A DNA stretch of 56,231 nt, the filler included, from Catajapyx aquilonaris (Eukaryota), in assembly GCA_000934665.2 (NCBI GenBank). It is 2 parts of 2 records of this genome, joined end to end, with 100 filler letters (N's around TTAATTAATTAA, not from the genome) between each part and the next. Parts side by side here need not be neighbours in the genome. Positions count along the whole stretch, not along the records: positions 28,229 to 56,231 come from KZ539259.1; 1 more part is not named here. The stretch is one strand, 5' to 3'. Positions within the stretch are counted from its first letter, which is position 1; the number at the start of each line of letters is the position of its first letter. The notes below the pieces were generated by a model that worked only from the letters and a program-made list of their open reading frames with translations, did not search any database and had not been told where the DNA came from. Made by a program: the position numbers and the translations under genes. Of this stretch, positions 1-56,231 are shown one piece after another.

Positions 1-3000
1 TTTTTTTTTTTTTTTCCAGTTGGAAGCGATGCACATTTCGCGAGACGTTAATGTCCTCCGTGGACCGTGGGGGGTCCCAATGAGGTGCTCTTGAGGAATG
101 GCTAGCGTGTGGTCGTGGCAGCTGAGGGCCTCTTCAGCTTAAACTCGTGTATAAGGAGAGAGGCCGTTCTTTGCCATTGCGAGGCAACATTAGATGCGAG
201 AAGTTTGCTCTCTCTGGCGGGAATGGGTCAGATCAGGAGAGTTTTACTGTGCGAATGAGGCCCGGTAATTGCAAAGGGGAAGTAAAAAGAAAGAGAGAAA
301 AGAAACGGTTATCTGGCGTAATGTCACGAGTTGTCGCCGAGTAGCTGCTACTCTTGAAATGCGTCTGACGACACCTCTTAATAAAACGATAGCCTATTCG
401 CCAATATGTCGCAAAAGTAACGTAGATTCGATTGTAACGTAACCCATTACGTAAACCAAACCTGTCTGCTTGTTTGCACATCGCCAAATTTGGATTCGCC
501 GATATTGGAAGACTGAAATGGTGACGTAACTTAGAGAGGAACAGGAAGGACTCAAGTTCCTGTCAATATCAGTGGGCAGATAGAGTGTGGCAAAGGATTG
601 GTGAAATTGTGGCAGGATTTTGGATCCTTGCGAAATATTGAGACGTGTTAATTTCCGATTCGTGACAGTTTGTAATTAGGGGTCATCCTGCTCATTAGGT
701 TACACGTATAGCTAGAGATCCAATCACGCTAATTATAAATCGCAGGTTCTCAAAGAAAACGTGCGGGTCACAAGTCCCATCTTCATTATTATTTCGGGCA
801 AAAAAAGTACAAGTTGATTTACGAGTAAGTGAAGCTATTTGTGCGGTAGAGACCGGTGGGAATTAATTAATTATTTTTTCTATTTTTGGAGGCATATGAC
901 CCCGGGAATATAAATTGCGGAGCGATTCCTTTTCTGTCCTATCTTGCTATATACTGCTGCGATGGAATTCCGTGACTGCAATTGTCAAGTCCCCTGTGCC
1001 GAAGGAGCCAATTAGAATAATCAGACCAAATTAGCTTAATTACTCTTTACTTATGTAAAACGCTTACATATCGATCATTCAGCTACCGCATTGCTGCAAA
1101 GATCAATCCTTATATATTTTTTCAGCGTATTGTGGGTAATTTATTACACACCACCGCGTGTTTTCTAGACCAGGTCTAGACCCGGTCTAGTTTCTCTCCG
1201 GGTGCTGTGTGAACGATTCCGAATTTTTGTGTGTGGCTTGCTCCACTCGAGTGGCGGGTTTGAAATATTTGCGGACGGAGTTGTAATTTTCGCTCGGAGG
1301 TTTTTTTTTTCTTTCTTCCAGCGAATGTCCCGATCAGGAGTAAGTGAAAAGCGAGGGCCTGAATGATGAGTGAGGAACGAGGATGGGCCATTTGGACAGA
1401 GGTGGGAAGAGTGAATGATCCATTGAATTATGCGATTGTCACTGGAGTGATTGATTGGTCAGCTATTGTGCCAGGTCCATTAATCCCGATGGTACGAGTG
1501 CCATGTTGATCAAGCAAAGAGCCCCCCCACCCCCTTTCAGACTCAAACGGACTCGGAAATAATCACATTTCAAGGGAACTAACTTTAAATCTGCTGATCG
1601 TACGTGACAGATATAGAAGTGCCATATGCGGACTATACAATAATCCTACCGTTGTGTAATGTGCATTACAAAGAATCGGAATCAGAAATGCCCTTTTTTT
1701 TAGTAGTTGCTTAAGTTCCTTAGGCCTTTAGCTAGATTCTTGCGTTCGAGTGAAATATTAATTGGGGCCTCGCTCGGTTATGGATTGAGAAAGGAAGGAG
1801 AATGCTGCTGGGGGGAAGATTTTGCATTTTGTTCTCATGTAATATGTAAAGAGGGCGCCGAGGCCTCGGGCTTTCTTGTTGTTGCAACACTACACAGGAT
1901 TTGACCCTCCACATGCATTTTTGAAGCAATCAACCTGTAGCAGAGTTGCTTCATGTTTGGAAAAATCGAATTGGCTGGGACCCCTCCTGAAATTTGTACA
2001 CGTTTTGCTCACTGCTTGGATCATTCGGGTGTTGTGCCCCAAATAAGGTGACAATGCTTCTTCAGACGCGATCGAGACGCGGTCTATGGCGGAAGATGGC
2101 AGCGCCTGCAAAATCGTTCGGGCCGATGGAATCAGGTCGTGTCAATTTGCATGCAAGCTGCTTAGAAAACCTGGAAATCATATTCATAGTCAGGTATCCT
2201 ATTCCTGCTTGGGAAATAAGCTTTTCCCAGCTGTCATATCCATCGACCTCTCTCTCTCTCTTTTTTTTGGACAGCCCTTTCCTGGCGCTATGACCTGCCC
2301 CAAAAAGACTGACGTACAGCGCCCATAAAATATTTATCGGAAATACTTTTCTGCATAGCTCAGAAAGCTATTGGCCAGCTCAGTTTGCTGATAAAAGAAT
2401 AAGATGGTCGGTTTTTTGGGGGGGGTTTATCGGCACTTAGATTAGGAGGCAGTGCAAATATAATATTCTCATGACCGAGAAAAGCGCTTAAGAAAATTGT
2501 CGTTAAGCTGATTTGTCTGCCAGGCAGGCATGAGGAATATTGGATTGGCCAAAATCCGTCGTGACGTCTCAGAAATATAGATTAAAAAAAGTTTGGCTCG
2601 GAAGGAAAAGGATATAACACGAGGAGGCATTAATTTGGGGGCTGGCTCCTGTGTATACCCAGCAGAGAGAGAGACTAGGCCATCGATCCCCCCCTCTCAT
2701 CTTCCAGCTTCCTTTATATCACGCTTCTCATCCGTCTATCTATATCCGGAAGGGGCTATATGTACTAGTGAATTATACGAACACGAGGAGCAGCGGCAAC
2801 AGGCCACGAAGCCCCTTTTTCAAATCGAATCAAGTTGACTTACAGGCTCTGAAATATATATGCCAAAGGCAAGTAGGTTCCCTCGTGTACAATTTTACTC
2901 ATTATTGATAACAATAAAGGCTTCGAAATTGTTCGTAAAAGCAACATGATATATAAATTGTGGCAGGTAAGAGAGGCCTGGAGGTAACAGTGTTGGTTGC

Positions 3001-6000
3001 AGTCAAGTACAGTAGCCTAGACCGAATTAATAATTTATTTTCTCATTACCATAATCACTGGCATTATTGTGCACAACAAATCAATAATTGGCCTCTATGC
3101 ATTTGAACTGTTGTGGATTATTCAGCTTTCAAATTCCAATCATTATTCACATATATTTGAGGGGGGAAAAGAATAGAGCTAGGGTTTTTTTCTGCTCTAA
3201 ACTAATTTTACATATATTTGGTTTTATCTGTGCACGAAAAAGTGTGCCCGCTCGGATCATGATTGGCCGTAATTAGATTGCAATGCGTGACAGAAATAAC
3301 TAGTGGCCACCGGTAAAATGTCAAGGCGAAGCAGGGCATCATCATGTATTAAACATTTTTTTTTTGAAAAAGCGGTACAGGGGGACATAGCAGCCGCGGT
3401 AATGAGTAATTCAGCCAAATTGGAAGCCCAATAGTGTATTGATGAGGGGAGGGGACACATTTTAAAGTCCGCGCAGTACACACACAAATTTTTTTCGGCC
3501 CTTCTGTCTCTCTATCGAATTGGCTGCGTTTGCTTTTCATGTATGCAAATCGAGTCTAACTCCCTTGCAGTGCAAATCGGTTAAAAATTTAGGAGGCCTC
3601 GAAGAGTTTGCGTCAGTGAATGTAGGTGAAATGTACACGGGGTTCAAAACATTTGTAAGCACAAAAGAGAGGAGGGGGCTCATTTGCAAAATTTCAAATT
3701 CCGTTTTGTGCAGGCTTAGTGGAGGTTTCGCGGCGGTGATCATCCGCATGTCCCCCCACCTCCCCCTCTCTCTAAAATATTGACATTGCAAAAAATAATT
3801 AATGTCTGCAGCAACGCAGACTACTAATGAATCAAAGGGTCGCTCGTACAGCCAGCTACGTCAGCTCTTTTTAAAATATTTTTTTTGGAAAAGTTTGCAA
3901 AAAAAAGCTTACCCATCTTTTGGATAGCGCATTAATTTCGACATTTTCTAAGCGAAAATATTGGAGCTCAGTAGTGATATGCATGCACTGCTATTAACAC
4001 TTGGAATGATCGCTATTAGCACAAAATAGGATTGGATCTTGGAATGGGGGCTGTGGTGACGTCATGAAAAGTCAAATGGGGGAGGGGGGGGGGGAACAAG
4101 GGGGCGCCCTTGGAGAAATCGGAGCCAAGGCTAGATAAAGCACCGGGTCAGAGTTTCTCCAGAGGAAAAAGAGGAAAAGCTGAGGCTTTATCTGAGTGGA
4201 AAGTCGCATCACTTGCATGGGGGACAAATGAGGCTGCTCGTAAAACAGGTAGGCCCCCTTTGGATAACAAAAACAGTTGGGTCGAGGTTGGAGGAGGGCT
4301 GAAGAATAAGGGAAAAGAAAATGTGTAGTTACAAGACTGTGGTTGGATCATTACACCAAAGACAAACAAGGGAGGAAAAAGAATTTGAATTCAGGAGAAG
4401 AACTCACGTCGAGGGAGAAAAAGTTGGTGAGCACTTTTTTTTGCGATTTTTTTCCCCCCTTCCTGCTGCTTCTCCCATTAGGGTCGCTTCCTTATCTGCG
4501 AGCTTTTGGGATACAGCACGTCTGAACCCACCTATTTAGTGACCTCGTACACGTATAATGTCTTGTGGCCCGTTCTCTTGGCTTTGAGTAGAAGGCATGG
4601 TGCCAAAGCACGTCTCCTCTACCCACTCTATCCTGCTCTCTCTCTCTGATTATATCTCGCCAACTGGCAGCAGACCTTTAAAAAAAATTGCGCGGCTGGA
4701 GAAAATGGATTCGACCACTGAATTTGCAATTGCTGTCTGGCTTGCACGCTAATTTTGTGCTCGACCCGGCAATCCCCGGGTTATAACTTTTGTGTGATAT
4801 GGTGGGCCATGTAAGGCCAATGCGGATTATAGGGTTTAATTCGCCCTCGGCTTGAGTTTAGTGCCAAACTACTGTTTTGGAAGGACTATAGTGACTTATG
4901 TGCTCACATTGCAATTGTCATTGTGTCATCAGTGCAGGCCAAAACGACATGGGGAAAATACAAAGGAAATGGCCAAAAGCAAAACAAACGCAAAATGCAA
5001 CATGTTTTCGTTTGCCCTATAATGATTATCTGTTTGCATGTACGTATAGTTAATTTTAATTTGCTCCTTTTCTAGTTCTGGTTAGTAGCACACACGCAAC
5101 TGGATATTATAATAATTATGCTAAAATTATTGATAATTTTCGTTGCTCTTTCCAACTAGATGGCCCACAGTGGCTATTAGCAAAACCATGATATTGAAGT
5201 GCGATGTTACTAACTCATCGGAAGGTCGAAAAACTGACCCGTGGTAATAACGTGAATGGTAATTATTCGTGGAATAGTTGTTTCAAGCCTCTGACCCGGA
5301 CATGCCGTTCTTCACTCAATGTACATATTATTTTAGCCAATTTCCATTGCTGAACGTGGCAGAGAGGCCATTTTCAGAAGGGCTATTATACACAACTATG
5401 CTGGCTCTAAAATGCAGCCGCGAATAAATAATCAAAAAAAAGAATGACAAATTGGTGAACATCGATGTGCCATCGATGCAAATGCCTTAATTTGGTTACA
5501 TCCCCGGCGATGTAAGCAAAAATAATAATGCGGCAATTACGGATCTAATTTGCCCCACATTTCACCCCTTTTTGCGTCGGTTGTGAAGTGTGCAGTAGCA
5601 CTCGCAGAACACTCGACTGCGCCACACACACGCAACTTATGTGCTGATTTTATGCTCATTGATTTTTCATGCCGCATACTCGATTTATGCACAGCCATGC
5701 CGAAGTGGTACAGGCTGAAAAAAACATGGTGCAAATTACAACCTTGTAATGTTTTGCAAAATTTAGCACGACTTTGTTTTCCAACAACTTGCGTATAACA
5801 GTGCAAGGCATGTTTTATCATAATACAGACGCACTTGTTGATTGAAATTATTGGGCATTAGGGACGGTTGCATAAACTCATATTCAGTTTTCCAAGTTGC
5901 ATAATTATCCAACCTGTCCTGATAAGCTTGACATCTTTTATAGCTTGAAGCCAATCGGTTTTTTTTCATTTCGTGATTTTTTTCTCTCTTCTTCACGGTG

Positions 6001-9000
6001 AATCCTCTTTTGTCTGACACCGTACCGGTACCTTTGATTTCCGGTGCCTTTCACCCTAGGAGTTGTTTGCAGAGACAAAGTACAGAAAGTGAAGAGGTGT
6101 ACGTGTGTGTATATGGTCTGGTTTGCCCTCCAGCAGAAACATCGGATGAAACGCAACGTCCATTGTGCCTAGCGGAATGAGCCGGGGTCACGTGTCTGGA
6201 CGATAATGGAGGAAAACAAAAGGACTGTCAGGACTGGTGGGTGCGGGGGAACCTACCCATCCACCCACCCACCCCTTTGTTAGTGTCAAGAAGCTCGGGC
6301 CAGATGAAAGCTCAGCTGCCCTTTGACAACAACTAGCTCAAGTAGCGCCAAGGGACACAACACTACTCACAACATGCACAAAAAAAAGTAGTTTCATAGA
6401 TGCTAGAATCACGATAACTGTAGCGCTGACATGATGAGCAGGGATACCAGGTGAAGTGGGATCCGGCTCACCTGGTACCCCTCGAGCGTCCCTCATACGT
6501 CATCACTAGTCCACGCCATGTTGCTAATAAATAAAGTCTACACAGCACAGAGAGGCCAGATGCGGGCTGGAGTCTATAAATAAAGTGGCATTATTTCAGG
6601 CAGTGTGGCCAGGTCTTTATCCCAGTTGGGGCTGGCCTTCATTAGCAGGATATTTCACACCTAACCGATAGTTTCGATTCGGGGGGGCTTTGTTGTGCAA
6701 ACAAAGGGTGAAGGGGGTAAAAAAAAGGCTAAATAATAGTCCTCGTTGTCCGGTGCGCTGGTAATGAATCGGTGTCACACGGGCGCGTGTACAGATTGCT
6801 CATATACTTACTAACCACATTTGAGCTACAGGGGGTTCGGTTTTTGGTGGGGGTGGATGAAGGAGGCACTCTGATTAATGAAACATCACAGGGGCAATGC
6901 TGTATAATGGCTCAGGGGTTAGGCCCTTGCCTGCCACTTACAGGTGTTGGAATTCAGTTGCTCATTATTGGATGATTTGGCAATTAATTTTAGGGAGGGG
7001 GGGGGTTTCCTTCATAAAAACTACAGTGTGACTTTACGATCTAACCCCCCCCCCCCAAAAAAAAAAAAATCGCAAGTTTTGTTGCAAGAGTGTCGTTAAT
7101 CCAGCGTTAATCCCCCCCTGCCTTTTCTCGCCCACTCGATTCCATCCTTACTATATATCTTTCTTCTTCGTCTTTTGTCGATGTCATTATGGATTCGAGG
7201 CTTAAACTCTTGAGAAGATGTGACGAAGTCCTTGTGTAATGGATGAACCACTTCAGAGCTGGAAAATTTTTTGGTGATCTGGAAAGAAAGTGAGTTGCCT
7301 GGTTTTGAACGTGTTGCATTATTCAAGAGATTGGCTGGAACTTTTCTTCCATGATCTAGGGGTATATGGGAGGGGAGGACGGGGGTTTTAAAAAAAAGAA
7401 AGAGAGAGAGAGACGAGGGGTGGGGTTTAAAAAGTCGAAAGATTTCTTGCCAGAATTAAATAGCCCATGCTAAGAATAGATGAGTAGTGCTATCAAACTA
7501 TGAGGCGCCACTCTCTCCGCCATCAAATATTTGCAAATTTGTAGGATACGGTTGCCAAAAAAGGTAATGAAAAATAGCAATCACTCCATTATCACTTTTC
7601 ATCTGTTCCGATTATGAACACTGGAGCAATGCAGCTATTTTATCCAGTCCAGTCCACTGTGACAAGAGAGAGAAAAAGGTCAAATGCACATGTAATGAAG
7701 GAGTAAGCAGGTTCCGGGTTATATCCAGACTCGAGGGCCTGAACCGCATGAATAATTGAATCAAAGGTCAGTAGGACTTTCCATGCATCGATTTCGCTTA
7801 ATGTATTCCCAATTATTCCTGTATCTTACGACAATGTCAATCCATTCGCAGGGCATGCTGAGGGAGGATGTGGAGGGTTACCAAAAAAAAAGTATAACCG
7901 TTCGATATCCTGTTGGTCGATCGGTTGCTGTAAAGGCCCCCCCCACTTACCGAACTGTTGCAGCATTTATGAATAAATAGCGGCGCCGCACGAATGGCTG
8001 GAGTTGTAAGCGAGCGTGAGATACGCTGCTGTGTACATGGATAGAAGAGACAAAAAAAAGGGCTTTCGGGTATTGTCCGGAGTGCTGTAACCTCCTTACG
8101 ACCTAATTGAGCCCTATTTACAACCGTACACTTCAGCATATGGCACGGTATTGCTGCTCCCTTAGGACCGGTTTCTTCAACTTGATAACCGGCCGTTAAG
8201 TACTAACGGTGTTTAAAGAATTATTAAAGTAGCAGCCTATCCAATCTAACTGAAGGTAACTGAAACTGCCAATGTTGGAGAAACAAGGTCTCAAGGGTGC
8301 AATCCGGCGTGAGACAACTTAATGACAAGATTGTACTGTATTAGTACACAATTGTGTCACGATATTTGCAGTTAGGCTGTTAGGTAACTGCACTATGTGT
8401 TACGTAAATTCTTCCTGCTTTTGTGCAGCAGCATGTCACGTCATGCCATTGATCAACTGCTGTACTGTAACGGTGCTGTAAAAAAAAAGAGTGCTGTTCT
8501 CTCTCTCTTTTTTTACATGGTCCCAGGTGACTGTCGGAAAACTAATTTAACTCGTGCTGGTGGCAACCCGGAGTTAACTATTGTCTGCAGGGGCCATTGG
8601 TCAGCAGATTATTTGCGGACGCACAATACAGGTATTGAGAGATGGAATATTCCAATTATTTAGCACTGTACGATGAGAAATTTTTGAAATCATATTGTGA
8701 CTGTAAAATTAGGTTTGTCAGTGGTCTACACAGTGTCTGACGGAACTGAATGGACGCCTTGTATTGCCTTAGGTTCAGTTCGTCGATATCACAAACGGAG
8801 AGTTGAATAATAATGAACCGCTGGTATATGTGCGATTGGAGTGAGTGACTGATCAGAGCACAATGCGCTGACAGCGAAATTATAGGGAATCAGGTTGCAA
8901 TGAAAACCAATTTTAGAACAGAATGGGGGAAAAATTGGACTGATTTCATACCTCTTCCACTCTGGATGTAGGCCGCGATATACGACTGCATTTTGAATGG

Positions 9001-12000
9001 CCAAGGAAGAAGAAAAAAAAAACCTGTGTCGTTTTGAAAAAGACTGGATTATTTATTACGCGGCGAAAAATTGGCTAAAAATGATCTGGACAGTTGTTGC
9101 CCACATTTTGTGATGAAGTCACTTTTTTTGTAATGAATAATGATCTGGTGCACTACCCGTGCTAAATGGTGTCAGAATTTTTCCACATTTAGTTTTAATA
9201 AATCGTTTTTTAAGTAGTCTCCATTGATTTTAATTTATGCATTTATTTAACGCTCCTTATGATTTGATCTAATAAATAATTATTGATCTTGGAACGGACT
9301 GATTTGAACGGGAAAAAACTATTATAAATAAGGCATCATTGGGTTTATCCAGATATAGTTGAAACAAAAATTTGTCGTCAAACCCTAATTATTAGGAGCA
9401 TGTTAATGTACTCTTATTGGAATTTGCGAGTAAATTATTTTGAGTGTTATTCCATCCCGCTCCGTTCAATTTCGCGGCCAGCAAACATGCCAACAACTTT
9501 GACACCTTTTTTTATCCAGACTGGCTCATTTTTGTCACTCACACGACATGTTATCAATAGCGCTTCATTACCTGGCTAATTATTAAGAGCCACTCCACTT
9601 GGCTTGACTGCTTATTGCCCCCCCAAAAAAACACCAACCACTTTTTTTTCCCCTCCTCTCGTTATAATAAACTCTCTCTTAGCTGTCTTCGGGGCGAAAA
9701 TATGTCGCCTCCCAGCAGGAACTGCGCTGTAATTAAAACGCCACGCACGTTTAATCAAAGGCGACAATTAGGAAAACACGGGGAAGAAAATATGAGGATA
9801 ACCGCTGGCGAGGAATGCCAAGTGTTGGATGAAGCAGGCAGGTAAATCAGGCCATTGTACGAGGGGTAGATTTTAACAGAATTGAATTCCAAGCCCGCCG
9901 GAGCGAGTTGTTGTTGTTGTTGTTTCCTTTATTGTTAGACACCCTTCTATCTGTTCTCCTCCAGTTCATTACGAAACACTTGCAAAGTTGAGGATCACGT
10001 TGCGGTCGACGAATGATGACTATGAAAGTGCTACACTAGGCGGCGTAATAGAGGCCTCCCCATTTTGGAAAGGAGAGGTTTTTTGGGCCCCATTTGGATT
10101 CCGGAAGTGGAGGAGGATCCAGTGCTGCCAACCTTAGAAGGAGGGCGATGAAGGCCCGGAAATGGCGGCCGAGGTGCCGCCGATGCCATGGATGCTTCCG
10201 GATCGATTTCCATTAAAGGAAAAGGACCACCTCTCCTCACTGCCATACCAGCAAGCTTCCCCCCCTCCCAAAAAAGTTTTTTTTTTAGCAAAGTCCTTTC
10301 ATAGCGGGGTCTACTGAAAAAAACGTATCATTTTTTGTGCCGCTGCCTAGTCATCTCCGCTGAGAAATATGCCCGTGTCAGAAAGTGACGAAGTCATTTC
10401 ACTCTCGGTTGCGTTTTAAATATTCGGGCAGACCCTCGGCACCTTGAACCACCTTTTTTAGGGGGGAGGAATTTTGAAGCCATCCTGTAAAAGAAGACGC
10501 TCTATTTGGAGAGGGGGGGCCATTCGCGATTTCCAACAATCAAAATTGAGAAAAAAAGTCACAGAGTTACATTTTGACAGAAAAAAACCAACAACAGCAA
10601 AAGACATTCTGCAGAGTAGTGATATTGCCACCTAAAATGTAACGCAATTTAATTTAATAGCCAGAAGGAATGGATAGTTCCCCCTCCCACCCACCAGAGG
10701 CGCTGCCTCCACACCATTGCGCCGGCGCAGAACTGCGCCAATAGGAAGCGTAGCGGTACCCTAACAACAATATTCGACTGACCAATCCGAATGCTTATAC
10801 AAACAACGAACGATTTTAACATAATAGATAACGAGCAGTTTACCCCTTCTTCACACTGACTAGTTGCTACGGGCGGTAGAGGGACAGGGGCTGTGGGGGA
10901 GAGGGAAATGGAACATACCGACAAACCTTTCCTTTTATACTTGATATGAAGATTGTAGCTAGTACAGACATGGTGGTTCATCATTGTGCAACCATATAAG
11001 TAAATTAAGCTCCTCATTTTAGCTTCAAATTTCATGGCTTATAAAATGTTTTTCCATTTCCAGCCTGGAAGGGGGGGAAAAAAATAATGTTCTCTTCTCT
11101 TGGAGTTTGAGCGTGACTTTCCCATTTGAATGCGGGGCAAATCGGGTTTTCCAGTAAATTCCGAGGTATTTTGTGGCTCGCCGAACAGCACATAATGATG
11201 TAGCCCAACTCCACTCCCATTCTCTCTCCTTTTTTGGGGGGGAGGTTTGATCCCATTGCATTTGTTTTAATTTGGGAAGGATCATTTGCAGGCGGAGCTA
11301 TTAGTAACAAAAGCACACACGATTCCATCTCTGGTGGGTGGGTTGGGTTGGAATAATAGTGAATCATTTCATAGAGCTGTATATATGAGAGTAGACGCAA
11401 TTTGCTGGCAGGAAAATAAAATAATTGACACTTGTCCTGCAAATGGGGCGCAATTGTGGTTTCCCATTTTGCGTGGAGGGTATACACCCCCCCTACTGCT
11501 AGCATAGATCACAAATCATTAAACGAGCATGTAATTCTTTGGTCTCTTGCAATTTATTCAGCACAGGGTTTTTGCACATGTGCACGTTTCAATTCCGGGA
11601 CTGGTCATACATCACGATCCTCGTGGGGATGCACTCGTGATAATTATTGTGCAGAGTAACATGCACGCGGCCACAGATTAAAAATTAATTTACTGATGCA
11701 CAATTTGGCTGCCATCCAGCTAAAAAAAAAACTCAAAGTGGAGAGGTGGTATGGGGGGTTGGCAGGTGAGATAATCTGAATGCTATTATTGCGCGGAAAT
11801 TGATTGTACGGGGGCGGAAAAATAGCGCAATCGATGTACTGTACTGTACGTGGGGTGTACATACGCCTAACAGTGTGGCGTGCCGCAGCCATAAGTGACG
11901 TTAAATGGGTTTACAGCCTGAATGATTACAACTTTTTAGTCGACAAGTGTGAATTTTCTTAACGAGGTGCCAGGTAATTGGTGGGTGCAATTAGCCACCT

Positions 12001-12063
12001 TTTGTGCCATGAATAGCATAATAACGCTTTTAGGTCACTGTTACTATAGCTACCTTGCTACTA

Positions 12064-12353
12064 CACTCTTAACCATTTACCTTCTCTAGAGAGGGTAAGA
12101 AAGTGGCCATTTTTTTACCTTACATTGTAGGGTAAATATTCTTGGGTAAATTGATTCTAAGGTAAATTTTGCATGTATTACCTTAGAAAATAGAGGGTAA
12201 AAAGGGCCTCTTTTTTACCCTCTATTTTCTAAGGTAATACATGCAAAATTTACCTTAGAATCAATTTACCCAAGAATATTTACCCTACAATGTAAGGTAA
12301 AAAAAATTTGCCACTTTCTTACCCTCTCTAGAGAAGGTAAATGGTTAAGAGTG
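12064..12353. mobile_element. Near-perfect palindromic MITE (foldback), CAC-terminal, CACTA/EnSpm-like
   Basis: Arms of about 140 bp are near-exact reverse complements (CACTCTTAACCATTTACC... / ...GGTAAATGGTTAAGAGTG). TA flanks both ends. Internal TTACC/GGTAA subrepeats. Confidence 0.85.
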
Positions 12354-14302
12354 TATAAGACTGATTGCTGTTAGTTACTAAATAGGATTTTTTTTCTCCC
12401 AGTTACATGAGTTGCTGACGAGATTGACTAATAGTTTACCGGTTGCAGTAATTGAGTCGGATATGAATAGCAACTGGTACACAATTAGGAAGGCACAAGC
12501 CTCGGAAATGAGAGGAAATGGGAAACAGAAAGCTGGGAAAATAAATTGAGAGATGAGGGTGGGTGGGTGGGGGAAGCAAAACCCAAAGTCAAATTGGTCT
12601 GTCGAAAAACATTAGGCTAATGCGCCAGTCATAAACACTGCCTATCACTTCCAATTTAATACCGGAGTTCTCTTAACTCTTTAGGCGAAATCCATCTTGG
12701 TTTTCATTCCAGACGTCTGAATTTCATTTGCGTTTTTCTAAAAAAAAAATGACTCCGTTCATATTTGCAGAAGCAGATGAAGTAAATATACTTATTTTTT
12801 AAATGCATAATCCACTTTGTATTAGCACGCAGATTTTGGGGCAACTAGCCCTTTCCTCATACACTCTGAGTAGGTGTGAAGTGGAGTTGATGGATGTGAC
12901 TCGTTTTATTCATTTGATCCGCAGGCGAGAATTGAGTTGAAGGCATGAACACTCCAATTGGCACGAACAAGTTGTTGCCCTCTCTCGTTGGGGGGGGGTT
13001 TGCATACAGACAAACGGTACCAATCACCCGGGGTTGGTTTGCAGCCAGCGTTAAAATATACAGTATTGACGTTTTGCATCTCTCATGAACATAACACAAA
13101 CCCCCTCAGGAAATTATGCCAAGGTCATTTTACAACCCGAACTTGTTGATTGTTAAGCCTGGAGGCTGAAAAAAAGGCTGCGTTTCTCAACAGTGTTTTT
13201 GAAGCTTGTAAAAAAAATAAATGAAAAGTTGTTGGCACGCTTGCTGATTATATTTCCATTAACTAAAAACAAGAGGGGTGATTGGTTGAGCTGCCAATTA
13301 TTGTTGAGTGAATATTGTGATGATCGGAGTGGCAGGCCTCGAAGGTATTAATTTCTATATCTAAAAATAGTCGAAACTGGCTGGAATAGTGCCAGCTCTC
13401 CTTGGAATGAAATATGGTCCAAGTCAATAAAGGCGCCGAAAACGGAATAAAAGAGTAATTTGAAATATATCCTCCAGACACTGAAGCTTACATAATGCTT
13501 GGGAATCAAGGGGGGGGGGGGAATAATAGGCCATGCGGTTGGAGAAAAAAAAGTCGTGTGCCATTTGTTGGTAACGACAGTGATTAATGAAGCAGATATT
13601 GTCACTGGGGTATGAATAGGCTTAGGTTGTCTGCAGCATAAAAGGAAAGGTGGAAATTGCAGGTTGGAATATTGCAAAAAAAATATATATTCGTGGCATA
13701 CATTTTCGTATGAAAAGTAGCCTTCTGTAATTATTATTATGTATTGCTCAGTATGTTTCTGGTTTCATGTTGTTGTGCGGAGAATATCTTCATTAGGTCC
13801 TGGAAGTGGACCCAATGAAATATTGAAATCGCGGCCGTTTTTCAAAAAGGTTTGCTTCCCTAATGGCCTGGAAACAGTGCACTCGACATATTATAAATCT
13901 GGCCGCAAAACGGCCCAAACTTTGGGTGTACCGGTGGCGGGTAGGTACCGCTGCTGCATCGGAGTCCATCTCGTCTGGACCCATTTTGCATGGAAGTATG
14001 TAACCCAGCAGCACGCAATAAATTACGATGCACGAGTCGATAAAGCCCGCATTGCCAGCGTCACAAACGGATGAGCCAAATAATGTGGGTACAAAATGGC
14101 CCGTCAAACGACTACAAATTCGGAATTAAATGGCGTTATTATTAACATAACGTCAATAGTACAATGGGGATTTATTAACTACAATGCTTCGTCATAATTA
14201 GTTTGGGACAAGTTTTTTTTTTTTTCTCTGGGTGCGCCCGTAAATCATTCGAATTTTTTAAACTATAAAATTTGCGTTTATATTTGAACGAACTCGTAGC
14301 TT

Positions 14303-14523
14303 CTATCTACGTGATTTTTTATGAGCGCAACCGAGTGCGCAACACAGTTCGCGCAACTTCTGTCCAACACTACACTTGAGGGGGTAAAAACATGGCCGAC
14401 TTTTGCGATGTTTCCAAGGCTTGGAATGAACCTTAGAGGCCTAACTGTGGCAACGTTGTTGTCGAAACAATGCGCGAATGTGGGTGCGCACTCGGTTGCG
14501 CTTGTTAAAAAACACATCTATAG
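14303..14523. mobile_element. Degenerate MITE / inverted-repeat element
   Basis: AGCGCAACCGAGTGCGCA (14324) is the exact reverse complement of TGCGCACTCGGTTGCGCT (ends 14502). Imperfect complementarity extends on both sides. Confidence 0.6.
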
Positions 14524-15799
14524 TGTAGAAAACGATCGCGTCTCCAGCGCGTGTAAACGTCTCGCAGTCCACTGAACAGCTCTCTCCTTAAATGATTTTT
14601 TTTCCTCCTTTTCCTTCCTCTGTTAAGTCCTTGTTGCTGGTGACAAATGACGGAGGAAAACGGTGTGGTAGCAGCGTTGGTGATCTGAAAGGCGACATGA
14701 CAGCAGTGCATGTTAGCAGCAAAGGCAGTCCCTGGAAGTCCCTTCCTCGGGTTAGTTGGAGGGAAAAGGAGAGGGGGGATCCAGGGGAAAACCCAGGGAT
14801 GATCTATGACACTGAAATGCTTTCAGCGTTTCGGGGGCTCATCGTTCATTTCACATCTCCGCAGGGGCTTGTGTGCCTCCGGATGATTATCCGGACCACA
14901 CCACCCCCTCACCCAACCCCACATCATCGACTTCCATTTCGGATACCGGTTATTGGGACTCTCTGCCTCTCTCTCAGTCTATTGCTTCCTATTATTTTTT
15001 TAGAGGGGCACTAGTGTCCAGCCACTGCATTTCGGCCCATTTCGATTGCTCATCCGGATTTATGCGGGCTGAATGGTTGAATCATGCTCACTGCACTCTT
15101 ACGTTAGGCTAAGACCTGAATCCGAAGTGTCACTGTAATTGTCCAAGTTATCATACTACTAATCCACTTATTCTCTCTGTCCACATGTTTGTCCATGTAG
15201 ACTAATTGCCATAGGTTTCACCTCTACATGTTCTTGTTGAAACAACTGACATAAAACTGCTTAGTTACTTGTGCAATCAGAATATGGCAACCACTAATTT
15301 ATTTTTAGGGTTTTGTCAGAAGCCTCGTGGGTCGATCTTATTTTGAGGGCGTGTGTCCCATGGGCGATTAATCGGTGGGAACTGAGAACTGGTCGGATCA
15401 ATACTATCAATAACAGTAGGGGAGTGAAATGCACAAAAATGTGGCATTGATAGTAGATCGATCCCTATACCCCCCCACCCCTCTCCTCGTGCTGGATTAC
15501 TGGCTGGTTGGCTGGCCCAGGGGGTCGAAATAGCCAAAAACAGGAGGGACTATCGCGTCCGAATTTTCAGATAATTCGGGTGTATCCGGTTGTAATTAGC
15601 GGACTTTATATCTGCACATACACAATGGCCAGGGGGGGATGGGATGCTAACTGCGTGACTCTGCTGCCTTGCCCTATTGCATTTGTTCATTGGAAAGTGA
15701 CTAAACTGTTGGAACAGAGCTGTTGTTTTTGATACACTCTGCCTCCACACTGTGGCTTACAAAGTGCTCTGCATGTATATGTGCCTGCACTCTTATTGA

Positions 15800-15879
15800 G
15801 GGTCATTAAAACCGGTTTCTTGTCTTTTCAGGTAAGGAGAATGATTGATATCGGATGAAAAGTGATACACACGGTAAGG
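15800..15879 (+). other. Candidate recursive splice site (ratchet point) with 42-nt cryptic RS-exon
   Basis: TTTCTTGTCTTTTCAG|GTAAGG at 15831/15832, then a second donor ACG|GTAAGG at 15873/15874. The 42-nt segment has stop codons in all three frames. Confidence 0.55.
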
Positions 15880-18800
15880 TATTTCATGCAGTGATTTTTT
15901 TGGGCAATGTGACTCAGTTGATAGCCTGACAGCAATTGAAAAATACTGCACGTTAACCCTCACCATGCTACCGAAGTATTATCTGAAATATCGAAAAAAT
16001 TGGCGAGTTCCAACAGTGAAGCATTTTGTAGAAACGACCACTTTATTTCGCATTATGTGCTGGAGGAATAGCCAATGCAATCCAAATCGATCCAACTTAT
16101 GGAAATGCATGACGGACCCCAGATGCCGATTCTCTCTCTCTCTCTTTTTATCTTTATTTTTTTATCTTTTTTTTCCTCCGGGGGCCCCCAACATATGGAA
16201 TAATTTTCCCTCGATCCCCACCTGATCAGAGAATCGTTTTTCTTTACGATCCGGGGAGTTTCTGCTCCCTGCTGCTGCTGATTAGAGGCTGGAAAACGGC
16301 ATTTTAGTGCAGGGGGTCTTGATGGTCTCGGGTCACGCCGAGCCCATTCCTTTCTTCTTATTCTTCTTCGTCTTTTCCGTCCCCCCCCCCCTTTCCGAGA
16401 TCCGGAAGTGGTGTTGGAACCGATGTCGTCCAAGATTATAGTCTCCGGCCAGCACCCCTAATCTTTGAATCAATAGGGAACCGTGTCCTTTAGCTCGTGT
16501 CGCGCAATCAGCTTCGGATATACACCTTTCCAGATCGGTATATAGTCTGCTTTCAGGAATTTGTGCGGATATTGGCACGATATTAGACGTCATGTGCTGT
16601 CAAATCAAAAACTAATTAAATTGCAGTCATTGCACAAGAAATCACGTTTATATTTAAAAAATGGTTGAGCAACGAGGATTGTCTTTGTACTGTACCTCAC
16701 ATGTTCCTTACATAAAAAGCTCAGCATACCGTTTGCTCCTGGGGGGATCGTATTGGCTCCGGGCAAACATTTTTACTGCAGCGGTAGGCACATAGTACCC
16801 TTTTTTTAGAAGACTTAATCAGATCCCGGATTTGAATAATTGCTGAGAGGAAAAGAGGTGGGGAGTGCAAGGCAAACTTTCTCCAATTTTTTATATTATA
16901 TTTTTTTTATTCCGAGGTTATTGCAGCTATAGAATAAAGAAGGTAGAGGTTTGAAGGAGGTAAAAAAAGGTGTATAAAGCAGAGACTGGACCGAGTGAGT
17001 GAATTGCAAGCAAGCAGCGCATATTTAGAGCTGGGTCGTTTGGGGAGCGGGGGCGTTTAATGGGCATGGGAGGGATGAAAGCTTTTAGGCCCGGTCCTAG
17101 CCTGTTGGGTCCGGTCAGTAATGCACCACTCGCTGGACCCCCATCCACCCACCCATAGCACTACCCATGTACTAAAACGAGCAAAGTGACGCCTACATTA
17201 GTGTTAGGCAAAGTTGCCCTGAATGCTGGCTTTCCCTGCAGAAAACATAGGCCCGACACAAAGGTTGTCATGGCGAAAGACACTCGATGTCGATCAAAAA
17301 GATTCGGATTATTTTTAGCAAAAAAAATAATATTGTACAGTAGTAGTTTTTCAACCACTGATTGATAGGCTACATAATTTTTTGACACAATTTTTATCAG
17401 CCGAACCAAGAAGAAGGTTGGAGTGGAAGTGGCCCAAGTTTTGCAACTGTTCGGACCTAATGAATCTTCTGGTTGAAGAATTGGACCTGGAAGGAGAAAT
17501 TAGGGGGCGAAGGGTTGGGGGGGGGGGGGGGGGATTTGNAGAAAAAAAGGGGGCGGCGAATGAAAGATCTGGAGTGGAATTCGCGGGCATTATTTTTTTC
17601 TCCCCCTCTTTTGGAAAGATGAAATGTATGAAGACTGGCTGGCTGCCTGGAAGCTGGATAGATTTTCGGCGGGCTGGACCATTTGTTGGGTGGACGACGA
17701 TTTGTGCGAATTTTGGTGCGCATGTGCCTTACCTTTTGCTGGACCTTTTGGAAATATTATCAGCCGCTTGTCATTTCCATTTTCACTGCGGAACAAGAAG
17801 AAGAAAAAAGGAGAAGCAAAAACCTTTGCTCTTTTCTGGTGGAGCCATCAAAGGAAAATGCCTGCGACGTAAAGTCCACATCTGGAAAGGCCTCTGAAGT
17901 GAAAACGTGTCAGGGATTGGCGACACGGTAATAAAAATAGCGACATCTTCAAGTCCCCTGTTTTGCAATGTGTGTTTTTTTTTCTTTTCTTTTTGCAAAA
18001 AGGTGTGAGGTATGAATCGATAGTCGTGACCTGTTTATAGAAAGAGTTGAGGTTGCTCAACTTGAAGTTATTTGACCAGCTTATAACGCAGAAATAATCG
18101 CAGCATACAGCAATTTATCGGACTGAGTGATTTAGACAATTCTGAATTCCCAACAACAAAATACGCCAATCTGATTTTATGTATTACCACGAGGTTTCTC
18201 TCTACGAAACTGATGGATTAACCTTTTGTATAGTTACTAAGTTAGCAAAGTACGTTTTAGATTATTTATGCTTATGAAGCATGACAAATGTGACAAAATG
18301 AAAACAAACAAAATAAAATCATGTAAAAAATGTAAAATGTCGATTTACTTTATTATTAAAATTAATAAATGCTTTCCATCTATTGTCCTATCACCTAACT
18401 ATTGCAATGAGGACTAAAAATTAATTAGTACTGATAATTTCATATGTAAATTGGCTGCCTTGGGGTCGAGTATGACGTGTACAAAGAATCTTTTTGGTTT
18501 TTCACGAAGTAAAATGATTAACTGCGACCAACTAGTGTTCCTTTAAAGAAACGGAACAGTTGCTTCGTGTCGAGGATAAGACTGCACTCTGCATGACGTC
18601 ATGCGTAATTAACCAGCGACATGACAGAGACAGAGCGAGCAATCAATGAGGCAGGTGGGTGTGTACACCTCGTGGAATAATGACTGAAAAAATCGTGCCA
18701 AATTGCGTGACCCTACATGACAAACGGGTCACACGTATATTGAAAAAAATAAGGGGTTATCCGTACACAATGCACGACCTGTCCTTGCAAGTAAGAAGAC

Positions 18801-21699
18801 TTGTTGCACCGACAATGTGTGTGTGTGTGTTTGTCGGGTATTCAAGAGCAGGGAATTATTTATGAGGTCCGGAGCACCCCCGCCCCAAAAAGTTTGACTG
18901 CCTGCTATTTAAAGCTGGATGAATGGTATAGTTAGGGCAAGTTTACGAGGACGCGACTGGTTTTCAAGTTTGCGTGCAATTTTGCGCTAGGTAATGCGAT
19001 TTTAAAGTTAGTCGCTCTAAATCTTGCACGAGAAGGGTATACCTTTGTGTACCGCCAGGAGTTAAACCCAGCCTGTCAACTAAACCTATGGGCACTCGGG
19101 AGCGAGCTACGGAGATCCCCCCCCCCCCCTACAACCACANCCCTACAACCCCACTAGTAATTCACAAGATTTAAGAGATGCTGAAAATCACACGATTAGT
19201 TGATGGAGCAGTCTTATCAGAAAAAAGGAGGATCCAACTATTGAGAACTAAAAAATTAATGTGTCTGGTCGGGGGGTCATGCGACGTGGGGGCCGCCATT
19301 TTTGATCCACATGTCGCCATTTTAAACTTTGTTCTCATCGAAGAAAAAAAAGTATTCAAGGACGGATCTGTCCGTCTGTCTGTGGACAGGTATCGTGGTC
19401 TAAATAGCGACAAAAGGGTTTCGGATTCGGATTCAGCGTGGCCAAAATAGGTTCCATGGTCAACTTCCGGTATTTTGGGTTCACTCTAATCCGCCAAGGT
19501 CGATTTACATGCAGATAATTATCCGAGATAGCTTGGCAGACTCACAACATTTTATGCAATTGTTGTCCTATTAGAATCGCATCATGTCGTGTCCTGTTTG
19601 TCAGCCTCATTTCCCACTACCGAATGAGAAAAAGTGTACTCGAATCAATCTCGCGTGATTTGCCCATCTTGTTTGATACACATCCCACATGCTTATGGGT
19701 AAGTGACTCGGTTGTTACTGGTTGTTCCGACTATATAGGTATGCTAAAGTGGGTTATTAAAAGCTGCATTACTTCATCAACTATAAGGGTGTAAGTTCAG
19801 GTGAAAAGTAGGAGTTAAGTGCCTGGGTCGGTCGGACATGGTGAGGTTGAAATTTCATCCCCGAGTTAGTTTCCAGCAGGCTGTGTCCCCCCCTCCTCCA
19901 CAACAGGGGCATTAAAATCTTGGGAGGGCAGGTGTTTAACAGGGGACTGCAGGTTTTCTTGCAGCAGCATAGGCAGAGGGATGACGTCACAACTCCGGCA
20001 GAACTAAAATGGATTCCATTAGGCGACTCAAATGCGCTGCATTTACGCTTGTGTAATTGCGCCAGTAAGTGACAGCGCCAAATTAGTCCTTGTTGGAGGA
20101 GGCTTTTGGAAAAAGGCCTCCTTTGGCTCCATTGTGCCTTCCCTTATATTCCCTTGCTCCGGATGATAAGGGTGCTACTCTGCTGGAGGTTCCATGGGAA
20201 TATAGCTAGGGATGTTGTGTTGTGTATGCTGCCTGTGATGATGACGTAACAGCGCGCGAACCTCGTCATGAGGGATTATTCTGCGCCTGGAAAGGGACCT
20301 TATCATGCTCATTTACTCATCTCATTATGCACACCAGGATTGCTCTTCAGAGTTTGAGATTACCGGCCCTGTTTATTTACTTTCAAAGCGCATCAGGACA
20401 GAAGCCCTCGACGAGGGTGCTGTTTACTCCGGAGGTCACTGCTCGGAATGAATATTATCAAGTGCTCATACCCACATGCGCACCTAATCTAATATTACAA
20501 CTGTGTAAAATGTCCTCGAAGGTATCGGTCCAACTTTGTACTTGTCATTTCCATTAGGGTCAGTCGCGATGCCCAAGCTCCAGTTGTTTACTTCCGAGTG
20601 CATCGCAGACCAGGGCAGAACACGGATCGGCGCATTTGTAACGCTGTTCCCCGGGGTGGAGAGCACGCCTCGTAACGGGGTTAAATGGGACAGAAAGGGA
20701 CAAGCAGTGCGTGTCACACCGGAAGTACAGGGGGAAACGTGAAAATTATAATCATGAAAAGAGGCTGGGACGTATAAGGCCAGTCTTCTGAATGGACCCT
20801 GGCTCAACTAGGGCGAACAATACATCCAAGGTGAAATCCGGGTCACTAGGTCATGCTGTTGTAAAGGAAGAGAGGAAAATGCTAATAGTGGAAGGTTTAG
20901 TCCTTCTGCTAAAGTTGGTAGTGGCAGCACAACATTTAGTATCAGAAAGAACCAACTTAATTTGACATCACTCCACAAAACCCTGTCAATTATGGACATC
21001 GGGGTCCTAGCCTACATTTTGCAAACCCATGAAAAAAACGTACTTATTTTTAAGTGAATTTTGGTGTTTTTTGTTTGAAAAAATAAGTATTTGTTTTCGA
21101 GCTATGACCGATCTAAAATTATATTAATTATGCGGTATCGTATTCCCCTTTGACGTCACTGTGGCTAAACAAATCGGTGCAGAGGCATGAACGCACCCAG
21201 GCTGCTTTGTTCGTTTGCATTGTTGGCGACTCTACCCCCAACGAAATGGAGTAAAGCAGGTGGACCGGTCTGCTGACGTCACTGTGGTTAGGCAGGAGTG
21301 GGAATGCGCCCTTTAGGCCACTCCCCCTTTCCAACCGCCAATTTGAGTGACTTTTGAACCCGCGATAATTTGACAGTTTGGTGCTGGAAAGTATTTGTTT
21401 ACATGTATGGTTGAGATATTCGTGTACCTACAAATTTTCCTAATCCCAGACCAAGGCTGATTCAGTATCTGCCATCTTTTGAATTAATTCGCTGCAATTG
21501 TTATTAATTATCATGTAAGAGTTTGGGAATACCCTGTAGACCTAACTTAAAATTCAGGTGGCTTTTGTACGCCGGTTTTTTTTCTCTCTCCGGCCTCGGT
21601 CTCTTCCTCCGGGATGATCCGAGTCTGCGATGTCTGGCCGGAAACCCCGTTGGTTGTTGTGAGTGAAAAGCAGCTTAAAGTCAGATTCTCTCTCTCTGG

Positions 21700-21700
<1 letters not shown>

Positions 21701-21745
<45 letters not shown>
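21701..21745. repeat. (TG)n microsatellite, about 22 units, followed by a short (GCA)4
   Basis: Directly visible. Confidence 0.97.
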
Positions 21746-21749
<4 letters not shown>

Positions 21750-23869
21750 AGCAGCAGCAGTGAGAGAGGCAGTCTAGAGCAAGGCAGGCAGGCAAAGCTA
21801 GCTAGCACACGTGCGGGTCGATACCCGAGCTCGGGCCCCTCTTGCTTAAATAACACGTACAGTACATAGTTGGCCGTATCTGACCTCAGGCTTGGCCGCA
21901 GAAAAAAAAAATCCCTTCCCCCTACTCCAAATACTGGCCAGTTTGCGTCAACCAACCGCCAGGCAATGGGGGTATCTGCAGGGTGGTGCACTGACCAACT
22001 GCCCTGCTTCAATAATTACCAGTTGTTCGCACCAGCAACCGGTTTCAACGAAAATCATTCCGTTGCATTCATTATTTTAAAAATGTTAGGACAATTTTAA
22101 CCCGCCACATTATGTATGAATGTTTTCATATTAGGCCAGTGTGTACCATGGCGAAAGATGAGTTCTGACTGTGTAACATGCAAAATTTAATTAATATAAA
22201 ATATTAATATACTAATCTAAAACTACTGGAGCCCTCGAGTGTGTTGGAATTATCAATATTCAAAGAATATGTGGCCGATATGAAGCCTACTGTAATGAAT
22301 TTCATCGTACCTATATTCGCGAAATGAGAAAAAGTGCTACAATCTTTGAAACACCCTGTATTTACTAGTAGCTAATATAGGTCAAAATAACGCTGCTATC
22401 CTCACATCACGTGTGCAATAAAATACTCTGCATGGAATCCAGATGAATGCACCCAATATTTCTAGTGAAATGTATCAGGCACACACTGCTGCACAAATAA
22501 TTATGTGGCCCTATTTTTTATCGATATGATGCTAATTGCTAACGATAGCAATAGTATTTAATGACGATTCGAGCAAATGGTCTAAATAATTAATGAAATT
22601 AAATGCATCTTAGTGTAGGAGTGAAGGACAAATAATTCCATTTTTTTTCATATTCTGTGTGGTTTCTTGTTAATGAGTGTATAGTGTACGTCCATTAGCG
22701 CGAATTCAATTGGCAGGTGCAGCCTTCTCTTATTGGTTGGTTTTGCTGCCTCCTCTCACCTTGACTTTCTCTCCGATTCGCGCAAAATGAAAAGAGGAAA
22801 TGGCATCGAAATTCCGTGGCTGCTTCTTCTTCTGGCCCCCCCGTTGCAATTCCTCTCTTTCTCTCTCTTTTTTCCCTCCCATTCCCCCCTTTTTTCCAAC
22901 ACAAAAAAACGGGTGGAAAAAAGGAGAAAAGAGAGTGATATTTCCCAGCAGCGAAAGTCAGGATAACAATAGCTGCTAGTCTATTTTTTTCCTCTTGTTC
23001 CGCCCTTGCCCGGCCATGCGATTCCTACTGCTTCCGATTTGTTAACTGCCATTGTCAAGCCTCGACTATTAACTTGCACGCCGAACACTGCCAAACCAGC
23101 GAACGTCTGCTGAATTTTTTTTGCCACCAAATTTTTTAGCGACAGAACATGCACATTGTCCTGCTAAACTAATTTAAACTGTAAGCTGGTTTAGTTTTAA
23201 AAACTGTTTTTTCTGAGCGCGGTTTTTCTGGCAAACACTCCTGCCAGATAAGCGCTCATAAACGGGCGACCTGGATTGTGGTGACCAGTGTTTAACCTTT
23301 TGATCCCCCGGTTTTTGGACTGACATGCATGGCCATTTTGCTGGCTGGCCTGGGTATAAAAGCATCCCCCACCCACTCGATGGGGTGGGTGGGGACAGGG
23401 ATCAAAAAGCGTAGCGAAATGTGCATGTGCAGGTCCATACAGCACATCAGACCTCTCTTTTTTTTTACATAGATGCAGCCCCGTGTTACGGATAATGACC
23501 GATATGGCAATCCAGGGTTTCGGGTTTATTTAGGCTGTTTGCGCATTGAGCTGAAACAATAGAGTAGCCGCGGATAACACGCCTATTGTTTGGCTTTCCA
23601 CATATGGAATTGATGCAACGCTGGCTCTAAATGGGATCGGGGGTAAGCACGGATCATTGATCCCGGTTTTAATTTCTCGGTTTTAGCCTCGTTTTTTTTA
23701 AGAATTCGCCAGCGATTGTCAACAAGTGTGTTGGCATCTTGTCAATCGCACATGTGGAGGCAGACTTTCCACTGCAGGAGTCGACCCCCAGCCAATGACC
23801 TCAAGATTTCACGTGCTACCATCAATCATTCGTCATGAACCTCACCTTTACATCATGCAAACAGACCAC

Positions 23870-24028
23870 CTTATGCTACGGGTATTCAGACTCAAAAAAG
23901 TGCAATTTTCGGACTTTCTTTTCAGCGGCATTGTAAGCCAGGTTTCAACACTCTCAGTGGTCTGAAAGTGGGTTAGGTAGCCGTGACATACATGCGTACA
24001 AACTTTCTGCTTTATATATTATAGAGAT
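23870..24028 (+). mobile_element. Possible 3' end of a Helentron-associated (HINE/DINE-like) non-autonomous element
   Basis: Ends in ...ACATACATGCGTACAAACTTTCTGCTTTATATATTATAGAGAT, resembling the 3' terminus of such elements as recalled. 5' end not identified. Confidence 0.3.
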
Positions 24029-25644
24029 GTTGTCCCCCAACTTTTTGATCCACCTGCGGTTTTAGCAACAGTTTCACTGTTGGGCCGATTTTATTGATGG
24101 GATACAAATGGATGCAATTTTAAGGAGAAAGTGACGCTTCGAATCCATATACGTGGTAAATTATGGGTGTTGAAAGCCTAATTCGGGATCCGAAGCCACG
24201 TGGCCTCGTGAAAGGGGAGGGGGTGCAAGTTTATTAAAACGTGGGATTTATGGAATCGTTTGAGGTCAGCAAAAATCCCATTGGAAAATCCTGTTAGATC
24301 TTGGAAATAACATTGTGCAAAAAAGGGCTTGGCACAAGATGGTTCATATTATTCCACCCCCAGCCTTCCATTTTCATGTATATTACGTCATGAGGTCGAT
24401 ATGGGTTTCCCCATTTTCTCGCCAACTGTATTGATCCTGCTGCTAGTTTTCAGGTCATTGGGCTGTATCATTGCACTGTTACAACAACAAAAAAAACGTG
24501 TCCATAACTTTTTGGGCACACCCTGCACTTGTATCCGATCGCCTTTTTGTCGCGTCGTATTTTTTTATGCTCCTAATTAACTGGCAGCCACATATTTGCA
24601 GTAATCGTTAATTGAAATAATTTGTTTGGCAGCACGGAACATTGCGCCGCGTCTCGTTTCGTTGGAATGCAAAACGGCTTAAAATGCAAATATTTCGCAT
24701 GTGGGATGAAAAGAGGGTTTGGATTTGGGTGGGGGGGGGGGGGCGGATGCAATTGGTCGGAATCGGTTCGAAACGCCCGCTTGTCACATGTGTGTATCAC
24801 ATTCACGCATTGAAAGCCGTGTTTTTGCAAATTCATTTCGGTGCGGGGGACGTTTAAGCTCCAAAATGATGACAATCTGTCGCACAAATATCAATCGATT
24901 AAATTCCGACCTCTTCAACTTAACTAGGTTGTCCGCTTTTTTAATTAAAAATGGCTGACAATAAGTGGCCAGCAAAATAATTTCCGAAATAAATGTAGTT
25001 CATCCTGACACTTCAGAGCTTCCCATCAGCCTCTAATGAATTGCGGGTTGCCGCACTTCCTGGATATACTCTTGTAGTGTTTATGAAACAATAAGCGCGA
25101 ATTTTTAATTGATTTATTATTGGCTAGTGAACCCGTTGCCAAATTTTAGCAAAGTCTATAATTAGGATGACAGTAAAAATCAAGGAATATTCACTGAGAT
25201 GGCCCACCGATTTACCACTTAGTACTATTCTTAACGCATAGATGGCGCATACTCCCTTCTGCACACTCCTGCCACTCTCAAGCCGTGCGAGAGATAGTGG
25301 TACTATCAGGTTGGACAAACATCCGACGGAGAGATTAAGCGTATTAGTAAGTAGTTTTTTGTGGGGAGAGATCTGAATATTCCCATTGGCTCCATTTTGT
25401 GAGTGTGTGTTGAGACTGAGGAACTTTCCGGCCAGTGTGTTAATATTGTTTGCGGTGGAGCCGACGCGTTGGCCTCGCAAGATAAGGGGGGCCAATCTGG
25501 TCTATCCAAAGAGGTGGCTCTGATAGGGACCAGGCGCCATTTGCCACTCATTTGGATTTCGGATAAAGCCTCCAGGGCTGCCCGGGACTCGCAGATAAAA
25601 AAAAAGGGCCAGGGGACCGGACTAGCCAGTGGATCGGCTCGCAG

Positions 25645-25800
25645 AATGCTAACTACATTGCGAATTGTTAATTCATCCGAATTCATGTGCTTTTCAGGTA
25701 AATGACACGCTATAATTGGTTTTCCCTTCCACCTCCTTTTCCTATTGGCTATTTTGGATGACGTGAAGGCCCACTCTGGAAGTGGTGGTCTCAGGTGGGC
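25645..25800 (+). other. Second candidate recursive splice site
   Basis: GCTAAC branch-like motif (~25648), about 50 nt free of AG, then GTGCTTTTCAG|GTAAAT at 25697/25698. Possible downstream donor CAG|GTGGGC at 25794. Confidence 0.45.
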
Positions 25801-28128
25801 ATCTCGTGTTTCAAGTGTTTGAAGGCGATGAGAAAGGTTCTGGAGAGGCGCAGGTGCAAGTGGCGCCCCTTCCTTTCCTTTTCACTTTTTTTCTTCTTCT
25901 TCTTCTTTCCTTCCCTTGCTTCTCCCGGGAATTTGCAGGGCTGGAAATGACACGTGTGCGTCTGCAGGATTTAGCGTGCCCCCCCCCCACCCCAACCGCA
26001 TTGCAGATTTTATGTCACCCCAAACTTGAGACACTTCGCAGGAGGAGGCCCAACTGTGCTCCACAACACTCGTCTGAGATGCCTTCAGGCGCCAGTCTTT
26101 TGTATGTAGAAACTGCACTGTGAGGATATAGACCTTTAGATGAAGCTCGTGCAATACTGGCAACCTTGTGGAACGAAACAAGTGAATTATATTCAGGGCT
26201 ACAGTTATCGTGACTTTGAGTGGCTGATGGGAAATAATAAAGCACGTGTCGGACAAGGCGTATAAGATAAAATGCTGAGTGTAATTCGGAGTAAGTGGCT
26301 TTCACTAGAGTGGGGATGGGAACAGAGGATTTTGGCGAAGAGGCAGAGACATGTGGTGGCTGCAAACAAGAGGGGGAACATAATGAGTTTGGCTTTTTGG
26401 AGTGGACCCAGCGGGTGCGGGGCATCGTCCGCTTGAAAAAAAAAAATAGCATTGTCCCGAAGTGTGATTGGCATCCGAGGGCTTTCCGTCAATCGCTCCT
26501 TGATTGCTCAAACTCCACACCTGTTGGCACCACAGACAGCTCTCTCTCCCATTAAAAAAAACCCACACTAAACCCCCCCAAAAAAGCACCCGTATTCATC
26601 AAAAAAAAAGTTGGGGGGGCATTACCCACGTTACATCACCGCACTGCTTATTAACAGCTTCGTTTTTAAAAGGGCCTTTCACCGCAGAGTGCGGTCGGAA
26701 AGAGTGATGACTTTTGGATTAATTCAACTACCTGTACTGCCATGTCAAAAAAAAAATCACACGCTCATACTCTTAAAAGTAATAATTACATTCAACCTAA
26801 TATTTGTAGCTAGTCGTGAATAGCATTTTTTTGGTCCGATCGATTCTTTTTTGGGGAAAGTCTTCCTTTTTTTTTTTACAAAAAAGGACGGTTAAGAGTG
26901 TGGTTGACATTCAAGAACGTGGATGACATTTTTCATTGTTACCAAACAAAGAGGTAATTTGAACCCCGTGCGTGGTACACAATGGCCCCCCCCCCGTTTG
27001 TTACCCAGCTTTTTTTTTTTTTTTTTTGAGAAGCAGGAAAAATTGTGGAGAGGCCCAGTGGGGTTGGGTTCGGAATATTAAGAGGATCATTTTGTCATTA
27101 GCCAAATGGGGGACTTTGGGGGGGGGGGGGGAATGGGGAAGGTTCCTCCTCACAGCATCAAGGGTCAATCTGTCTTCGCTAATTAGACTTTTCTTTCTCT
27201 TCTCGGACTGAAATGAATTGGAGCTTGGAAAGGAATGGTTGCCACACTAACTGGCCACGCCCTTCGCAACTACAGGGTGCTCCAATTGTTGGTTACCAAA
27301 AAGTTGCTACTTATGAAGAAGTGTACAGGGGCGATTATTAGATTCGTGCCAATGTTAGTGGCATTGAACATTTTGGTGATGTAATTTATTATTCAAAGCA
27401 TGATGTCACTGGTGAGAACAGGAGCGTGTGTATGTGACACTCCACCTACAGTGTGTCATGTTACTGGCGCTGTTCCGGAAAAATTCCTCCAGCAGGTGTG
27501 GTTTGGGTCCCACGCAGATTTTGCTTTTCTAACACTTTACTAAACTACAGTTTGGCTCCCTGAAATCTGATGATGATTAACTATGTTTAAAATTTATGGT
27601 TAGCTTATCAGTTTTACGCAACATTCACATTCAATGCTCGTTGCTGTAGTGCCCAATTCATGTTCCTCTAACCCCCTTTTTAAAGTGGGTACTTGAGCAT
27701 ACGTGACGGCGCGTGACAAAAGAGAGGAGAGGTAAGGACCGTGACGCCAATTTACGAGCCTTGTTAAAAAAAATAACAACCCTTTCGAAATGTGGCAGAT
27801 AACTAATGGCCCCATTGCTAATAAAAAAAGAGAAGAGAGATGATATCTCTTAAAACCTGTGAATGGGTCAATGTTAATGAAGCGATTAACATGGTTGATG
27901 GGCGTTTCGAAAGGACTGAAATAACGCAATAAATCCAGTTGTTGAGAGGAGGTTTTTTGGGAGGGTGGTCCTTCCCCCACCTCCATTTTTAGAGCATTTA
28001 ACTGCTGGGGGGAAGCCGGACATTAAGACGATTAACGTCCGAGAATTAAGAGTGGTTTTATGGAACGGAGGTGATGTTGTCCATTGTGCCCAGCTTTCTG
28101 TCCCGACTTTTAAAGAATGGGTGGGGGG

Positions 28129-28228
28129 NNNNNNNNNNNNNNNNNNNNNNNNNNNNNNNNNNNNNNNNNNNNTTAATTAATTAANNNNNNNNNNNNNNNN
28201 NNNNNNNNNNNNNNNNNNNNNNNNNNNN
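28129..28228. other. Artificial contig spacer: 44 N + TTAATTAATTAA (stops in all six frames) + 44 N
   Basis: Exactly 100 bp and symmetric, with a six-frame stop linker at 28173-28184. Confidence 0.95.
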
Positions 28229-28299
28229 CATCTGACAGGATTTGAGAGTAGAAATAGTTATAATTTTGTGCAATAAAGTCTCTTATAACCAGTTTGTCG

Positions 28300-28661
28300 G
28301 GGGAGGTGTCGTGGCCGAGATGGTAACGTCTCGGCTTGCTGAGTGTAAGGCCCCAGGTTCGATCCCCGCCTGGGGAACTTTCCTTTCACCTGCGTCAGGA
28401 GGGTCTCTGACCTGCGCCAAGGAGGTGTCTGGCAACCTAACCTCCTGGGGAACAGCACATGACCCATGTTGTAGACATTTCACTTGCACCCGTGTTCCCT
28501 CCCCAAAAATCCCTATCCTTTCACAATGTCCTTGTTTCCCTGCACCAGAGTGAAGTTAACTTAGAAAATTGAGGCAAAATGGTGGTGTACCACCCCCCTA
28601 TAGAACCCATAAGGGTCATCACGGGGTACAATAAATAAATAAAAAATTAAAAAATTAAAAA
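28300..28661 (+). mobile_element. tRNA-derived SINE, family A
   Basis: Box A TGGCCGAGATGG, box B GGTTCGATCCC, A-rich tail, 15-bp TSD ATAACCAGTTTGTCG (28285-28299 / 28662-28676). Confidence 0.92.
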
Positions 28662-28854
28662 ATAACCAGTTTGTCGAAAATTGATATGAATTAAAAATCC
28701 ATATACTTGTAATACTTATAGCCCTATGCTGAATAAATTCCAGTGTATCGAGAGATAAAGAGTAATCTTGGTGGATCAAATAGGCTGTGAGACAATTGTC
28801 GAGAAGATGAGTGGGTGTAAATTGTTCTACCATATTACATTTTCCCCTTAAGAC

Positions 28855-29101
28855 GTAGTGTTACAATCAACCCCACCCCCTATTACAACCATCCCTATGA
28901 TGGGGTTGGTTGTAACACTCTACATTGACTTGGAGAAATATTTATAAATCAATTTTTAATCTTATGATTTTTTATAATGTTAATTTTACAAAGAGGAATG
29001 TTGCCTTATTTCTAACACGTCATAAACCTTTGCCTAAATCCATATGTAACTGAGTTTAAAAATCCAGACTAGAAAGTGTTACAACCGACCCCGATCTCCC
29101 C
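28855..29101. mobile_element. Truncated pogo-like MITE end
   Basis: Ends ...GTGTTACAACCGACCCCGATCTCCCC|TA. Related internal repeats TTACAATCAACCCC and GGGGTTGGTTGTAACAC. No opposite terminus found. Confidence 0.5.
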
Positions 29102-29329
29102 TACTCTAAAAATGGCTTGTCTAATTGACTGCACTCTCGATGACACATTACCTTATAGTGAACTGGGTTTTGCCACTGCCAGAAGTGCCATGCAGTGGTA
29201 AAATAAATTTGTAATGTTAAATTTGTTTCCCCTGTGCTCATAATGCAAACGTATTCTCCTGTCTGTATTTTCCTTAACTCTTTCACCGCCTCGGTGTTGC
29301 CGATACTGTAACACCGCTGACTTCATCGT

Positions 29330-29629
29330 TATTTTTGTTAAATTTATTATTTATATTTTTAGCTGTGATAGGGCAGAGCCCTCTTATGGGGGAAGGGGAG
29401 GTTCCCAAGGGAGGGCGCTGTAATTTTTAGTTATTTCTGACTTTGTGAAATACACCAGACCTTTTCTCCTGGCCCTGGGCAGAGTAGGGAGTGCAATTAT
29501 TCTGCCCTGGCATGTCGGGTGAAAAGCGGAAAAAGACCCGGCCAAGCAGAGGTGATGGGGACGGGATTTGAACCCTGGCCTCCCGTTTGGCTGGCCAGTG
29601 GCGTAACCACTAGACCACCATGCCTCCCC
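29330..29629 (-). mobile_element. tRNA-derived SINE, family B
   Basis: Minus-strand head GGGGAGGCATGGTGGTCTAGTGGTTACG (box A) and GGGTTCAAATCCC (box B). AT-rich tail. TSD TGACTT(C/A)ATCGT. Confidence 0.88.
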
Positions 29630-29912
29630 TGACTTAATCGTATTTAAAAAATTCAATATCTCACCAAGGCGATGTGTTAGCCCCAGGCTGCATATATCGT
29701 TCGAACCGCACTGAATCACTGCTCCTGCCAGATCTACTGCGCAGCTCCCATAGTCTAGGCTGTGCTTAGCATAATAGCTATAACCATTTCTACGCATCTA
29801 CTCGCGGATCGGAAAAAACGTAGCAGTGAAATTTACAGGTTCAAAGAACGATCCTAATTATGCAAAAGCTAGCTTAGATCCCGATCTAACTCATTTCTAA
29901 AGTCCCAGAATT

Positions 29913-30184
29913 AAGAGGGCGACACTGTGGCCAAGTGGTTAGTGCCGCAGCCTTCCACCTCTAAGGTCCCTAGTTCGATCCCCAGGTCGGACGGAGGATA
30001 CTTATGTGGATAGAGTTTCGATGGGTTCTCTCCATGTTCGTGTCACGGGTTTTCTTGGGGTTCTCCTGTTTCCTCCCACAATCAAAATCCTTCACAGCAC
30101 AGGCAAGGATTAAAGTCGGTTATTTAAAAGATGATCCCCTAAGAGGCCCAAGGAGGCCTATTATGGGGTAGCCATTATTATTAT
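29913..30184 (+). mobile_element. tRNA-derived SINE, family C (V-domain-like), copy 1
   Basis: Boxes A and B; central GGGTTTTCTTGGGGTTCTCCTGTTTCCTCCCAC resembles the V-SINE core; (ATT)n tail; TSD TAAAGTCC(C/T)AGAATT. Confidence 0.9.
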
Positions 30185-30239
30185 TAAAGTCCTAGAATTG
30201 AGGTAGAATTCATACAATCTTTATCACTGCACATAGAAC

Positions 30240-30310
30240 TCTCTCCAATATGGCCTCCGGAAGATGATGTCATCCGAAAAAGTCCGACAAAGCACTTGCG
30301 CATGTGATTT
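30240..30310 (+). promoter_or_regulatory. Putative housekeeping-type promoter of the ACBD5-like gene
   Basis: Clustered YY1-like AATATGGC, ETS CCGGAAG, CRE-like TGATGTCA and NRF1-like TGCGCATGTG, 110-170 bp upstream of ATG 30418. Confidence 0.45.
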
Positions 30311-30417
30311 TTGTGTTGAATTCTGCTTTTTTTGCTTGTGAATTTGCCGAAAACCGCATTCATTTATGATTTATAGATATTTTGCAAAAAAATCACAATT
30401 TTTGTCCAGATTTGTCC

Positions 30418-30462
30418 ATGGAGGAAGGACACGGCAGGGAGAAAGTTAAGAAATTAGCAAGG
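30418..30462 (+). CDS. ACBD5: Putative first coding exon of ACBD4/5-like gene (MEEGHGREKVKKLAR)
   Basis: ATG in CCATGG context just downstream of promoter-like motifs. Needs a phase-0 donor: non-canonical AGG|GCAAGA at 30462, or weak AAA|GTTAAG at 30444. Both match the phase-0 acceptor at 32687. Confidence 0.35.
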
Positions 30463-30720
30463 GCAAGAGGCATGAATTAGACCATAAATAGAAACCATCT
30501 GAGTGGAATTCCTAAGTTTGATAAATAGATTTTGCACCTTGCACAAGTAGTCAGGTGGAATTCCAATTTTGTGCCACCCCTTTCCTTGCATGTCTTACAA
30601 GATGTTGTAAAGGTGAAGTCCATATTTGGCCCATATACAGGGAACTGCCAATTTTATGGAGCTTAGTAGCAGGGTTGGCATGATTATAATCAATTGATTA
30701 TAATCATGATTATAATCAAC

Positions 30721-30855
30721 TGATTAATAATGAAAAATCATGATTATAATCAACTGATTAATAATGAAAAATCATGATTATAATCAACTGATTAATAATG
30801 AAAAATCATGATTATAATCAACTGATTAATAATGAAAAATCATGATTATAATCAC

Positions 30856-30893
<38 letters not shown>

Positions 30894-30910
30894 TAATAAT
30901 AATAATAATA
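30721..30910. repeat. 34-bp minisatellite (about 4 copies) followed by (AAT)n
   Basis: Unit TGATTAATAATGAAAAATCATGATTATAATCAAC at 30721, 30755, 30789 and 30823. (AAT)n at about 30857-30910. Confidence 0.92.
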
Positions 30911-30999
30911 AGCCCATGAGGTAACAGGTGTTATTTGATTCCACTAAAGAAGTTAAAATGTTGAAAGGCTAAAAAAATATCCTACCATAGTACCATGTA

Positions 31000-31446
31000 C
31001 AGTCAAACTTCGTTTAACATCGGGGATAGCCGGATAGGTTCGTGACTTCGTGTAAAGTGAAACATTATTACAGTAATCATTTAATCTGATGGGAATTGGG
31101 AAATAGGGGGATAGGTTCCTGGGGGACCAGGTTCGTCATACATTTGTCCTACCAATAATCACAAACTCACCAGTCAAAAAGTTAAAACGTAAAACTCTTG
31201 ACTCTTGACTTATTGTATATGTAGTAAAATACAGTTTAATTATCATAATCAGTACATGAGAACATGACAGAGCCACAGAGGTAGTACATCAGGCACTGCA
31301 GCTTTCTGCGTATTACAGATACATAGTGTACAATAATACTGTAAGTGTTACAGACTTACAGGTATGTACACAGGTACACTACTGAATAGTGTAGTCGGCT
31401 AGTTGCTCCCAAGTAAGCGGAATCTGTGTTAAACGAGGATTGACTG
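31000..31446. mobile_element. pogo/Tigger-like MITE nested in the hAT element
   Basis: TA|CAGTCAAACTTCGTTTAACA ... TGTTAAACGAGGATTGACTG|TA. Confidence 0.82.
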
Positions 31447-31667
31447 TATATTGTATAATGCACTTTCCTTGGAATGTAACATGTTTGACAATATTGACAT
31501 ACATTTATTGATTTTCTTCAAATCGCAGGTGGGGTTTTTATTAGGAAAATGAAATAAAGTGCTGTACTACAAATAATAACATTATTATCAAAATAATCCG
31601 ATTATAATCAAAATAATCAGATTATAATCAAAATAATCCAATTATTTGATTATTTTAAAATAATCAT

Positions 31668-31925
31668 AGGGCGACACGGTGGCCAAGCGGTTAGCGCCGC
31701 AGCCTTCCACCTCTAAGGTCCCGAGTTCGATCCCCGGGTCGGACGGAGGATACTTATGTGGATAGAGTTTCGATGGGTTCTCTCCGTGTTCGCGTGGGTT
31801 TTCTCGGGGCTCTCCCATTTCCTCCCACTATCAAAATCCATCACATTTCAGCAAATGATTAAAGTCGGGTTTTCAAAAGATGATCCCCTAAGAGGCCCAA
31901 GGGGCCTATCACGGGGTATCCATTA
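31668..31925 (+). mobile_element. tRNA-derived SINE, family C (V-domain-like), copy 2, nested in the hAT element
   Basis: Highly similar to 29913-30184. Core CGCGTGGGTTTTCTCGGGGCTCTCCCATTTCCTCCCAC. TSD TTATTTTAAAATAATCAT. Confidence 0.92.
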
Positions 31926-32686
31926 TTATTTTAAAATAATCATTGATTATTGCCAACCCTGCTTAGTAGGACATCTGGCTGCTGGTGTACTCATTGGCCC
32001 AATACAAGTCTACAATGTAGGGGTGAGAAATGCAGAGACATCAACCAGTAATGATCTAGACAACAACAAACACTTGCCTTGACACACTCAACAACCAAGA
32101 GTGCAACTGTTGGGAAGCAAAGTGATCTATGCATATTATTGCTTGGAGAATGGGACATGAGTGTGATAGCATATTGTTATTGCACATTAGGCAATGGTTT
32201 TTGTGATGTGTCCAGTATAGAAATTAGATTTACACATGGAAATCACAGAATGCACGCAGATCATTCTGCCTGCATAGTTGCATTGTTAGTTGCTGAACAT
32301 GTAGCCTATAGATGAAAGCAAATATTACCATCTTAAAAGTCATTCTCAGTTGATGCCTTAACATTTATCATCTCTACATTTTAGACTTGCATTGGGCCAT
32401 TGAGTGCATTGGCAACTGGATGTCCTGTTAGTAGGAAATACCCTGTGTAATAATGACATTACTCTTGAAGGGAAAGGCTGAGTAAGATGGTTACAAAACT
32501 TGTAGCTTATTGAGCCAATAGTTTGTACCCATGAAATAAGCACTCTTGTTACAAAATGTGTGGAATGATTTAGTAGTTCTCTCTTGTGTATAAAATTCAA
32601 ATGTTTATTGTATCTGACACATTTCTCATTCATTTTCTGTTGCTGTTGAATTGGTGTGCCTGACTCCTATGTTACAATCTTCTCAG

Positions 32687-32836
32687 GGAAAAATTAATTC
32701 CATCAACCACACCTTCAACGGCGAACTGAGTGATGTTGACAGGCCAGATAGCGAAGCTGGATTTGATGAGAATGGTGATTATCAAAGTGAATCTGGCTCA
32801 AGCGGAGATGAATACGCCGATGCATATATGCCCTTG
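32687..32836 (+). CDS. ACBD5: ACBD4/5-like exon with acidic tract and FFAT-like motif (GKINS...DYQSESGSSGDEYADAYMPL)
   Basis: TCTTCTCAG acceptor, TTG|GTAAGA donor, 150 nt, phase 0-0. The acidic/Ser run plus EYADA resembles the ACBD5 FFAT (SDSEVYCDS). Confidence 0.8.
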
Positions 32837-33088
32837 GTAAGAATTCTGCACTTAATTATTTTGTGTTGAATAATAACCATAGTAAAATTTGTGTCAAAGG
32901 GTAAGTTGTGTTACATCTTGGGGTTTTTTGAAATGTAAATGATATACAGTTGAATCCGGACATAACAGACTTCAAGGGACTGCGCGAAAAGGTATGGTAT
33001 AACAGAGGTCTGTTATAACCAAATTGCCACTTTTTCAACGAATACGCAAAGTTTTCTGCTTTCCACATGCTTATAATGCACACTACTG

Positions 33089-33411
33089 GGGAGACGGAGT
33101 GGCGCCGCGGTAACGCGCCCACGGAAGTTAAGGTCCCGGGTTCAATCCCCACCCGGGGTTCCCACCTTCTTTCGTGCAGAGTTGGGCCATCTCTGGCTTC
33201 GTTTCGGGTGGCAATTTCCGGCAGACTAAGCCACCCGGGGGAGTTCACAAAATGACGATTAGAGACATTGCACATCCCCTTCCACCCACCCTTGGAGCTT
33301 ACTAATTAAGATTCTTCTTAAACTCGCTCCAAAAACAATTCCAAAGGTGGCAACCCACCCCCCCCCTAAGGAGTAGTATAACTCCCCCCGTGGGGTAATG
33401 AAAAAAAAAAA
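33089..33411 (+). mobile_element. tRNA-derived SINE, family D, copy 1
   Basis: Head GGGAGACGGAGTGGCGCCGCGGTAAC, box B GGGTTCAATCCC, poly(A) tail, TSD AATGCACACTACTG. Lies just inside a Tigger-like left end starting at about 32947. Confidence 0.93.
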
Positions 33412-33529
33412 AATGCACACTACTGCATATTGATTAATAAAACTATCCACAAAAATGCAAAATTAGCTCACCCATAACTTAGGGAAGACCAAAAATAATC
33501 CTTCATTTTCTTCTGCCATCTCGTTATTG

Positions 33530-33808
33530 CTATATATACCAGAAAAATATGGTTTTGACCTTTTCTGAAAGTGTGAGATCAGTGACAGGTGGGAGAATCA
33601 CCCCCACTCCAGTATGCAATGATTTTTGGCCATGGATTTGCTTATTATCTGAGCTGAGATAGGAGGGAGCTCGCTCGGCGGCAGGAAAATGTCTTTGTTC
33701 GTTACCGTCCAAATAAATACATGAAGGTATGGTATTGGGCTGCACCTTTGAACACTGCTGTATTGTATGAGTCCCACAGAGGTTTGCAAGTTTGACACTC
33801 CAAATCAT
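33530..33808 (-). pseudogene. Highly decayed Tc1-like transposase fragment
   Basis: MIWSV...SSDNKQIH...LPPVTDLTLSEKV loosely parallels the Tc1 motifs MIWG...QQDNARPH...WPxxSPDLNPIEN. Confidence 0.3.
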
Positions 33809-34982
33809 TAGTATAGGGTGCGTACGGGAATTTTTGTAATTTTTAGTAACGAACCAAAGCTTTTGGATGACTGATTAGTTACTGAAACTGACGCACACAG
33901 AGATCACCCTCTGACAATTTAAGCACATCAATCGAAAGAGGACATCAAGCTGCATCCAACAGACATGCTTGAGAAGTGATCGAATGAATGGCAATGCTTA
34001 CAGAGGCGCCAAAAGCTACTCGTGTCCCCAGACACCAAAAGCAGCTGGTGGCAAAGAACAGCAACACTGGGGAATTTTAAGGTTGGCATTGTTTAGTAGA
34101 GATGTTGAGCATCTGATTGGTGTGATCAAACGCGGTATTCAACGAAAAAAATAATCGTCGCTTCATGTCCCTTCTATCGCAAAATTGCCAAATAATAAAG
34201 TTTGTTTGTTTTTGGGCTCCATTTTTGTGCTTTTCTTTTTGTGCTCGAAAATTATGCCGGTGGAAACAGGCCCTTAGTGTCCTTACTTTTTTGTATTATT
34301 TTGTTCCCGAGCATCATTTCTGATCAAAGCCATACATACAGGGTGTTTGTTACTAGTATGACCAACAGCCGTCAGTGTATTCCTTAGGTCAAAACAAGTC
34401 AAAAATGTAGGGAGGAGAAATGTCGAGATACCAACCATTAACATGAAAGATGACCAGAAACATTGGCCAGTAGTTGTCTAGGGAGCAGGATATGAGCGTT
34501 ATAATTGTGACTGTAGGGATTTGTGAGATTGCCTCTTTCACAGAAGTGATAATCACCGCTCATATCCTGCTCCTTAGGAAACCACTGGTCGTCTACTATG
34601 TTAACGGTTGGTCCCTCGTCATTTCTCCCCCCTTCATTTGCGACTTGTTTTGGCTCAAGGAATATGCTGACGGCCATTGGCCACACTAGTAAGAAACATC
34701 TTGTATTGTTGGGATAGCACCACGTTAACCCTTTGCGGCATAGCATTTGCACAGTGCAAACACATGGAATTTTTTTTTCCCGCCGTAACGGATGGTGTTT
34801 GCAAAATAAAAACACTATGGATGTCTGCTAGCTACTGCCCTCTATTAGGGAGAAACTCTAAACTGCCAAAGAATAAGCAGCTCTGCTGGCTCCGGCCCAT
34901 TGTAATGGCGCGATAGGTGTCTCTCAAGTCTGAAATTATAGGACTTTCCTATTACATTGTTGTAATGTATGGTTACCATATA

Positions 34983-36118
34983 CAGGGTGGTCGGAAAGTA
35001 ACTCTCTATTAGAAACATGTCATAACTTTGTCAAATATTGCTCGATTTTCATGAAACAAGTTTGATTTTGTAACTACTTACAATGGGAGAATTAAAACGG
35101 CTGCCCACCAGATGGCAGGATCAGTCATCCAAGCAGTCAAAATGGCACATTGCCTTAGCGTGCGTGGGAGTTGCTCTCGCCACTTCCTGGCCCCTTCCTC
35201 CTTCGAAATACGATGACTGGAGAGCTGTATCTTTCCATGCTGCAAGGTCAGGTATGGCCAATCATCACACAATGGGATAACGTCAGCCATATCTTCATGC
35301 AAGATGATGCACCCCCATATTTTGTATTGACTGTCCATGCGCTGCTGGATAAACAATTGCCAGGTTGTAGGGTGGTCCAGAATAATGGCCAGCACAAAAT
35401 CCTGACCTTAAGCACTATGACTTTTTCTGGTGAGGTTAGGCAAAGGAGGGCATGTACCGCACCAAACCGCAAAATTTGGATCAACTTGAGAGCATTGGAG
35501 ATGTCCTGGGCAAAGTACACTGCCAGGATTATGTGCATATACGTAAGCCTGTCGCGTGCATACCGAATCACCTACAGAAATTGACAGAAAACTCTGGTTC
35601 CTATGTGTAATTTGGGGGGGAGACGAAGTGGCGCTGCGGTAACGTATGCGCCCACGGATGTTAAGGTCCCGGGTTCGATCCCAGCCCGGGGACACCCCCT
35701 TCATCTCGTGCAGAGTTGAGCGGCCGTCTCTGGCTTCGTCTTGGGTGGTATTTCCTAAGACTAAACCACCCGGGGGAGTTCACAAAACAACCACGGATAA
35801 GACATCGCACTGCACTTTGCACATCCCCTCCTGTCATCCTGCCCGTGGGCCCGGGCGCTTCGTTAAAGGTTCCGATGTATGAAATTGTACTATAAAGAAT
35901 AAATAAAGGTCTGTGCAGATACCCTGAGGGTGAGCACTACCCCCACAATTATTAATTATTATTATTATCATTATTATTATTATTATTATATGTAATTTGA
36001 AGTTAGCAGACATATTCTCCAATTTCAAGTTACAAAATAAAACTTGTTTCATGACAATTGAGCAATATTTGACAGTTATTACATGTTTCTAATAGGGAGT
36101 TACTTTCTGACCACCCTG
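34983..36118 (+). mobile_element. Tc1/mariner element (rosa/DD41D-like) with long TIRs and decayed transposase
   Basis: TIRs of about 95 bp: TA|CAGGGTGGTCGGAAAGTAACT ... AGTTACTTTCTGACCACCCTG|TA. Internal GPFLLRNTMTGELYLSML...IFMQDDAPPY and frameshifted WPAQNPDLKHYDFFW (compare WPPRSPDLxPxDFFLWG). Confidence 0.88.
35615..35990 (+). mobile_element. SINE with family D head/body but a different 3' tail, nested in the Tc1/mariner element
   Basis: The first ~210 bp are homologous to the 33089 copy, then unrelated sequence ending in (ATT)n. TSD TGTAATTTG. Confidence 0.88.
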
Positions 36119-36171
36119 TATGTCATAGCCGCATAGCGAAATTGGGCACTTACCGAACGTCTACTCACATT

Positions 36172-36701
36172 CAGCGCTGGATTTACGGCAAGGCAACCTA
36201 GGCAGTTGCCTAGGGTGGCAGATTTTAAGGGGCGGCAAATTTAGGCATACAAAAATAAGTAAACGAAAAATTAATAATAAATAATTACGCGACTGGAAGC
36301 AGCACCGGATTTACCATTGGCAGAACAGGCAATTGCCTAGGGGCGGCCTAGGGGCGGCCGCAAGTTGCAATAAATATTTTTCAAGTAGGCTAAAAATATA
36401 GAAAATAAAGACCAAATAGCCAAATTTAAAAATTTAAACAATTCGTCGGGGGGTTCCCAGCGCCGGATTTGCCACTAGGCAGAAAACCCTAATGCTGGCA
36501 GCCCTGCAGCGGCAGCCATAAGTTGAAGGAGTTGAAATGTAATTTTTTATATAAAATGAAATGAATTGAATTGAAGCAGAGAACTTGACAAAAAAATTTG
36601 CATTTTTACGTGCCATNNNNNNNNNNNNNNNNNNNNNNNNNGGGGGGGGAGGGAGGGATCTCAACTGCCTAGGGACGGCCGAGGGGGTAAATCCGGCACT
36701 G
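36172..36701. mobile_element. hAT-like MITE with internal repeats (contains a small N gap)
   Basis: TIR CAGCGCTGGATTTA / TAAATCCGGCACTG, perfect 8-bp TSD CTCACATT. The terminal motif recurs internally at about 36300 and 36458. Confidence 0.85.
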
Positions 36702-37165
36702 CTCACATTGGACACATGCTGTAGTGCGATCTCCCGTGAAGAATGACAGCAAGTTCCAGGTAGACACTACCTTTATATCTCCCCTAGGATCCCTTAGGAT
36801 ATAAAAATTATTTTCACATAATATGATCTGAAAGGTGAGATGTGCAGCAACTTTGTATATAAAATTCGTTCCAATATATCAATTACTCTGGTTTGCTCTT
36901 AAGAAAAACCTCAATAAGTGGCACAATCTCACCCCGTTTGATGGTATATTTGGGATAGTTGGGAAATTGAGCACTATATGTGGTAAAGCGTTAAAAACGG
37001 GAACTGCTGTAAGCATGAAAATTTACCATTGGGCATTATAGGGGTGAATCAAGGGACTGGGAAATAGGGGTGTCAAAAGCAGGAAAGCATTTTATGCGGG
37101 AGCGTAATATCGACATTTTACTGTATGTGGCTTCTAACCTTGTAAAGGTATTTCATGTTCTTTAA

Positions 37166-38221
37166 CCCTAATAAGACAGGCGGTTTTTTCGCGTTTTTGC
37201 AAGAATCTGCAAAAAATTGCTTGTGTTGTCAGTTGAGGGACCACACGTGACTAATCTAGTGAGTAACATCGTGTAGTGTCTAGGCTTGATCCTGAGGCCA
37301 TTTATGGGACACTCTTCCCATGCCATGCAGAGATTTAAATTCTTGAAAGTCTCAACAGATGCTGCAAGGGTGCGTTTTGCGCTATGTATTTTTTCTCCAA
37401 TATTTTGTCACTCCTGCGCTGACAAGAAGTATATGTGTATGTAGCCCTGGCACTGCTGAACAGACCAGTATGCATGAATAATACGTCACATGACGAGAAT
37501 CCGAGCTACAGAGAGAAACATACACCCCCGCCAGAGTAAAAAAAATGCTTCGCTCCACAGCTGTTCAAAAGCCATGCCGGGCATGCGCCCCTGCATCTTG
37601 GAGAAGGCCAGGCAGGAGTTGCGCAGTGGCCTGCCAGCCACTAATTGGCATTTACGAACATTATTGATTTATTTCAAAACTATTGAATTATATTTTGGAC
37701 TAATTTTTGTATGGAATCTCTTGAGGACGTTTGGGGGCAACTCTGTGCCAAAATTTGCCGGCTGAGGTCATAATTTCTTTGAAGGGATAGTTTTTTTTTC
37801 ATCGGCTGCGAAAAGTTGATGTCATTCAAGTTAATCTGGTTTATTTATGGGCAATTCCATGGCGCAGCCGTCCGTACGTAACGCAAGTGTTGTCTACGTG
37901 CACCAGAGTATTTTATTATAACAATGCCAGGATGCATGCACTGCATGCTTAATCCATTTCATGTAATGTGTGGATATTGTTACAATAAAATACGCTAGTA
38001 CATGTCTGCAAAACCTGCGTTACGTACGGACAACATGGCCGCCTTTCGTGGAATTGCCCTTATGCAAGATTTTGTAGTCCAAAATTCGCGCTTTTTTTCA
38101 AGAGAGAATATTTAAAAAACCACTCAGAAACTACGTTACATTGTGGAAAAACGCTATAGTTTCGCCAGGAGAATTGTTTAAAGTTGCTGTACCATATATG
38201 GTACGCCCGTCCTATAAGGGG
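37166..38221. mobile_element. piggyBac-like non-autonomous element
   Basis: TTAA|CCCTAATAAGACAGGCG ... CGCCCGTCCTATAAGGGG|TTAT (imperfect TIR, TTAA-like TSD). Confidence 0.6.
37848..38060. mobile_element. PIF/Harbinger-like MITE nested in the piggyBac-like element
   Basis: GGGCAATTCCA...TCCGTACGTAACGCA is mirrored by TGCGTTACGTACGGA...TGGAATTGCCC. TA-rich flanks. Confidence 0.7.
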
Positions 38222-38264
38222 TTATTTATTATTGATGTGGCTGACCCCTCCTGAATTATTACAG

Positions 38265-38352
38265 GCTCCACAAGAAGATCTATATCAAGTTCCTATGGTC
38301 CCCTTGGTACCTGTTTACACTGAGCAAAGGATTGTCTGTAACGGCCAAATTG
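38265..38352 (+). CDS. ACBD5: ACBD4/5-like exon (APQEDLYQVPMVPLVPVYTEQRIVCNGQI)
   Basis: TTACAG acceptor, TTG|GTGAGT donor, phase 0 to 1. A 58-nt intron joins it in frame to the next exon. Confidence 0.78.
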
Positions 38353-38410
38353 GTGAGTTCCGTTGTATTTTGCACATGAAGATGAAGCAACTGACATCAT
38401 TTACTTTCAG

Positions 38411-38589
38411 TGACGGCTGGGATGGGTTCATATGGTGGCCATGAGGATGTAACTAAACAGATTTACACCATGGTGGAGCGGCTGAATGAAGATATGGAAA
38501 ACATAGTCAAACGACTTTTCTCTCTAGAAGCAAAGTTGGCTCAGACCGATGCTCTGATCAAAGGATCTCGTGGTACCCATAATCTAAAG
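38411..38589 (+). CDS. ACBD5: ACBD4/5-like coiled-coil exon (...QIYTMVERLNEDMENIVKRLFSLEAKL...)
   Basis: TTACTTTCAG acceptor, AAG|GTATGT donor. Matches the ACBD5 coiled coil as recalled (QIALVLMRLQEDMQNVLQRLQKLE). Confidence 0.9.
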
Positions 38590-38754
38590 GTATGTAGGTT
38601 CAAGCATTCTTGAATGACTCCAACCTTACTAGTGTGACCTACTCAGCCATTCTACCATAAAGCTGCATCTGCAGTGTTGCTTTTTTTGATAGGACTGGAG
38701 TACTTACTGGGTGTCTCCCATTCGAAACTCAAACATTATTTTTCGGTTTAACTA

Positions 38755-39612
38755 CAGTGGAGCATCGATTTTCCGAACACCGATCAACCAAACGTTTTCG
38801 GGTCAGCAAAAAAACACGAGCCTCGGCTCCCAAGCAAAATAAATTGACCTTTTTTTCCCCCTAAACTGTAGGACTACTTCATGTAAGGACAGTGAGGTAT
38901 ATGTACAATATTTTTAAGGCGTGCCTCTGACAGAAAATATACAGTTTTGTGGTTAAAGGGACACTCCACTCAAAATACAAGTTGATCTGTAAAAATCAGG
39001 CCAAAAATCCTGATTCCGGTGATACCATCCGTTTATCTCTGAGACGAACGGTAATGTCAGGGGAAGAGACGAAAGTCGGAAAAAAATTCGAGAGTGGCTC
39101 CGCCTGGCCACCTGGCCAAGTTAGGCGACGTTGGATAGAGCGCCGCCCTTCCCAACGGGCACGAGGGGAAGTTGGCTTCGGACACAACCAGATCCCCGCG
39201 TGTCCCCACGGATCCCCATACCCGCAGGCAACTTATCAAAGTCGCCGTTGGGAAGGGTGGCGCTACTATCCACGTCACCCTCAAAGGGTGGCGTCGCCAC
39301 CTGCGCCGGGCGTTTGAGCGCGGTTTTCGAACGACACACTTCCAGCTTTCGCCCTGGCCTTACCGTTCGTCTTTCAGAAAAACTGCTTATACCTTCGGAG
39401 TCAGGATTTTTTGCCCGATTTTTAGAGCCCAACTTGTATTTTGAGTGGAGTGTCCCTTTAATATCACTGTTTCTTAGTTTCATATGGCTCCTATGACACC
39501 GGTACAATTTTTTTCCGTAAATGATCTGTTATCCGAACAATCAGTTATCCGAACAATCAGTTATCCGAACACACCCTTGGCAGACTCTGTTCGGATAATC
39601 GATGCTCCACTG
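38755..39612. mobile_element. pogo/Tigger-like MITE
   Basis: TA|CAGTGGAGCATCGATT...AATCGATGCTCCACTG|TA. Subterminal 16-bp repeats GTTATCCGAACAATCA. Confidence 0.88.
38957..39457. mobile_element. Kolobok-like MITE nested in the Tigger-like MITE
   Basis: TTAA|AGGGACACTCCACTCAAAATACAAGTTG ... CAACTTGTATTTTGAGTGGAGTGTCCCT|TTAA; TIRs of about 100 bp. Confidence 0.88.
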
Positions 39613-39763
39613 TATTTAATTACACAACAATTCAGCATTATCCTGAATGAATAATAACAGCAGTATGTTCATAATCTTCTAGCAAGCGATATGTGACATA
39701 AATATGTGGTATCATTTTCTTAATCAGGAGAATGGGCTTTATGGAGTAAAACTAGTTTTCCTA

Positions 39764-39926
39764 TAGTCCGTTAAACGAGAGAATGATATGACGTCACACC
39801 AGCTGTGTTTTCGGAACATGCGCAGTAGGATGCTTGCAGAGCGATTTTGGGACGTGATAGGAGGGAAGAGCTGGGTGGAGGCAGGGCTGAATGTGACATC
39901 ATATCGTTCTTTCGTTCAACAGACTA
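39764..39926. mobile_element. Small MITE family E, copy 1
   Basis: Imperfect TIRs of about 35 bp (AGTCCGTTAAACGAGAGAATGATATGACGTCACA). Inverted homolog at 46387-46549. Confidence 0.8.
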
Positions 39927-41063
39927 TGTGTCTGGTTTAAAAAATGTCATCTCCTTGAGTAGAAGAAGTTTTTTCAAACAATATGCAATAAAGGAGTGAA
40001 ACCCAGAACCAGGGCTGCAAAACTAAACTAAACCAAAGTGAAAGAACCATATCTCCTGCGTTTCTCGCTAGCATCTGTTCACAGAAAGGATTTCTGGAAC
40101 CGAAATGAAATGCACTAATGAAAATAATGTTGGAACTGAAAGCCAATGAAACAATACTCAGGATTCTCGGAGAGAAATGATTAGAGAATCAAAAGTGATT
40201 TACGTTCCACTGACATGGTTACTGAACTGATTTGGTTTCAGTCCGAGCTTGGACTGATGAACATTTCGTTTCGTTCATCTCGTCATAGCTGTAACCAGCG
40301 TGCTGTTCCATTGCGGCCGAGTTGGGACGTACCTGCAGTGTTGGCTGCCTATGGTGAAGGGGGCCGACTCTCATGCGCGTGTTCTCGCCTTGTTATTTAT
40401 TTCCGTTCTCTTGGCGCACAGTAGGACGAATCCAGAAAATGGCGGACGAAAATCGAATTTTGAATTTTTAGGTATGACCTTGACATTGGCGTACATTACA
40501 CAACAAGGGGTTGGGCCATATGAAACAGGGCCTGTTTATTCTGTACATTTTGCGTGAAGAATGCCCCATGGTCCCAAAGTCACAAGAAAAAGAATGTGTG
40601 AATTGGTGGTCAAAATATGCTTCACTTTGACATTAGCTTGAGGTGGTTAAACACAGCGGGTTAAAATAATTACCTACCTGGCCTGGTAAGATCATTTAAT
40701 AAATAATGGCAAAACACAAAAATTGCCGATTTTAAAATTAGTATTAACCTATAAAATAAAAATTTCCATGACAGCCGTACCTGACATTATTTTTTATGTA
40801 AACACAGTTTTACAAAACGCGCTAATTGCGCCTATGACACGAAAATGGTACCATCTTGATCTACAAACTGTGGTATCAGGCAAAAAAATATTCAGCTGCG
40901 GCACGCCGCAGCTGGTGATTCTATGACAATATTTGTACTGAAAAGTATTTTAAAAAGGAATTTCATTTATCGCTTTGGCTCCTTTTATGATCTGAATTCT
41001 GGAGAAAATTTGCGAAGGAGGGCAATGCATTAAGCTTTTACGCAATTCACTTCTTAAGCATTT

Positions 41064-41379
41064 AATAATATTAATAATAATTTACCCCGTGATAGAGCCA
41101 TTGGCTCCCTTAGAGGGGGAGTTCATCCCAATTTTTTTGTCAGGAACTCTTTGCTTTTTACTTTTTGCTTCGCTTTTTGGGAAGGGATAGGGATGGAAGG
41201 AAGTGGCTGTAGCCTGTTAATTACGGAAACAACTCCGGAATTTTCCTGGAGGGACCGTGGGAAACCACGGAAAACCACGGTAAACCACGGTCAGAGTTGG
41301 CGGTCCCGGGATTTGATCCCCGGACCTCTCGATTAGCAGCCGGATACCATATTTCCTGACCTACTGCTGCTTCGGTAAC
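41064..41379 (-). mobile_element. tRNA-derived SINE, family F, copy 1
   Basis: Homologous to 54122-54403. Central GGAAGGAAGTGGCTGTAGCC...CCTGGAGGGACCGTGGGAAACCACGGAAAA resembles a conserved arthropod SINE domain. TSD TCTTAAG(C/A)ATTT. Confidence 0.85.
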
Positions 41380-41402
41380 TCTTAAGAATTTCCTCCAACG
41401 TG

Positions 41403-41958
41403 AATGCAGTTATTGTTCCTACGCGCGGGGGAAATCCCTCACTGGTAAACTAAACGTGCCATGAAAGACAGATCAGTGGACCCATAATTGTTCCGATTTG
41501 GGCTCTCCGTTCTTCATGCATACATCCGTTTTTTTGAGTGTGTGTTACATATCTCATATCGACTGCCATTGAAGACATGGAAAGTGAGTCAAAAAATGAC
41601 TATCAAAACCTGCTAAGTACAATATTATACAAAATAATTTCTTCTGAATTGCTCGTAGGTTTTCAAAAGTGACAAAAAGAGTTTCGAAGCCCGGAAAAAA
41701 GAAATTCTAAAGAAATTTAGAGATGAAATGGGCCTGATTGTGGATGTGCCAATACCAGGTTATGGCACATCCAACAATGGCAATACAGCCAGGAAGTTTT
41801 TTTCTGATGCCAAAGTAGCATCCGAAATAACTGGTAGGTCTGAATGGGAATGCACTACAGGCAATGCCATTTGCCTCATTGCAAATTTTTCTTACTCAGG
41901 AATAGATGAAGAACTTATTCGAAGATTTGGTGTCATTTTGAAGGCTCTGAACAGCTGA
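41403..41958 (+). pseudogene. Spliced Transib (RAG1-related) transposase fragment, three exons
   Basis: Removing introns 41584-41658 and 41834-41899 gives FRFGLSVLHAYIRFFECVLHISYRLPLKTWK-VFKSDKKSFEARKKEILKKFRDEMGLIVDVPIPGYGTSNNGNTARKFFSDAKVASEITG-IDEELIRRFGVILKALNS. This is colinear with the Transib core as recalled. Upstream stops and a frameshift indicate decay. Confidence 0.9.
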
Positions 41959-43036
41959 CATGCTGATTCTCATTGTACATGTGGGCTCATTGTTTGTGTA
42001 TGAATGAATGTGCACATCATGAAAGTGTCTCATGTGCTTTGTGTTAATCGTAATCAAGGATTCCTGAAACAAGTAAGCCTTTCTGAAACTGATTAACGGG
42101 GTGTTCCACGAGGCCCCTACCAGTTGCGGGTTGCGGTCATAGATTACGCAACTGTGTAAACATGGGAATCGTATGCAAAATACTTCTGGAGAAATTCTAA
42201 TGGCGGTCATCCATACTTCTTACACGCACTTCCAGAAGCTGCAGCGATCCACGCACCTTCACCTTGGCCGTAACTCATCTTGAAATAATATTTCGATGCA
42301 GCCTAGTCTCGTCTCCAGCAGGATGTAGGTAGTCAAATGAGTCCGAGGAGCCCCTCGCACGCATGACAACACTAATGATAATAATATTCCGTACCGCCAA
42401 CAGTCCAGTATGGCCTGTACTCTAGGCCAGAGTTTCTCAAACTGTGGCAAACTGGCAGCACACCATACCTGTGTGCTGCCCCTACACAGGCGGCAGAGCA
42501 CTGGTTTCCATACCCGAAATGAAACCGCTTACCCAGGTTCCGATTTGTTTGGTTCCTGAAACGATTAGCCTTATCTGGCGGAACAAAACGAAAACAGAAC
42601 AAGAAGGAGATTCATTTTGAACTGCCCGTTCAGTTCCTGAGAATCGTTTCGTTTCCTTAACGAAAGAGAACGTGGTCTGGATAATCTCGTTTCCTTTCCG
42701 AACCAAAATGGTATACTAACAGCGTTTGTATTTGTTTCTGTCTGAACAAAACTTCTCTTTCGTTTAGTTTAGTTTTGCAGTCCTGCCCGGAACACAATTT
42801 TGAAACGTCAGTTCTCTGAGTTGTAAATACATTGTAGCCTACTCCCGAATTATCCGGGTGCGGATTATTATCCGTGTATCGCTAAAGCAAAACAAAGCAA
42901 ATCAAAATCCAAAAAATGTCCAATTTTCTCCTCCATCACGATAACTCGTCTGCCCAAATGGCCAACCTAACCATTTAGTTACTGGAGTCCACAGAGGTTA
43001 AACTTGAACTGAAACTTAAAATTAAACTTTAACTTT

Positions 43037-43266
43037 AAAATCGTGTGCATGGAAGTTAGTTTTCTAGCCCAGAAGAAGCTGTTAATGTTTTGTAAAATCA
43101 GCCTATAGCACTTGAAGAAAATGAGTTTAAAGAGTGCTTTCAAAAATGGTTTATGAGAATGAAAAAATTGACAGAATGTCATGATTATTTTGAGAGAATA
43201 GGGTAATCAAAATGATTTTATGTATTTAATTTTTTGCGTATCTCAAAACTTTCGTAGTGTTCCTTG
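43037..43266 (+). pseudogene. mariner transposase C-terminal remnant plus right TIR
   Basis: SSPEEAVNVL*NQPIALEENEFKECFQKWFMRMKKLTECHDYFE resembles mariner C-termini (FSSPEEAV...CFENWFERMQKCI...EYFE). Ends ...GTGTTCCTTG|TA. Confidence 0.7.
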
Positions 43267-43413
43267 TATAAAAGATGCATTACTACTAGAGAGTAAAAAT
43301 GAATCAAGAATATTTTCCAACCTCTATCTACTTAAGATGCTCATGTAAATCAGGTTAGCATAACATCAGTCCGTTTCTAGCAAGCCATTACTTTAATCCA
43401 TCTCTCTTTTCAG

Positions 43414-43554
43414 CCTCTTCCTGTCCAGCTCAATGCATGGCCACTATCTGAACTCTCACCACGGACCATCATTTTTGTACTCTGTTGGCCTTTCATCGTT
43501 CAGTTCCTGATATCCGTATTTCGCTCGAGGAGGCATCGTGCTATGAGGAATTGA
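43414..43554 (+). CDS. ACBD5: ACBD4/5-like terminal exon: tail-anchor TMD plus basic tail (AWPLSELSPRTIIFVLCWPFIVQFLISVFRSRRHRAMRN*)
   Basis: CTCTCTTTTCAG acceptor, phase 0. Matches the ACBD5 C-terminus as recalled (WWPFEMSPGVLTFAIIWPFIAQWLVYLYYQRRRRKLN). Confidence 0.92.
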   Translation, partial: PLPVQLNAWPLSELSPRTIIFVLCWPFIVQFLISVFRSRRHRAMRN

Positions 43555-43662
43555 GCTAGATTCAGAGTTAAGCCCCCTTTTTAAAAGATTGTTTTAGTTG
43601 TTTTTTGTTATTTTTGGTACCAACGAGGTCGAACTCATTGTACTTGATATTATTGAATTATA

Positions 43663-44225
43663 CAGGGGGTTTCAGAGTTACGGGTCAAGCGCTTGTGAGG
43701 GGGTGGGGAAAAATCGTAGGTGGCGACAACCCCGGTCGGTTTTATAAAACAATTAGAAATGCGGCAGTAATCTATTTATTTATTACGGCCTTGACGTCAC
43801 ATCCTTTCTGTTCGAATTGACTGGTGTGGACTGGCAGATGCAGCATAGGTTGAACGGCTTTTTAGCCTTGCGGGCTGCACTGAAAAAGGTGCTCTCCTCT
43901 ATACCGGTAGGGTACTGTACAAAGTAGTGTACTACTGTACAGTAGTGTGTACAGTACCCTGCCGGTATAGCATGAGAGCGCCTTTTTCAGTGCAACCTGC
44001 AAGGCTAAAAAGCCGTTCAACCAGGTTCAACCCACTAGTGCACGTGCCAGTCTGCGCCAGTCAATTCGAACAGAAAGGATGTGAATTCACGCCGTACGTC
44101 CGTAATAAATAAATTGATTACTGCCGTATTTCTTATTGTTTTATAAAACCGACTGGGGTTGTCGCCACCTACGATTTTTCCCCACCCCCTCGCACGCGCT
44201 TCACCCATGACTCTGAAACACCCTG
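43663..44225. mobile_element. Tc1/mariner-type palindromic MITE immediately downstream of the ACBD5-like stop codon
   Basis: TA|CAGGGGGTTTCAGAG ... CTCTGAAACACCCTG|TA. Arms are complementary over about 270 bp. Confidence 0.92.
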
Positions 44226-44854
44226 TACAAGGCATTTTGTAACAAGACTGGGAAACTTTGGGGATGAATTTTTGGTCTGGTATGTCTTCATCACTGTTAG
44301 ATGTGTGTCCCAGCAAGGCATTGTGTTGGCAGCACCAGCTTAGCATGGTGGATTCATCTTAGGGTTCCATGCAGTTAAGTTGGCTAGCTAGAATTTTAAT
44401 GAGGTACCATGTCAAGTTATACATTTACCACCACAAAGCTGAAGTGAGACATGTGTAATTGAATTTTTACCATGCAGTGTTGCATACTCTGGTAGGATTC
44501 CAACTTGTACAGCTTGCCTGCAAACTAAGCTATAGATCATGTGCAACCAGCTAGACACTAATTGTTCAGCTGCATTGAGTTTTGTACACTTCTGGAGAAA
44601 AAATTGCCTTGCACCCTGGCAAGCAATGTTAATGGGGATGCAGTTGGAAGTGTGCAGGAATCAACTTGCACTCTGCACACTTCGACCTGGACCCTCATTG
44701 GCCCTGCTTGCTGGGGTACAAGGCAATTTTTTCCAGTAGTGTATGGTATATGGCCATGCTTCACAAGTTGCAAATCTTCCCGTTATTGTACATTACGTGA
44801 TAAAAATCAAGTTAGTGATTGTCAACCGATTGACACTGCTCTGCAATGTTATCC

Positions 44855-44966
44855 CAAGGGGTTAGCAACTCCCTAAAAAAGTGTACACCAGATCCTGAAA
44901 CTGGGAGGTTCCACCTGGTTCCTTGGCCAGTGTGTACACCGGTTCCAGGGAGTTGCTAACCCCTTG
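44855..44966. mobile_element. Tiny hAT-like MITE (112 bp)
   Basis: TIR CAAGGGGTTAGCAACTCCCT / AGGGAGTTGCTAACCCCTTG; perfect 8-bp TSD TGTTATCC. Confidence 0.9.
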
Positions 44967-45812
44967 TGTTATCCCTTTGGCCCCTAAAATTAACTCCCAA
45001 AGTTTTTTAGTCTAGTTACGAAACAACCTGTATATTTAGGGGAGGTCTAAAGTTAAGTGGTAGCTGAAAGAAAGAGCATAATTAAAATAAGATATGGGGT
45101 TTATTTAACACTTAATTATGCCTCAGTGCATTTTTCAGATGTATTTTTTTAGTACAAAAAATATTCAGTGTGAGTCTTGATATATATTAGTCAGTGCTAG
45201 CTAACTCTTTTATACGAAGGGTAAGGCAATGCACTAAGGCATGGTTGTACTAAGTTACAGGCAACTTTTAGAGAATGGAAAGAAAGACAAACTTGGAATT
45301 TCAGTAATATGTAGCCAGTGTTAAATAACTGGAATTCCTGGTGGTGGTGCTCTATAAATATGAGTATCAGGCTCATTCCTATTGAAAGATTTTTAAATGC
45401 TCATGGACATGCAATAGTGTCATACGCATGATCAAGGAAGATGGATACATAAACCACCATTGTTGAATGGAATACATTCCCTTATGTGAATAGATTTTCC
45501 AGTTCATAGCATGTAAGAACACACAGAAAGTGTTCTTCTATCACATTCAAGAAATGGTAGGTTTAAAAACAATTCATAATTCCTGCTTGTAAATAACCCT
45601 GAGCAGCATGTGATAAAATATCGGGTGACACTATGTGTCCTTCTTATGGCTATTTCCAATCCAAAGTGAAATTTTATATGATTATATCCTGGTGGATTTT
45701 TATATTATGGTGCTTTGTTTTTCAGTATAAGGTTAGTGTGGGCTCTCTATTCCTTGATGTGCATAATAATTCATGGGTTTTGTGCAACTAAGCTGGAAAT
45801 GCCATATTGGGG

Positions 45813-46155
45813 TTTTTTTTTTTTTTTCATTACCCCACGGGGGGAGTTATACTACTCCTTAGGGGGGGTGGGTTGCCACCTTTGGAATTGTTTTTGGAGC
45901 GAGTTTAAGAAGAATCTTAATTAGTATGCTCCAACGGTGGGTGGGAGGGGATGTGCAAAGTGCAAGTGCAATGTCTCTAATCGTCATTTTGTGAACTCCC
46001 CCGGGTGGCTTAGTCTGCCGGAAATTGCCACCCGAAACGAAGCCAGAGATGGCCCAACTCTGCACGAAAGAAGGTGGGAACCCCGGGTGGGGATTGAACC
46101 CGGGACCTCAACTTCCGTGGGCGCGCGCGTTACCGCGGCGCCACTCCGTCTCCCC
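45813..46155 (-). mobile_element. tRNA-derived SINE, family D, copy 2
   Basis: Near-identical reverse complement of 33089-33411. Poly(T) on + strand. TSD CCATATTGGGG. Confidence 0.94.
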
Positions 46156-46386
46156 CCATATTGGGGAAATTTAATGGTAACACTGCATCTGTAGGGTGTT
46201 TATCTGCTTAAGTTGACAATCCAAACAAGAGGGACAAGGGAGTGCTGATGTATTTGTCATTCATGGGACATATTTGAACTCGCCCAGACATTGCACAAGG
46301 TTTACATCCTTTTTCACTTCTTTGCGTATTTTTTGTTCATGCTCAAAGCACGCAGAGGGGGACTCTTCCCCCCTGTCCTCCAGTTA

Positions 46387-46549
46387 CAGTCCATTAAATG
46401 AAAGAATGATATGACGTCATGTTCAGCCCCGCCTCCACCTGTCTCTTCCCTCCTATCATGTCCCCAAATCGCTCTGCAAGCATACTACTGTGCATGCTCA
46501 GAAAAGATGGCTGGTGTGACAGCATATCGTTCTCTCGTTTAAAGAACTG
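46387..46549. mobile_element. Small MITE family E, copy 2
   Basis: TA|CAGTCCATTAAATGAAAGAATGATATG ... CATATCGTTCTCTCGTTTAAAGAACTG|TA. Inverted relative to the 39764 copy. Confidence 0.82.
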
Positions 46550-46988
46550 TAGTACCTATCAACTTGAGCAGAGAACCGTCATAGGTTATACACATTCTCT
46601 CAGTTGAGTGACAGGCTATAATTGCAGAATCTCATTGTTGCTATCATAGATATTTCACCAGGAACACTGAAAGTTCCCAATGTACATTTGCTAATTATGC
46701 CTAGGCTAAGCAAATGATATTCTGCATTGTTAAGTTGGATTCCAAATTATCATTCCATCTTAATTGTGATTAATTGATTTACATGTGAACATCTCAGTTC
46801 CATTGGTTTTATCCTTTTCTTCAGCTTTTTAGGAAACAAAGCAACTTCCAGATTATTATATTTTATTTGTAAATGATAAGATTGCAATTTTATTTTTATC
46901 AGGCATGTGATAATGTTAAATCTATTTCAATTCACTCAATTTTATGGGTAGTTTGTAAGGGACATTACACCATTGGTGCTGACACTTA

Positions 46989-47356
46989 CAAGGGAATGAC
47001 CAAGGATGGTAACCTCCGATTTGGCTGAAACGTGCCTGAGGAGTCAATCATGTGCCATAAACACAGTGTGAAAGTCCTAAGTGACCGTTTCCAGCCGTTT
47101 CCGAGATATGTGCAACAGAAAAATCCGAATTTTGGCCACTCGTATAGGTGTCGGGTGGGAAGGTACAAGTGCAAGGCCCGGCAAGGCCCCTATTCCCCTG
47201 TATGTGCTGGCAAAATTCAGATGTTTCTGTCACTCATATCTCGGAAACAGCTGAAAACAGTCACTTAGGACTTTACCACTATGTGTATGGCACATGATTG
47301 ACCCCTCACGCAAGTTTCAGCCAAATCGGAGGTTACCACCCTTAGTCATTTTCTTG
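46989..47356. mobile_element. Palindromic MITE with arms of about 150 bp
   Basis: GGTAACCTCCGATTTGGCTGAAAC / GTTTCAGCCAAATCGGAGGTTACC, with continued imperfect complementarity. Confidence 0.85.
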
Positions 47357-47379
47357 TTAGCAGACCTTCTGTGTGATAA

Positions 47380-47549
47380 GGGGCTGTACACATATTACGG
47401 CGTCACATTTTTGACATTTTCGAGCGCCCCCCCCCCCCACCCCCCCCCNTGGTTTATTCATCCCAACTTGGACCCCCTCCCCCGCTCGTCATCTTTGGTC
47501 TTCAGGTACCAACCTCCCCTCGATGATGATGTAATATGTGTACGACCCC
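47380..47549. mobile_element. PIF/Harbinger-like MITE
   Basis: TAA|GGGGCTGTACACATATTAC ... GTAATATGTGTACGACCCC|TAA. Confidence 0.85.
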
Positions 47550-48113
47550 TAAGTTTTCATATTTAATATTTGAAGCTAAAATTGATTTTAATCTAGCATC
47601 TCTGTTATTTATATGATTGAGGAATGAGACTTTTATGACCACAGAGAAAGGCTGTGTGTGTCCCCAATGACAGGAATAGATTTTCTCCCTCCTGAATCAA
47701 ATATTGGCACTTACAGTTTTGTTGCATGAAACTTTAGAATGAAGGTGTTGCAACAGCCACATTCCAGTGGCACCCTTACAGGGTCTTAATGATATGTCTG
47801 TGGAATTATTGTGTCCCTCTTGCCTTGTACCAATAATGTTACTGTGTGATTGGGAATTGGTGTGCACCTGTTAGGTGAGAATTATGATACGTATACAATA
47901 CCAATGAAATAATTTCCATTATACTTAATTTCTTTGGTCATAATCATGGTGCTGTTTTCTGAAGAACTGTAATTTAGCATAGGTTTGCTATATTTGACTT
48001 CTCATTGGTTGTGCACATAGTCTGCATTACTGTAATATTAACAAATGTCTGATGATCAAATATACTACTAGGATCATTTGTCCACTGTTTTGAACTGTCC
48101 AGCAAAGTACATA

Positions 48114-48759
48114 CTGGGTGTTTCCAATCTATTTTTACAAACTGCTAGAGTGTGGAGGGAGGCAGAGACGATCAGTTTTGACCAGCCCCCGGACACATAC
48201 TACATTCTGATCTTATCGCCTGCCGGGGCGTTTTGCAGGGGGTGCTCACCTGAGAGCGCCATGAGACATTTCAGAGCACTGGTATGTGGCAACCCTACCG
48301 GACTACGCTGAACTTTATAGGTACGAAAGGGAAGCGCTACATGCGGGCCCAACATGGCTGTCGGCGACCATGTTGGGTCCCCCAATGTAGCCCTTCCCTT
48401 TCGTACCTATAAAGTTCAGCGTAGTCCGGTAGGGTCGCCACAAACCAGGGGTTCATAGACAAGGAACGGGTGTGCTCAGACACGTCATATGGGAGGCGCT
48501 AGGCGAGCGGGATAGATGGCGCGCAGTTGTTGCCAGGTTATGGAGTATCGCGTCATTGTTGACTATCCGAGCGCCATCTATCAACAAAACAGTCTGCTCG
48601 CCTAGTGCCTCCCGCGTGACGCGTCTGAGCGCACCCATTCCTTGTCTATGAACCCCCTCTAGATGGTGTTTCCGGACATGGGTGCATTGGTCAAAACTGA
48701 TGGTCTCTGCCTCCCCTACACACCCTAGCAGTTTGTAAAGCTAGCTCGGAAACATCCTG
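48114..48759. mobile_element. Tc1/mariner-type MITE enclosing two further palindromes (48279-48448, 48448-48657)
   Basis: Outer TIRs of about 70 bp flanked by TA. Inner inverted repeats CCCTACCGGACTACGCTGAACTTTATAGGTACGAAAGGGAAG and GGGGTTCATAGACAAGGAA. Confidence 0.85.
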
Positions 48760-50033
48760 TATACTAATTAGATTTAAAACAAAATTTAAAATATACTTAA
48801 TTGCCGCAATAGAATGAGGTTCAGTGACTCGAAGAGTGCCCAGGGAACCTGAGGAATGGCTTTGGAGGCAGTAGACATACTCAAACCAAGCAATGGTGGT
48901 TGTAGGTGAATGGTGGAAATGAAAAGACCGTAATGAATGGCGTGAGTGTGGGGAGAAAATGGTATATGTGAGTGTTACCTTGTGCAAATGATGACTGGTA
49001 ACATGAAAATGTTGTTTCATGCCATCTCACTAATTCCAATTGTAAGTCTCATTGACATTTGATCAATTAGTAGTAATTAAATTTAGTGGAAGCAAAGGAT
49101 GTATCACATTGACTATTTCTAGACTATTGCATCATGAAAACTTGCTGGCTATTTTGGGACATGTGGACCTCAGGGACATGACTGATTTGATGAGTTGTGC
49201 AGCTGAAGTGCATTTTTTTCTCTCTTTAATGCAGAATGATCAGAGTCTCATTTTAGCCAAAAGTTAATTACAACAGTCCTTGAGGGATACTTTCTGATAA
49301 GATCAGATTTCTGATTGAGAAATTACAGCCCCCTGGGGAAATTTTGGAAAACAATATTCATCCCTTAAGCAATAATACAATCATCAAACGTCAAACCCTC
49401 AGAGCTTAAAATTAGTCAAATGTGACTGTGATAGTTCTGTATTTCAGGTTTATATACTGCATACAGGGTGTTCCAAGTATCATGGTTGTTTTAAGTTATC
49501 ACTAACATTGCCCGAAGTAGTTTTTGTGTGCAGCTTGTTGGGCTTTGATTCACAGGTGCTCAATTATTCCAGATGGTCAAATATAACAGTTGGTGTATAA
49601 TAGAGAACCTCAATAGGAGCGAAACAAGCTACAAAAAAAATTCAGCTTCAATCTTCAGTAACTAAACCAATCTGCATACTTGCAGCACCCTTCATATGAA
49701 TACCTTATTGTTGCCGCGTATACTGTGGCATGCAGGTATAAGCCGAGGATGACCAGGGGCTGGTGTAGTACCCCAGGGGAGGTGAGGAGCTGGTTGCATA
49801 CACAATGTAAACTCACAGGAAGTGGTCGATCCCATGTTATAGATGTAGGATTAATATGTTTAGGTTTGACATTGTGTATGCCACTGGCCTTAAGTGATGG
49901 ATATTTACCTTGTATAGTGCAGGCAGCCTTCGGGAACCACACAAATAATGATGTCAGCCTAATTCAAGTGGACTCGCCTGCACAAATATAGGATAGAATA
50001 GGGTTGATCAGGGCGCAAGTTTCTACTTTATAT

Positions 50034-50930
50034 CCTCCTGAGACCTGAGAAGAATTTTTTAACGCAATGTCAGTTCCTATTGCATTTTCTGAACATGTTC
50101 CCAATAAGAAACGAGAGAAATTTTTTAGTTTTAAAATATCGACAAAAATGGCGACAAACAACCAATGAGAACATTAGGACCCAATTGGTGCTACAAAAGC
50201 AGAACGGATGAAAGCTGAAAATTGAAATACCACTTAATGGATCACTCACATAGTGCTCTATCCTCCAAACAATGTCTTTAAAATTTATTTGTGGTATTCG
50301 TGGTAGCAATTCCTCTCAGAAGACAATTAAAGATAAATGAAATTATTTTTTAACGCCACCACTCCAGGGATGGGGTTTGCTCCTTCCCTTCTTATCCGCT
50401 AAAGTGGTACCTTACTATTCTAGATTTCAAAACTGAACTGCATAGTGCAAAGCGCACTTCCTTATGGGTGTATAGGTACAGGCACGTAAAGAAAAGTCCC
50501 ACCCATTCAGCTAAAAATGCCATTTTTCGGATGTCCATTTAAATGGGCATTTGGTCTCAGGAAGAAAAGAAAATTACCAGTTCTCTACAGCAACAAAGAT
50601 TGTCACAGAATCATCTTTTCGCAGTTCCTAAGACACATTCCTTGCGAATCCCAGGACATTCACTGCATTGCGAAAATCGCATTTTAAATATGAGTAAAAA
50701 AATAAAACTGATCAGATGAGCGCCTAAGCTTCAGCAGCGGAATCCGCCATTTTGTCCGCGATTTAATTTTCGCGGCCCAAGCCAGATATTCGACACTAGG
50801 TGGCTGCAGCTATTGAGGCCAGATTGTAACCATGCGATACCAGCATATTACAGTTCTGTTGGCATCACTGGTTGGCGCCAAAAAAATCTTTTGTTGATGT
50901 CGACATATGTCGACACCAGGTCTCAGGAGG
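50034..50930. mobile_element. piggyBac-like non-autonomous element with ATAT target duplication
   Basis: ATAT|CCTCCTGAGACCTG ... CAGGTCTCAGGAGG|ATAT. Confidence 0.8.
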
Positions 50931-51178
50931 ATATTGTATTTTGTTCCAGGTAAAATACAGTCAAAACCTCACTTTTTCTTGTCGTGCCAATGTAGCCACC
51001 AGATGTGATTTGTAAAAATGTGTTTCCTAATTTTACCAGGATGCCACTTTATACACAGTAATATGGTATGTGTTTACAGGTGTACTATTTTAAGTGTTTA
51101 TTTATGGGTATAATAAGCTTTATTTACGTGTAAGAGTTAATCTTGTTTTAAAATGTTAATTTCTGGTGTAGAGGTATA

Positions 51179-51776
51179 CAGTAAAACTTCTATAAGTCGA
51201 ATCTCCATGGGACCGGGAAAAAACTTCAACTTATAGAAGATTCGAGTTAGAGAAGTTTGGATTTTTTAAAGGACATAACTCTATAAGGAAGCCTACCTTT
51301 ATATCCAGAGACGAAAGGTGTTCAAAACTTAAAAATAACTGTCACTATCACTTACAATGTTCTTCGTTGTTTTGTTGTAAAAAAAACTCTGTTATGGACA
51401 TTTGCCTACTCTTAGATTCAAAGATTCTATTGTCACAATCGAGTCAAACACTTCTTTCGGTATGTCTGGTAGACAGAGATCAGGAAATTGAGCATTTCTG
51501 TGCGTGTGGCCTACTCTCGACCCTTCGGCTGGGAAATGAGAAAATTTTCCCTACTCGCCAACATGAACTTCGACTTAGGGAGACTGAAAATGCATTGATA
51601 TCCCGTCGTAAGGCCCTGCCTGCACTTCGAGTTATGGAGAACTTCGAGTTATAGAAATTCGAGTTAGGGAAGTTTTATTTCCTATTATTTTACATTGTGA
51701 CCAACCAAGCTCATCATTTTCTTCGACTTATAGGGAACTTCGACTGAGGGAAGTTCGACTTATAGAAGTTTTACTG
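51179..51776. mobile_element. pogo/Tigger-like MITE
   Basis: TA|CAGTAAAACTTCTATAAGTCGAA ... TTCGACTTATAGAAGTTTTACTG|TA; internal TTCGA(C/G)TTA repeats. Confidence 0.92.
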
Positions 51777-52853
51777 TATTACGTTGCAAAACTGTAGACA
51801 TTGTCCAGCAGTCTATTGTAGTCAAGGCCAATGAAGTATTGTTTTAGCAAAATGAAATAGTCCCACCAATCAGGCATGTTTTGTGACTGTGCATTAATTA
51901 ACAATTACATTATATTTGCAAGATTGAACAGGATGCTAAAAAAAATCGGAATGAAATTTTTAAATGTGTCGGATCCTGAGCTGAATGATTGCGTACATAT
52001 TCTGTCAAACTTCCATAATTTGAGGCATGAAGGGGCCATTGAAAGGGATGTTACCCTTGTTAGTAACAGTAATAATAGAAGACCTAATTTGCAAATGATT
52101 AGTCACATTTTGCTTGGAAGGATCTTTTCCAGAATCAATCTTGTCTTTGTGCGCCAAAATTTTAGTGGAGACAGTACCTAATGATATCTGTCTGAGGAAA
52201 AGTGAACCTTGGTTTTTTCCTATCAGGCTTATGAGTCATGAAAATCAGGATTGAAATTTGCAAATGTGAAATTTTTTGAATTCCAAGTGGCCACATGGAA
52301 TTGGGAGGCATTTGAATTTTATTTTTAGGCTACTTTTGCAACAATGGTAGATGACACCCAATCTTTTGAGTCATTGGTTATTTACTAAAACTGACAAAAG
52401 AACTTGGTGAGGCAAAGTTTGTTGTACAAGTACTATGTGGCAACCCTTCAAGTGCAGTACTGAAATGGGCCACCATGACTATACAAGCAGATGAATTTAA
52501 TTCAATGCCAGTTTTAGTTAATAATGTGGCTTAAAAAGTTGATCATGATTGACTGTTGCTGTAAAAAGTTAAGACAACTTTTTGTTAGGAAGTGCCTAAC
52601 TGCTTGATTGCCTCTCCAAAATTTCAACGTAGAAAACCTCAATCGTGGTTGGGGATTGAACTCAAGTTGCTGAAGGTGGAATGCCCATTCTAAACAATTC
52701 ACCATCATTGTGAAATTCAGTTTGCATATATTTTCACAATTCGGTCAAGCATCCCTTCACATTCAAATTAAAGAAGATATGACTTATTGTTTCTGTACAC
52801 AGCTACATTGGAACTTTTTAAAGACATACCGTATCTTTTGAATTGCGTACATG

Positions 52854-52937
52854 AATTGAAGGGCTTGGGAGTAAACAATGGTCAGGGTATGGGTTTTACA
52901 TATCCCTTACGATTGTTTACTCCCGAGCCCTTCAATT
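52854..52937. repeat. 84-bp inverted repeat (hairpin)
   Basis: AATTGAAGGGCTTGGGAGTAAACAAT pairs with ATTGTTTACTCCCGAGCCCTTCAATT. Confidence 0.85.
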
Positions 52938-54121
52938 ATTACATTGTGTTGGTCCTAGAAATTCAGACGCAGCTGTTGCACATTACATTCAATTACTTTT
53001 CCTCAGCATTAACATTTTAAATGGAACAATGCAAATCATGCAACATATTAGTGTTTAGATCATTTTATTGTAATACATCATGTTCACACTAAGGGAAAAA
53101 ATGAGTAATTTTTTCAAAAGGAATGAAGGAAAGTCTTCTTTTTCAAATCTTGTCCAGCTAACATTTTTGTCACAAGGTTTTACTGAACACCAATAGTAAA
53201 GTTAGTAAATGTCACTGCAGTATACGACCTACTCAAAGAATATTTTAATCACTCCGTCACAGACTGACTGGTCTTATACTGCGTATACATTTGCATTATG
53301 GTATATTTTTGTGATGTACAATACTTTTATTACACTGATAAGCCCTGAATGCTCCTAAGCAAAGGCGCCAGTTCTCTTCTTGTGGCTCCAAATTCTAGAC
53401 GAAGGAACCACATGACTAAGCCAGCCTGCCTGCATTTTCTAATGCAGGAAGATGCAAGCCAGTACTGGCCCAAAAGACAGATTTATGTGGGCAGGAAGCA
53501 TTCCCAATGATACACTACTCACTATCGACTGGTATCCTTATGAAATCTTAATTTTTTGTAACATTTAAGGCCATTACCTTCTTTCGTTACCTTTGATATT
53601 TCATGATATTATCTGACTTCTCAGGTGTTCTGTTTATATTGAATTATTTCAAATCAAATGAGTTAGGTGCAGGATAAAATGTGATACATAATGACATGTA
53701 TAGCCTAAAGAGATGATTATCAGTTGTTTTGTGTTAAAGGTTAATAAATGTTGTTTGGAGATGTATTCCATGTGTCTCATTTAAATGATTTTATTTAAAT
53801 GATTTTATTTGTAAGGTTGAAATGCCAAAGTTGGCATCACCATGGGATTCTTTAATTATTCTCCATTTTGTTTACCTGTGTATTGCTGCATATGGTATTA
53901 AATAACACAAGGATGCATTAGGTGTGTTGAAATGTAATGTCATTATTTCACCACAAGCAGTTTGCTCACAACCTGATTCACACTCCCCTAGCTCCAATTA
54001 GTTGTCCTACAGAGATAATTGCAATTTTTTATCCTTGTTTGCTTCTGTGCATAAAACTAGTGACATCAAGAAATTATTGTTTGTGATTGGTTCACCAAAC
54101 CAACAAGAGTAAAACAATAGT

Positions 54122-54403
54122 AATAATATCTTACCCCGTTATCAGCCTTTTTCGGCTCTTTAGGGGGGATTTTTGTTTTGTCTGGAACTCTTGAGTACAT
54201 TTTTACTTTGCTTTTTGGGATAGGATAGGGAAGGAAGGAGGCGGCTGTGGCCTATTAATTTAGGAAACAACTCCGGAATTCTCCTGGAGGGACCGTGGGA
54301 AACCACAGAAAACCACGGTTAGAGTTGCCGGCCCCGGGGCTCGAACCCAGGACCTCCCGATTAGCAGTCGGACCCTATAGCCACTCCACCAAACTGCTTC
54401 TGT
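54122..54403 (-). mobile_element. tRNA-derived SINE, family F, copy 2
   Basis: Box B GGGTTCGAGCCCC on the minus strand; 15-bp TSD GAGTAAAACAATAGT; homologous to 41064-41379. Confidence 0.92.
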
Positions 54404-54623
54404 GAGTAAAACAATAGTTTACAATGCTATTATAAATAGTGTGCAACTTGTGTGTGTCTTAACTAACATTCCAGCAATGTCAGAGTGATGGTACGTTAGC
54501 AACTTAGTTCATTGGAATGCCTGTCCACCTGCACCTGCAGTAGCTTTATGGCCATCTTGGATGGCATTCAAATTGCATTCTTAATTTTTCTTCTTCCTCT
54601 AAAGGTCATCTACCAATGTATTG

Positions 54624-54769
54624 GTATCAACAGTCCAAAAATAATTGTCCCTCGCGTCGAGCGGGCAGCCATGCGTCAGGATGAAAGCAACCAGTTAACT
54701 GGTTCCTTTCATCCTGACGCGTGGCTGCCCGCTCGACGCGAGGGACAATTCTTTTTGGACTGTTGATAC
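54624..54769. mobile_element. Near-perfect 146-bp palindrome (foldback MITE)
   Basis: GTATCAACAGTCCAAAAA...CCAGTTAACTGG...TTTTTGGACTGTTGATAC; symmetric about GTTAAC with about 3 mismatches. Confidence 0.85.
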
Positions 54770-56231
54770 AAAACACTTAGTGCAGCTATCCTGACTATTC
54801 ATGTCGATATGCTGCGGAGGGCCTTGATCATAAGGAGTGTTGTGTCGAGTCGCATTCGAGTGCATACGGAGGTCGTTGAAGGTTAAGTCCAGCATTTATT
54901 GTGAGTGGTGCTACATTCCTATGAAATAAGGCAACTTTTAAACCAAGCATCATGTTTCTAGGTAAACTAGGAAGAAAAATATAGCCGATTCTTAGGGCGG
55001 ACTACCTAGTGAAACAGCTTGTACTTTGCATGATCAATTAGTAAATCTTACTAATTGATCACGCAAACCTTTAAATGTGAGCTTGTACAATTTTGTAGTC
55101 TGGTACCATGCAATGACAAAAATTAATTGGGATTTTTTTACTGGAGAATATTATGGAGATAACGATCCATTCCAGGCAGACTTCAGCACAAACTGCCAGT
55201 TTCAACCCATCAACCTGTCCAGTTGAATGCCACAAGGCAATAAGGGCCCATCTGTCAATTTTTACGGAAATGCGTTTATGGCATATTGTACTTCCTCTGG
55301 TGGATGTCATCCATATAAAATGCAAGAAGAACCGAAATCTCACTAGTAATGCCTAAAAAGGGCTTCTAACCATCGACGGACCAAAACGCGATTGTAACTT
55401 TTGAAAAGCGAGATTTTAATGCACTACAAGTGTCCCGTGATTTGAAAATAGCAGTGATTCTTAAGCCCGACTTGAATTTTGTCTAAGCGCTACTTCTACA
55501 GGAGATGCGTTACTTTACCTCCATTAGAACGTTCCCCTCTGAGGTAGCAGTGCTAAACCTAGTGGAAAATAAAGTAGACTCGTGGGTCTATATGTCACCA
55601 AAAAATCTTTGACCTATGCCCTCTGGAAGTGGTCAGAAATGGCTGCTACTTTATAAGGCGGCATGGGAGACGAAAACACATTAAATATAATTAAATATAA
55701 TGTGTAATTACTCTGAGGCATATACTGTCTCCTGTATATCATAATCTTTATTTTAAGGGCGATAGCCCTTAAGTAAGACCATAGCATAGATTTCAACAAT
55801 GTTTCAACAATGAATTTTTCCTGGTTCTTCTTCTTCTTGTTGTTACGTTTTTTTCAATCGCCCTAACTCAGATTCTGCTGTAGGTAGAGCTTCCAAATTT
55901 TGAACACAGATCCCCACCATCGTGAATTGATTTCCTATAATTTACACTTTTACTTAATTCCTCTTCAAAACGCCTCAAAAAAATTTAAACCACCAAAAAA
56001 TACGTCTCAATTTTTTTGCTCAATAACTATTCGGAATTTGGTTTCTTCGTCAAAGGGCCGAAGGTGGAGTGGGATGGTGCGGATCTATGTTCAAAATATC
56101 ACAGTTCCCACTGCTACAGGATTGGAGCTGTGATTTTTTTACCTCGTATTTTTTCTGTCATTACTTCATTAGTTCGTTACGCCATCACCTAGAAACGTCA
56201 GTTGTTGTTTACCACCTCATATATTGTTGTG

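Follow-up and report, generated by a model that had tools for sequence, protein, structure and literature searches.

The stretch of DNA analysed here (the window; 56,231 nucleotides from Catajapyx aquilonaris, GCA_000934665.2) contains a short piece of transposase-like coding sequence that appears to be interrupted by two spliceosomal introns. The locus raises the questions of (i) which transposase family the piece belongs to, (ii) whether the copy is still part of a gene, of a transposon or of the host, or only the remnant of one, and (iii) whether the two interrupting segments are introns that the copy has in common with its relatives. Based on sequence comparisons, we consider 41455-41964 to be most probably (probability of roughly 0.85) an inert relic of a Transib transposase gene from an intron-bearing lineage.

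Reading frames were read from stop to stop over 40800-42600, and the 56-kb window was searched for Transib homology. Solid homology to Transib transposases (tblastn) was found over about 500 bases at 41455-41964 on the plus strand. It starts with the remnant of exon 1 (41455-41583, +; residues 416-458 of the relative P0001, FGLSVLHAYIRFFECVLHISYRL...KTWK), which is supported by tblastn, a match in the PDB and an HMM match, carries FGLSVLHAYIRFFECVLHISYRLPLKTWK in its frame up to 41583 and ends at intron site 1. Intron 1 (41584-41658, +; 75 nt, phase 0, AAA/GTGAGT...CTCGTAG/G) has a GC content of 0.29 and contains in-frame stops. The middle exon (41659-41833, +; P0001 residues 459-517, RKKEILKKFRDEMGLIVDVP...NNGNTARKFF...EITG), whose frame up to 41833 reads VFKSDKKSFEARKKEILKKFRDEMGLIVDVPIPGYGTSNNGNTARKFFSDAKVASEITG, is followed by intron 2 (41834-41899, +; 66 nt, phase 1, CTG/GTAGGT...TTACTCAG/G), which ends in CAG, is open in frame and splits the Gly codon of ITG. 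The start of the next exon (41900-41964, +; IDEELIRRFGVILKALNS) includes an in-frame TGA at 41956-41958, and the homology ends at about 41964. When 41488-41583, 41659-41833 and 41900-41955 are joined, 109 codons with zero stops are obtained, in which the motifs FGLSVLH, ECVLHISYRL, GLIVD and NNGNTARKFF are present and in which splicing creates ITG/IDEELIRRF. Both donors agree with the splice consensus beyond the GT (GTGAGT and GTAGGT), and each AG has a pyrimidine-rich stretch before it. Since the lengths of intron 1 and intron 2 are both multiples of three, a single tblastn alignment spans the whole fragment, and since intron 2 is open in frame, the ORF 41659-41958 continues through it.

The two GT-AG introns of 75 and 66 nt and the motifs that the earlier note had listed are all found at the positions given there, and its remark that intron 2 is in frame while intron 1 breaks the ORF holds, intron 1 having in-frame stops. 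The span that it proposed, 41403-41958, stands only in part: the homology begins at 41455 and runs to about 41964, whereas extension of the 5' end to 41403 gave no significant match. The interval 41403-41454 (+) may be a decayed continuation of exon 1, as it contains in another frame a CxxC that could match the invariant CYIC of the family, but this likeness is weak and the interval was not counted as part of the fragment.

The affiliation of the fragment was determined by comparison with proteins of known structure and with a set of relatives. In a phmmer search against all PDB chains the sole match was the Helicoverpa zea Transib (HzTransib; 6pqn), overall over residues 250-358, with exon 1 corresponding to residues 250-281 (E 4.9e-7) and the 99-aa ORF of exons 2 and 3 to residues 290-340 and 338-358 (E 4.6e-11); no match to RAG1 or RAG1L was found in the PDB at E <= 10. 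The fragment shares the FGLS.LHA, EC.LHI.YRL, GNTAR.FF and LIRRF motifs with HzTransib and spans about a quarter of that protein. The two segments are absent from HzTransib, and the 6pqn chain continues straight across both intron places in the phmmer alignment. A large protein collection was searched for longer proteins, which yielded 16 relatives of 188-725 aa, and for each of the 16 the only credible tblastn match in the window was 41455-41964 (E 1e-40 to 5e-17), all of their other matches in the 56 kb having E >= 0.39. The alignments of eight of these 16 relatives were inspected, and in all eight a gap of 24-25 residues falls on the first segment and one of 22 residues on the second; neither segment is present in any of the ten relatives that were aligned. 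Aligned without gaps, the spliced 109 aa are identical at 79 of 109 positions (72%) to each of the full-length relatives P0001 and P0002, at 69/107 and 71/109 positions, respectively, to two related metagenomic loci (L049 and L026).

The profile of the relatives matched HzTransib 6pqn over the full length with an E-value of 6e-185 (619 bits), amphioxus RAG1L (6b40) with an E-value of 3.8e-11 (45 bits) and RAG1, over the C-terminal region of the catalytic Glu, with E-values of 1e-6 to 5e-9. As the profile is far stronger against HzTransib than against RAG1L or RAG1, the fragment is, judged by these scores, Transib proper and not a RAG1-like gene, which agrees with the earlier identification of the peptide as Transib core. 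By PDB and profile scores the fragment is not closer to RAG1 or RAG1L than to Transib. The equivalence previously drawn between GNTARKFF and RAG1 was recovered only by way of amphioxus RAG1L, in that the profile alignment pairs GNtARrFF with GNYARELF of 6b40; GNFARKL is presumably the mouse RAG1 motif that is the counterpart of GNTARKF. Pfam scans returned zero families for the fragment (two of two pieces) and weak RAG1 (PF12940) matches for three of eight relatives, with only that of P0010 above the cut-off, and PF26100, the precomputed label of the relatives, was not recovered in the scan of these proteins.

With about 120 of some 680 codons (P0001 residues ~416-537 of 684), the fragment starts after the second Asp (D387 of P0001, in MVDGK) and ends before the Glu region (~591-595, with SEEAQE). 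In the alignment of the relatives D282 is nearly invariant and D387 invariant. The conserved DG..., MVDGK and SEEAQE motifs of the family, which we take to hold the catalytic triad, are present in the alignment of the relatives, whereas the window copy is without the residues aligned to them, and none of the three catalytic residues is in the fragment because of this truncation. Two nonsense codons fall within the homologous sequence: the in-frame TAA at 41485-41487 stands where relatives have Glu or another residue, with homology on both sides, and the in-frame TGA at 41956-41958 stands where relatives have Lys or Gly, P0002 and P0004 aligning through it. Transib ends (RSS-like CAC heptamer) were sought between 33 and 50 kb of the window; none of the 25 heptamer pairs found had ends matching at 18 or more of 30 positions, and none had a 5-bp flank match at <= 1 mismatch that would indicate a 5-bp target-site duplication. 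Missing ends are expected for a truncated relic and are uninformative on its parent.

The copy number was assessed with contigs of three DNA runs (X1-X3) of one sample, probably that of the assembly, which were mapped at 80% likeness as evidence of presence only. The depth of the relic (~20-70 per contig) is like that of the unique flanks, and no further copies of the Transib piece were seen in this sample at 80% likeness, only two forms of one locus; the relic is about single-copy. This fits the statement in the text of Kapitonov and Koonin (PMC4411706) that autonomous Transibs typically occur in one or a few copies. Considering its reading frames and extent, the copy is a dead, truncated fragment and an ordinary genomic fossil.

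The relic is enclosed by a 2776-bp unit (40010-42785) with 33-nt inverted ends (CAGGGCTGC...), the left one at 40010-40042 (+; CAGGGCTGCAAAAC..., preceded by CCCAGAAC) and the right one at 42753-42785 (-; 30/33 complementary to the left end and followed by CCCGGAAC). These ends are unique in the window and had 0 matches in 100 shuffles. The 8-bp direct repeat that flanks them (CCCAGAAC / CCCGGAAC, 7/8 alike) belongs to the enclosing unit and is the only flanking duplication found. Hallmarks of hAT elements are target duplications of 8 bp and short inverted ends with CAG or TAG at the start. Both are found here, and the unit, for which neither a hAT transposase nor a second copy was seen, looks like a candidate non-autonomous hAT-type element.

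The relic could accordingly owe its position to this element, and it is possible, if on balance rather unlikely, that the Transib piece was picked up and moved by it and was never whole at this locus. The inverted ends and the direct repeat are as such a capture would have them, no Transib ends are found nearby, and the depth in the bins to the right of the relic (41959-42568) is raised and patchy, as for a low-copy repeat family, with the relic itself at unique depth. However, a nested insertion followed by deletion fits equally well, only one copy of the unit was seen, the ends of the unit lie outside the stretch covered by the contig mapping, and capture would bear on how the relic arrived rather than on its identity. 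As a relic of a Transib transposase gene, the fragment would in either case be a passenger in the 2.8-kb unit, a Transib having inserted there and been mostly deleted or a piece of one having been captured.

The surroundings of the relic contain further repeats. A SINE-like repeat of very high copy number adjoins it at 41044-41409 and would have landed beside the relic later. Summed over contigs, its depth is 1e4 to 3.6e5, and it contains, at 41254-41290, a 10-bp ACCACGG-type triple repeat. The contigs of run X5 cover only this repeat, in which ARAGORN detected no tRNA, and Rfam gave nothing at E <= 1 over 40900-42700. In one X2 contig the SINE-like repeat is missing, with 40 other letters between 41038 and 41377, so that this insertion may be polymorphic. 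Three long inverted-repeat pairs were observed at 43658-43788 / 44100-44230 (131 nt, 92%), 38953-39076 / 39338-39461 (124 nt, 80%) and 39761-39925 / 46388-46552 (165 nt, 84%), and they probably represent further small transposons or copies of repeats in opposite orientation.

The three exons could, as a second alternative, belong to an expressed host gene that arose by domestication of a Transib transposase. The earlier note had held this to be the less likely option, and we consider it very improbable. Several properties of the fragment are those expected of a sequence in use: there is no frameshift in 327 nt, the identity to intact relatives is as high as 72%, and both splice-site pairs, with their GT and AG, are intact. 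Moreover, the six differences between a variant contig and the window over 41732-41955 (at 41837-41887) are all in intron 2, with 0 in the 158 adjoining exon bases, and another contig has one further difference, also in intron 2 (41866). For the six the probability calculated post hoc is (66/224)^6, about 6.5e-4, and this clustering could hint at constraint on the exons. These points are outweighed by the condition of the locus. The TAA lies inside the homologous coding part, the bases between it and the conserved motif contain neither an ATG nor an AG acceptor, the TGA stands where relatives read on, and no catalytic residue is covered. tblastn with the 16 relatives found no Transib coding sequence elsewhere in the 56 kb (41 kb upstream and 14 kb downstream), and no Pfam family was detected in any of the 33 ORFs of at least 110 aa in the window. 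Exon 1 is itself variable (Leu to Ile at 41545). Furthermore, the locus has a second form, seen in contigs of X1, X2 and X3 at the depth of a single haplotype, in which 6 nt take the place of 77 nt (41655-41731) that comprise the end of intron 1 and 73 bases at the start of the middle exon, and this net loss of 71 bases argues against any use of the exons. The truncation, the two nonsense codons, the missing catalytic residues and the deletion form thus all disfavour domestication.

To determine whether the two intron sites are conserved, 77 related loci were taken from metagenome contigs, which are short (the intron-bearing contigs are 1.3 kb long). The three exon blocks were located in these loci by small HMMs built from the alignment of the relatives, and an interruption of 40 nt or more was scored as an insert. 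Site 1 was scoreable in 57 loci; 50 are free of an insert there (-8 to +6 nt), and the other seven have inserts of 55-279 nt. In four of the 57 (L026, L030, L031 and L049; three distinct) the insert has GT-AG ends and agrees exactly with intron 1 of the window in site and phase: 62 nt in L049 (aaa/GTAAGT...TTTTTAG), 55 nt in L026 (aag/GTAATT...ACAAG) and 82 nt in the near-identical pair L030/L031 (aaa/GTAGGT...TAAAG). Of the 50 loci scoreable at site 2, 47 are free of an insert (-7 to +14 nt), and the other three have inserts of 61-139 nt, all of them at the identical site and phase (L032, L033 and L049; two distinct), namely 61 nt in L049 (cag/GTTGGA...TATAG) and 139 nt in L032/L033 (ctg/GTGATT...AAAAG), which are identical to each other in the tree. 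The introns of the relatives differ from those of the window in length and sequence while site and phase are the same. Those of L049 (62 and 61 nt) shift the frame, and the exons of L049, L026 and L030 are stop-free only when spliced.

Conservation of the intron positions between copies, which the earlier note had put forward as a check, was thus found at both sites, and we take the two segments as real, position-conserved introns of a putative intron-bearing Transib clade. The earlier attribution to an intron-bearing Transib lineage is upheld by these positions, to which the state of the copy as a dead fragment, absent from that attribution, has to be added. A counterpoint is that introns are the minority state, as no insert is present in 50/57 loci at site 1 and in 47/50 at site 2. 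It is hardly credible that the segments are instead chance in-frame insertions, or places of deletion in the relatives, that happen to start with GT and end with AG, since, although 75 and 66 are multiples of three and segment 2 is open in frame, removal at these boundaries gives an alignment that is free of gaps and exact to the codon, the donors follow the consensus and pyrimidine-rich stretches precede the AGs, and unrelated GT-AG segments (55, 62 and 82 nt; 61 and 139 nt) occupy the same sites in independent relatives, of which those of 55, 61, 62 and 82 nt are not multiples of three and leave the exons open only after removal.

Other interruptions were observed in the related loci. The two closest intron-bearing relatives have a third short intron right after MVDGK (L049, 528-580; L026, 272-336), and L030 is interrupted additionally at another place, near residue 429 of P0001. 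GT-AG inserts near, but not at, site 1 were found in L027 (682-747; seven codons upstream, phase 2), in L038 (2741-2833; 4 nt downstream, phase 1) and in L029 (about 1164-1439; about four codons downstream), and these were not counted as the site-1 intron. L027 and L038 are sister sequences, yet their insert sites differ. Because of such inserts the region may gain introns repeatedly, as opposed to having kept one old intron.

The origin of intron 1 was examined in a tree of nine proteins and 44 rows from the window and the loci (53 rows in total), 33 loci having been left out because their exon hits were weak or missing. The window sequence falls into a clade with L026, L049, P0001, P0002 and P0003 (SH-aLRT 95). 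The free tree requires two changes for the site-1 intron, and constraining the five rows with this intron to one clade costs 0.56 log-likelihood units (AU p 0.48), so that a single old gain and several gains would both be possible.

With the relic read as the remains of an intron-bearing Transib gene, host splicing would have removed at least three introns from the pre-mRNA of the live parent, located after MVDGK (not kept here), after WK and inside the Gly of ITG. The spliced product would be a RAG1-like DDE transposase of about 680 aa, judging by L049 and L026. The copy would then keep codons of about 416-537 together with two of the introns, but not the catalytic residues, the DNA-binding front or the Transib ends. 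As the introns are still present, copying would have proceeded at the DNA level and not via mRNA. Among DNA transposons, the P element and Minos (Tc1/mariner) depend on splicing by the host for their transposase mRNA; in the DNA comparison made here no sign of regulated or tissue-specific splicing was found.

Autonomous Transibs are described in the text of Kapitonov and Jurka (2005; PMC1131882) as elements of 3-4 kb that encode a ~700-aa transposase and generate 5-bp duplications, and exon/intron prediction was made there on Transib consensus sequences. According to the same text the Transib1_SP transposase of the sea urchin has two exons, so that intron-bearing Transib genes are not new. Compared by this two-exon description, the present case differs in having at least three sites, which are common to arthropod-associated and metagenome copies. 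No description of these particular intron sites was found in the running text of the Transib literature consulted (PMC1131882, PMC4411706 and bioRxiv 10.64898/2026.08.26.747230). For RAG1 and RAG1L (ProtoRAG; 6b40, 3jbw and others), which are distant homologues, the text of PMC1131882 gives an intron of the teleost RAG1 at Gly460, which is elsewhere than the Transib sites. As the Transib sites do not coincide with this RAG1 intron (PMC1131882, as far as its text describes it), they would have no bearing on the origin of V(D)J recombination.

A more far-reaching proposal would be that an arthropod-associated Transib clade has kept at least three introns across genomes, that the linker after LHISYR is a hot spot of intron gain (-7 codons, 0, +4 nt and about +4 codons) and that residual constraint on the exons lies behind the intron-2 variants. 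We consider this combination improbable. If it were true, the activity of the clade would depend on host splicing and might be limited to certain tissues, as in the P element.

The locus itself carries little weight, being dead, truncated and about single-copy, with no sign of use. The small new point would be that, among the closest transposon kin of RAG1, one Transib subgroup appears to have introns at fixed codons (after MVDGK, after WK and inside the Gly of ITG). Such genes would be split or missed by ORF-based annotation, and the intron sites may serve as simple markers to trace the subgroup and to tell DNA-level copies from retrocopies.
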